From: Promethearchaeota archaeon
GTDB lineage: Archaea > Asgardarchaeota > Lokiarchaeia > Sigyniarchaeales > SOKP01
NCBI GenBank assembly: GCA_030599585.1
Contig: JAUVNS010000028.1
Span: 1 to 39,207, forward strand
Direction of reading: 5' to 3'
DNA length: 39,207 nucleotides
Shown piece by piece: positions 1 to 39,207 of this stretch. The position numbers and the translations under genes are program-made. The first letter of the stretch is position 1, and each line of letters opens with the position of its first letter. The notes beneath the pieces were generated by a model, which was not told where the DNA came from, searched no databases, and was given only the letters and a program-made list of their open reading frames with translations.

Positions 1-437
1 ACCCTCTTGGTAGTGGATATTACAATATAACTATTGACTGTAACGATATAGATTTCAACGGTTATGGTATAAAGAACATCATGGTAAATATTAGTAAGCA
101 GTTTTATTATAATCAGAGCAAAACAGTTCAAATCACGATTTATGGAGAAACTGAAGCAACTATTACGTATCCTCTTAATAACGCTATTTTTGATTCTGGC
201 GATACATTTGATCTTACGATATTCTACAACGACACGGTGAAAGATCTAGGAATTGATGGCGCAACGATTGAGTATCGCCTTGATTCAGGTGCATCTTACA
301 AGTCCAGTAATCTTAACCCTCTTGGTAGTGGATATTACAATATTACCATTGACTGTAACGATATAGATTTCAACGGTTATGGTATAAAGAACATCATAGT
401 AAATATTAGTAAGCAGTTTTATTACAATCAGAGCAAA
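1..437 (+). repeat. Direct repeat with 315-bp period (1-122 vs 316-437) encoding a 105-aa ectodomain unit
   Basis: Manual alignment gives 118/122 identical nt, with mismatches at positions 29, 32, 83 and 110. Confidence 0.95.
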
Positions 438-3400
438 TCGATCACAATTAAAATTCTAGGAGAAACTTCAATATCCTCTCAAAACATACCTGATAAATTA
501 TACTATACCGCAGCTGAAACTTTTAACATTTCAGTATATTTTGGAGATACCGTTGAAAGTTTGGGAATTAGTGGAGCAGATGTTGATGTTGATGTTGATG
601 GAACTATCTATAATCCAGTTATATTTGATAATGGGGACGGTTATTATAACATTACAATAGACTGTAGTAATTTGATTTTTAGTATCTATAAAACTTTTTC
701 CATTAGGATTAATGTAAGCTTGGTCAACTTTCATAATCAATCTATTATACTTGGTACATTGATAGTCGGTAATGAAACATTGTATGTATTAGCACCTACA
801 AGTGGAGCTGTATTTATTGACGGTCAAAGCTTCGATATTACCGTTGAGTATAACGATTCAATTAGAGATGTTGGAATCGATGGAGCAACGATTCAATACA
901 GCTTAAATGGTTCAGGATATAAGCCTGATAATTACAACGTTAATTACATTGGAGAAGGCAAATATATTATAACTATCAATGTGAACGATACAGATTTTAC
1001 TAAATACGGTTTTGTTGATATTGTAATTGATGTATATAAGCAATTCTATGAAAACAGATCAACGACTTACACATTTCACCGGCAAATTAGGACTCAAATT
1101 ACTTCATCTGAAAGTACTGATTTAGGATCTATTATGAAGGGTCTAAATGTTTCCTATACTTTTAATTATGAGGAATTTTTTTCAAGTGTACTAATTAGAG
1201 ATGCCAATTGGACACAACTGAGCAGTCCACAAGGATTTTCTGCCTACTTACAAATTTACGGAAATGGTACCTATACAATGCATTTAGATACAACAAATGT
1301 TTTAGTTACAGGCTCATCTACTGATTTTGAATTTAATGTTTATGCTACCGGGAATGAGACTCAAATTATAAGGTTAACAGTGAATGTAATAGTAATCCAA
1401 ACCGAAGTTATCGATGTGTCTTTTATATCAGAAATTGCAAGAAATTCTGGTTTAAATCAATCAGTTAGATTTTACTTCAATGATACTACAAATAATCTAC
1501 CGGTCCTCAATGTCATTACAACAAATATCGTGGTTAAAAATTACGCAACTGGAACTCCATTTAATGACGGAGAATTTTGGCTTTTTGATCCATACAGTAA
1601 CGGAACCTATATTTTAGATATTACTATGGGAACCCGAAATTCAGGATGGTATACTTTAGAGATCAACGCATCAAAATTTCCCAATTATGACTACAGTCTA
1701 TTTAATGTGACTTTCTATTATAGAGGAAATTATACGCAATTGAATTTAATTTCTTACTCTTACTCTGATCCAGTAATTGCTTTGACTCCCATAGGGTTAG
1801 GTTATAATTTTACGATTTTCGAGGGAAGTGACACGACAATAGTTTTAAATTTGACAGATTCAGAATTTAGCGATAACATAGTTCTCGGAGTTGCGAATTC
1901 ATATGCAGCAACATATCTAAACCTTGTATCAAGCTTAAATGGAACGCTCTCAAACCTATTTCAATTTACCTCTCCAAATCACGTTGGAACGCTTACTACA
2001 TCTCTATCAGCATTAATACCGGGAAGGTATTTGATAAACATAACATTATCAAAAACAAATTACGAGGATGTTTCGTTTAACTTCAATTTAACAGTAATCG
2101 CGAAGTATCAAACTAACTTAACTGTAGTTTTTAAACCAACCTCAGTAAATGCTGGAGACTCGTTTAGAATTGTAGTTCAGGCAGAATTCTTTAACGGAAT
2201 AAGTTGGGTGCCTTTACAAAATGCTGCTATTACAATGACGCCCATTTTTGATGGAGTTCCCTCCTCAGAAGTACAGATAAAAAGTACTAATAGCACCGGT
2301 CAATTGTTTTTCGACATTACGATAAGAAGCGATGCAATAGCTATGAACATTACTCTTGAATTGCCAGTAGAATACGATCATTTAGCTGATTCTATGGTAA
2401 TTTCTGAAATTAACATAATTCCACCATCTCCAAACGGCTTTACAATTGAAGAATTACTTCCATTTATCATAATTATTGGAGCAGCACTCGTTGCAGCTGG
2501 TGGTTCGGTTGGTGTTTATCGTGGTGTTATTGTCCCTAAAAAACGAGAAAAACAACGTATTCTAACTGAGGTTAAAACTATATTCGACGATGCTATTAAC
2601 TTAGAGCATATTTTAGTGTTATACAAAGGAACAGGAACTTGTATATTCTTCAAATCATATGGTTCAGAACAAATTGATCCAGAACTAATAGGTGGTTTCT
2701 TGTCAGCAGTTTCCTCTTTTGGGAAAGAAATGGCTACTCAAGAAGCCTTAAACGAAATATCTTACGGCGACAAAATGCTTCTATTAGCTGATGGAGCTTT
2801 AATACGAGTTGCGTTAGTTTTAGGAAAAAATGCGTCGTTAATACTTCGCCGCCACCTTAAAGAGTTTATAGGTATATTTGAAAAAACATTTAACGATGTT
2901 TTACCTAAATGGCGTGGTCAATTGAATCATTTCCGAAACGCTGGCACTATTGTGGACGATATTCTAAATACTTCGATAATTTTACCACATCAGATATCTT
3001 ACGATTTCTCTAAAGCTAAAGATTTAAAAAAACCACATTCAAAGGAAGTATTGAAAATTGCTCAAAGTTGTTGTGAAGAAGCTGAGAGAGAATTCTTCTT
3101 TGTCGCAACGTTATTAAAAGAAGTAGCTGATAGAACTAATAAAGATACAGCAGAAATATTTATGGGAATAAAGGAATTAAGAGATAAGAAAATATTAATT
3201 CCTATCGAAATATCAGCAATAGGAGAACAACCAGTATCTCAACAAGAGATTAACCTCATAAACCAAAAAGTTACTTCTTTACCCAATTTAACGAGCGAAG
3301 AGAAACAGAAACTTGTGAATGATCTGGCTCAGCTAGGTCCAATTGAACGAGAAGCGTACTTATCGAGCTTAGCAAAGCAACAAAAAATAGTCACCGCCCC

Positions 3401-3815
3401 AATAAAAACAACAATAGGCGATTTATCAGTTGAAAATCAGAAAGCAGCTAAGAAAGGAATAAAAGAATTACTGAAAAGAGCTAAAATTGCCCAGAGTAAG
3501 AAATCTTACATGAAAGCTGTCGAAATTTATCAAGGTGCTGCTATATTGGCCTCGAATTGGGAGTTAACGACTGAATTTCTTAAAATACAAGAGACCATTC
3601 GAAAAACTAGGATTGTAGATTTAAAAATTAAAAAATCGAATCTAGAAAATGAGGCAAAAAGTGCGGTTAAAGCGAAAAAATACCTAGAAGCGGCTACGAA
3701 GTACAAATATGCTTCCAAAATGGCATCTGAAATCTTTAAATTAGGAGTAACTGAAATGACAAAAGAAGTCAAAAGATTAACCAATAAAACAAATGAATAT
3801 GAGAAAATGAAATAA
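3..3815 (+). CDS. Large membrane-anchored surface glycoprotein (5'-partial): repeated beta-rich ectodomain, one TM helix, cytoplasmic longin-like + winged-helix-like + helical (MIT/TPR-like) tail
   Basis: The frame is open from base 3 (PLGSGYYNITIDCND...). The ATG at 81 is an ATA>ATG variant inside a repeat unit, so the true start lies upstream of the window. There are ~105-aa repeats (YNDT..GIDGA..G.Y.ITI), about 30 N-x-S/T sequons, a TM segment LPFIIIIGAALVAAGGSVGVY followed by KKREKQR, then LEHILVLYKGTGTCIF...LIGGFLSAVSSFGKE (longin-like). Confidence 0.85.
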   Translation, partial: PLGSGYYNITIDCNDIDFNGYGIKNIMVNISKQFYYNQSKTVQITIYGETEATITYPLNNAIFDSGDTFDLTIFYNDTVKDLGIDGATIEYRLDSGASYKSSNLNPLGSGYYNITIDCNDIDFNGYGIKNIIVNISKQFYYNQSKSITIKILGETSISSQNIPDKLYYTAAETFNISVYFGDTVESLGISGADVDVDVDGTIYNPVIFDNGDGYYNITIDCSNLIFSIYKTFSIRINVSLVNFHNQSIILGTLIVGNETLYVLAPTSGAVFIDGQSFDITVEYNDSIRDVGIDGATIQYSLNGSGYKPDNYNVNYIGEGKYIITINVNDTDFTKYGFVDIVIDVYKQFYENRSTTYTFHRQIRTQITSSESTDLGSIMKGLNVSYTFNYEEFFSSVLIRDANWTQLSSPQGFSAYLQIYGNGTYTMHLDTTNVLVTGSSTDFEFNVYATGNETQIIRLTVNVIVIQTEVIDVSFISEIARNSGLNQSVRFYFNDTTNNLPVLNVITTNIVVKNYATGTPFNDGEFWLFDPYSNGTYILDITMGTRNSGWYTLEINASKFPNYDYSLFNVTFYYRGNYTQLNLISYSYSDPVIALTPIGLGYNFTIFEGSDTTIVLNLTDSEFSDNIVLGVANSYAATYLNLVSSLNGTLSNLFQFTSPNHVGTLTTSLSALIPGRYLINITLSKTNYEDVSFNFNLTVIAKYQTNLTVVFKPTSVNAGDSFRIVVQAEFFNGISWVPLQNAAITMTPIFDGVPSSEVQIKSTNSTGQLFFDITIRSDAIAMNITLELPVEYDHLADSMVISEINIIPPSPNGFTIEELLPFIIIIGAALVAAGGSVGVYRGVIVPKKREKQRILTEVKTIFDDAINLEHILVLYKGTGTCIFFKSYGSEQIDPELIGGFLSAVSSFGKEMATQEALNEISYGDKMLLLADGALIRVALVLGKNASLILRRHLKEFIGIFEKTFNDVLPKWRGQLNHFRNAGTIVDDILNTSIILPHQISYDFSKAKDLKKPHSKEVLKIAQSCCEEAEREFFFVATLLKEVADRTNKDTAEIFMGIKELRDKKILIPIEISAIGEQPVSQQEINLINQKVTSLPNLTSEEKQKLVNDLAQLGPIEREAYLSSLAKQQKIVTAPIKTTIGDLSVENQKAAKKGIKELLKRAKIAQSKKSYMKAVEIYQGAAILASNWELTTEFLKIQETIRKTRIVDLKIKKSNLENEAKSAVKAKKYLEAATKYKYASKMASEIFKLGVTEMTKEVKRLTNKTNEYEKMK

Positions 3816-3836
3816 ATTAGTTAGTTTATTATTACC

Positions 3837-3858
3837 TTTTTTTTTAATCTTATTTTTT
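3837..3858 (+). terminator. Oligo-T archaeal-type terminator candidate
   Basis: T9 and T6 runs just after the stop at 3815, between convergent genes. Confidence 0.5.
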
Positions 3859-3878
3859 GTTATACGCGTTTTACTTAA

Positions 3879-5150
3879 TTAGTCTGTAATACCATTTTCG
3901 GTAATAGAAAATACAGCTTCTCCTTCAGGTAAGTGAGGGGCATCAATCATTTTTGCTACTCGTTGTTCACCTTTACCTTTTCTTAAGTAAACTCTGATTG
4001 TCGACCCATGCGCTACAATATTTCCACCTGCTGCTACAGTTGGATTTCCATAAAAAACATCTGGTTTTGATTGAACCTGATTAGTTACAATTACACATAA
4101 ATCAGGAAATATATCTGTTAGTCGTAATAAATCGTGGAGATGAACATTAATGGTCTGTTGTCTATTAGCGAGTGTCCCTCGTCCAACATATTCGCTTCTA
4201 AAATGCCCAATTAACGAATCAACTATAATGAGTTTTATATTTTTTTCTTTAATAAGACTAGCGGCTTCTTTAATTAACATTATTTGATGATCAGAGTTAT
4301 AAGCGCGACCAAACACTATATTTTTTAGAACTTTTTTATGGTCTAGATCATGACCTTCAGCCATCTGTATTATTCTTTCTGGTCTGAATGTTCCCTCAGT
4401 ATCGATGTATAAGGCACATCCGTTTAATCCTCCATCTTCTTTAGGTAATTGGACATTAACACATAATTGATGAGCTAATTGTGTTTTTCCGGTCCTAAAC
4501 TCGCCAAAGAATTCAACTACACACCCTGTTTCGATACCACCGTGGAATAAATTATCGAGTTCTTGACTACTTGTAGTTATTCTAGAAATATTTTTCCTAT
4601 ATTCCCAAACATCTTCAGCAGATTTGAAACCAATGTCTAGTTTATCCATCGAAGCTTTGATCAACTTTGCTGTTGTTTTGTCTCCTAAACCTGATTCTTT
4701 TTGAATAATGGTTGGAGGTGTATAAGCAATAGATTCAAGGCTATTAAAACCGGCTTTGATCAATTTTTTGAGTGTAGCTTCTCCTACTCCAGGAAGTTTT
4801 TTAACAGCTTCGACACAAGCGTTAGCATCATCATCATAATTTTCCAATTCTTCATCAAAATCGTCTTCCTCAATTTCATCATCTACTTCTATTTTTTCGT
4901 CTAATCCCTCATCTGAAGCCTCTTCTTCTACAGAAGTACTATCATCTTCAGATACTAGATCGGAAACCTCTATTTCGTCATCTATAACTTCTTCGTTTAG
5001 AACTCCATCATCTTTTGGTTCAACCTTAGCAAAATTTAAGTGTTCCTTGTAGATTTTACCTTTCGTGTGATTTCTTTTACATTCTTCACAGAAATAAGGC
5101 TCTCCTATGCCAGATTGATTTTGAGTATTAATTTCACTAGCTTTAGCCAT
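3879..5150 (-). CDS. radA: DNA repair and recombination protein RadA with ~110-aa N-terminal extension
   Basis: HhH LPGVG, polymerisation motif GFKSA, Walker [21 protein letters not shown], Walker [30 protein letters not shown]. Confidence 0.97.
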
Positions 5151-5408
5151 AATACATCACATTTTTTTTAATATTTCGTGTATTTTTTATAGTTTTTGTT
5201 TATTAAAGTATAAGTATTGCAAATCTTATTTTAAAGCGAATAGACATCTAATTTTTTAGAATTCTAATGTATTTACACATTAATAACTCAACTTCAGTAT
5301 GAGAAAAGAGAATGTTTTTTATTCAAAAAAAAATCAAACACAAAACATTTTTGTAGAAATCATTTCATTATTATAATAAGCATATAATTGTAAAACTGCG
5401 AGTTAAAA

Positions 5409-6656
5409 ATGAACTCTTATTTTGATTTTGAATATTACCCAAAGATAAATCCGAAAATAATAGAAAAACACAAACAAATTATTATTTCTAAGAAAGATAA
5501 ATGGGAAAGCCCGTTTTTTACCGACACTACTTCGTATTTGGACTTAGCTAAAATTGAAGGCGTGGCAAAAGAATATGCAAACGAAAAAATTAAAAATGTC
5601 ATAGTTTTGGGGACTGGAGGTTCAGTTCAAACACTACTCGCCTTAAAACACTTAGCTAAAAAAAAGCTCTATCATATTACAAGTTCTCGAGCTGTAGAAT
5701 TAAAACACTGCCTTGATACTACAAATCCAGAAGATTCAATTGTACTCCCAATTTCAAGAGGTGGAGAAACTCTAGATGTAAACTCAACTATTGGCACATT
5801 TTTGAAAAAGGATTATACTTTTTTAGGTCTTTCCTCAAAGGGTACAATGCATAATATCCTTAGCAAAATTGGGTGCCCAATTCTAGAAGTACCCGATCTT
5901 TCCGGTCGTTTTGCGGGTTCAATTTCAAATGTTGGGATACTTCCTTCGCTTTTGCTCGGAATCAATGTAAACGAGTTTTTAAGAGGGTTAAATGAGGGGT
6001 ATGAGAAATTTATGCAGTTCAATGAAAATCCGGCTCTCGAATTCTCGTCTTTCCTTTATGGATTATATTTGAAAGGGTATAAAATTGTTTTTTCTATGCC
6101 CTATTCAATAACTCTTGAAGGTAGTGTAGGACTGTTTGTCCAAGAAATATCAGAGAGCACTGGAAAAAATGAGAAGGGTTTAATCGGGACTTTTCAATCG
6201 GCTCCACTTTGCCAACACTCTGTTTTAGAGTATTTATTAGGTGGAACTAAAGGCGCTGTAATTCCTGTCTTATGGACGGTAGAAAATGAAGTTGAAGATT
6301 TTCTATTATCATCTTCGATAGATTATGTGAACAATAAGACTGCTCAAACAGTTGTAAACTATCAAGCGGACGCAACTTTTCAAGCTTTGCTTGAGCAAGT
6401 AGTACCTACAGCGAAAATATCTATTACCCAATCTGATGAATATTCGATAGGGATTTTAATTTCGTTCATCCAATCATCGATCTATAACTTATGCTTACTT
6501 TTAGATGTAAATTGGTCAAATAATCCAAAAGTAATAATAGGAAAAGAAATTGGCAACAAATATTTGAATGAAACAATTTCACCTACAAAAAGGAAAGACA
6601 CTAGAAGAAATCTAGCGTTATCCAAATTCCAACAGGATTTTTACAAATATGACTAA
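5409..6656 (+). CDS. pgi: Divergent glucose-6-phosphate isomerase (SIS-fold PGI family)
   Basis: PGI motifs in order: VLGTGGS, ISRGGET, SGRF, QEISESTGK, QHS, NWSNNPKVIIGK. Confidence 0.7.
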   Translation: MNSYFDFEYYPKINPKIIEKHKQIIISKKDKWESPFFTDTTSYLDLAKIEGVAKEYANEKIKNVIVLGTGGSVQTLLALKHLAKKKLYHITSSRAVELKHCLDTTNPEDSIVLPISRGGETLDVNSTIGTFLKKDYTFLGLSSKGTMHNILSKIGCPILEVPDLSGRFAGSISNVGILPSLLLGINVNEFLRGLNEGYEKFMQFNENPALEFSSFLYGLYLKGYKIVFSMPYSITLEGSVGLFVQEISESTGKNEKGLIGTFQSAPLCQHSVLEYLLGGTKGAVIPVLWTVENEVEDFLLSSSIDYVNNKTAQTVVNYQADATFQALLEQVVPTAKISITQSDEYSIGILISFIQSSIYNLCLLLDVNWSNNPKVIIGKEIGNKYLNETISPTKRKDTRRNLALSKFQQDFYKYD

Positions 6657-6665
6657 TTTTTAATT

Positions 6666-8093
6666 TTATTTTCTGTTAATAAAGGCATCATACAACACAT
6701 TAACGGCTTTTTTACAATTCTCACGATCAATAATAGCTGTGAAATTTAATTCAGAAGATCCTTGAGCAATTGCTTTAATGTTTATGTGGTTATTTCCTAA
6801 GGACGTGAAGACTTTACCAGCTATTCCAGGTGTGTGAAGTATTCCAGCCCCAATAACGGCAACTAATGATATTTCATGGTCTATTTTGACTTTAAACCAT
6901 TCTTCTCCAAAATAATCGGAATTTCTCAATAAAAAACTTACTTTCATAGAATCTTCGTATTCAATGCCAAATGTTATATTATTTTCAGAAGAACTCTGCG
7001 AAATAAATACGACATTGATATTATTCTCTCCTAAAAGCGAAAAAAGTTTCGCAGCAGTTCCAGATAATGGGATCATCGTATCACCCTCTATAGTGACCAT
7101 TGAGAGCTTTTCTATTGATGTGATTGCCTTTATGACGCTATCACCTTGAATTATCTCTTTACTTATTGTCGTAAACTCTTCTGACTCTGGCTCGTTAAAA
7201 AACCTAACTTCTGAAGAAATGTTTCCTTTTTCGTTAATATCAAGACACAAAGGGTGGAGTACCTTCGTTCCAAAAAACGCTAATTCTTTCGCTTCCTTAT
7301 ATGAAATTTGTTTAATGAGTGAAGTCTTTTCAGCAACTCTTGGATCAGCATCTAAGAAGCCTTTTACATCTTTCCAGTATATAATTTTGCAAAGGTAAGC
7401 ATTACGTAACGCATAAGCAATTATTGCTGCCGATAAATCGCTCCCACCCCTTCCTAAAGTAGAAATTTTATTATCTTTCGTCGAACCAAAATACCCACTT
7501 ACACAAACAATTGGATTATTATCTGACATTAGAATAGGAAGTAATTTTTCTTTAACCAATACTTCAGTTTCTTCGAGTAGCGGAAGAGCTCGACCAAAAT
7601 TGTCATCTGTTCTAATAATTTTATCAGAGAGCATTACCTCTGATTTACTACCGTGAAAAGAAAAATAATTACTCAAGATGAATGTGCTTAGCCTTTCTCC
7701 GTAAGATACAAATAAGTCATAAATATCTGCACTAGGCCGTATTAATTTAATAAGACTTCCCAAATGTTTTAAGTCCTCAATATGTTTTTGTAAAAGTTCG
7801 AGTGTATTCCTATATTCGTTACTATCTTCGTCAAATAGCTTTTTTATAAGCTGGAAGTGGTCATTGTAAATATCTTCAATAGTAAGAGCGCAATCTTGTT
7901 CTTCATTGCAAGATTTTTCATAGAAGTTTATTAATTTATTAGTCATACCTTTAATTGCGGAAACAACAACCAGTATTTTTGTAAATTTCATGTGATGTTT
8001 AACAATAGATGCGATCTGTCTATACGAATCCATACTTTGCAAACAAGATCCGCCAAATTTCATTATTGTCAAAGATTGTTTCTTTTCACTCAT
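6666..8093 (-). CDS. lysC: Aspartate kinase with two C-terminal ACT domains
   Basis: MKFGGS, VVVSA, SYGERLS, TLGRGGSDLSA, DADPR, ELAFFGTKVLHP, ACT motifs ISQSSSE and IAQGSSE. Confidence 0.93.
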   Translation of the reverse strand: MSEKKQSLTIMKFGGSCLQSMDSYRQIASIVKHHMKFTKILVVVSAIKGMTNKLINFYEKSCNEEQDCALTIEDIYNDHFQLIKKLFDEDSNEYRNTLELLQKHIEDLKHLGSLIKLIRPSADIYDLFVSYGERLSTFILSNYFSFHGSKSEVMLSDKIIRTDDNFGRALPLLEETEVLVKEKLLPILMSDNNPIVCVSGYFGSTKDNKISTLGRGGSDLSAAIIAYALRNAYLCKIIYWKDVKGFLDADPRVAEKTSLIKQISYKEAKELAFFGTKVLHPLCLDINEKGNISSEVRFFNEPESEEFTTISKEIIQGDSVIKAITSIEKLSMVTIEGDTMIPLSGTAAKLFSLLGENNINVVFISQSSSENNITFGIEYEDSMKVSFLLRNSDYFGEEWFKVKIDHEISLVAVIGAGILHTPGIAGKVFTSLGNNHINIKAIAQGSSELNFTAIIDRENCKKAVNVLYDAFINRK

Positions 8094-8209
8094 ACAAATG
8101 AACCAAATGTTTTTATAATATGATCTTAGATGTTGAAAAATTTGAAACTATATTAGCTTTTTCTATAAAGCTAATCTCACATTATTATTTTATCTTAGAT
8201 CAGTTAATA

Positions 8210-8674
8210 TTATTCTAATAATTGATGGACATTTAATTTGGATTCATTCAACAATTCTTTTTTAATCTTATTTTCCATGTTATATCCTTCCTTATATACA
8301 AGCCTATTGATTCCTGCATTAATAATTAATTTTAAACAGCTCATACAAGGAAAATGTGTTGTGTAAAGAGTAGTATTACCTAATATTGAAGTACCATGAA
8401 TAGCTGCTTGAATAATGCAATTTATCTCCGCATGGACTCCCCGACATAATTCTGGTTTTTCGCCACTTTTTAAGTTCTGTCGCATACAGGTTATTGGAGT
8501 ACAATGATTAAATCCAGATGGTGAACCGTTATAACCGGTTGATAGAATATGAGAATCCTTAATTAGTACCGCACCAACTTTTCTTTTTATACAAGTACTT
8601 CTTTCTGACACAACTTCTGCAATTTTCATAAAGTAATCGTCTTGAGATATCCTGAATGCGTTTTCTTGGTTCAT
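8210..8674 (-). CDS. dCMP deaminase family protein (ComEB-like)
   Basis: RSTC..RKVGAV, TGYNG, HAEIN, PCMSC zinc-deaminase motifs. Confidence 0.92.
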   Translation of the reverse strand: MNQENAFRISQDDYFMKIAEVVSERSTCIKRKVGAVLIKDSHILSTGYNGSPSGFNHCTPITCMRQNLKSGEKPELCRGVHAEINCIIQAAIHGTSILGNTTLYTTHFPCMSCLKLIINAGINRLVYKEGYNMENKIKKELLNESKLNVHQLLE

Positions 8675-8716
8675 TTTCTTTAAATGACTACCGTAGATTT
8701 TCTTATATAAGTTTCT

Positions 8717-9805
8717 TTATATCCATAAAAATAATATTATCGCAATTGAAGCGATACATCCTAGAATAGAGAGGAAATATGTTAGGAGGTGGTTACCGGT
8801 TTGAAAATGAACCCGAGCTATTTTAAAATCAATATCGATGGTGAAAATAGATTCTTTGGTCGTTAGATGTCCATATAAAATTAAAGGTGTGAGATACCTA
8901 ACATAGGTTCTTCTCCAAAACAAGATTGAAAACATCACGATTATTGAAAAGAAAGTTATCTCTAATAAATCCGCTTTTTTTATGCGAAAGATCATGTAAC
9001 TTATAAATACAGCTCCAAATAGAAGAAGTTTAAAAATTAAAGGAGGATTAAATAAGGCAGCTTCTTCTGTACTTGATAACCACCCAATGTAAAGATCTAA
9101 ATAGTTAGGGAGATAAAAAATTGGTGTAATAAGAAAAATAATTATCGGGACTCCAATATAAATAACGATCTTCTTCATTTCTTTCCAGTTTTTATTAAAT
9201 AAGAATTTGAAGAAGAAGTAGGCAGCCGCGGGTAATGTGAACCATTTAACGCTCATCGTTAATCCAGAAAAAAGATAAAATAATGTTTTATCCTCTTTTG
9301 GATAGTAATATAAAGAGATAAGTAAAAAAATGTAAAAAAAGCTATCAGTTATGTGATATCCACAATTAATCGGGCTAAATACATTGTTTAAAAACAGGAA
9401 TGGATTAACTAAGAACGTCCCTAAAACAAATAATCTATTTTTTATATCAAATTTCTTAAGGATAAAGTAAAAAGAAAGCGAAATAAGGAGTTCTAAAATA
9501 AAGGCATAAAAAACAAATACCTCAAAAACACCAAACGATATAATTTTAAAAAAGATTAAAAAATACAAAGTTAAAGGAGGGTATTCTAACTGGGTTACAT
9601 CCCAAATCCATTCTCCTGTAAACATCGAGTCAGTAGTATGATAGTTAATCAGGATATCCCCCCAAGAGAGACCAGGGTCAAGATGAGTAATGTAATAATA
9701 AATTAACATAAAAATTCTTATTCCAACGCCAATTAATACAAGTAAAATTCCTAACTCACAATAATTTTTAACTTTCCATAAACCATTACGATCCTTTTTA
9801 ATCAT
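8717..9805 (-). CDS. Polytopic membrane protein, probable GT-C fold glycosyltransferase (GT87/PIG-M-like)
   Basis: About 9-10 hydrophobic segments; a first loop with GD...EYPPL, a later SVKW..LP motif and a late RYL.P, as typical of lipid-phosphate-sugar-dependent GT-C enzymes; adjacent to a GT2 gene. Confidence 0.6.
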   Translation of the reverse strand: MIKKDRNGLWKVKNYCELGILLVLIGVGIRIFMLIYYYITHLDPGLSWGDILINYHTTDSMFTGEWIWDVTQLEYPPLTLYFLIFFKIISFGVFEVFVFYAFILELLISLSFYFILKKFDIKNRLFVLGTFLVNPFLFLNNVFSPINCGYHITDSFFYIFLLISLYYYPKEDKTLFYLFSGLTMSVKWFTLPAAAYFFFKFLFNKNWKEMKKIVIYIGVPIIIFLITPIFYLPNYLDLYIGWLSSTEEAALFNPPLIFKLLLFGAVFISYMIFRIKKADLLEITFFSIIVMFSILFWRRTYVRYLTPLILYGHLTTKESIFTIDIDFKIARVHFQTGNHLLTYFLSILGCIASIAIILFLWI

Positions 9806-9992
9806 ATTATAGACGCCTTGTTTTTTTTTCCGTCGTAGAGATAAATTTATGATAATTTATAAGATGAATTAAATTAAAATTTACTCGTGTATAAAATTAT
9901 ATATTCTAATAATATTTAGAAAGCGTAAATGAAAAGTTAGTTAGTTCTTATTTTTTTAAACATAGAAAAATTGTAGTATTGAAACGAAGAGT

Positions 9993-10718
9993 ATGCCACT
10001 ACCAATGAAAGACATTAAATTAAGCATTCTGGTACCCGCTTATAATGAAGAAACAAGAATTCCTAAATTTTTAAAGGAGTTACTAAAATTTACTGAGAAT
10101 AATTTGGAAAGCTATGAAATTATAGTAATTAATGATGGATCTTTGGACAAAACTAAGGAAACCGTATTAAAGTTAATTACAAATTATGATCGAGCAAGGT
10201 TAATTAGCTACGACGATAACATGGGAAAAGGTCACGCCGTTTTACAAGGTATTTTAAATGCTAAAGGAAAATTCATTCTTTTTATCGATGCAGATGGTTC
10301 AATTAAACCCCCTGAAATATTGAAGATGTATAAAATCTTTCAAAAATTTCATTTTGATATAATAGTAGGTTCTCGAATCTTAAAATCGTCCAATATTACA
10401 GAGTCCCAACCTTATAGTAGAAGAATCTCAAGCAAAATATTCAATCTATATTCTAATCTATTGTTTAGAATCAATATAAATGATTTATTATGTGGATTTA
10501 AAGGATTTTCTCGAGAGGTTGCGCATAAAATTTTTATTGATTTGAAGGCTTATAGGTGGGAATTCGATGTTGAGATATTATACCGCGCAAGAAAGAATGG
10601 ATTTAAGGTTTTTGAACTTCCTATAGAATGGAGGCATGAAGAAGGGTCTAAAATGACCTTACTAGATCCAATTTTTATATTTTTGAATCTTTTCAAACTA
10701 CGCTTAAGCTATCTTTAA
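9993..10718 (+). CDS. GT2 polyprenyl/dolichyl-phosphate glycosyltransferase (ALG5/DPG-synthase-like)
   Basis: LSILVPAYNEE, INDGSLD, NMGKG, FIDADG, CGFKGF, WEFDVEILY, W...EGSK. Confidence 0.9.
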   Translation: MPLPMKDIKLSILVPAYNEETRIPKFLKELLKFTENNLESYEIIVINDGSLDKTKETVLKLITNYDRARLISYDDNMGKGHAVLQGILNAKGKFILFIDADGSIKPPEILKMYKIFQKFHFDIIVGSRILKSSNITESQPYSRRISSKIFNLYSNLLFRININDLLCGFKGFSREVAHKIFIDLKAYRWEFDVEILYRARKNGFKVFELPIEWRHEEGSKMTLLDPIFIFLNLFKLRLSYL

Positions 10719-11734
10719 AGTGAATTTGAATTCTTGAATTTTTTAGTATCAATATCCTTAAATCTAAAATTTATAGCAATTGTCGAAATACCTCCATATA
10801 TGAACACATACACCATTCGAAGAATGTGGTCTAATATAAAAACTGAGAGTATTTCGTTGTATGGGATTGCGGGGTAAAATACGGATAACAATAATGCTCC
10901 GATAATTTCAGATACACCCCATCCACCAGGTGTAATAGGTATTGTTTTAGTAAAAAAAGTAACGATTTGAGCCAGCATAATTATGAAAATATTCATTTGA
11001 AAACCAATTAAATAAAAGAATAATACCAAGGTTAAGGATTCAAAAAGCCAAGTTGGAATGTTATAAAGAAGGATTAATAATATCCTCTTTTTATCTTTTC
11101 GAAGATCTTTTAGGCCCTCCACAAATCTTACAATAAATCTTTCTAATAAATTTTTGAGTTTGGGGGATATTTTATTAGTAATAGATAAAATCCAATCCGT
11201 TTTGAAAAATAGCAACATTAAACCTACAACGCCAATAAAGAGAATTATAGCGCCAATAATGATAAAAAAATGTAAGTTTAACTCAGTGATGTATGTAACA
11301 CTACTCAAATAAATATATAATAATGTAAAAGAGGTAATTGAAAAAAGAATTATTAAATCAATGAAACGATCAATTAAAACAGCACATAAGCATTTACTTA
11401 AAGGGAAATTATGTTCTTTTTGACGGATATATTCCATTTTTACGAAATCACCCAATTTAGCGGGAGTTAATTCGTTTATCGCCCAACCAGTACCTATTGC
11501 ACCATAAATAATAAAATAACTTGGTTCCAAATTGATACCATTAAAAACTAGTTTCAATTTAAAAGCGCGAAAGATAAAAGCCAGAGTGTAAATAATTGAA
11601 AATAAGAAAATACCCCAAATAGAAATTCTTTGTAAATTAAGTAAAATTGTTTGAAAATCTACATAGACAATCATAAGTATTATAATTGCTAAAGTAACAA
11701 ATGCAATCAAGATACGTTTTGTTTTGACTTCCAT
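10715..11734 (-). CDS. Lysylphosphatidylglycerol-synthase TM domain / UPF0104 flippase-like protein
   Basis: Polytopic; FRA.K, N.LTPAKLGD..K, DRFID, PITPGGWGVSE motifs; 4-bp convergent overlap with the GT2 gene. Confidence 0.88.
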   Translation of the reverse strand: MEVKTKRILIAFVTLAIIILMIVYVDFQTILLNLQRISIWGIFLFSIIYTLAFIFRAFKLKLVFNGINLEPSYFIIYGAIGTGWAINELTPAKLGDFVKMEYIRQKEHNFPLSKCLCAVLIDRFIDLIILFSITSFTLLYIYLSSVTYITELNLHFFIIIGAIILFIGVVGLMLLFFKTDWILSITNKISPKLKNLLERFIVRFVEGLKDLRKDKKRILLILLYNIPTWLFESLTLVLFFYLIGFQMNIFIIMLAQIVTFFTKTIPITPGGWGVSEIIGALLLSVFYPAIPYNEILSVFILDHILRMVYVFIYGGISTIAINFRFKDIDTKKFKNSNSL

Positions 11735-11847
11735 TAGAATAAAAATTAAATTTCCTAAATAAATTTAAAGAAAATAAAAGTAAATTTTATTTTTCCGATT
11801 AGTATACTTTAAATTAGAATCATTATTGAATATCGCTTTTATTTCGC

Positions 11848-13110
11848 ATGAAAAAAGTTGAATTACTGGCTCCTGCTAAAAATATAAAATCCATTAAAGC
11901 GGCTTCTCAGTACGCTGACTCAGTTTATTTTGGAATTGAAAAATTCAATATGCGTGTGCGAGCTAAAAATATTGCTTTAGAAAATATAAATAAAGTTGTG
12001 GATTTCTGCCACAAAGTTGGATTAAAAGCGTATTTAGCTACGAACATTTTAGTTTATGATAGCGAATTAAGATACTTACGAGAAATCATAGAAAAAGGAA
12101 AAGAAGCAGGGATTGATGCATTTATTGTGCACGATATTGCAGCTATTGAAATAGCAAAAGAAATGGGAGTACATTTTCATATATCTACGCAGTGCAACAT
12201 ATCTAATTCTTTATCTGCAAGATTTTACGAAAATTTAGGGGCAGAAAGATTAATACTCGCAAGGGAATTATCACTAGAGAAAATTAAAGAAATTAAGAGG
12301 AATCTCACTAAATCAGAAATAGAAATTTTCATTCACGGAGCAATGTGTGCCTCCATAAGCGGTAGGTGCTATTTTTCTCAAGATATTTGCGGTACAGAAG
12401 CAAAATCCGCAAATCGAGGTAATTGTATACAACCTTGTAGAAGACGGTGGTGGGTAAGGGAGGAATCTGGTGCTGAATATATATATGATGGAGTACGATT
12501 TATGAATTCACGAGATCTTTGTACTATAGCTTACATCCCAAAACTAATAGAATCAAAAGTAGATGCTTTCAAAATTGAGGGCAGAATGAGACACCCCCAT
12601 TATGTTGAGATAGTTACGAAAACTTATCGTGAAGCAATTGAAGCTTACTATGCTGGAACATTTACAAAAAAAAAAGCTGGAAGATGGGTAACCGAATTAA
12701 AAAAAGTTTATAATCGCGGATTTACTCCGGGGTTTTACTTTAAAAGGGTGACAGAAGAAGACCATCAGCACAAATCACCAGCGAATTTGTCGCATTTTAG
12801 ATATATAAAATTAGGTGTAGTTAATGAATATGATCCAAAGAAACACTATGCGTCCATATCTCTAAACAATGGTTATTTGACGAAAAACGACGATGTTATT
12901 ATTATGGGCAAAAATACTGACACATATTTGCATCAAAAGGCTAAACAAGTATTCTACGATGGTAAATTGGTTGACAAAACTCCACGAGGAACCAAGAAAG
13001 ATGAGATAAATATAGAGTTACATGTAGATGGTAAAGTAATTGGTAACGGAGAAGATATAATCTATATTTTCACTGATAAAACATATAAGTTGAAAAAATA
13101 TTCTTTTTAA
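11848..13110 (+). CDS. Peptidase U32 family protein (TrhP/RlhA-like Fe-S RNA hydroxylation protein)
   Basis: ELLAPA, HISTQ, ILARELS, HGAMCASISGRC, NRGNCIQPCR, KIEGRM. Confidence 0.92.
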   Translation: MKKVELLAPAKNIKSIKAASQYADSVYFGIEKFNMRVRAKNIALENINKVVDFCHKVGLKAYLATNILVYDSELRYLREIIEKGKEAGIDAFIVHDIAAIEIAKEMGVHFHISTQCNISNSLSARFYENLGAERLILARELSLEKIKEIKRNLTKSEIEIFIHGAMCASISGRCYFSQDICGTEAKSANRGNCIQPCRRRWWVREESGAEYIYDGVRFMNSRDLCTIAYIPKLIESKVDAFKIEGRMRHPHYVEIVTKTYREAIEAYYAGTFTKKKAGRWVTELKKVYNRGFTPGFYFKRVTEEDHQHKSPANLSHFRYIKLGVVNEYDPKKHYASISLNNGYLTKNDDVIIMGKNTDTYLHQKAKQVFYDGKLVDKTPRGTKKDEINIELHVDGKVIGNGEDIIYIFTDKTYKLKKYSF

Positions 13111-13142
13111 TAACAACAATTAAATCGAAATTCATAATTACT

Positions 13143-14060
13143 ATGGAGAAAAAAGTCAAAAAGATTGTTGAGTCTGTTCCTAATTATAGCGAAGGCACAG
13201 ACGGAAAAAAAGTCGAAGAGATCGTTTCTGAAATTAAAAACACGCCTCAAACTAAAATTGTTGACGTTCAATACGACGCGGATTATAATCGAGCAGTAAT
13301 TACGTTTGTAGGAACCCCAGAAGCTGTTTTGAGGGCAAATATAGCTGCTGCTAAAAAAGCAATAGAATTAATTGATATGAACAAGCATAAGGGTCAACAT
13401 CCTCGAATAGGTGCAATTGATGTAGTTCCATTTGTTCCCGCTCAGAATGTTTCAATTGAAGAGTGTATTGAATTATCGAATCGATTTGCTGAGGAAATGG
13501 CAAGAGAGGGAGTTCCAGTATATTTATACGAAGAATCGGCAAAATTTCTTGAAAGAAAAAATATTGATAAGATAAGAAAGGGGGAATATGAAGGATTAAA
13601 AGAAAGTATTGAAACAGATCCTAATAGAAAACCAGATTTTGGACCTTCTAAATTTCATCCAACAGCGGGAGCGATTGTTACAGGGGCTAGGTATCCTCTT
13701 ATTAGCTTTAATATCAACCTTGGGACTAAAAATGTAAAAATAGCAAAAAAAGTAGCTAAAGCAATCCACTTGCAATCGGGGGGATTAGTTAATGTTAAGG
13801 CAATGGGTACGGATTTAAAAGAAAGAGATTGTGTTCAAGTGGGTATTAGTAATATTAATTTCAAAAAGACTCCTCTTTATCGGCAGATGGAACTCGTACG
13901 AATTGAAGCTGCGCGTTATGGTGTGTCAATCGTCGGAACCGAGTTAATAGGAGTGTTACCTTTAGAAGCTGTTCTTAATTCGTTAGATTATTACTTACAG
14001 CTTGAAAATCCTAAAAAACTTGAACCAAAACATCTATTAGAAGATTATTTTGATTTTTAG
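13143..14060 (+). CDS. ftcD: Glutamate formiminotransferase (stand-alone, no cyclodeaminase domain)
   Basis: ESVPNYSEG, D.DYNRAVIT, HKGQHPRIGAIDVVPFVP, RKGEYEGL, PDFGP, GAR.PLI.FNINL. Confidence 0.93.
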   Translation: MEKKVKKIVESVPNYSEGTDGKKVEEIVSEIKNTPQTKIVDVQYDADYNRAVITFVGTPEAVLRANIAAAKKAIELIDMNKHKGQHPRIGAIDVVPFVPAQNVSIEECIELSNRFAEEMAREGVPVYLYEESAKFLERKNIDKIRKGEYEGLKESIETDPNRKPDFGPSKFHPTAGAIVTGARYPLISFNINLGTKNVKIAKKVAKAIHLQSGGLVNVKAMGTDLKERDCVQVGISNINFKKTPLYRQMELVRIEAARYGVSIVGTELIGVLPLEAVLNSLDYYLQLENPKKLEPKHLLEDYFDF

Positions 14061-14068
14061 AATCCAAT

Positions 14069-15406
14069 TTATAATTTCTCGAAATCTACTACAACCTTAC
14101 CATTTTTTATAACCTTTGATACTAAATTCACACCAAATTGGTAGGGAAGAAAATTATGATTTGGTACGTCAAAAACTATTATATCTGCTTTTTTACCAAC
14201 TTCTAAGCTACCAATTTCTTCTTGCCTTCCAATCGCACAAGCAGCATTGATGGTGGCTGCTGATAAGGCTTCAGCTGGTGACATTTTCATATGATAACAA
14301 GCCAATGCGATTATAATTTGCATGGATTCGGTCCAACAATTTGGATTAAAGTCAGTAGCTAGAGCTATAGGAATACCCATTTCAATCATCTTTCTTGCGG
14401 GAGCATAATCTTTCAGCATTAAACAAAACGGAGTTCCTGGTAATAGCGTAGCAATTGTTTTGCTCTCTTTCAATGCTTTTAACCCTTTATCATTAGATTT
14501 TAGCATGTGTCCTACTTGCACTGCATTTAATTCGGCTGCTAAAAAAGCACCATTAGAGTCAACAATTTCATCAATGTGAATCTGCGGTTTCATACCGTAT
14601 TTAATGGCCGTTAATAATATTTTTTTAGTTTGTTCTGTCGAGAAAATCCCCTTTTCACAAAAAACATCGCAAAATTCTGCTAATTCTTCTTTTGCTATTT
14701 TTGGGATCATTTCCGATACTATGAGTTCTACATATTCATCGGTTTTCCCTTTATATTCGGGTGGAACTGCATGAGCCCCTAGAAATGTAGAGATTATATC
14801 AATGGGGTGCTCAAGATTCAATTCTTTTGCCGCTAGTAACGACTTGATTTCACTCTCTGTATCCAAACCATATCCAGATTTAGTTTCAATTGTAGTTGTG
14901 CCATATTCCATCATTCTATTAAGAATTGTTTTTCCATTTTTAATTAATTGCGTTAACGGAGCTTTTCTTGTTGCTTTAACTGTCTTTAAAATACCTCCTC
15001 CGGATTCCAATATTTCAAGATAAGTCATACCTGCAAGTTTCATTTCGAGCTCGTTTTCTCTATATCCATCAAAAATAATATGAGTATGAGGATCGATAAA
15101 TCCTGGCGTTACCAACTTATTTGTTGCATCGATAATAATTGTCTCTTCATTCGGAGGGAATTTCGCAATTAATTCTTGGGTAGTTCCTACGAATTTTATA
15201 GAGCCACGAGATATTGCTAGAGCTCCATCGGGAATAATAGCAAGGTTTTTCATGTCTTTACCCACTCTTGGAACACCGTAAGTAGTATCCATTGTTACAA
15301 GTTCATTTGCGTGAATAATGATTAAATCCACTTGAGCTGTTTGTTCATTATTGTTTTGATCACTTCTTTTTATTCTTTTAGGTGTGGGGGTTGATCTTAC
15401 AGACAT
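14069..15406 (-). CDS. hutI: Imidazolonepropionase
   Basis: PGFIDPHTH, GGGIL.TV.ATR, GTTTIETKSGYGL, TFLGAH, DVFCE, H.DE, ATDFNP. Confidence 0.96.
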   Translation of the reverse strand: MSVRSTPTPKRIKRSDQNNNEQTAQVDLIIIHANELVTMDTTYGVPRVGKDMKNLAIIPDGALAISRGSIKFVGTTQELIAKFPPNEETIIIDATNKLVTPGFIDPHTHIIFDGYRENELEMKLAGMTYLEILESGGGILKTVKATRKAPLTQLIKNGKTILNRMMEYGTTTIETKSGYGLDTESEIKSLLAAKELNLEHPIDIISTFLGAHAVPPEYKGKTDEYVELIVSEMIPKIAKEELAEFCDVFCEKGIFSTEQTKKILLTAIKYGMKPQIHIDEIVDSNGAFLAAELNAVQVGHMLKSNDKGLKALKESKTIATLLPGTPFCLMLKDYAPARKMIEMGIPIALATDFNPNCWTESMQIIIALACYHMKMSPAEALSAATINAACAIGRQEEIGSLEVGKKADIIVFDVPNHNFLPYQFGVNLVSKVIKNGKVVVDFEKL

Positions 15407-15419
15407 GATATTCTCTTCT

Positions 15420-16943
15420 CTAAACTTTGTTGGATAATTTAACTAATTCATTACTCTTCACAATATCTAAAGCTTTATTTATATATTCAGATAAAACTAC
15501 GTCCTCGTTAAGATGGGGGATTTTTTGACGAACATAAGTATGACATGCTTCTAGAATTACGCTGGATTTTATTGGCCTCCTAAAATCAAATGCTTGAGCG
15601 GCGCATAAAAGTTCGATAGCCAAAATCTTTTCGAGGTTATCAATGATTCGAAGCGTCTTTCTGGCACTAATTGATCCCATACTTACATGATCTTCTTGTC
15701 CCATTGATGTTGGAATACTATCTGCACTTGCTGGAAAGCACATCGATTTATTCTCACTTGCTAATGCTGCTGTAGTATATTGAGTTATCATGAAACCCGA
15801 ATTTAATCCAGATTCTTTGATTAAATAAGCGGGTAAACCCCACTTTCCTTCTAACAAGAGGTAGGTTCTTCTATCTGATATATTTCCTATTACTGAAGCG
15901 GCCAATCCAACATAATCTAAAGGTAACGCAAGGGGTTGTCCGTGGAAATTACCTCCACTTATTGCTTTTTCTTCGTTAAAGATTATAGGATTATCAGTTA
16001 CTGAATTTAATTCACAAATTAATACTTCGTTGAAGTGAAAATAAGCATCTCTAGAAGCACCATGGACTTGTGGTATGCATCGTATAGAATAAGGATCTTG
16101 AACTCTCCCACAATCTTTATGAGATTCAATAAATTGAGAATCCTTTAGAAGACTTCTAAATTTTTGAGCTACAAGCATTGCACCGTGATGTGGTCTTAAC
16201 TTAATCAGTTCTTCATCAAAAGGTTGAGATGAACCTAAATAAGCTTCAAGACTGAGTGCACCAATAATATCGGCGTTATCGAGACAATTACTAAATTTTT
16301 CAGAGATAATTACAGCATGTGCTGTAATAAATTGTGTCCCATTAATCAATGCTAAACCCTCTTTAGCATGCAATTTCATAGAGGATAAATCGTAATCGTT
16401 TAGTATCTCTGCTGCTTTGTGATAATTTTTACCATCTTTTGATAAATAACCTAGCCCAATTAATGGTAGAAACAAATGAGCTAAAGGAGCGAGGTCTCCA
16501 GACGCTCCTACGGAGCCTTGCTCTGGAACCAATGGAATTATATTGGTTTCTATATGCCAATTAATGCGTTCAATCACTTCTAAAGAAATTCCAGAAAATC
16601 CTTTACATAAAGCATGAATTTTCAAAATCATCATTAATTTTGATAATACTTGTTCAATAGGTTCACCAACACCTACGCTATGACTTTTTAAAAGATTTTC
16701 TTGTAATTTACCAGTTTCTTCTTTTGAAATAATGGTAGTGCATAGCGAACCAAACCCCGTGTTAACACTATATACTATTTTTTTACCTTTAGCTATTTTC
16801 TGAACTGTTTCATAGTTCTTTATAACTCTTGATTTAACTTCTTCAGTAATTATTCCGCTTACATCCCCATTAGCAATCTGTAAGGCTAATTTAGGGGTTA
16901 AGTGACCAATGCCATATTTAAACTCTTTATTCATTTTAATCAT
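15420..16943 (-). CDS. hutH: Histidine ammonia-lyase (start may be the ATG at 16934)
   Basis: NTGFG, MIO-forming GSVGASGDLAPL, KEGLALINGT, QDPYSIRC.PQVHGA, SGGNFHG, QEDHVSMG. Confidence 0.97.
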   Translation of the reverse strand: MIKMNKEFKYGIGHLTPKLALQIANGDVSGIITEEVKSRVIKNYETVQKIAKGKKIVYSVNTGFGSLCTTIISKEETGKLQENLLKSHSVGVGEPIEQVLSKLMMILKIHALCKGFSGISLEVIERINWHIETNIIPLVPEQGSVGASGDLAPLAHLFLPLIGLGYLSKDGKNYHKAAEILNDYDLSSMKLHAKEGLALINGTQFITAHAVIISEKFSNCLDNADIIGALSLEAYLGSSQPFDEELIKLRPHHGAMLVAQKFRSLLKDSQFIESHKDCGRVQDPYSIRCIPQVHGASRDAYFHFNEVLICELNSVTDNPIIFNEEKAISGGNFHGQPLALPLDYVGLAASVIGNISDRRTYLLLEGKWGLPAYLIKESGLNSGFMITQYTTAALASENKSMCFPASADSIPTSMGQEDHVSMGSISARKTLRIIDNLEKILAIELLCAAQAFDFRRPIKSSVILEACHTYVRQKIPHLNEDVVLSEYINKALDIVKSNELVKLSNKV

Positions 16944-16952
16944 GTTTATTTT

Positions 16953-18962
16953 TTATTTTTTCAATTTCGAATCTACAATTTTTCTAACCATGCTCTCGTC
17001 TATTTGGAAGGGTAAAGTAATTTGACCTCTATCCTCATGCTTTACGTTCCAATTATAAGCTGTGTCTAAAGCGTTTACATTTCTCGCCCACGCTCTTCTT
17101 GCTACGCCACAGGTTACATCCCATTCTATAGCACTTCTGATAATTTCATTAACGCGTGCGGATCCATCCAAAACTAATCCAAATCCTCCATTAATAGCCT
17201 TTCCAGTGCCAACACCACCTCCGTTTGATAATACACACATCGTCATACCTCGGGCGATATTTCCAGCCCAACTATGGTGAGCCATATCTGCCATAATATT
17301 ACTACCATCTTTAATATTTGATGTTTCTCTGAACGGAGAGTCTGTACCAGATACATCATGATGGTCTCTACCGAGCATTATAGGTCCAATTTCGCCAGAC
17401 CTGATTAATTCGTTAAACTTTAAAGCTATTTTTACGCGTGTTTCCATATCGGCATATAATATACGAGCTTGTGAACCCACTACTAGGTTGTTCCTTTCAG
17501 CATTCTTAATCCAATTCCAATTATCGCGATCTTGAGCTCTACGGTTTGGATCTATACAAGAAAGAGCGACTTGATCTGTTTTTATTAAATCTGCATGATC
17601 TAAACTTAAGCAAACCCATCGAAAAGGACCATATCCATAATCAAAGCATAATGGTCCCATGATGTGTTCAACATAAGAGGGAAAGATGAACCCATTTTTT
17701 GGGTCTCCATCTATTGCAATTTCCATAACTCCCGCATCATAAACAGCTTTGAGAAAGGAATTACCATAATCCCAAAATTTCGTTCCCCTATTTACCATAA
17801 TTTTGATAAGTCTATATTGTTCACGCAATGATTCATTAACTAGTTTTTTGAATTCTTTTCGATTTGTTTTCAACAATTCTCTACCTTCTTCGAAATTTAC
17901 GCCAAAAGGAGTGTAACCTCCATCGTAAGGAGCGTGACAAGACGTCTGATCTGAGGCGAGTTCAACTGTAATATCATGTTCAACGATATATTTCCATATA
18001 TCAACCACATTACCTTGATAAGCTATAGACACGGGTTCTTTTTTTGATCTATATTCTTCGACCCAAGTAAAGATTTCTTCAAGGTTTTTTGAAACTTTTT
18101 TTACCCATCCTTGTTCGTATCGAGTTGCAATACGAGAAATATCAACCTCTGCTATTATGCCGATACCACCTGCGATTTCTATAGCTTTAGCTTGAGCCCC
18201 ACTCATACCACCTAAGCCAGAAGTAATATATAAAACACCTTTGAGCCCTTCTTCTGGAGGTATTTTAAGATAAAGTCTTCCTGCATTTAGCAATGTGATG
18301 TATGTTCCGTGAACGATTCCTTGGGGGCCAATATACATCCAGCCACCGCTTGTCATTTGGCCGTAGTTCGCGACGCCCAAGGCCGAAACTCTGATGAATT
18401 CTTCGGGTGTATCGAATAAACCAACCATTAAGCCGTTAGTCATAATTGCACGTGGAGCATCTCTTTTGCTAGGGAACAAACCGAGGGGATGACCAGACAT
18501 AACCACAAACGTTTGATCTTCTTGCATTTGTTCTAAGTATCTCTTGATTAACCTATATTGCATCCAATTTTGACACACTTGCCCACTTTCACCGTATGTA
18601 ACTAATTCATAGGGATAAAGTGCGACATCAAAATCTAAATTGTTATCGATCATAAGTTGTATCGCTCGTGCTTCAAGAATACCTTTGTACTCATTGATGG
18701 GCTTAGCTTTTATCAGTTCGGATGGTCGATAACGGTAAGCATAAATTCTTCCTTTATTAATTAACTCATTTAAAAATTCTGGAGCAATTTGGTCATGTAA
18801 GCTTTCAGGAATGTATCTTAACGCATTTTTTAGAGCAAGAATTGTTTCTTCACGATTTAAGTTATATCCACGACTAGGAGCCCTACGAATACCTTGTTCG
18901 AACACTGGATCAAGTGGTAATTCATCGTGTAATTTAATTTTCATTGCTTTAGTAATGTCCAT
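16953..18962 (-). CDS. hutU: Urocanate hydratase, long (~670 aa) form
   Basis: NNLD..VALYPYELVTYG, YGQMTSGGWMYIGPQGIVHGT, GLGGMSGAQ, SDQTSCH, GYGPFRW, RDHHDVSGTDSPFRETSNI. Confidence 0.97.
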   Translation of the reverse strand: MDITKAMKIKLHDELPLDPVFEQGIRRAPSRGYNLNREETILALKNALRYIPESLHDQIAPEFLNELINKGRIYAYRYRPSELIKAKPINEYKGILEARAIQLMIDNNLDFDVALYPYELVTYGESGQVCQNWMQYRLIKRYLEQMQEDQTFVVMSGHPLGLFPSKRDAPRAIMTNGLMVGLFDTPEEFIRVSALGVANYGQMTSGGWMYIGPQGIVHGTYITLLNAGRLYLKIPPEEGLKGVLYITSGLGGMSGAQAKAIEIAGGIGIIAEVDISRIATRYEQGWVKKVSKNLEEIFTWVEEYRSKKEPVSIAYQGNVVDIWKYIVEHDITVELASDQTSCHAPYDGGYTPFGVNFEEGRELLKTNRKEFKKLVNESLREQYRLIKIMVNRGTKFWDYGNSFLKAVYDAGVMEIAIDGDPKNGFIFPSYVEHIMGPLCFDYGYGPFRWVCLSLDHADLIKTDQVALSCIDPNRRAQDRDNWNWIKNAERNNLVVGSQARILYADMETRVKIALKFNELIRSGEIGPIMLGRDHHDVSGTDSPFRETSNIKDGSNIMADMAHHSWAGNIARGMTMCVLSNGGGVGTGKAINGGFGLVLDGSARVNEIIRSAIEWDVTCGVARRAWARNVNALDTAYNWNVKHEDRGQITLPFQIDESMVRKIVDSKLKK

Positions 18963-19163
18963 ACTTTAACCTAACATAAATATGTATATATATTTTAGAG
19001 TAAATGTTTCATACCACTAAAAAATGTTCCAAATGAAATTCAAATTTTATAAAACTTTTTCTTATTATGACCCGAAAAATAGCAATGAGATAAAGGAAAA
19101 AGATAAAATGAAGTGAACTATTTTCGTATTAAAAAAGACCTATAGATGAGTTGAACAATTAAA

Positions 19164-19367
19164 TTGAAGGGAACAAAGCGAGCAGACATCAAAAATGGCA
19201 TTCGAGTTTTAATCGTATTAAAGAAAGACCAGCGATCTGGCAAGTTAACAGAAGGTATAGTCAAAGATATTCTTACAAATTCTCCTAATCACCATCATGG
19301 AATTAAAGTTAGGTTGAAGAGTGGTGAAATTGGGCGAGTAAAAAAAATAGTTAGCTCTAAACAATAG
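19164..19367 (+). CDS. YwbE family (DUF2196) small protein, TTG start
   Basis: IVLKKDQRSGKLTEGIVKDILTNSPNHHHGIKVRL.SG.IGRV is the characteristic YwbE sequence. Confidence 0.9.
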   Translation: MKGTKRADIKNGIRVLIVLKKDQRSGKLTEGIVKDILTNSPNHHHGIKVRLKSGEIGRVKKIVSSKQ

Positions 19368-19382
19368 GTTAGTAGAAACTAT

Positions 19383-19405
19383 AAAAAAAGAAAAATTAAA
19401 AAAAA
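19383..19405 (-). terminator. Oligo-T terminator candidate for the AOR gene
   Basis: A7-G-A5-TT-A8 on the + strand gives U-tracts directly after the AOR stop on the - strand. Confidence 0.5.
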
Positions 19406-21244
19406 TTATAAATCATCTAAACCTAAATATTTAAGTTTTTCTTGATTTGGATACCCTGATTCTTTATCGAAGTGTCGATATTCGTAATAAGCATCTTTTA
19501 ACTGTTGAAAGTTCGGTGTTTTTCCTGCTGAACCTCCTTCATTAACGGGATTAAGTACGATCTTTGGTAACCTATCATCTGCAGGAGTGAGTCCCATTTT
19601 TAAGTTGAACAATCTTTTAATCATGTATAAGCGTTCTCCCAACTTTTTAAATTCCTCCATAGATAGATTTAATCCAGTTGCTTTTGTTACCATATCTAGA
19701 ATCATCTCGGCTGGAGGATTAGCAAACGTGCAAATAATTAACGAAGCGTATAACGCACGATAATCTTGAATACGTGCACAAAATTCAGCCATTGGTCCAT
19801 CATCTTGATACCAATCAACATTTAATTCGATACCATATCCACTAAGTGGGTAGCCCAGTAATACAATATAGGCATCACATGAAGTATGACAAGGTCCTCG
19901 AGGGGTAGCTAAGGCATAACCCGCAGCCATTCCGTACATACGTCGTAAATCATGGTAGGGTATTTCCATTCCATAAACCGTGGCGATATCGTCTTGAGGA
20001 ATATTAAATTTTTTTCCAACAAAATCAGAACCTTCAGCCATTATATCACCAATTCCTTCCCTTAGGGCAATTTTTTTTATTAATTCGAGAGCAGGATTAA
20101 TTTCACCCCATCTTGGTTCTAACCCGTTCAGATCTTCTGCATTAATTCTTCCTGTGTCGAAAAGATCATAAATAAACGATATTGTACTACTCCCACTTAT
20201 AGTATCGATTCCATAATCATTACATAAGTAATTTGCTCTTTGAATTCCTCCGAGGTCGTTGTTCAAGATCATGGATCCAAATCCAGCTACAGTTTCATAT
20301 TCAGCAGCTTCTATTTCACCATCAGTTTTATATTCCCCTTCATCAATTTTCACCCTCTTTGAACAACCTATAGGACATGCATAGCAGGGATAACTTCCGG
20401 TGAACATTGTTTCGAATGCTGTAGAGCCCGATATGTTAAAAGCGCCTTCCCAAGTTCCTTGTTTCCAGTACTTAATTGGTAGTTCGCCTGAGGCATTGTA
20501 CATGTCAACCCCACTTGATGTTCCTAGATCTCCAAACATTTCTGTCATAAAAGCAGAATTTATGTGATCAACCGTTGTTTTTACTGCTTTCTTATAACCT
20601 TCAGGGTCAAATGTATTATAACTCCTCTTTTTTCCTCTTACTGTAATCGCCTTCAATTTTTTTGACCCCATTACAGCCCCCATACCTGTCCTCCCGGCAG
20701 CTTTATCTTCGGAAGCAATAATAGCGTATTTTACAAGGTTTTCACCGGCTTGCCCTATACACGCAACTCGAGTTAATGGTGAACCTGATTTCTCCTTCAA
20801 TATTTTAGAAGTCTCAAATATACCCTTCCCCCACAAGTCCGAAGCATCCTTGATCTCTGCTTTATTCTCGTTTATTTCTAAAAAAACGGGACTATCCGAC
20901 GAACCTTTAATTACAATCCCATCGTAACCTGTCTTTCTTAATTCTGGACCGAAAAAACCTCCACAATTAGACTCCCCCCATATTCCTGTCAAGGGAGATT
21001 TAGCACAAACAACGAATCTACCACTTGTAGGCGCGTTTGAACCGCATAAAAGACCCGTCATAAACATTAATGTGTTCTCTGGTGAAAGAGGGTCAGTATT
21101 TTTGTCAATCTTGTCAAATAAATATTTACAAGCATATCCAGCACCTCCAAGGAAGTTCTCGGCAATTGAATCATCAATTTTTTCCTCACTTATCTCTTTG
21201 CTGCTTAGATTTACTACCAAAAGTTTTCCTTCAAAACCTTTCAT
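19406..21244 (-). CDS. aor: Aldehyde:ferredoxin oxidoreductase (W/Mo-pterin AOR family)
   Basis: KSPLTG, AGRTGMGAVMGSK.LKAI, CYACPIGC, EYET, C..YG.DTIS, GPCH, DDRLP. Confidence 0.93.
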   Translation of the reverse strand: MKGFEGKLLVVNLSSKEISEEKIDDSIAENFLGGAGYACKYLFDKIDKNTDPLSPENTLMFMTGLLCGSNAPTSGRFVVCAKSPLTGIWGESNCGGFFGPELRKTGYDGIVIKGSSDSPVFLEINENKAEIKDASDLWGKGIFETSKILKEKSGSPLTRVACIGQAGENLVKYAIIASEDKAAGRTGMGAVMGSKKLKAITVRGKKRSYNTFDPEGYKKAVKTTVDHINSAFMTEMFGDLGTSSGVDMYNASGELPIKYWKQGTWEGAFNISGSTAFETMFTGSYPCYACPIGCSKRVKIDEGEYKTDGEIEAAEYETVAGFGSMILNNDLGGIQRANYLCNDYGIDTISGSSTISFIYDLFDTGRINAEDLNGLEPRWGEINPALELIKKIALREGIGDIMAEGSDFVGKKFNIPQDDIATVYGMEIPYHDLRRMYGMAAGYALATPRGPCHTSCDAYIVLLGYPLSGYGIELNVDWYQDDGPMAEFCARIQDYRALYASLIICTFANPPAEMILDMVTKATGLNLSMEEFKKLGERLYMIKRLFNLKMGLTPADDRLPKIVLNPVNEGGSAGKTPNFQQLKDAYYEYRHFDKESGYPNQEKLKYLGLDDL

Positions 21245-21351
21245 TTTAATACCATTTTAAGATTTTTTATTTTATCCTTATTTTATTCGAATATAACTAT
21301 ATTTGAAATTAGTAAGAGTTCATTTATATTTTCCTAAAAAAGCGATACCTT

Positions 21352-23082
21352 CTATTTGAATATCTTCACTTCACGAGCTTCTAATTTCTCAAGAGAAGCA
21401 GGAAATTTTTTCAAGTTATTACGTTCAATATTTAAGTACTGAAGAGAAGAAAGTGATTCTATTGATTTTGGTATGTGGTTAATGAAATTCGTTCTTAAAA
21501 ATAAATATTTCAAGGACTTGAGATTTCCAATAGAATCAGGTATTTCTGTGAGTTTGTTGTTGCCCAAATAAAGATATTTTAAATTTTTTAAATCCCCGAT
21601 TGTATCAGGAATTTCTTTCAAATTGTTATAATAAAGATATAGTCTTTTAAGAGATTGTAAAAATCCAATCGAATCGGGAATTTTGTTGATAGTATTTTTA
21701 CCTAAATCTAAGTTTTCTAAAGTTGTTAAAAAACCTATACTATTTGGTACTGTTTCAAGGCGATTAAATCCTAAAACTAAGTTTTTTATTAGGGGTAAGT
21801 TTCCTATGGATGGTGTTAATTCCCTTAATTTATTAGTAGAAATATCTAGTTCTTTTAATGTTTCCAATGATCCTAATGAATTTGGTAATACTGTCAAGTT
21901 ATTTTTACTTAAATCTAATATTTCAAGAGATTTTAAGTTCCCAAGAGAATCAGGAAGAGATTTTAATTTGTTATCATATAAATCTAACTCCTTTAAGGAT
22001 GAAAGATCTCCAATCGAGTCGGGTAACAATTCAAGCTCGTTACGATCAATTTTTAATGTTTCGAGAGTTATTAATTCGCAAATCGAATCTGGTAATTTTT
22101 TAAGCATATTTCTATCTAATTTTAGTGTTTTAACCGCGCATAACGACTCGAGTTCAGGCAGTGATGTTAATTGATTATTTATTATTTCTAATTTAATAAG
22201 AGATTTAAGTGAGTTAATGGATTTGGGTAGCTCAGTAAGGTAATTGGATGAAAGATTTAAGTTTTCTAGCGATTCTAGATATCCTATCGACTCCGGGAGA
22301 ACAGGAAGCTTATTAGACATTAGTCCTAAATATTTAAGGTTTTTCAAGTTTCCTATCGAATTTGGTAGGTAAGTAAGATTATTTCCTTTTAAGAAAAGAG
22401 ACGATAAAGAAGTTAAATTTCCTATTGAATTTGGTAATTTACTTAATTTATTATTTCTCAAATTTAATCTCTTTAAAGAATGTAATGACCCAATAGCTTC
22501 AGGTAAATGATCCAGGTTGTTATTTCCTAAATATAACAGTTTTAAAGATTTTAATTCTTTAATAGAGTCTGGAAGCTCGTTTAACATGTTATAACTCAGA
22601 TCTAAAGATACCAAGTTTTTAAATGCCCCAATTGTATCAGGTATTTTGTAAAGAGAGTTTTCACTCAGATCTAATAGAGTAAGGCAAGTTAATGAGCTTA
22701 TAGTATCAGGCAATATGGTTAAACGATTGGTTTCTAAATGCAATTCTTTTAATGAAGAAAGAGAATAAATTGCTTTTGGTAATTTTACTAACCTATTTTC
22801 ACTTAAATCTAAAGTATCAAGGGAAGGAATAAAACAAATCTCTTCGGGTATAACTTTTAGCTTATTACCTCTTAGTAGAATTTTCCTTAATCGAGTAAGA
22901 GTAGTGATTTTCTCGGGTATTATTGTTAATCCACAAGAAAATAGACTTAAGCCTTCTACATGGTTATCTCTAACTGTGTATCCAAACGTATAACTTTGAA
23001 GTTCTGAAACTTCTGGTATAGACAGGCCTATTAGTTTTTCTAAGTAATTAAGAAATTTGCGTTCTTCCTCACTAATTGGCAT
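21352..23082 (-). CDS. Leucine-rich repeat protein (about 23 repeats of 23 aa), no effector domain
   Basis: Consensus LxLxxNxLxxLPxSIGxLxxLxx throughout. The ATG at 23082 follows GGAG and is preferred over the TTG at 23094. Confidence 0.93.
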   Translation of the reverse strand: MPISEEERKFLNYLEKLIGLSIPEVSELQSYTFGYTVRDNHVEGLSLFSCGLTIIPEKITTLTRLRKILLRGNKLKVIPEEICFIPSLDTLDLSENRLVKLPKAIYSLSSLKELHLETNRLTILPDTISSLTCLTLLDLSENSLYKIPDTIGAFKNLVSLDLSYNMLNELPDSIKELKSLKLLYLGNNNLDHLPEAIGSLHSLKRLNLRNNKLSKLPNSIGNLTSLSSLFLKGNNLTYLPNSIGNLKNLKYLGLMSNKLPVLPESIGYLESLENLNLSSNYLTELPKSINSLKSLIKLEIINNQLTSLPELESLCAVKTLKLDRNMLKKLPDSICELITLETLKIDRNELELLPDSIGDLSSLKELDLYDNKLKSLPDSLGNLKSLEILDLSKNNLTVLPNSLGSLETLKELDISTNKLRELTPSIGNLPLIKNLVLGFNRLETVPNSIGFLTTLENLDLGKNTINKIPDSIGFLQSLKRLYLYYNNLKEIPDTIGDLKNLKYLYLGNNKLTEIPDSIGNLKSLKYLFLRTNFINHIPKSIESLSSLQYLNIERNNLKKFPASLEKLEAREVKIFK

Positions 23083-23201
23083 GAAAATCTCCAAATACGT
23101 TATTCATTCATTAGATTATTAATAAATAGTCTAAAAAAGTAATAGAAAAGGGTATATATATGGTTTAACATTTCGACAATTTTGATTTAGGAAAAACAAT
23201 G

Positions 23202-23212
23202 AAAAAAAAAAA
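23202..23212 (-). terminator. Oligo-T terminator candidate for the ADH gene
   Basis: A11 on the + strand, about 35 nt past the ADH stop. Confidence 0.45.
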
Positions 23213-23246
23213 TAGTTGTTAAAATTGAATTTGAAAGAAATAAAGC

Positions 23247-24449
23247 TCAGAAATCAACATCTTTTCCTTCGTAAGCGTATTGGTATAATTTAGCAAAATG
23301 TTTTTGCTCACTATTCGTTGCTCTTGGAGTAAGAACAGAACTCGCGTCTTGATAACATAAATTAACTAAACTATCCAAATCTTTTTCAAAGTCCTCTTTT
23401 GACACACCAGTTTCTTTAAGAGTTGAAGGAAAATTAACCTCCTTTTGTAGCTCAACCAATTTTTCTATAACTTTATTAGCAGCTTTTTTGGAATCTTCAG
23501 TCCAAGGAACCCATCCTAATTGTTTTGCTAGTTTTGCATAAATTTCAATCGCATCAAATTTATCTGGATCATTTAAAATAAACTGAGTAACATATTTCAA
23601 CACAATTCCTACACTTTTGCCATGATGGACATGATACATCGAACCCCACGAATGCCCAAGTGTGTGTCCTATATGTACTTGTCCATTTCCAAAAGCTAGT
23701 CCTGCAATGGTAGCAGCCTGATGAAGAAAGTCTCTTGCTTCTTGATTTTTTCCGTCCTTATAAATTATAGGTAAATATTTAAAGATTAGTTCGATTGCTT
23801 TTAGTGCTAAAGCATCACTAAATTCATTTCTCCATAAAGTTCCTAAACCTTCGATAGCATGAGCTAGAGCATCAAAAGCAGTGTCAACTGTTAGTTCTGT
23901 AGGCATGCCAGTTGGAAAAATTGGGTCTACTATAGCGTAGGTTGGTATTAGACCTCTATGAAGATAGAAGTACTTCTTCCATATCTCATCTTCATAGCGA
24001 GAAATTACAGTTACAAATGTTGTTTCTGCTCCTGTTCCAGAAGTCGTAGGAATCGCAACCATCTTTGCTTTTTTGCCCATATCATATAGATCATTTCTAA
24101 ATGTATGAATGTCATCAAGTGCAAAGTCGGGAAATTCATAAAGACACCAAACCACTTTAGCAGTATCCATAACTGAACCACCACCTAACGCAATAATAAT
24201 ATCAGGAGAATAACTTAAACACTGTTCTCGAGCTTTTAGAACGCCTTCTTCTCTTGGATCTGGGACAACATCGTCAAAAACTTCATATTGCTTTCCAGAT
24301 TTATCAAGGGTGTCAGTTAGAATTTTCAAATATCCTAAACCTTTTACAACTTTATCAGTAATTATAAAGCATTTACCACCTGAGATATTTTCCATAAAAT
24401 CTAAGGAATCAGGTCCGTAGATTATATTAGGGGAAAAGAAAAACCACAT
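23247..24449 (-). CDS. Iron-containing alcohol dehydrogenase
   Basis: ALGGGSVMDTAK, IPTTSGTGAE, DALAHAIE, H.LGH, HGKSV; GGTGA Shine-Dalgarno-like motif upstream. Confidence 0.94.
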   Translation of the reverse strand: MWFFFSPNIIYGPDSLDFMENISGGKCFIITDKVVKGLGYLKILTDTLDKSGKQYEVFDDVVPDPREEGVLKAREQCLSYSPDIIIALGGGSVMDTAKVVWCLYEFPDFALDDIHTFRNDLYDMGKKAKMVAIPTTSGTGAETTFVTVISRYEDEIWKKYFYLHRGLIPTYAIVDPIFPTGMPTELTVDTAFDALAHAIEGLGTLWRNEFSDALALKAIELIFKYLPIIYKDGKNQEARDFLHQAATIAGLAFGNGQVHIGHTLGHSWGSMYHVHHGKSVGIVLKYVTQFILNDPDKFDAIEIYAKLAKQLGWVPWTEDSKKAANKVIEKLVELQKEVNFPSTLKETGVSKEDFEKDLDSLVNLCYQDASSVLTPRATNSEQKHFAKLYQYAYEGKDVDF

Positions 24450-24603
24450 TTTATAGATTCACCATCTAATTATTTAATATTTTTATAAATTAAATTTCTA
24501 TTTTTATAGATTAATAATACTTATATTTTTTTAGAATAAATAAATTATTAACAGTTAAAGAAAAATAAAACCTCTATGGTCTTAAAGAAAAGGGTATAAA
24601 ATC

Positions 24604-25032
24604 ATGGAAGATTCTGAAAAAGAAAACTTATTTATTACTTTTAAGGGCGTTATCGAAAGTATAATCATAGATAAACGCAGAAATCCAAAGAACAATAAAA
24701 CACTTGATAATTTTCAAGCAAAGTTAAACATGGGGCTTCAAACTGAAGATGAATTTTACTTATGGGTTAATCTTACTGCCGAGAATGGGAAATACACCCT
24801 TGGTAAAGGAAAATTGGAAGAATACGATTTAGAGATAATGGCAACTCCAGAAGATTTGATGGGGTTTTCTAGCGGTGAAAACTCAACGCTCCATATGATG
24901 TTGAAAAAGAATATATACGGATTTAAAAAGTTAAGATATGATAAAAGCAGCGATGGAAAAAGAAACTTTGGGATTTTGTTAAAACTACCTAAAGTCCTCG
25001 TGCTAGACAAGATCAAACTACCCAAAAAATAG
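24604..25032 (+). CDS. Hypothetical protein, possibly a divergent SCP2 lipid-binding fold
   Basis: Size and pattern (GKLEEYDLEIMATPEDL...SGE......M) resemble SCP2; divergent from the ADH gene. Confidence 0.55.
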   Translation: MEDSEKENLFITFKGVIESIIIDKRRNPKNNKTLDNFQAKLNMGLQTEDEFYLWVNLTAENGKYTLGKGKLEEYDLEIMATPEDLMGFSSGENSTLHMMLKKNIYGFKKLRYDKSSDGKRNFGILLKLPKVLVLDKIKLPKK

Positions 25033-25061
25033 CATATCAAAAAATCCTATAAATAACCTAA

Positions 25062-25688
25062 CTAATATTTTTGTATAGTTTTATTTTTGAAAATGAAACT
25101 ATACTTTTTTTCTCTCAACTCAGATGACCTAATTTCATATTGATGCAGAGACACATCAATTTCTCCCGTTTTTTCATCTAGAAACAAAACAATAATAGAT
25201 GGATTTCTACTTGCAACAAATGACCATGCTCCGGTGACGCTTCCAGGGTTCAATAATAACACTCCAATATTTGTTAGAACAACTTCTTCCTTATGTGTGT
25301 GACCCGATATTAGTACGTTATAGATGTTGTCAATTGCGAGAGTTTCAAGCTGAGCTTGATCTCCCCTTGGATTGATTTGATGACCATGTGTTGAGCCAAC
25401 TATCAAATTTTCTTTGGTTTCTAAGGATATCTGGATGTGTTGATGAATTGGAGCATTTCGGTTTCCACCATAGTAATCCATATTTCCAATTACAGCTAAT
25501 ACTTCGTTCTTTGTTATTTTTTTAAGATAATTCATAAATCTTGGCGCTTTAACAACATCGCCAGTAAAAAAAGTATAATCGAACTTTCCATTTAATACAC
25601 TCTTTTCTAGCACTTCACAAATTTGAATTGGAATATTTTTGGCTCTGCGAGGTATATGTGAATCACCAATTGCCAATATCTTTATCAT
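25062..25688 (-). CDS. Vps29/MJ0936(YfcE)-family metallophosphoesterase
   Basis: GDSHIPRR, TGD, GNMD, HGHQI.P.GD, LISGHTH, NPGSVTGA. Confidence 0.9.
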   Translation of the reverse strand: MIKILAIGDSHIPRRAKNIPIQICEVLEKSVLNGKFDYTFFTGDVVKAPRFMNYLKKITKNEVLAVIGNMDYYGGNRNAPIHQHIQISLETKENLIVGSTHGHQINPRGDQAQLETLAIDNIYNVLISGHTHKEEVVLTNIGVLLLNPGSVTGAWSFVASRNPSIIVLFLDEKTGEIDVSLHQYEIRSSELREKKYSFIFKNKTIQKY

Positions 25689-25727
25689 AAGTAGTTCGAA
25701 AATATTTAAGTCGTAGGAAAAATCTAA

Positions 25728-26864
25728 TTAACGAGTAATTATTAGTTCTTCTAATTCCTTTTTCATTTTTTGAATGTGAGGTTTCTCAAAATGCTTTCTA
25801 ACTGGTTCTAATATTTCAGTTATCTTATTTGCCACTCCAATTTTTAGATCAAGAGGATGCAAGCTTTTTGATAAGAATGCTTTCTCTAGTTCTGTATAAG
25901 AATTGAATTCAATGTCTCCACCAAATTTTGGTTTTCTTTCTATTAGAATTTTTGAATCTTTATTTCGAAAAATCACAGATTTTGCCCAATCTAAAATTGG
26001 ATTAACGGTAACATTTCCTTCTGGACAAAATGCGTTCTTAACTTTACTTTTTATTTCTTCTGGAGTATCGTTAACAAATACCGCCGAATTTGGTATTGAT
26101 TTACTCATTTTCATATCTGACCACATTTCTTGAAGTTGAGTTTGATCTTCAATGGGCCAGATTGCAGGTTTTGTCAATCCAAGTATTAAATGATGATGAA
26201 CGCATATGGGCTTTATCGTTTCTCCGTTGTTGTTTACAAGGTTGTTTTTTTTCATTTTTAAAGCAACATCTCGAGCTACAACATGTGCTTTTCTCTGATC
26301 ATATCCTGCATGAGCTAAATTAACATTTTGTATAAAAATATCAGCAACTTGCATAGCTGGATACAATAATTTAGCGAAATCAACGCCCTCACCTAATTTT
26401 CGTCCCATTATCGTGATACTTCTGTGCATTCTGTTGAGAGTTGTGTTTTTACATACATCAATAAATGTCTCCCAGTACTTGTCGTTATTGTGATAAAGCT
26501 CTGTCCCTAAAGTAAATTTAACTTTCTCTGCGTCAGCCCCAACAGCTCTCAAGCAAGCTTTTAACCCTTCTTTAAAATAACCAGTAGCAATTTTTTGAAT
26601 TTGTTCTAAATCTCCGCCTAATTTATCGTTTATCCAACTATGCCAATCAGCTAGGAATACTGAACATTTGACCCCAGCATCTAAGAAATCTTTTATTTTT
26701 GACATACACACAATACCAGTCCCTAAATGAACCTTTCCAGAGATTTCAAATCCAATATAATGATTTAATGGCACTCCCGATTCCAAATATTGCTTTAAAT
26801 TGTCCTCAGTTAAAACTTCTTCAGTTCCTCGTTTAATTAATTCAAATCGTTCTGAGACATCCAT
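25728..26864 (-). CDS. tyrS: Tyrosine--tRNA ligase (archaeal type)
   Basis: YIGFEISG.VHLG, LADWH, YPAMQVAD, G.DQRK, KMSKS, HPLDLK. Confidence 0.97.
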   Translation of the reverse strand: MDVSERFELIKRGTEEVLTEDNLKQYLESGVPLNHYIGFEISGKVHLGTGIVCMSKIKDFLDAGVKCSVFLADWHSWINDKLGGDLEQIQKIATGYFKEGLKACLRAVGADAEKVKFTLGTELYHNNDKYWETFIDVCKNTTLNRMHRSITIMGRKLGEGVDFAKLLYPAMQVADIFIQNVNLAHAGYDQRKAHVVARDVALKMKKNNLVNNNGETIKPICVHHHLILGLTKPAIWPIEDQTQLQEMWSDMKMSKSIPNSAVFVNDTPEEIKSKVKNAFCPEGNVTVNPILDWAKSVIFRNKDSKILIERKPKFGGDIEFNSYTELEKAFLSKSLHPLDLKIGVANKITEILEPVRKHFEKPHIQKMKKELEELIITR

Positions 26865-26944
26865 GAGTATAAATAAAATTAGAAGATTTAATTATTTTAT
26901 TACTGAAGAAATTGCGTTTTGTACTGGAGAATAATATACATCCT

Positions 26945-27616
26945 CTAAATTCTAATTTTTTGTATTATATAAATGATTACGAATTTACCGGGGATAGTTT
27001 CGACTGATACAGAATTAGATTTTATGTAAGTGTTAGGGTCTACGTACTCAATTTCATAGCCATATGCTTCGTTCTCACTTTCAATAGTCTCTTTACTCCA
27101 TTCTATTGCGCATATTACTCCATCTGGAGTTAAAACCCGTAAGCATTCTTTTAAAGCGATGTCTCTATTACGAACATGCTGTAGTGTATCATACATAAAT
27201 ATTCCATCAAATGACTCACTAACAAAGGGCAGTTTTTCAACATTGAAATGTTGATATTTAATCCTATCTAACACACCGAGTTTTTTAGCAGACACTTTCC
27301 AATCTCCCCAATATTCCCAATATTCCTTCACAGTGTCTTCATGATGTCCTTCATGATATGCTTTGCTGCAATGCCCATGGTTATGACTGTGGTTATGATT
27401 ATTCAAGTGATCTGTCTCGTGGTCTATCTTGGGTTCTCCAGTTAAAACATTCAAATTATTGAGCGCAAGCAATATCGACATAGCTCCAATCCCAGTGCCG
27501 ATGTCGATTATCTTAGAATCAGGATGTAAATTTAATTTTTTAATGGTTTTATCGATAAAATCAATATCTTTAAGAAAATCTTTATGAATGACTTCTTTAT
27601 ATTTTTCTAAACTCAT
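26945..27616 (-). CDS. Class I SAM-dependent methyltransferase with His-rich insertion
   Basis: IIDIGTGIG, LPF..ESFD, LQHV, ECLRVLTPDG. Confidence 0.88.
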   Translation of the reverse strand: MSLEKYKEVIHKDFLKDIDFIDKTIKKLNLHPDSKIIDIGTGIGAMSILLALNNLNVLTGEPKIDHETDHLNNHNHSHNHGHCSKAYHEGHHEDTVKEYWEYWGDWKVSAKKLGVLDRIKYQHFNVEKLPFVSESFDGIFMYDTLQHVRNRDIALKECLRVLTPDGVICAIEWSKETIESENEAYGYEIEYVDPNTYIKSNSVSVETIPGKFVIIYIIQKIRI

Positions 27617-27683
27617 ATTATATTCAAAGAAAGGTTTATTGATTCTAAATAGGAAGATAAATAGTAGAAAGAGTTGTTAGTTC

Positions 27684-30383
27684 TTATAATTCCTTATTTT
27701 TTTCTTTAATTACGGCTTGTGCTGCTGAAATTCTCGCAACGGGTATCCTAAACGGTGAACAAGACACATAATTTAAACCAATTCTGTGAAAGAACTCCAC
27801 GCTTTTTGGCTCTCCACCATGCTCACCACATATTCCGATTTTTAAGTCGGGTCTCGTCTCCCTCCCCAATTTAACAGCTATTTTCATTAATTTTCCTACT
27901 CCATCTTGATCAAGTGTTTCAAACGGATTTCGCTCAAGAATTTCCTTATTCAAATAAACTGGAATGAACTTACCTTCAGCATCGTCTCGGCTGAAACCAA
28001 ATGTCATTTGTGTTAAATCGTTAGTTCCAAAGGAGAAAAATTCCGCTTCCATAGCAATCTCATCTGCGGTGAGAGCTGCCCTCGGAATTTCAATCATCGT
28101 TCCAAACTTGTACTTTAAATCCACACCGTATTCTTTTATTGTCTCTTCTGCTATTTCCATTAATTGTGTTTTTACGTACTGAAGTTCTGATATCATGCCA
28201 ATAAGGGGGATCATTACTTCGGGAAGAACATCAACGCCTTGCAGTTTGAGTTCACAAGCTGCTTGGAAAATAGCCCTAACTTGCATTTCGTTGATTTCTG
28301 GCCATACTATACCGAGACGGCAACCTCTAAGACCCATCATGGGATTTTCCTCCGATAAGGAGCGAATTAATTTAATAACTTTCTTCTTCGTTTTTATTTC
28401 TTTGTCAAGAGGGCTTGTTTCTAGTAGAGATTTAGATAGAGAATTTGTCATTTTCAATTCTTGATACTCTAATAAAACTGTAGACAATTCGGGTAAGAAC
28501 TCATGTAGAGGGGGATCAAGTAACCTAATCGTCACAGGTTTCCCTTCCATAATTTTAAAGATTTCTAAGAAATCTCCTTTTTGCATTGGTAAAATTTTAG
28601 CTAACGCGTCTTGACGATCTTCCATGGTTTGAGCCATTATCATCTTCTGAACAACAGGTAATCTCTCTTGTGCCATGAACATATGTTCCGTTCTCGTTAA
28701 TCCTATACCTTCGGCGCCGAATTCTAATGCTTTCTTAGCGTCGATAGGAGTATCTGCATTTGCTCGAACACCCATGGTTCGAACTTTGTCAGCCATTTCT
28801 AATAATTCTAAAAATTCACCCTTTATCTCGGGTTGTATTAATGGAACTATTCCTTCTATTACGCGTCCGGTTGTTCCATCAATTGTAATGTATTTACCTT
28901 CTTTAATAGTAGTTCCTGCCACTTTAAATTCTCTAGCTTCCTCGTCAATTTCAATATCTTGAGCTCCGACAATTGCTGGTTTACCCATTCCTCGTGCAAC
29001 AACGGCAGCATGAGATGTTTTTCCTCCAAATTGAGTCAAAACGCCACTTGATGCATACAAACCATGAACATCCTCAGGTTTAGTTTGAGGTCGTACTAAA
29101 ATTATCTCTTTTTCTTGAGAATTGGCCAACTCTTCAGCTCGATCAGAATCAAATATAGCAATCCCAGACACGGCACCGGGTGAAGCATTAATCCCTTTTG
29201 CTAAAACACGCACAATAGAATTCTCATCTATGCTTTTAAATAGAAGTTTCGATATTTTATTTGGATCGATACTCATAATTGCTTGTTCCCGAGTTATTAA
29301 ACCTTCTTTAACCATATCCACTGCGATTTTAACTGCTGCTGAAGGCGTGCGCTTTCCATTTCTAGTTTGTAGAATGTAAAGGACTCCATTTTCTATTGTG
29401 AACTCAATATCTTGCATATCTTTGTAGTGGTTTTCGAGTTTAACCATAGTTTGCTTCAAGTCTTCATAAATTTTGGGAAATTCTTTGGCGAGTTCTTCAA
29501 GTTTCTTAGGAGTTCGTATTCCTGCAACTACATCTTCGCCTTGAGCGTTAGTTAAATATTCCCCAAACTTTATATTCTCTCCATTCGAAGGATCTCGCGT
29601 AAATGCAACTCCTGTGGCGGAATTGTTTCCTTTATTTCCAAATACCATTGCTTGTACATTAACAGCCGTTCCTAAATTAGGGATATTAGAAATCTTTCGA
29701 TATGTTATTGCTCGCTTATTGTTCCAAGATTTAAATACCGCTTCTATTGATATAAATAGCTGTTTAAAAGGATCTTGAGGGAATGGTGAACCGATCTCTT
29801 TTTCGTATAAGGCTTTATAATCAGCGATTACTTTTTGTAAATCTTGGTCTTTTAGATCTGTATCTTGAGCAGTTCTAGAGATCGCACGCTTATATTTATC
29901 AAGGATTCTTTCAAATTTCTCATCACCGATCCCCATACAAACGTCACCAAACATTTGAATGAACCTTCTCCAGGAATCGTAAGCAAATCGCATATTTCCT
30001 GTCAGTTCTGCCATTCCTTTAATGGATTCATCGTTTAATCCTAGATTTAAAACTGTGTCCATCATGCCCGGCATTGACATTGGAGCCCCACTTCGTATAC
30101 TTAGCAATAATGGATTTTTCTTATCACCAAATATTTTTCCTGTAGCTTTTTCTAGACTTTTTAAATGTTCTAAAACAATGGGCTTAATTTGCGCCATTAT
30201 TTTTTCAGGATCTTTAAAATAAAGCAAGCAAGCAGCTGTGGTTATTGTAAAACCCGGAGGAATATTTAAACCCAAATGAGTCATTTCTCCAAGATTTGCG
30301 CCTTTGCCTCCAAGTAGGTTCTTTAACTCTTTTCTACCTTCGCTAAAATCGTAAACATACTTGGGTGTGTCAGTAGATGTCAT
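27684..30383 (-). CDS. ppdK: Pyruvate, phosphate dikinase
   Basis: LLGGKGANL, SIRSGA.MSMPGMMDT, NAQGEDVVAG, phospho-His GGKTSHAAVVAR, RLLDPPLHEF, SFGTNDLTQ, GICGEHGG. Confidence 0.98.
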   Translation of the reverse strand: MTSTDTPKYVYDFSEGRKELKNLLGGKGANLGEMTHLGLNIPPGFTITTAACLLYFKDPEKIMAQIKPIVLEHLKSLEKATGKIFGDKKNPLLLSIRSGAPMSMPGMMDTVLNLGLNDESIKGMAELTGNMRFAYDSWRRFIQMFGDVCMGIGDEKFERILDKYKRAISRTAQDTDLKDQDLQKVIADYKALYEKEIGSPFPQDPFKQLFISIEAVFKSWNNKRAITYRKISNIPNLGTAVNVQAMVFGNKGNNSATGVAFTRDPSNGENIKFGEYLTNAQGEDVVAGIRTPKKLEELAKEFPKIYEDLKQTMVKLENHYKDMQDIEFTIENGVLYILQTRNGKRTPSAAVKIAVDMVKEGLITREQAIMSIDPNKISKLLFKSIDENSIVRVLAKGINASPGAVSGIAIFDSDRAEELANSQEKEIILVRPQTKPEDVHGLYASSGVLTQFGGKTSHAAVVARGMGKPAIVGAQDIEIDEEAREFKVAGTTIKEGKYITIDGTTGRVIEGIVPLIQPEIKGEFLELLEMADKVRTMGVRANADTPIDAKKALEFGAEGIGLTRTEHMFMAQERLPVVQKMIMAQTMEDRQDALAKILPMQKGDFLEIFKIMEGKPVTIRLLDPPLHEFLPELSTVLLEYQELKMTNSLSKSLLETSPLDKEIKTKKKVIKLIRSLSEENPMMGLRGCRLGIVWPEINEMQVRAIFQAACELKLQGVDVLPEVMIPLIGMISELQYVKTQLMEIAEETIKEYGVDLKYKFGTMIEIPRAALTADEIAMEAEFFSFGTNDLTQMTFGFSRDDAEGKFIPVYLNKEILERNPFETLDQDGVGKLMKIAVKLGRETRPDLKIGICGEHGGEPKSVEFFHRIGLNYVSCSPFRIPVARISAAQAVIKEKNKEL

Positions 30384-30531
30384 TTTTCAATTCTCAATTT
30401 TGTATAATAGGTTAAATTTATTATTTACATCATTCCGCTTTTTCGTTGAATAATGATATTGTACTATAATTTCTCTTCTGAAATAAAATTATCTATATAA
30501 AAAGGTTTGGAGTTACACGGAAGGATATATA

Positions 30532-31335
30532 CTAATTGAAAATCTCCAAAATTTCCCAGATACCATTGATTATAAAATCAGGTTTTTCTGATTTGTTTTT
30601 ATTAATCATTTCTAAAGTTGTCTCTCCAGAAAGCACGCAACACGTTGTAACTCCAGCGTTTATTCCCATTTTTATGTCAGTATACAATCTATCACCAAAC
30701 ATTACTGCATCTTGAGGTTTTACTTCGATTTCGCTGAGTTTAAACAAGAGCATTTCTTTGTTTGGCTTTCCAAAAACAAGTGGCATTCGTTCCGTCGTTT
30801 TATATAAGAGGGCGGCGATACCTCCAGCATCAGGTATAAATCCATCCTCTGTAGGACATTTATCGTCTAAATGAGTGGCAATATACGGAAGCCCTTTTTG
30901 GAGCAAATATGATGCTTTTGCTAACCGATTATAGGTCAATTCTTGATCAAAAGCGAGAACTATAATTTCGGGATTACTTTCGCTTAAAGCGAACCCTTCC
31001 TCAATAAACTCTTCTTTAAGAGACTTATTTCCAAGTAAAAAAACAGTAGTGTAGTTATTTTTCTTTAGATAACTAATAGTAGGATGTTGAGAAAGTATTA
31101 AATTTTCACGGGTTGCATTCAAGGATAACTTATTTAATTTTTTAAGGTAATCAGAGGTTGATTTACTTGAATTGTTTGAAAGAAAAAAATAATGCTTTCC
31201 TTGTTCTTTAAGAGCTTTAATTGTTTCGATTACTCCTTCAAAAAGTTCATTTCCTAAATAAAGAGTCCCATCCAAATCAAAGAAGAATACTTTTTTTCTT
31301 CTTAATTCAGCGATATTTTTACTTATGGAGCTCAT
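30532..31335 (-). CDS. HAD-superfamily subfamily IIA hydrolase (NagD-like)
   Basis: FDLDGTLY, SNNSS, GKP, GDRLYTDI, VLSGET. Confidence 0.93.
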   Translation of the reverse strand: MSSISKNIAELRRKKVFFFDLDGTLYLGNELFEGVIETIKALKEQGKHYFFLSNNSSKSTSDYLKKLNKLSLNATRENLILSQHPTISYLKKNNYTTVFLLGNKSLKEEFIEEGFALSESNPEIIVLAFDQELTYNRLAKASYLLQKGLPYIATHLDDKCPTEDGFIPDAGGIAALLYKTTERMPLVFGKPNKEMLLFKLSEIEVKPQDAVMFGDRLYTDIKMGINAGVTTCCVLSGETTLEMINKNKSEKPDFIINGIWEILEIFN

Positions 31336-31418
31336 ATTATATACTCGAGAAAATTTAAAATAAATTTGACAAATAACTTAAAGTAGTAAGTTAAACGTTT
31401 TAAATAAATTAGATCTTT

Positions 31419-32105
31419 CTAAATCCGATAAGGAACTGTGCTTATTTTCTCTTCGCTTAATTTTAGCCAAGCTTTGTATTTAAAAGTATATTTACCCTTA
31501 ACTAATGGGTTATAGCCAGTTTCTTCTTCAAATAGAATTCGTTTTATCTCGGAATCTATTTGTTTACACCTCTTAATAGTGTGTCTCCTAGCACCTATTA
31601 TGCCAAGGATTATTATAGAAACAACTACAATCAAAATTATTAGAATTGTCTGCGTTAAGTTTGCGTACATGTTAATAAAAACAAACATTATAATGATTGG
31701 AATAACACTAAAATAACAATAGAGAAAGTAGTAGCTACGATCACCAATAAAAAATTGTGTTTTTACTATGTCCTGATTATTTTCGGTTATAGTAAGTATT
31801 AACCATTTACGATAACCGGTTGTAAACTTACTATTTCTAGATGCTTCTAAACCAAGTTCTTCGTAATACTTCTTTTGCTTTAACATTGTATCTGAAATGA
31901 TACAAATCTTTTTTTCTTTAAATTCTAAATAGAGAAATAAGGAGAAAACAAAGCTAATAAAAAAAATTAGATATATAACTGGAGGAATAACAAAACGATC
32001 CTCAAACATCACCATTACGAACCAAAAGATGAGTGTAATACAGATATAAGAGAAAAAATTTTTTAGTTTTGATTTAAAGTATAATCTTAAAAATAATCTA
32101 AGCAT
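31419..32105 (-). CDS. Hypothetical membrane protein (two TM hairpins)
   Basis: 228-aa ORF filling the intergenic gap, four hydrophobic segments, no recognisable family. Confidence 0.65.
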   Translation of the reverse strand: MLRLFLRLYFKSKLKNFFSYICITLIFWFVMVMFEDRFVIPPVIYLIFFISFVFSLFLYLEFKEKKICIISDTMLKQKKYYEELGLEASRNSKFTTGYRKWLILTITENNQDIVKTQFFIGDRSYYFLYCYFSVIPIIIMFVFINMYANLTQTILIILIVVVSIIILGIIGARRHTIKRCKQIDSEIKRILFEEETGYNPLVKGKYTFKYKAWLKLSEEKISTVPYRI

Positions 32106-32224
32106 TTTTTCCTATTTATTTTTCATATTGTTATTTTAAAGTAAGGAAAAAAAAGTAAAAATTTAAGATTTTTGGTTTTGGATCAAGATTTGGTTTTTTG
32201 ACTGCACTAAGATTTAGATTGTTA

Positions 32225-33703
32225 TTATGATTTTGCTCCTTCTATTTCTGTTCCGCACCATTTACAAAATTTATCGTCTTGTGTTAATTTACTTCGGCAA
32301 AATGAACAGGTTTTCGATTTTTTCGGAGTTATTATTGTTGATTCCTTAGTGCTCCTACCGTCAACTTTACCTCCACAGCTGGGGCAAAAGTGAGCGTCGG
32401 GTCTGAGTGAATTTCCGCAACGAATGCAGTTAGTATCTAATTTACTAGGTTTTTTTATAGCTGATTTACTAGGTTTTTTTATTGCTGATTTTGCGGGGGC
32501 TGCTTTTGACGATTTTTTTGGTTTTAATTTCTTCTGTCCTCTTCTGGCAAGTAGAGCAGCAACAATTACGATTCCAATAACCACTATAATAGTAATTAAT
32601 ATTGGACTAAGATCCATCCACCTATCAGTAGAACTAATTCCTGTATCGTAAGTCACATCAAAAGTAATAGTCGTGGTTTCTTCTGGAGATAGCATTGGAT
32701 CAAAAAAAACGAAGAAATACCACAGTCCATCATTCGGAACAGCAAAGTCATTTTCAAGGATTGAATCAACGCCTTCAATATAGAAATCAGTGACTGATAA
32801 GTCAATCACATCTTCAGCAGAGTAATCAAGTGTGAAATTGACCACGGCTGTAGACACTCCTTCGTTAAACCAAACAATGTAATAATCCTTCGCTGATAAC
32901 ACATTATATAATCCAGTATCTGATAATACATCATTTTTATCAACATCAAAAGAGGGACTAAAACCTTGATTCCAATCGTAAAATTCTTGACCGTCCGCTA
33001 TAAAAAAGTCAATTTGGCTTGATGCGTTAAAATCGTAGTTAATTGTTGATCCTGGTTTTAAATAATATTGTACATATTCATATTGGTTGTTTATAAGACT
33101 AAGCTGATCAGAATCACTTCCAACTTTCGAAGTAGTAGGTAAAGATTCAAAAGGGCGATCCCATATAGCAAAGCTTATTAAGCTCGGTGATGATTGTATG
33201 GAATATGTTATATCATTTCCAGCATTCATATCTTCATATTCGTACCAATATTCGTTAAAGTATAGGGTTTCCGTTGAGCGATAATTCACAGTACCATTTG
33301 CATCAGCATTGCTAAAAGGAAACCACATCGCTACTCCAAAAAGAGGCAATAGTATTAATCCTAGAACAATTGCTATCGTTACACCACCTCCAACATAGAC
33401 AGGTGAATAGTACCAAGGTCTATACCATCGTCCAGCCCAATATGGGTGATACCACCAGCGCATATACCATGGTCGATACCCATACCAGTAGTGTCTCCTG
33501 CGGGGTCTATAGTAAGAGTGACGGTACGGTCCGCTAGGTGATCTTGAGGTTACTCGTCTTGCCCCAGTTCTTCCAAAAGGTGTTCCTGAAGATCTTGAAC
33601 CTCCCATTCGAAATGCTGCTGAGCCTCCACGAAATCCTCCTCCTCGAAATCCACCACCACTAAAACCTCCGCCTCTAAAACCACCGCCACCACCACGAGG
33701 CAC
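32225..33703 (-). CDS. Two-TM membrane protein: N-terminal FRGG repeats and Arg/aromatic region, beta-sandwich ectodomain, C-terminal double zinc ribbon (GTG start)
   Basis: GTG at 33703 with GAGGTG (33720-33715) upstream; GGFRGG repeats; two TM helices; CIRC..CPSC and CSFC..CKWC zinc ribbons. Confidence 0.88.
   Translation of the reverse strand: MPRGGGGGFRGGGFSGGGFRGGGFRGGSAAFRMGGSRSSGTPFGRTGARRVTSRSPSGPYRHSYYRPRRRHYWYGYRPWYMRWWYHPYWAGRWYRPWYYSPVYVGGGVTIAIVLGLILLPLFGVAMWFPFSNADANGTVNYRSTETLYFNEYWYEYEDMNAGNDITYSIQSSPSLISFAIWDRPFESLPTTSKVGSDSDQLSLINNQYEYVQYYLKPGSTINYDFNASSQIDFFIADGQEFYDWNQGFSPSFDVDKNDVLSDTGLYNVLSAKDYYIVWFNEGVSTAVVNFTLDYSAEDVIDLSVTDFYIEGVDSILENDFAVPNDGLWYFFVFFDPMLSPEETTTITFDVTYDTGISSTDRWMDLSPILITIIVVIGIVIVAALLARRGQKKLKPKKSSKAAPAKSAIKKPSKSAIKKPSKLDTNCIRCGNSLRPDAHFCPSCGGKVDGRSTKESTIITPKKSKTCSFCRSKLTQDDKFCKWCGTEIEGAKS
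32440..32491. repeat. 24-bp tandem duplication encoding KSAIKKPS x2
   Basis: atttactaggtttttttatagctg followed by atttactaggtttttttattgctg (1 mismatch). Confidence 0.92.
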
Positions 33704-33705
33704 TT

Positions 33706-34713
33706 TTATCTTGGCACCTCATTTGTAGGTTCTTTTTGACGAAAGAAATAATCCCTATAAATTGCTGCTAGCACTAAAATCATCGATATTATTGAAAATG
33801 TCAATCCCACACCGTCAACGGTTATATTCGGAGTTGGAACGGCGATCGCAAATGCGACACCAAATAGAATCCAGTTAATAATTAAAAACACAACAAATAA
33901 AATAGGTAATAAAAATTGTACCAAAAATCCAGTTTCAATGTTGCGAACTTTAGAATAACTCGAGAATATTATTGAAAAAAGTGCAAGGATACCAAAAATA
34001 ACTACCAGAACACTAATAATAACAATTATTAACCAAATTATTCCGTTTGTATTAATTAGATTCACGAATGGAAATAGGAAATTAATGCCCCTTGCTTCAA
34101 ACAATCCAAAAAGGACAACTTCACCTTCAATTCCGGCCATCCCGAAAAAACTAAGCAAACCAGCGGGATTTCCTGAAAAGAAACCAAATATTCCAACAAG
34201 CGGGAAAATTACACCTAGAACAAATGCAATAATTGTACAACAAGTTGCGAACCAAAATTCCGCGGATCTGGTATTAGACACAGAAATTAAGCCTACATCG
34301 TCGAAATCTTCGTCAGGAATAAAACTCCAGCAATCTTGTATAGTGCAAACTCCAACCAACTTCCCATTTTCTACTACTGGTACGACATTGACGTTTAAAT
34401 CTCGCATTCTCGCAAAAGCTTCAGTCACAGGATCATCGAGAGAGACAGATTTAATCTTATACATTGTTGAAATTACTTTTTCAACTTTTGGATCGCTTCC
34501 TTTCGCTACAACGTTTTGAACTATATCAAAATCTGCTATAACTCCGAGAACTTTCTCAGATTTTTCAACTACAACTAAATCTGGCACTCCTAACTCTTTC
34601 ATTTTTTTTGCTGCATCTTGAATAGTCGCATTAGAATCGATTACACCGTATTCATCGTCAATAACCAAATCCTTAATAAAATATTCTTTTTTAGATAAGG
34701 CCATATTCATCAT
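33706..34713 (-). CDS. CBS-pair (Bateman) domain fused to a four-TM domain
   Basis: ATIQDAAKKM..LVVV..VLGVI..FDI and V.EAF..M..VPVVENGKLVGV.T..D, followed by four hydrophobic helices. Confidence 0.88.
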   Translation of the reverse strand: MMNMALSKKEYFIKDLVIDDEYGVIDSNATIQDAAKKMKELGVPDLVVVEKSEKVLGVIADFDIVQNVVAKGSDPKVEKVISTMYKIKSVSLDDPVTEAFARMRDLNVNVVPVVENGKLVGVCTIQDCWSFIPDEDFDDVGLISVSNTRSAEFWFATCCTIIAFVLGVIFPLVGIFGFFSGNPAGLLSFFGMAGIEGEVVLFGLFEARGINFLFPFVNLINTNGIIWLIIVIISVLVVIFGILALFSIIFSSYSKVRNIETGFLVQFLLPILFVVFLIINWILFGVAFAIAVPTPNITVDGVGLTFSIISMILVLAAIYRDYFFRQKEPTNEVPR

Positions 34714-34873
34714 TTTTTTAAATTAGATTTGTTATTTATAAAACAGATAAAACTAGCTATTAAAGGTAACTATAGTCCAATTATTAATTCTTCTCGTAAA
34801 ACTAAAAATTCTCTAAAGGAAATACATAAGAACTTTGATAAGATATAAGATTAAAAAAAAAGAGTAGCTTGAA

Positions 34874-35332
34874 TTAAAAAAATTCAGTCCCTTCTATTTT
34901 AGTGGTTGAAACGACTAGTTCCTGCGCAGCCTTCGTTGCTCGCATGACCTTTGCCATGTTACCCACGAGTTTAAATTTACCGGCCATTAATCCTTGGATA
35001 GGATCGAGTTCTTGTTTCAAAACCTTTACCCAATTATCGTATGTTCCTGAAAATACAAATTCTGCGCCGATTTTTTCTCCTTCTTTTAAAGGTCGTGGCT
35101 CAGAATTAGGGGGTAAAATTTCGTATTCTTCACTTTCCTTTAGGACTTTACTGCCTGTGCAGTCTCCTTTAAATAATCCAATAAACATTGTAATTTTATG
35201 ATCCAGATTGCCACTCGGTTCAATCTCGAATATGAAATCACCTGTCCACCAAGAAGCTGCCGCTTTATAATTGGCATTTTCGTTTAAAGCTTTAGTATAG
35301 GCTTCTGCCCATTCATTTGAAAATACTTTCAT
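34874..35332 (-). CDS. SCP2 sterol/lipid-binding domain protein
   Basis: FS.EW...LN.N..Y..AA..W, F..SG.Y.NW, LDPIQGLMAGKFKLVGNM. Confidence 0.88.
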   Translation of the reverse strand: MKVFSNEWAEAYTKALNENANYKAAASWWTGDFIFEIEPSGNLDHKITMFIGLFKGDCTGSKVLKESEEYEILPPNSEPRPLKEGEKIGAEFVFSGTYDNWVKVLKQELDPIQGLMAGKFKLVGNMAKVMRATKAAQELVVSTTKIEGTEFF

Positions 35333-35485
35333 ATCTCACACTCTCTATTTTATAATAAAATTAACATTTAATATGATTAGTATTACTTCTTTTTATTTGA
35401 AAGTAATTAAATCTAAAATGGAATGGTCTGATAAAAAATAGTTATGGATGGATGTTAATTAAGCCAAATTATAAAAAAAAGGGAG

Positions 35486-36640
35486 TTACACTCCTACGCC
35501 AATGGTATTTCCTATACCAGCAACTATAATCTTTGCTCCTTTCTTAGTACGCTTCCGAATCCCCATTTTAATATTTTCTACAATAGGATGTACGCTTTTG
35601 GTAATTGGTCGCGACATTGTGGTTATTGCATTTTCTAAAGATTGTCTACAGATAACAGCGTCAATTGGAATAGCTTTTTTGCTTGAAGATTCCTCGATAT
35701 AAAACTTTTCAACTCCAATTCCTCCAATAGCAGCACCTACTCCGATTGCAATTGACCCCGTTTTATCGCCAGAAAATTTAAGACCAGCATCGATCATTAT
35801 TATCCGAGATATGGAATCTCCATGTTCTTCAATTAGTTTTTTAATTGCGGTGCCTGGTTTTCCTACAGTTCCTCCAGGGCCCTTAGCTCGCACGACATAT
35901 ATTGTTCTATCTTCAAAGGTAACCTTTTGGTAGATAGTATCTTTTGCGATTTCAATAGCTTCAATGTCTTCGCTATTTGAGACGTCTCTTACAAAACTTC
36001 CGGCAACTAAAGGTCCAAGAGCGTCTCCAATTGGACTACCTTCAGAAAATGATTTTGTAGCGTGGAAGTACGATTTACCCATTGCTAAAATCATAGTCAT
36101 CTGCATGGAAATCTGCATTAGGATAATGTAGGATTTAGATTTCTTTCCTAGTATTAAGAAATGTTTGACTAAACGATAAACGTAATCAACGGCCATAGCA
36201 GCTTCAAGAACATTTTCTAAATTCTGAGCTTCTTTAGTTCCGGGCTCAACATTTGGGGCTAAACCTGCTATTTCATCTTTGAATCTTTCATCCCTTACAT
36301 CCATTATGTGGTCAAGTTTTGGGACTATACCATAAGGATCAAGGTCAACTGGTCTAATGGCTATGAAAGTCAAGAAATTTTCAATTTTAAGCATCAAATC
36401 TTTATCTGTTTCATTTTTGTCAGCGTATTTTCTAAAATTCGAAAGCAAAATCTGTTTGCACTCGTCATCCCATTTTTTGAGTTTTTCCAAACCAGATTCG
36501 ATCTCTCTTGCCGAGCGCCACGCCTGGAGTTTGGTACCATAAAACATTGAAACAAATATTAGACCAAACCATAACAAATTAAAAATTAATCCGAGAGGGT
36601 CTGTTTCCGTTTGGCCAAGCTGCATTATTTGTACAATCAT
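35486..36640 (-). CDS. DUF1512 family archaeal membrane-anchored protein
   Basis: N-terminal TM, P.DLDPYGIV.KL.H, PIGDALGPLVA, AKGPGGTVG.PG, IDAGLK..G..TG, G.G.AIGGIG.EK, GIGNTIGV. Confidence 0.85.
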   Translation of the reverse strand: MIVQIMQLGQTETDPLGLIFNLLWFGLIFVSMFYGTKLQAWRSAREIESGLEKLKKWDDECKQILLSNFRKYADKNETDKDLMLKIENFLTFIAIRPVDLDPYGIVPKLDHIMDVRDERFKDEIAGLAPNVEPGTKEAQNLENVLEAAMAVDYVYRLVKHFLILGKKSKSYIILMQISMQMTMILAMGKSYFHATKSFSEGSPIGDALGPLVAGSFVRDVSNSEDIEAIEIAKDTIYQKVTFEDRTIYVVRAKGPGGTVGKPGTAIKKLIEEHGDSISRIIMIDAGLKFSGDKTGSIAIGVGAAIGGIGVEKFYIEESSSKKAIPIDAVICRQSLENAITTMSRPITKSVHPIVENIKMGIRKRTKKGAKIIVAGIGNTIGVGV

Positions 36641-36789
36641 TTTTAGCTTTTCTCTGTTTTAAATATTATATATAATTGAAATATTAAATCTATTAAGTTT
36701 TCATAATAACAAAATTTAATTAATCTTATATTCTTTTCTATTATAGAGTAAAGTTTACAAGATATCAGTAAAAATATGGAAAGATACTC

Positions 36790-37227
36790 ATGATAGACGA
36801 AGAAGACGATGAAGATATTTTAAATAAAAAGCGTTCTTTGAAGAGCATTCTTAAAAACCTTTTGTTGGTTTTACTTATTGGTATAGGAGTTCTTTTTATG
36901 TATATCGGAGGCGTTGATCAAGTTTTCAATATGGTTATAGGTTTCACTTTCATATGTTTAGGGACCACATTATTCCAAATGGGAAAAAATCCCAGTGACC
37001 CAATAAGACAGACTTTAACCATATTAAAATGTAAATCTTGCAGTGCGATTAAAGTAAGGAATTATGAGATTGGGGATTTCATTTTCAAGTCTATGGGATC
37101 ATGCGATAAATGTAATAATTCTATGGAAATAGATCAGATTTATAGCGTCAAACTTAAGAAATCCCGGAAAAAAGACGATAAGCTGGAAAAAAGCAAAAAG
37201 AAGTTACTGGAAACAATAGAAGTTTAA
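36790..37227 (+). CDS. Archaeal-type two-TM protein with C-terminal Zn-ribbon (CxxC...CxxC)
   Basis: Two TM helices, then TILKCKSC...R.Y..GDFIFK..G.CDKC...M.I..IY. Confidence 0.8.
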   Translation: MIDEEDDEDILNKKRSLKSILKNLLLVLLIGIGVLFMYIGGVDQVFNMVIGFTFICLGTTLFQMGKNPSDPIRQTLTILKCKSCSAIKVRNYEIGDFIFKSMGSCDKCNNSMEIDQIYSVKLKKSRKKDDKLEKSKKKLLETIEV

Positions 37228-37252
37228 ATTTCATAAGTTAGGTGTTTCCCTA

Positions 37253-37699
37253 ATTTTAAATAAAATTGGAATGGGCGGAACTTTTGATCATCTCCATGAC
37301 GGTCATAAATTTTTATTAAAAATAGCTTTGAAATTGTCCAATTCAATAGAGATTGGCTTAACATCTCAAGAATTGCTTAAAAATAAAAAGGCTCCTTCGA
37401 AGTTAGAAGATTACGATACAAGAAAGAATAAATTAAAAACATTCATTAGCACTTTCACGAACATTAATAGGGTGAACATTGTTGAAATTAGAAATTGGGA
37501 TGATATGGCTAAATATTCTCAAGATCCAGAGTACGAAGGGCTAATTGTAAGTCAAGAAACCTATTCAAATGCCGTGAAATTAAGCGAACAAAGAGAAGCA
37601 AAGGGATTGGGACCACTAATTTTAATTGTTATTCCCCTTCTAAAAGGAAAAAATAATAAAAGAATAAGTTCTACGGCTATTCGAGAAGAATTAGAGTAG
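37253..37699 (+). CDS. coaD: Phosphopantetheine adenylyltransferase (archaeal/eukaryote-type CoaD); first ATG at 37271, probable true start at ATT 37253
   Basis: GGTFDHLHDGH, IGLTS, IVSQET, R...GL.PL, ISSTAIR; the in-frame upstream codons ILNKIG complete the first beta-strand. Confidence 0.88.
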   Translation: MLNKIGMGGTFDHLHDGHKFLLKIALKLSNSIEIGLTSQELLKNKKAPSKLEDYDTRKNKLKTFISTFTNINRVNIVEIRNWDDMAKYSQDPEYEGLIVSQETYSNAVKLSEQREAKGLGPLILIVIPLLKGKNNKRISSTAIREELE

Positions 37700-38063
37700 A
37701 TAAATTTTTTAGGTAGTACTGCTACTACATTATATAATTGAATGATTACTTGAGAAGTGTAGATTTTGAGTTTTTATAGCGTATTAAAATCAACTACTAA
37801 AAATTTCAATCGAGTTTCATTTAATTTCAAATTTTTTATTCTGCCAAGGGAATAATACAAGGAAATTATTATTTTTCTCTTGGCTGCGGATTTTAATTTG
37901 AAGTGTTCATTCTTTAGTTAATTTAAAGCTGTATTTAATTGTTAAATATCGTTCTAATTCGTGAAAGAGCAATTTTAAACGATATCCTTCACGAAAGATT
38001 TAAAAATGTTTGAGATTTAGAAAAGATATATTAGATATAGTAAATAAATTTTGATTTAGAGAT

Positions 38064-39207
38064 ATGACTATTACATTAAAAAAACAAGTAATTGAAATTC
38101 TTGAAATACTTAAGAAGAAAAACGCGGAACTATTAGCTACAGAATTAGCAAACGAACTCAATATCGACTACATTGTACTTATGACAGCAATTAACGATCT
38201 TATTGAAGAAAACCTTGGTGGGTTTAGAGAAGAAGATGTAAATCAGATATCGTTAAATGAGGAAGGAATAAATTATTTAGAGAAAGGCTTACCTGAACGT
38301 CAATTACTTAAAATTCTATTAGACTCCAACATAAAAGAAATTAAAGTAGAAGATTTACAGGTTAAATCAAAACTAAATAAGCAAATTTTTTATGTAGGAC
38401 TTGCAAACATGAAGAAAAACCGATGGGTAGCGCAGAGTAAAGCCTCCGGTGAAGATAAACTGTTTCTTGTTGTTGAAGAGTTCCCCGAAACAGAAATTGA
38501 GAAATTTTTATTATATTTTAAGGAACAATCTACTATCAATTATTCTACTTTATCGAAAAAAGAAAGCGAATACTTAGATGTATTGAATAAAAGAAAGTTA
38601 ATTGTTAAAAAAAAGAAAACTCGTCGCATTATTTTTCTTACAAATAAGGGGAAATCAATCAAAACCTCTACGATTAAGGAATTAGAACAGATAAGCAAAA
38701 TAACCCCAGAAATGCTTAGCTCTGGTACTTGGAAGAAATACAATCTAAAACCTTTTGACGTAACAAAACCGGGTCCTTCGTTAAAAGCGGGGAGAACGCA
38801 TCCTCTTATAAACCTAATTAATAAAATTAGAGAGGTCTTTATTTCAATGGGATTTACTGAAATTAGAGGTCCGATAGTTGAAAGTGCGTTTTTTAACTTT
38901 GACGCGTTATTCCAACCGCAAGACCATCCTGCACGCGAATTACAAGACACTTTTTATTTAAACAATCCTAAAGTTGCGAGGCTACCAGATAAAGATAGGG
39001 TGTTAGCAGTGAAAGCAACACATGAGAATGGAGGAGATTCTGGTTCGTTAGGCTGGAGGTATGAGTGGGACGAAAACATAGCAAAACAAACAGTGTTAAG
39101 AACTCATACTACCTCGACAACTATGAGGAGATTAGCTCAATTTTATAATGATAACGATAAAACTCCAATAAAAGTATTCTGTATAGACAGAGTATTCCGA
39201 AATGAAA
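38064..39207 (+). CDS. pheS: Phenylalanine--tRNA ligase alpha subunit (3'-partial; absent from the ORF track because it has no stop in the window)
   Basis: ATG at 38064 reads MTITLKKQVIEILE...LNEEGINYLEKGLPERQLL...GRTHPL...MGFTEIRGPIVESAFFNFDALFQPQDHPARELQDTFYL...VLRTHTT...DRVFRNE. Confidence 0.97.
   Translation, partial: MTITLKKQVIEILEILKKKNAELLATELANELNIDYIVLMTAINDLIEENLGGFREEDVNQISLNEEGINYLEKGLPERQLLKILLDSNIKEIKVEDLQVKSKLNKQIFYVGLANMKKNRWVAQSKASGEDKLFLVVEEFPETEIEKFLLYFKEQSTINYSTLSKKESEYLDVLNKRKLIVKKKKTRRIIFLTNKGKSIKTSTIKELEQISKITPEMLSSGTWKKYNLKPFDVTKPGPSLKAGRTHPLINLINKIREVFISMGFTEIRGPIVESAFFNFDALFQPQDHPARELQDTFYLNNPKVARLPDKDRVLAVKATHENGGDSGSLGWRYEWDENIAKQTVLRTHTTSTTMRRLAQFYNDNDKTPIKVFCIDRVFRNE

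Follow-up and report, generated by a model that had tools for sequence, protein, structure and literature searches.

A conserved, closely spaced gene pair of Lokiarchaeia encoding a CBS-tetraspan protein and a membrane protein with an APD/GOLD-like ectodomain

The window analyzed here is the whole 39,207-nucleotide stretch of contig JAUVNS010000028.1 (assembly GCA_030599585.1). It harbors two neighboring genes for integral membrane proteins, which are referred to as gene 1 and gene 2. The features of the locus are as follows.

33706..34713, minus strand: gene 1, open reading frame of 335 aa, CBS pair plus tetraspan membrane protein
34315..34686, minus strand: Bateman module with two CBS motifs, aa 10-133, predicted cytoplasmic (Foldseek, VIA)
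33754..34272, minus strand: tetraspan domain, aa 148-320 (model, hydropathy)
32225..33703, minus strand: gene 2, open reading frame of 492 aa with GTG start, RGG tail/TM/APD-GOLD-like ectodomain/TM/double zinc ribbon
33392..33703, minus strand: N-tail, aa 1-104, predicted cytoplasmic (composition)
32630..33322, minus strand: ectodomain, aa 128-358, two nested beta sandwiches (model pLDDT 83-96, about 90)
32804..33127, minus strand: inner GOLD-type domain, aa about 193-300 (VIA; Pfam APD1-4_N match at aa 196-239)
32240..32434, minus strand: two zinc ribbons (CxxC-x10-CxxC twice), aa 424-488, predicted cytoplasmic (DZR match)
33715..33720, minus strand: GAGGTG, Shine-Dalgarno-like motif of gene 2 inside the gene 1 codons Glu-Val
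34733..34743, minus strand: TATA-like box TTTATAAATA, candidate archaeal promoter located about 25 nt before the gene 1 ATG
32147..32161, minus strand: T5 and T8 runs, 64-78 nt past the gene 2 stop
31419..32105, minus strand: downstream 4-TM orphan gene, a genus-level neighbor and not a core member

The stop codon of gene 1 and the start codon of gene 2 are 2 nt apart. The junction reads GAGGTG (33720-33715), 6 nt, TAA (33708-33706), AA and GTG (33703-33701), exactly as in the original prediction, which had placed the ribosome-binding site of the downstream gene inside the upstream one. In a comparison of 26 loci, representing three families of the host order and one family of another class, a purine motif of this kind (GAGGTG, GGAGG or GAGGGG) was located within the last codons of gene 1 in every case, 8-12 nt before the start of gene 2, and the distance from stop to start ranged from roughly -4 to +11 nt. 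The C-terminal 'EV' of gene 1 is conserved in the alignment because the Shine-Dalgarno-like motif is encoded there. All full-length homologues of gene 2 begin with the conserved M/V-PRGGG. The design of the junction is more than chance, and together with the conserved synteny described below it supports an arrangement for co-expression, as proposed.

The box TTTATAAATA is a candidate promoter of the two-gene operon and would give a near-leaderless transcript. This box and an upstream GGACTATAGTTA block are kept in most loci of the same genus, most clearly in L001-L009. Upstream, a T9 run after the SCP2 gene separates two predicted transcription units, and the T5 and T8 runs might represent an archaeal terminator-like end of the operon.

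The architecture originally described for gene 2, an RGG/aromatic tail, an ectodomain between two TM helices, and two zinc ribbons behind a Lys-rich linker, was confirmed. The N-tail is composed of MPRGGG-(FRGGG)n, a PFGRTG motif and an Arg/Tyr/Trp/Pro-rich juxtamembrane stretch. Its 104 residues include 19 K+R, 24 G and 26 W/Y/F, and D+E are absent. Positions that are invariant or conserved to at least 90% include P2, R3, G4, G5, P42, F43, G44, R45, T46, G47 and many W, Y, R and P residues. Hydrophobic segments are located at about 105-127 and 361-383, with model helices at 100-127 and 358-391. The ectodomain between them is acidic (38 D+E vs 6 K+R), and the C-tail carries 28 K+R. Two hydrophobic segments, basic tails and an acidic middle are consistent with a TM-domain-TM topology in which both tails would be cytoplasmic. 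In the AlphaFold2 model, two strands of the N-tail are packed on the ectodomain, a placement that contradicts this charge-based topology.

Behind the Lys-rich linker (aa 384-423), the zinc ribbons match DZR (PF12773; E 2.3e-9, 37.7 bits vs a cut-off of 27.3). The invariant positions are C426, C429, C440, C443, C466, C469, C480, C483 and, in the stretch separating the ribbons, G449 and R450. No RING was detected in gene 2: zf-C3HC4_3 reaches E 0.049 and 13.9 bits vs a cut-off of 27, and the two ribbons are separate, about 20 aa apart. An extra Cys/His finger with weak matches to zf-RING_4 (E about 2e-3) occurs only in members from the other class.

The ectodomain of gene 2 is homologous to the lumenal domain of the eukaryotic APD1-4 membrane proteins. 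Alignment with seven APD-domain proteins in hhalign gave 98.6% and E 1.4e-15 over 127 columns. A shape search of the ESM Atlas with the ectodomain found APD2 and APD1-4 clusters of plants and molluscs. PF16040 (APD1-4_N) scores 25.6 bits on gene 2 itself, just under the cut-off of 27, and matches 20 of the 36 members of the gene 2 family (best E 8e-7). Profile searches retrieved an amoebozoan APD_N+APD_M protein (P0289, E 6e-9) and a plant-type APD protein (P0301, E 1e-7), both of which pass both APD Pfam cut-offs. Stramenopile and mollusc members were also retrieved, and the search reached a true EMP24/GOLD (p24) protein at E 4e-4. A Pellita protein used as query for more eukaryotic relatives returned itself only.

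According to the model, the ectodomain consists of two sandwiches, a GOLD-type one being enclosed by the other. The inner domain matches GOLD domains with a Foldseek probability of 1.0. In VIA it aligns with the GOLD domain of p24beta1 (5azw_B) at Z 12.2 and rmsd 1.5 over 87 of 93 aa. TMED1, p24gamma2 and SPF are matched as well; four further GOLD entries score Z 10.3-11.5, and ACBD3 follows at Z 7.6. The outer sandwich resembles PliG (Z 11.7, 111 aa).

Gene 2 can be compared with two eukaryotic families. The APD1-4 proteins of Arabidopsis are transmembrane RING E3 ligases according to the passage of PMC6118397 that cites Luo et al. 2012. With the APD1-4 family (PF16040, PF16041, zf-C3HC4_3) gene 2 shares a cytoplasmic N-tail, a TM helix, a beta-rich non-cytoplasmic domain of about 230 aa, a second TM helix and a Cys-rich cytoplasmic tail. 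The amoebozoan member even starts with MPRHGGG, followed by a Gly/His/Arg-rich tail. However, gene 2 has two independent zinc ribbons where APD1-4 has a cross-braced RING, it lacks a match to APD1-4_M (PF16041), and it has an FRGG/aromatic tail and an obligate CBS-tetraspan partner gene, the latter not reported for the eukaryotic family. The p24/TMED cargo receptors (PF01105; PDB 5azw, 7rrm, 5gu5) have the GOLD beta-sandwich fold in common with the inner domain of gene 2 and a similar logic, in which a non-cytoplasmic ligand-binding sandwich is combined with a short cytoplasmic recruiting tail. These receptors have a coiled coil, a single C-terminal TM helix and a coat-binding tail. In gene 2, by contrast, a second sandwich encloses the GOLD-type domain, a TM helix lies on either side, zinc ribbons are present, and a coiled coil and a COPI/COPII tail motif are absent. 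PF01105 (EMP24_GP25L) itself showed no match on gene 2.

More distant relatives were also inspected. A distant metagenomic contig carries an APD_N-type TM/zinc-ribbon gene, then a gene for a CBS pair only, then a mini protein that combines a zinc ribbon with an RGG tail and a single TM helix. The CBS-only gene is 35% identical to the CBS part of gene 1 (E 3e-14) and has the motifs DxxIxDxY, GxPD and DxDIV in common with it. In this variant the CBS pair is kept and the tetraspan domain is not. In five of the six more distant relatives checked, a CBS neighbor was absent. Four of these (L031, L033, L038, L039) are without the RGG tail, three of them in tandem paralog arrays, and the fifth, P0305 (L037), still has a tail rich in Gly and aromatic residues. 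Thus, the CBS link is specific to one subfamily. A 195-aa zinc-ribbon paralogue elsewhere in the genome (G000, contig C20) has no TM helix, RGG tail or CBS neighbor and was set aside as unrelated to the module.

Arg/aromatic tracts and FRGG repeats bind RNA in eukaryotic proteins, and zinc ribbons of the type found in gene 2 are common in ribosomal and transcription proteins. The pair could be a membrane-tethered RNA-binding or condensate scaffold, RNA binding at the membrane being one of the effector roles raised in the original prediction. The FRGG/aromatic tail would then capture RNA or ribosomes together with the zinc ribbons, under modulation by the CBS subunit. The strong conservation of the N-tail and its lack of any acidic residue are in keeping with such a role, as is a match of the CBS module to a chain of a Methanosarcina 70S ribosome complex (9zni, Z 12.1). 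Some of the 272 gene 2 homologues found at E<=1e-3 are labeled L37E, L40E or RPABC4 in their source, but these are automatic names given to any CxxC ribbon. Moreover, no RNA-related gene is kept beside the pair, and eukaryotic relatives of the same architecture carry protein-directed tails of the RING or PPxY type; PPxY-like motifs were located in the cytoplasmic tails of P0382, P0359 and P0289. With its APD/GOLD homology, the ectodomain makes protein recruitment a likelier effector function than RNA binding, and we consider the RNA scaffold unlikely.

Gene 1 was proposed to consist of a CBS pair and four TM helices, and both Pfam and the AlphaFold2 model agree with this. PF00571 matches in two stretches (E 3.2e-16, 59.8 bits vs a cut-off of 24), and 469 homologues were found at E<=1e-3, which are named 'CBS domain-containing protein' wherever a source name exists. 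The model (pLDDT 80) shows the Bateman module at aa 10-133, four long helices (148-173, 226-256, 263-290 and 301-318) and beta strands in the first outer loop. The Bateman fold is matched to many CBS pairs with a Foldseek probability of 1.0, and in VIA the module aligns with 1xkf_A at Z 16.0 and rmsd 2.1 over 119 of 120 aa. CBS pairs normally dimerise. The ribose/phosphate-binding motif of the CBS ligand site, which we take to be G-h-h-S/T-x-x-D, has two counterparts in gene 1 that are invariant or nearly so in the alignment. The motif of CBS2, G121-V-C-T-I-Q-D127, is intact and invariant at G, V, I and D. The motif of CBS1, G57-V-I-A-D-F-D63, harbors an alanine in the S/T place.

The tetraspan domain matched no Pfam family when the whole protein and the membrane part of 28 members were scanned, giving scattered chance-level matches, and its profile had no match to PDB sequences at E<=10. 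Foldseek and VIA-wide lists for the whole model are filled by CBS pairs, and scores in the language-model atlas reach only 0.81-0.82. The first outer loop of about 50 aa contains a conserved LFEARG motif and the beta strands. In layout only, the model resembles claudin/PMP22: it has four helices and short inner loops, the first outer loop is long and contains beta strands, and the second outer loop contributes one strand. This layout is compatible with the claudin fold, a four-helix bundle with a five-stranded outer sheet; a sequence match of the tetraspan domain to claudin/PMP22 was not found in Pfam.

Where a CBS pair is fused to a membrane domain, it typically regulates transport. Gene 1 might accordingly be a nucleotide-gated channel or transporter, its tetraspan domain forming an oligomeric pore or a carrier as in MgtE, CNNM/CorC and ClC, with gene 2 as an auxiliary surface subunit. 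The resemblance to MgtE, CNNM/CorC, ClC and OpuA/OpuC lies in a cytoplasmic Bateman module on a membrane part and a conserved ribose-binding motif; the CBS fold of gene 1 matches modules of this class at Z 11-14, and those of MgtE, CorB and OpuCA are among the structural matches. A conserved polar residue (N/E/Q) beside the invariant W281 in TM3 would also suit a transport function. Apart from this position, however, conserved charged or polar residues are lacking from the four helices, where the invariant residues are G, P, W, L, S and A. The membrane part has four helices and a structured outer loop and belongs to no known family; in Pfam and among PDB sequences it has no match to the membrane domains of MgtE, DUF21/CNNM, ClC or other transporters. 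The conserved partner of gene 1 is receptor-like and not a transport component. Gene 2 is also larger, and its tails are better conserved, than expected of a mere accessory subunit, and the distant variant dispenses with the tetraspan domain. A channel or transporter is thus a quite unlikely explanation.

Unlinked homologues in other genomes were among the refuting observations named in the original prediction. A survey of 301 genomes of the phylum gave 76 pairs, and in 74 of them gene 1 immediately precedes gene 2 in the same orientation; the two non-adjacent pairs (G220, G238) are contig ends or assembly breaks. The operon is distributed over Lokiarchaeia and one further Asgard class. In this second class, the genes were adjacent in all five genomes checked, at 40-45% identity. 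All other neighbors change across the loci. At the thresholds used for presence (E<=1e-12 for gene 2, E<=1e-25 for gene 1), both genes were found in 75 genomes and neither in 222, and the four discordant genomes all have truncated contigs; neither gene occurs without its partner except in fragments at contig ends. Because the genes adjoin each other, their joint absence from a draft genome says little. It was set aside as an indication of co-loss, as at least one such 'absence' (G021) is a contig end. A fusion of the two genes was not found in a Pfam scan of 20 longer or variant relatives.

A complex prediction with alignments, using full-length gene 1 and aa 100-400 of gene 2, scored 0.03 vs a mark of 0.32, a result that does not bear on binding either way. 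Archaea often have short intergenic gaps, and no interface was obtained in this prediction, but it is highly improbable that the genes are co-transcribed yet functionally independent and closely spaced through genome compaction. The two classes share gene order, orientation and coupling even at about 40% identity, with every other neighbor replaced, and in the rearranged split version the CBS part still adjoins APD-like and RGG/zinc-ribbon genes.

The pair stays joined across two archaeal classes, and therefore gene 1 and gene 2 almost certainly work together. Our preferred reading, to which we give somewhat less than an even chance, is a translationally coupled two-gene operon whose two integral membrane proteins would form one heteromeric receptor/adaptor, with gene 2 as APD/GOLD-like sensing subunit and gene 1 as CBS-tetraspan regulatory subunit. 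The analysis shows the domain architectures, the topology judged by charge, the operon design, the strict linkage and the APD/GOLD homology of the ectodomain; we infer that the two proteins associate, that the CBS pair binds a ligand, and what kind of partners are engaged in the cytoplasm. The nested GOLD/APD-type beta-sandwich of gene 2 would bind an external or surface ligand on the cell surface, and the basic FRGG/aromatic tail and the double zinc ribbon may serve as a cytoplasmic docking platform. By analogy, this platform is most likely not an enzyme itself but a recruiter of proteins involved in modifying or sorting membrane proteins, because the eukaryotic relatives carry RING or PPxY-like motifs there and one archaeal clade a RING-like finger. 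Gene 1 would sit beside gene 2 in the membrane via its tetraspan domain, although this domain, being of no recognizable family, may have a separate role, for instance as a pore. Its cytoplasmic CBS pair may read an adenosine-type ligand of the AMP, ADP, ATP or SAM class, which would tie the output of gene 2 to the energy or metabolic state of the cell.

As originally suggested, the composition corresponds to no named system in Pfam, NCBIfam, PADLOC or the literature. NCBIfam gave generic CBS matches only, far below the cut-offs, and PADLOC gave nothing. Literature on Asgard archaea together with RING or transmembrane E3, GOLD domain or RGG yielded no description of the family or the pair.

Asgard archaea are searched for precursors of the eukaryotic membrane-trafficking and ubiquitin machinery. 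Here, a widely conserved Lokiarchaeial protein has an outer domain that contains a GOLD-type fold and is homologous to that of an endomembrane ubiquitin-ligase family of eukaryotes, and the complete tail-TM-domain-TM-tail layout is retained. The pair might even be an Asgard forerunner of the eukaryotic APD/GOLD-type family of membrane ubiquitin ligases and sorting adaptors, in which a subunit that senses at the surface and recruits machinery for modification or sorting would be gated by an adenine-nucleotide-sensing CBS-tetraspan subunit, although we regard this as improbable. If true, turnover or sorting of archaeal membrane proteins would be controlled by the energy state, and the partner subunit would have been lost or replaced in eukaryotes. 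We know of no mechanism established for the APD family, even in plants. The obligate nucleotide-sensor partner offers an experimental handle on this family through the ligand of the sensor and the resulting change, and could show whether energy sensing was coupled to the module before eukaryotes arose. If the proteins do not interact, the finding would be a new Asgard member of the APD/GOLD superfamily beside an unclassified CBS membrane protein.

No ubiquitin-system gene occurs in the conserved neighborhood. Gene 3, SCP2, HAD and DUF1512 were rejected as module members, as they are kept within the genus only or not at all. The orphan 4-TM gene downstream had been suggested as a third member, which was not supported. 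It is found behind the pair in 10 of 11 other loci of the same genus, L012 being the exception, and nine loci from other genera, other families and the second class all lack it. It also diverges much faster, with 40-46% identity where gene 2 keeps 72-75%. In Pfam it shows only a weak match to DUF2207_C, and it possesses its own TATA-like box at 32131-32140, behind the T5 and T8 runs.

The two same-strand genes of the original prediction were both found as open reading frames, exactly as predicted:

33706-34713, minus strand: gene 1, ATG start, 335 aa, CBS pair and tetraspan membrane protein
32225-33703, minus strand: gene 2, GTG start, 492 aa, tail and ectodomain protein with two transmembrane (TM) helices and a double zinc ribbon

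The proposed 2-nt spacing and the ribosome-binding site inside the upstream gene were also present. The GTG of gene 2 lies 2 nt past the TAA of gene 1 and the GAGGTG motif is located within gene 1, giving the order GAGGTG, 6 nt, TAA, AA, GTG. The Shine-Dalgarno-like motif of gene 2 is formed by Glu-Val codons of gene 1. In 26 of 26 loci examined, a purine-rich motif of this type is positioned in the final codons of gene 1, 8-12 nt 5' of an M/V/L-PRGGG start, and the gene 1 stop and gene 2 start either overlap (ATGA type) or lie up to about 11 nt apart. A TTTATAAATA box, which is kept within the genus, lies about 25 nt 5' of the gene 1 ATG, and T5 and T8 runs occur 3' of gene 2. Together with the motif at the end of gene 1, these signals predict a single two-gene transcript with translational coupling. 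The C-terminus of gene 1 (33709-33720) harbors an 'EV' dipeptide that is conserved in the alignment of gene 1 homologues (A2) and encoded by the GAG GTG of this motif. The ribosome-binding site, not the function of the gene 1 protein, probably accounts for its conservation.

Hundreds of homologues of each protein occur in metagenomes, and those with a named source stem from Promethearchaeota/Lokiarchaeota MAGs and bear generic protein names only. Among 301 sampled genomes of the phylum, gene 1 and gene 2 were each present in 77, both in 75 and neither in 222. Since the genes are adjacent, their joint absence in draft genomes says little, and one apparent absence (G021) is a contig end. All four discordant genomes contain fragments truncated at contig ends. 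Comparison of coordinates showed the synteny expected of a coupled pair, as 74 of 76 pairs are adjacent and co-oriented with gene 1 upstream. In the two exceptions (G220 and G238) each gene is located at an extreme contig end, probably because the assemblies were broken by repeated Gly codons in the 5' end of gene 2. The pair was found in three families of the window's order and, in a second Asgard class outside Lokiarchaeia, in one family (19-20 of the 21 genomes sampled). The proteins there are 40-47% identical to those of the window, and the genes were adjacent in all five cases checked. At nine loci from other genera, other families and this class, the pair itself was all that was retained of the window, except one weak HAD match. 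An SCP2-fold gene upstream (34874-35332), with a T9 run at its end, and a HAD-family phosphatase gene downstream (30532-31335) flank the pair in nearly all loci of the same genus, and are not kept beside it in other families.

The domain architectures agree with those predicted. Gene 1 matches Pfam CBS (E 3.2e-16) in two stretches and no other family above threshold, and its AlphaFold2 model (mean pLDDT 80) comprises a Bateman module at residues 10-133, a disordered linker and four long helices whose first outer loop, about 50 residues in length, is structured. The CBS pair is canonical (Z 16.0 in structure comparison). The second CBS motif retains the ribose-binding signature G-h-h-T-x-x-D with G121, V122, I125 and D127 invariant, and in the first the S/T position is occupied by Ala. 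The four-helix domain yielded no Pfam family, PDB sequence match or transporter domain, and the fold-search lists for the model were filled by CBS matches. In the model, the first outer loop of this domain contains beta strands and the second a single strand, an arrangement that resembles claudin-type tetraspans in layout only.

For gene 2, composition, hydropathy and a Pfam DZR match (E 2.3e-9) reveal an RGG/aromatic tail, a TM helix, an external domain, a second TM helix and two zinc ribbons. The N-tail of 104 residues contains 19 basic, no acidic, 24 Gly and 26 aromatic residues. The 231 residues between the hydrophobic helices contain 38 D+E versus 6 K+R, and the C-tail, which ends in the double ribbon, is basic. 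By the positive-inside rule, both tails are predicted to be cytoplasmic and the middle domain external. The AlphaFold2 model of gene 2 (m1c614f2d2569) conflicts with this location of the N-tail, as it places the strands at residues 19-24 and 43-46, corresponding to FRGGGF and the invariant PFGRTG motif (pLDDT about 60-78), on the outer sandwich of the ectodomain. Orthologues from the other class (L018, L019, L025) harbor a third Cys/His finger in their final ~60 residues (C-x6-H ... CxxC-x4-CxxC-x11-CxxC), with weak matches to zf-RING_4 / Prok-RING_4 (E about 2e-3). This RING-like addition sits where plant APD proteins have their RING.

The ectodomain is modeled as all-beta (pLDDT about 90), and structure searches resolved it into two nested sandwiches. 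The inner one (residues about 193-300) is a GOLD domain, matching p24beta1 with Z 12.2 and rmsd 1.5 over 87/93 residues (Foldseek probability 1.0), TMED1, p24gamma2 and SPF with Z 10.3-11.5 and ACBD3 with Z 7.6. PliG-type sandwiches are similar to the outer one (Z 11.7). When the ESM Atlas was searched by shape, the protein's own cluster came first, followed by clusters named E3 ubiquitin-protein ligase APD2 or APD1-4; these plant and mollusc clusters align over about 215 residues and take in both TM helices. The window protein reaches 25.6 bits with Pfam APD1-4_N, whose cut-off is 27, and the same model finds a match in 20 of the 36 family members, the best with E 8e-7. An ectodomain profile, run against 1.84 billion representatives, recovered eukaryotic proteins above the Pfam APD1-4_N and/or APD1-4_M cut-offs. 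Their sources are an amoebozoan, Pellita catalonica (E 6e-9), a stramenopile, Chrysoparadoxa australica, and a mussel, Dreissena polymorpha; a plant-type APD protein (profile E 1e-7; APD_N 1e-48, APD_M 2e-40) is also among them, and a true EMP24/GOLD protein was recovered too. Profile-profile comparison with seven APD-domain proteins gave a probability of 98.6% (E 1.4e-15, 28% identity, 127 columns). Homology of the ectodomain to the eukaryotic APD1-4 domain is thus well supported by sequence profiles and modeled structure. Within the phylum, only lineages carrying the pair have the full nested domain. Other families show weaker matches to just the inner domain, one of them in 29 of 76 genomes. 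Several eukaryotic non-RING APD-domain proteins (P0289 from Pellita catalonica, P0359, and P0382 from Dreissena polymorpha) have Pro/Tyr-rich C-terminal tails with PPxY-like motifs, which recruit Nedd4-type ligases. The N-termini of P0289 and P0359 begin with MPR/MPV-GGG and are Gly/His-rich; in P0289, MPRHGGG precedes a Gly/His/Arg-rich tail. The likeness of these tails to the archaeal MPRGGG-FRGG tail concerns low-complexity sequence and is only a lead.

An independent variant with rearranged genes was found on a 10-kb metagenomic contig. There, the distant relative P0293 (Arg/Tyr-rich tail, TM helix, single APD_N-type domain, second TM helix, zinc ribbon) is followed by a gene for a 147-aa CBS-pair protein, which shares 35% identity (E 3e-14) and particular motifs with the CBS part of gene 1. 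Next is a gene for a 156-aa protein with an MQRGGGFRGGG tail, an aromatic/Arg stretch, one TM helix and a zinc ribbon, but no detectable similarity to the tetraspan domain. The CBS module therefore accompanies RGG-tail/zinc-ribbon membrane proteins even with altered gene order and without the tetraspan part, a hint that the CBS pair acts on the cytoplasmic tails. Another five distant relatives lack a CBS neighbor, so the link is specific to one subfamily. Four of these have no RGG tail (L031, L033, L038, L039) and one, P0305 (L037), retains a Gly-rich/aromatic tail. Three of the four lie in tandem arrays of two to four APD-like/zinc-ribbon paralogues from another uncultured lineage (L031 3356-9685; L038 1726-5809; L039 2001-4944). 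Close copies of the nested ectodomain also occur in P0241 (L035 1485-3443) and P0242 (L036 114-2741), fused to a WD40 beta-propeller before the C-terminal TM helix or to an N-terminal TPR block, without RGG tail, zinc ribbons or CBS neighbor.

We tentatively favor a heteromeric receptor or adaptor, although its probability falls a little short of even. At the cell surface, an APD/GOLD-type subunit would sense or bind something, and its basic tail and zinc ribbons would form a cytoplasmic docking platform. The CBS-tetraspan subunit would associate with it in the membrane, coupling output to an adenosine-type ligand through the CBS pair. Architectures, charge-based topology, operon design, linkage and domain homology are shown here; the contact between the subunits, the ligand and the docking partners are inferred. 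By analogy, proteins are the most likely docking partners, because relatives carry RING and PPxY tails. A membrane RNA-binding scaffold is improbable. A CBS-gated channel with an accessory subunit is slightly less probable still. Its sensor would be the canonical CBS pair, but Gly, Pro and Trp make up most invariant residues of the four-helix domain and only one polar position, in TM3, is conserved, a composition more in keeping with a packing or scaffold role than with a pore. Independent functions of two genes so consistently linked are very improbable.

Three known groups come closest to the pair. The eukaryotic APD1-4 membrane ligases, for which no partner is known, have the layout of gene 2 and a homologous domain. 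Membership of gene 2 in that ligase family proper is not supported, because the defining RING finger is absent and two separate ribbons are present instead. The inner fold and logic are those of p24/TMED GOLD receptors, whose architecture is different, and the sensor is that of CBS-regulated membrane proteins, whose membrane part is unrelated. In line with the original prediction that no named system has this composition, no description of the archaeal family or gene pair was found in the literature searched. The pair is relevant as an Asgard-eukaryote link with an obligate sensor partner gene.

Elsewhere in the window, a gene at 35486-37227 encodes a DUF1512 protein with Pfam matches to both halves (E 1e-43 and 1e-57); it is transcribed divergently from the gene for a protein with two TM helices and a CxxC...CxxC motif. 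At another locus of the same genome (L041 4979-5950, contig C20), the gene for a 323-aa protein whose N-terminus holds a small-GTPase-like P-loop (GQWGVGKTS ... DIGGQ ... NKSD) lies near that of a soluble beta-domain/double-zinc-ribbon paralogue.

What the first reader, a model, noticed from the sequence alone, without database searches (positions are those of the whole stretch)
33400..33703. Fibrillarin/GAR1-like FRGG repeats plus an Arg/Tyr/Trp-rich segment on an archaeal membrane protein
Seen: MPRGGGGGFRGGGFSGGGFRGGGFRGG (4 RGG, three of them FRGG), then RRRHYWYGYRPWYMRWWYHPYWAGRWYRPWYYSP, with no acidic residue in roughly the first 130 aa. Known: FRGG/GAR domains of eukaryotic nucleolin, fibrillarin and GAR1 bind RNA, are Arg-methylated and drive phase separation through Arg-aromatic contacts. 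Inference: this could be a membrane-tethered RNA-binding or condensate-nucleating tail. Caveat: Gly-rich GGGFSGGG tails also occur on unrelated bacterial membrane proteins.
Basis: partly seen in the sequence, partly recalled or inferred. Interest (0 to 1): 0.7.

Follow-up and report, generated by a model that had tools for sequence, protein, structure and literature searches.

The report
Conserved RGG/aromatic tail, Asgard membrane protein
A two-pass membrane protein of Loki-type Asgard archaea begins with a disordered, strongly basic glycine-arginine and tyrosine/tryptophan-rich tail that faces the cytoplasm and is the best-conserved part of the protein, but what the tail binds has not been tested.

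Summary
Window 32225..33703 (-) encodes a 492-aa protein. It starts with four RGG (three FRGG), continues with an Arg/Tyr/Trp/Pro block, and has no acidic residue before D134.

- Chance is excluded: this is the only one of 7013 long frames in the 4.85-Mb, 32.6% GC genome with clustered RGG.
- The start is supported. A start codon sits directly before PRGG in 75 of 80 related loci, with a conserved GAGGTG-type ribosome-binding site 10-12 nt upstream.
- The RGG tract shows 164 synonymous against 20 non-synonymous codon differences, the strongest constraint in the protein.
- Topology is N-in/C-in: two TM helices, an acidic GOLD-fold ectodomain, then a Lys-rich linker and two Cys4 zinc ribbons.
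- The gene follows a CBS-pair tetraspan gene at a 1-9 nt gap; that gene is present in 78 of 80 loci.

The tail is real, cytoplasmic and Arg-conserved in close relatives (105 of 105). It is not related to fibrillarin or GAR1. It is conserved position by position, unlike typical condensate domains. Deeper relatives lack RGG, and no RNA-linked neighbour is conserved. RNA binding remains the leading but untested idea.

Earlier runs of this scan reported the same family on other genomes. I found no paper describing it.

The parts
32225..33703 (-). Whole gene: 492-aa two-pass membrane protein (GTG start at 33703-33701, stop at 32225-32227).
   Evidence: ORF list and translation. 301 homologues at E<=1e-3.
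33715..33720 (-). GAGGTG Shine-Dalgarno-like hexamer, 11 nt before the GTG start. It lies inside the last codons (E-V) of the upstream CBS gene.
   Evidence: Read. An AGGTG-type site is present in 73 of 74 loci, and the spacing is 10-12 nt in 68 of those 73.
33608..33703 (-). Residues 1-32: MPRGGG followed by (F-R/S-G-G-G) pentapeptide repeats. Four RGG, arranged as two Di-RGG units.
   Evidence: 164 synonymous against 20 non-synonymous codon differences. Majority-residue fraction 0.85. pLDDT about 30.
33506..33607 (-). Residues 33-66: basic Ser/Thr/Pro/Gly spacer carrying the invariant motifs PFGRTG and GPYRH.
   Evidence: Invariant columns P42 F43 G44 R45 T46 G47 R50 G58 P59 Y60 H62. PFGRTG and GPY.H occur in 105 of 105.
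33383..33505 (-). Residues 67-107: Arg/Tyr/Trp/Pro juxtamembrane block ending in RPWYYSPVYVGGG. It probably lies in the inner-leaflet interface.
   Evidence: Lowest Wimley-White interfacial energy of the whole protein: -12.25 kcal/mol for the 19-aa window starting at residue 71 (scale recalled). A remnant motif is kept in RGG-less relatives.
33326..33382 (-). TM1, residues 108-126.
   Evidence: Hydropathy. AF2 helix 101-127.
32603..33325 (-). Residues 127-367: acidic extracellular beta-sandwich domain (net charge -33, no Cys, 3 N-x-S/T sequons).
   Evidence: pLDDT about 90.
32804..33127 (-). Residues 193-300: GOLD-fold core of the ectodomain. It overlaps a sub-threshold Pfam APD1-4_N match (residues 196-239).
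   Evidence: VIA-align: 5azw_B Z 12.1, rmsd 1.4 over 87 aa; 5gu5_A Z 11.5; 7rrm_C Z 11.1. Foldseek: 7rrm_A E 1e-5. PF16040: 25.6 bits against a cut-off of 27.
32546..32602 (-). TM2, residues 368-386.
32435..32545 (-). Residues 387-423: fast-evolving Lys-rich cytoplasmic linker.
   Evidence: Majority fraction 0.43. Non-synonymous/synonymous ratio 1.79.
32228..32434 (-). Residues 424-492: two Cys4 zinc ribbons (double zinc ribbon).
   Evidence: Pfam DZR 37.7 bits against a cut-off of 27.3. All 8 Cys are invariant.
33706..34713 (-). Upstream partner gene: CBS pair plus four TM helices. Its stop codon lies 2 nt before the start of the RGG gene.
   Evidence: Pfam CBS 3.2e-16. AF2 model with helices 148-173, 226-253, 260-290 and 301-318. 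CBS fold Z 17.3. Present directly upstream in 78 of 80 loci.

Best explanation
**What the gene encodes.** It encodes the receptor-shaped subunit of a conserved two-gene membrane module of Loki-type Asgard archaea. The other subunit is the CBS-pair tetraspan protein encoded 2 nt upstream.

**Topology.** The protein crosses the membrane twice with both ends inside. An acidic GOLD-fold domain is outside. Inside are the 107-residue N-tail and, at the other end, a Lys-rich linker with two zinc ribbons.

**The tail has three parts.**
1. FRGGG-type repeats at the very N-terminus.
2. A basic spacer with invariant short motifs (PFGRTG, GPYRH).
3. An Arg/Tyr/Trp/Pro block next to TM1.

**Proposed mechanism.** The aromatic-basic block lies flat in the inner-leaflet interface and holds the base of the tail on the membrane. 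The flexible RGG repeats project as a multivalent cationic arm. Together with the Lys-rich linker and zinc ribbons, that arm binds a polyanionic partner at the membrane. RNA or another nucleic acid is most likely, by analogy with RGG boxes.

**Shown here:** sequence, start, conservation, selection, predicted disorder, topology logic, gene pairing.

**Inferred:** interfacial placement of the aromatic block, the nature of the ligand, and any link to the CBS partner.

The resemblance to eukaryotic GAR/RGG domains is one of kind (probably convergent), not of shown descent.
For: **The tail is real**
- It is unique in its genome.
- The start is conserved in 75 of 80 loci, with an AGGTG-type ribosome-binding site in 73 of 74 loci, at 10-12 nt in 68 of those 73.

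**The tail is functionally constrained**
- The RGG tract has 164 synonymous against 20 non-synonymous codon differences over 13 pairwise comparisons. Its ratio of 0.12 compares with 0.96 for the ectodomain.
- Majority-residue fraction is 0.85 (RGG), 0.76 (middle) and 0.81 (aromatic block), against 0.67 for the ectodomain.

**RGG-box criteria**
- Di-RGG is present in 101 of 105 close homologues and Tri-RGG in 71 of 105.
- Only 1 of 105 tails has any D/E and only 1 has any K.

**Disorder and topology**
- pLDDT is below 50 for residues 1-79, 81-83 and 85-103.
- There are two TM helices only.
- Median net charge is +19 for the tail, -28.5 for the ectodomain and +14 for the C-terminal part. All 8 Cys lie in the C-terminal part and the sequons lie in the ectodomain.

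**Aromatic block at the interface**
- It gives the lowest Wimley-White interfacial energy of the protein.
- Its remnant (PWY..HYKFWG.P.K.W..SP) survives in RGG-less relatives.

**Gene pairing**
- The CBS gene is directly upstream in 78 of 80 loci; the gap, measured in 74 loci, is 1-9 nt.

**Weak sign of expression**
- Contigs from three RNA libraries, 85-99% alike, lie on both genes, including the RGG-coding stretch. DNA carry-over is not excluded.
Against: - No nucleic-acid-binding assay exists, and no RRM, KH or other RNA domain is present.
- Conserved neighbours are a CBS tetraspan and often a HAD-IIA hydrolase. Further neighbours vary (purine synthesis, transporters). None is RNA-linked.
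- The invariant short motifs and very low amino-acid change fit a specific protein partner as well as, or better than, a loose polyanion binder.
- Deeper family members lack RGG. One Lokiarchaeia member has Gly/His/Tyr repeats in its place. The core function of the family therefore does not need RGG.
- The tail alone found nothing in the PDB sequence search or in the protein atlas.
- The Wimley-White values were recalled from memory, not taken from a tool.
Confidence: 0.4

Rival explanations
1. The tail is a docking or regulatory arm for a specific protein. The most obvious candidate is the cytoplasmic CBS pair of the translationally coupled partner. Another cytoplasmic machine (cytoskeleton, ESCRT, ubiquitin system) is also possible. 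The RGG repeats and the PFGRTG/GPYRH motifs would act as short linear motifs.
For: - Conservation is position-specific: PFGRTG and GPY.H occur in 105 of 105, and the columns are invariant.
- The RGG tract has a non-synonymous/synonymous ratio of 0.12.
- The protein strictly co-occurs with the CBS tetraspan gene, at a 1-9 nt gap.
- In one relative (P0128) the part before the aromatic block is replaced by TPR repeats, a protein-binding module.
Against: - The number of RGG units varies from 2 to 7. That fits additive, multivalent binding better than a lock-and-key site.
- P0128 is a single metagenomic sequence and may be a mis-join.
- No Tudor or WW domain was found in the genome, but the controls for those searches rang nowhere.
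Confidence: 0.25
2. The tail is mainly a lipid-binding, topology-fixing element. Arg and aromatic residues anchor it on anionic archaeal lipids, perhaps clustering lipids or bending the membrane. The RGG part is only an extension of this.
For: - The aromatic block has the lowest interfacial energy in the protein and sits next to TM1.
- The aromatic-basic juxtamembrane motif is the only part of the tail kept in RGG-less relatives.
- There are no acidic residues.
Against: - It does not explain why the distal RGG tract, 70-100 residues from the membrane, is the most constrained part.
- It does not explain the invariant PFGRTG/GPYRH motifs.
- The 19-aa windows across residues 19-55 have positive (unfavourable) interfacial energies, up to +4.58.
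Confidence: 0.17
3. The tail nucleates a membrane-tethered condensate through Arg-aromatic contacts, with or without RNA.
For: - Across the 46 aligned tails, residues recalled as 'stickers' are abundant: R 16.9%, Y 13%, W 7%, F 5.9%. Gly (26.7%) would act as spacer.
- The tail is predicted disordered.
- Anchoring on a membrane would raise the local concentration.
Against: - Net charge is +19 with no acidic residue, so homotypic demixing needs a polyanion.
- Conservation is positional rather than compositional.
- The family works without RGG in deeper branches.
- There is no experimental hint.
Confidence: 0.12
4. The RGG tract is not part of the protein: translation starts downstream (for example at M33), or the tract is a DNA repeat without coding function.
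For: - The start is GTG in this copy.
- Some database gene calls start at the Met that corresponds to M33, or later.
Against: - ATG sits directly before PRGG in 55 of 80 related loci, GTG in 17 and TTG in 3.
- A ribosome-binding site lies at the right distance.
- Synonymous changes outnumber non-synonymous changes 164 to 20 in the tract.
- M33 is not conserved: the aligned column also holds T, S, R and G.
Confidence: 0.02

Closest known systems
Eukaryotic RGG/RG boxes and GAR domains (fibrillarin, GAR1, nucleolin, FUS-family RGG regions)
   Same: - Clustered RGG, often as FRGG, with Gly spacers and interspersed Phe.
- Predicted disorder, no acidic residues, variable repeat number.
- Di-RGG spacing is met in this copy, and Tri-RGG spacing in 71 of 105 relatives.
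   Different: - The tail sits at the N-terminus of an archaeal membrane protein, not on a soluble RNA-binding protein with RRM/KH or a snoRNP core.
- No homology is shown.
- The sequence is conserved position by position, and more strongly than the folded domains.
- It is followed by a dense Arg/Tyr/Trp/Pro block.
- No PRMT5 domain was found in the genome.
- The genome's own fibrillarin and Gar1 have no such tract.
GOLD domains of p24/TMED cargo receptors (5azw, 5gu5, 7rrm) and of SEC14-like proteins
   Same: Residues about 193-300 of the ectodomain superpose on GOLD domains with Z 10-12 and rmsd 1.4-2.1 over 87-94 residues. The next unrelated fold scores Z 9.7.
   Different: - This copy has no significant sequence match to EMP24_GP25L. 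One distant relative has E 0.002, below the cut-off.
- It is a two-pass protein with both ends inside, whereas p24 is a type I protein with a coiled coil and a short tail (p24 layout recalled).
- The GOLD core is embedded in further beta-strands (138-190 and 300-353).
Eukaryotic APD1-4 membrane RING E3 ligases (Pfam APD1-4_N, PF16040)
   Same: - 17 of 46 aligned family members match PF16040 at E<=0.01, best E 8.2e-7.
- The match lies on the first half of the GOLD-fold core.
- General layout is a membrane protein with a non-cytoplasmic beta domain and cytoplasmic zinc fingers.
   Different: - This copy scores 25.6 bits, below the cut-off of 27.
- It has no RING finger, only two zinc ribbons.
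- No APD1-4_M match is listed.
- I could not fetch APD sequences for a profile-profile test.
- Whether APD proteins carry RGG tails was not examined.
Gly-rich GGGFSGGG-type tails of bacterial TPM/DUF2207 membrane proteins
   Same: Gly-rich, Phe/Ser-interrupted low-complexity tail on a membrane protein (features of those tails recalled).
   Different: - Here the tail is N-terminal, Arg is present in every unit of close relatives, and an aromatic-basic block follows it.
- The protein has no TPM or DUF2207 match.
- The downstream 228-aa neighbour has only a weak DUF2207_C hit: 16.8 bits against a cut-off of 33.

Membership tests
RGG/RG box (GAR-type low-complexity region) | At least two RGG separated by 0-4 residues (Di-RGG) or three (Tri-RGG). 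The definition is recalled from Thandapani et al. 2013 and was not read here. | tested here: met
   - This copy has RGG at residues 3, 10, 20 and 25, giving two Di-RGG units and no Tri-RGG.
- Among 105 full-length close homologues, Di-RGG occurs in 101 and Tri-RGG in 71.
RGG/RG box (GAR-type low-complexity region) | Intrinsically disordered region. | tested here: met
   In the AF2 model, pLDDT is below 50 for residues 1-79, 81-83 and 85-103. There is no secondary structure before residue 79.
RGG/RG box (GAR-type low-complexity region) | Arg of the repeats conserved among homologues. | tested here: met
   - All 105 close homologues carry 2-7 RGG, and R3 and R25 are invariant.
- This is not met in deep branches: the RGG-less clade and P0273 with Gly/His/Tyr repeats.
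RGG/RG box (GAR-type low-complexity region) | Binds RNA or other nucleic acid. | not testable with these tools
   This needs EMSA, anisotropy or CLIP. Gene context gives no RNA link.
RGG/RG box (GAR-type low-complexity region) | Arg methylated by a PRMT. | tested here: inconclusive
   - Pfam PRMT5 has 0 matches in the genome, and its control rang in 2 of 14 genomes.
- PRMT_C has 0 matches, but its control rang nowhere.
- Generic class I methyltransferases cannot be excluded.
Fibrillarin / GAR1 / nucleolin protein families | Carries the family's catalytic or core domain (Fibrillarin PF01269, Gar1 PF04410, RRMs). | tested here: not met
   - This protein has no such Pfam match.
- The genome's fibrillarin (open frame of 254 aa; match to domain positions 2-224 of 227) and Gar1-like gene (91-aa frame) are separate genes. 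They have no RGG cluster.
GOLD domain | GOLD beta-sandwich fold. | tested here: met
   - VIA-align: 5azw_B Z 12.1, rmsd 1.4 over 87 aa; 5gu5_A Z 11.5; 7rrm_C Z 11.1; 1o6u_A Z 10.8; 5azx_A Z 10.2.
- Foldseek: 7rrm_A E 1e-5, TM-score 0.77 normalised to the target.
p24/TMED family | Sequence match to EMP24_GP25L, plus type I layout with a coiled coil and a short COP-binding tail (layout recalled). | tested here: not met
   - This copy has no PF01105 match at E<=0.01.
- It has two TM helices and long cytoplasmic ends.
APD1-4 family | APD1-4_N (PF16040) match above the Pfam cut-off. | tested here: inconclusive
   - This copy scores 25.6 bits against a cut-off of 27, E 1e-5.
- 17 of 46 family members match at E<=0.01, best E 8.2e-7.
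APD1-4 family | C-terminal RING finger (E3 ligase). | tested here: not met
   - This copy has only zinc-ribbon families.
- A longer relative, P0122, has a weak zf-RING_4 hit: E 0.0097, 16.1 bits against a cut-off of 27.
Double zinc ribbon (DZR, PF12773) | Two CxxC...CxxC ribbons matching the Pfam model above its cut-off. | tested here: met
   - 37.7 bits against a cut-off of 27.3.
- All 46 aligned members match, and all 8 Cys are invariant.
TPM/DUF2207-type Gly-rich tails | Gly/Ser/Phe tail without Arg at the C-terminus of a TPM or DUF2207 protein (recalled). | tested here: not met
   The tail is N-terminal and Arg-bearing, and the protein has no TPM or DUF2207 match.

The most novel reading that the evidence does not exclude
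Loki-type Asgard archaea tether a eukaryote-style RGG/aromatic disordered domain to the inner face of the membrane. It sits on a GOLD-fold, APD-like receptor that is paired with a nucleotide-sensing CBS protein. The tail captures RNA, or ribosomes or chromatin, at the membrane. It may form a two-dimensional RNA-protein assembly whose state is set by the outside ligand and by the cell's adenine-nucleotide level. That would be a prokaryotic example, and a possible forerunner, of membrane-associated RGG-driven ribonucleoprotein organisation.
Probability: 0.15. Interest if true: 0.85.

Novelty: new variant of a known kind. Interest (0 to 1): 0.62.

Why it matters
By my recollection, RGG/GAR regions are regarded as a eukaryotic feature; archaeal fibrillarin and Gar1 lack them, as they do in this genome. 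Here an RGG-type tract with an Arg/aromatic block is the most strongly conserved part of a membrane protein, and that protein is confined to a few Asgard lineages.

The same protein carries a GOLD-fold outer domain with weak sequence links to the eukaryotic APD family. If the tail binds RNA or organises a membrane-bound assembly, it would show that this kind of disordered binding module existed in the archaeal relatives of eukaryotes, and in a membrane context.

If the tail instead docks a protein or lipids, it is still an unusual case: a low-complexity sequence under tighter constraint than the folded domains next to it. Either way the module (CBS tetraspan plus this protein) is a well-defined, testable target in cultured Asgard strains.

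Tried and rejected
- **Tail against PDB sequences.** Residues 1-40 gave 0 matches at E<=10, probably because low-complexity filters removed them.
- **Protein atlas.** The tail (1-107, named clusters) gave no usable hit. The ectodomain gave nothing at 0.9 or above, only a 0.84 lead to a cluster with 19% EMP24_GP25L.
- **Whole-family profile against PDB sequences.** Only insignificant zinc-ribbon hits appeared.
- **Neighbourhoods of the RGG-less clade.**
  - The 14-sequence alignment was too diverse to search with.
  - A 3-sequence alignment found only zinc-ribbon matches in genome contigs and nothing in metagenome contigs.
  - The RGG-less profile over 301 Asgard genomes found only the RGG-bearing orthologues.
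  - Cluster look-up gave no organism names for those proteins.
  - Whether the RGG-less relatives are also paired with a CBS gene is therefore open.
- **Tudor, WW and PRMT_C searches of the genome.** All found nothing, but their controls rang nowhere. These results say little.
- **Fold search of the CBS partner.** CBS pairs filled the list, so its four-helix membrane part is untested.
- **RNA-library contigs.**
  - Stretches without cover, and depth, are not interpreted.
  - The one contig that bridges the gene junction with more than 31 nt on each side comes from run X16, which is probably DNA.
- **Literature searches** found no paper on this family, on RGG tracts in Asgard archaea, or on APD domains in archaea. 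They cover only the held library.
- **First codon-count script.** It failed on an empty sequence and was corrected.
Full report
**1. The observation**

- RGG starts at residues 3, 10, 20 and 25, three of them as FRGG.
- The Arg/Tyr/Trp-rich text is residues 68-101.
- The given coordinates cover residues 1-101.
- The 107 residues before the first hydrophobic helix hold 19 Arg, 27 Gly, 26 aromatic residues, no Lys and no acidic residue. The first acidic residue is D134.

This is not chance. In the whole 4.85-Mb genome (32.6% GC) there are 7013 stop-to-stop frames of at least 80 aa.
- Only this frame has three RGG within 40 residues.
- Only this frame has even two RGG within 15 residues, and none has a GGGxGGGxGGG pattern.

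At the DNA level the tract is an imperfect 15-nt repeat (3.1 copies, 78% match). Its GC content is 56%.

**2. Is the tail translated?**

Four lines of comparison say yes.
- *Start codon.* In 80 related loci from public Asgard genomes, a start codon lies directly before PRGG in 75: ATG 55, GTG 17, TTG 3. Of the other five, one is at a contig edge, one is N-masked, and three were missed by my anchor pattern.
- *Ribosome-binding site.* An AGGTG-type site (GAGGTG here, 33715-33720) is present upstream in 73 of 74 loci. The spacing is 10-12 nt in 68 of those 73. The stop codon of the upstream gene lies 1-9 nt before the start, and 2 nt in 39 loci.
- *Selection.* I compared this copy, codon by codon, with 13 loci of at least 65% identity. 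These comparisons are not independent. Residues 1-32 show 164 synonymous against 20 non-synonymous codon differences, a ratio of 0.12. The ratio is 0.48 for residues 33-107, 0.96 for the ectodomain, 0.98 for the zinc ribbons and 1.79 for the Lys-rich linker.
- *No conserved internal start.* The Met at residue 33 is not conserved.

Contigs from three RNA libraries, from relatives 85-99% alike, lie on both genes and on the RGG-coding stretch. This is only a weak sign of expression, because DNA in such libraries is not excluded.

**3. Conservation of the tail**

The homology search gave 301 proteins at E<=1e-3, and the best 120 were listed.
- 105 begin with [M/V/L]PRGG.
- The other 15 are shorter gene calls (359-479 aa) that begin inside or after the tail.

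Among the 105:
- The number of RGG runs from 2 to 7 (2, 10, 28, 52, 10 and 3 proteins respectively).
- Di-RGG spacing occurs in 101 and Tri-RGG spacing in 71.
- One tail has an acidic residue and one has a Lys.
- PFGRTG and GPY.H are present in all 105, and RPW[YF][YF][SA]P in 101.

In a 46-sequence alignment (54-85% identity to the query), the tail is better conserved than the folded parts. The majority-residue fraction is 0.85 (residues 1-32), 0.76 (33-66) and 0.81 (67-107). It is 0.67 for the ectodomain and 0.43 for the Lys-rich linker.

The picture changes in deeper branches (profile search over 1.84 billion representatives).
- Some members still start MPRGGG but have fewer FRGGG units (P0122-P0129).
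- One Lokiarchaeia-labelled member has Gly/His/Tyr repeats in place of FRGGG (P0273).
- An unnamed metagenomic clade (P0157, P0160-P0164 and others) has no RGG and has acidic and Lys residues in its N-terminal part. It keeps an aromatic-basic motif just before TM1.

So the juxtamembrane block is the old part of the tail. The RGG tract is a later addition, held fixed within one clade.

**4. The rest of the protein and its topology**

Hydropathy gives two TM helices, 108-126 and 368-386. The AlphaFold model agrees (helices 101-127 and 358-391). It gives a confident beta-sandwich (pLDDT about 90) between the helices and no structure for residues 1-103 (pLDDT about 30-45).

Over the 46 aligned sequences:
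- The median net charge is +19 for the tail, -28.5 for the middle domain and +14 for the C-terminal part.
- All eight Cys are in the C-terminal part.
- The N-x-S/T sequons are in the middle domain.

The C-terminal part holds two Cys4 zinc ribbons (Pfam DZR, 37.7 bits against a cut-off of 27.3). With two membrane passes, the N-tail must be on the same side as the zinc ribbons. By the positive-inside rule, and because zinc ribbons are usually cytoplasmic (established knowledge), that side is the cytoplasm.

The core of the outer domain (about residues 193-300) has the GOLD fold.
- p24beta1 5azw_B: Z 12.1, rmsd 1.4 over 87 residues.
- p24gamma2: Z 11.5. TMED1: Z 11.1. Supernatant protein factor: Z 10.8. 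p24delta1: Z 10.2.
- The next unrelated fold scores Z 9.7. Foldseek agrees.

The same stretch gives a sub-threshold match to Pfam APD1-4_N (25.6 bits against 27). Of the 46 family members, 17 match at E<=0.01, best E 8.2e-7.

**5. Context**

The gene directly upstream encodes a CBS pair followed by four TM helices.
- It is present, on the same strand and directly upstream, in 78 of 80 loci. In the two exceptions the RGG gene lies at the contig edge.
- A HAD-IIA-type hydrolase gene is nearby in 57 of 80 loci, on either side.
- All other neighbours vary, and none is RNA-linked.

Distribution: among 301 sampled genomes of the phylum, the ectodomain profile matches in 75. These are 49 of 68 in the window's own family (plus the window's genome), 6 of 7 in a second family of the same order, 18 of 21 in one family of another class, and 1 of 28 in a fourth family. 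It matches in none of the 26 remaining families (one search agrees). Each genome has one copy. Apart from contig-edge fragments of this same gene, no further match covered the tail region at E<=1e-10.

**6. How it most likely works**

*Shown:* a cytoplasmic, disordered, strongly cationic, three-part tail under strong purifying selection, on a receptor-shaped two-pass protein that is translationally coupled to a CBS tetraspan.

*Inferred:*
- The Arg/Tyr/Trp/Pro block lies in the inner-leaflet interface. It has the lowest Wimley-White interfacial energy of the protein, -12.25 kcal/mol for the 19-residue window starting at residue 71. The scale was recalled from memory.
- The RGG repeats form a flexible multivalent arm for a polyanion, most likely RNA. 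Both cytoplasmic arms are polycationic, and the other one ends in zinc ribbons.

I give this reading about 0.4. The rivals are:
- a specific protein-docking arm, perhaps for the CBS pair (0.25);
- a lipid-binding and topology element only (0.17);
- a condensate scaffold (0.12);
- an untranslated tract (0.02).

Against the RNA and condensate readings:
- Conservation is positional.
- No RNA-linked context exists.
- RGG is absent in deeper relatives.
- No PRMT5 domain was found.

Against the lipid-only reading, the distal RGG tract is the most constrained part.

**7. Comparison with what is known**

The tail meets the formal spacing rule for Di-RGG (definition recalled). It looks like a GAR/RGG region, but the protein is not a member of the fibrillarin, GAR1 or nucleolin families.
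- The genome's own fibrillarin sits in an open frame of 254 aa that matches domain positions 2-224 of 227.
- Its Gar1-like gene sits in a 91-aa frame.
- Neither carries an RGG cluster.

Arg is fixed in the close relatives, the tail is N-terminal, and no TPM or DUF2207 domain is present.

Papers:
- For PMC10936438 I read only passages found by term search. It reports GOLD domains in methanogen adaptin-like systems, not in this family.
- For PMC7194090 I saw only the start of the abstract in a search listing. It states that the GAR domain is an addition in eukaryotic fibrillarin.
- Searches for Asgard with RGG, for Asgard with 'intrinsically disordered' and 'arginine', for GOLD domain with Asgard, and for PF16040/DUF4792/APD1-4 found no description of this family in the held library.

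**8. Earlier notes of this scan**

After I had my own results, look-ups showed that the same family had been reported from at least eight other genomes. Those notes give the same main points: a conserved RGG tail, a GOLD-fold APD-like ectodomain and pairing with a CBS gene. They add a RING-like finger in one genus. I checked the RING point only lightly. A 559-aa relative (P0122) has an extra Cys-rich C-terminus with a weak zf-RING_4 hit (E 0.0097, below the cut-off).

**9. Verdict**

The feature is a new variant of a known kind of motif in an unexpected setting. Interest 0.62.

Noticed in passing
window 33706-34713 (-) and 33701-33720: The last codons of the CBS tetraspan gene (Glu-Val = GAG GTG) double as the ribosome-binding site of the RGG gene. 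Many relatives end ...EV(P/S)(R/K), so the C-terminus of the CBS protein appears constrained by this overlap.
   Followed up: partly
window 30532-31335 (-); related loci L023-L085: A HAD-IIA-type hydrolase gene (Hydrolase_6 + Hydrolase_like) lies near the CBS/RGG pair in 57 of 80 loci. It is downstream in close relatives and directly upstream of the CBS gene in more distant ones (about 26% identity to the window's copy).
   Followed up: partly
window 31419-32105 (-): A 228-aa multi-TM protein lies directly downstream, with only a weak DUF2207_C hit (16.8 bits against a cut-off of 33). It is present in 20 of 80 related loci, so it is not part of the conserved pair.
   Followed up: partly
protein P0128 (875 aa, metagenomic): In this relative the part before the aromatic juxtamembrane block is replaced by a long TPR-repeat region with an N-terminal Cys motif. 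It may be a true domain swap or an assembly or gene-call artefact.
   Followed up: partly
protein P0139 (652 aa, metagenomic): Here the same GOLD-type ectodomain is followed by WD40/PQQ-like beta-propeller repeats and a C-terminal TM helix. It has no RGG tail and no zinc ribbons.
   Followed up: no
protein P0122 (559 aa) and loci L110-L116, L120, L123: In one family of another class the orthologues are about 556-594 aa in open frame. P0122 carries an extra Cys-rich C-terminal finger with a weak zf-RING_4 hit (E 0.0097). Earlier notes of the scan call it RING-like.
   Followed up: partly
window 34874-36640 (-) and 36790-37699 (+): The gene order CTP-transferase-like, orf145, DUF1512, SCP2, CBS tetraspan, RGG protein, (228-aa TM protein), HAD, pyruvate phosphate dikinase is conserved in about 24 of 80 loci (close relatives only).
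   Followed up: partly
genome contig C24, minus strand, frame 2, 117-aa frame at about residue offset 108791: This is the only other frame with a dense Arg/Trp/Tyr window. It reads as a repetitive hydrophobic FIYW.WFRLW pattern and may be a DNA repeat read in frame rather than a gene.
   Followed up: no
rank 37 (9zni_6): Among the CBS-pair structures that resemble the partner protein is a CBS-domain factor bound to an archaeal 70S ribosome (Z 12.9). It is one of many CBS hits and is not specific, but it shows that CBS proteins can act on ribosomes.
   Followed up: no
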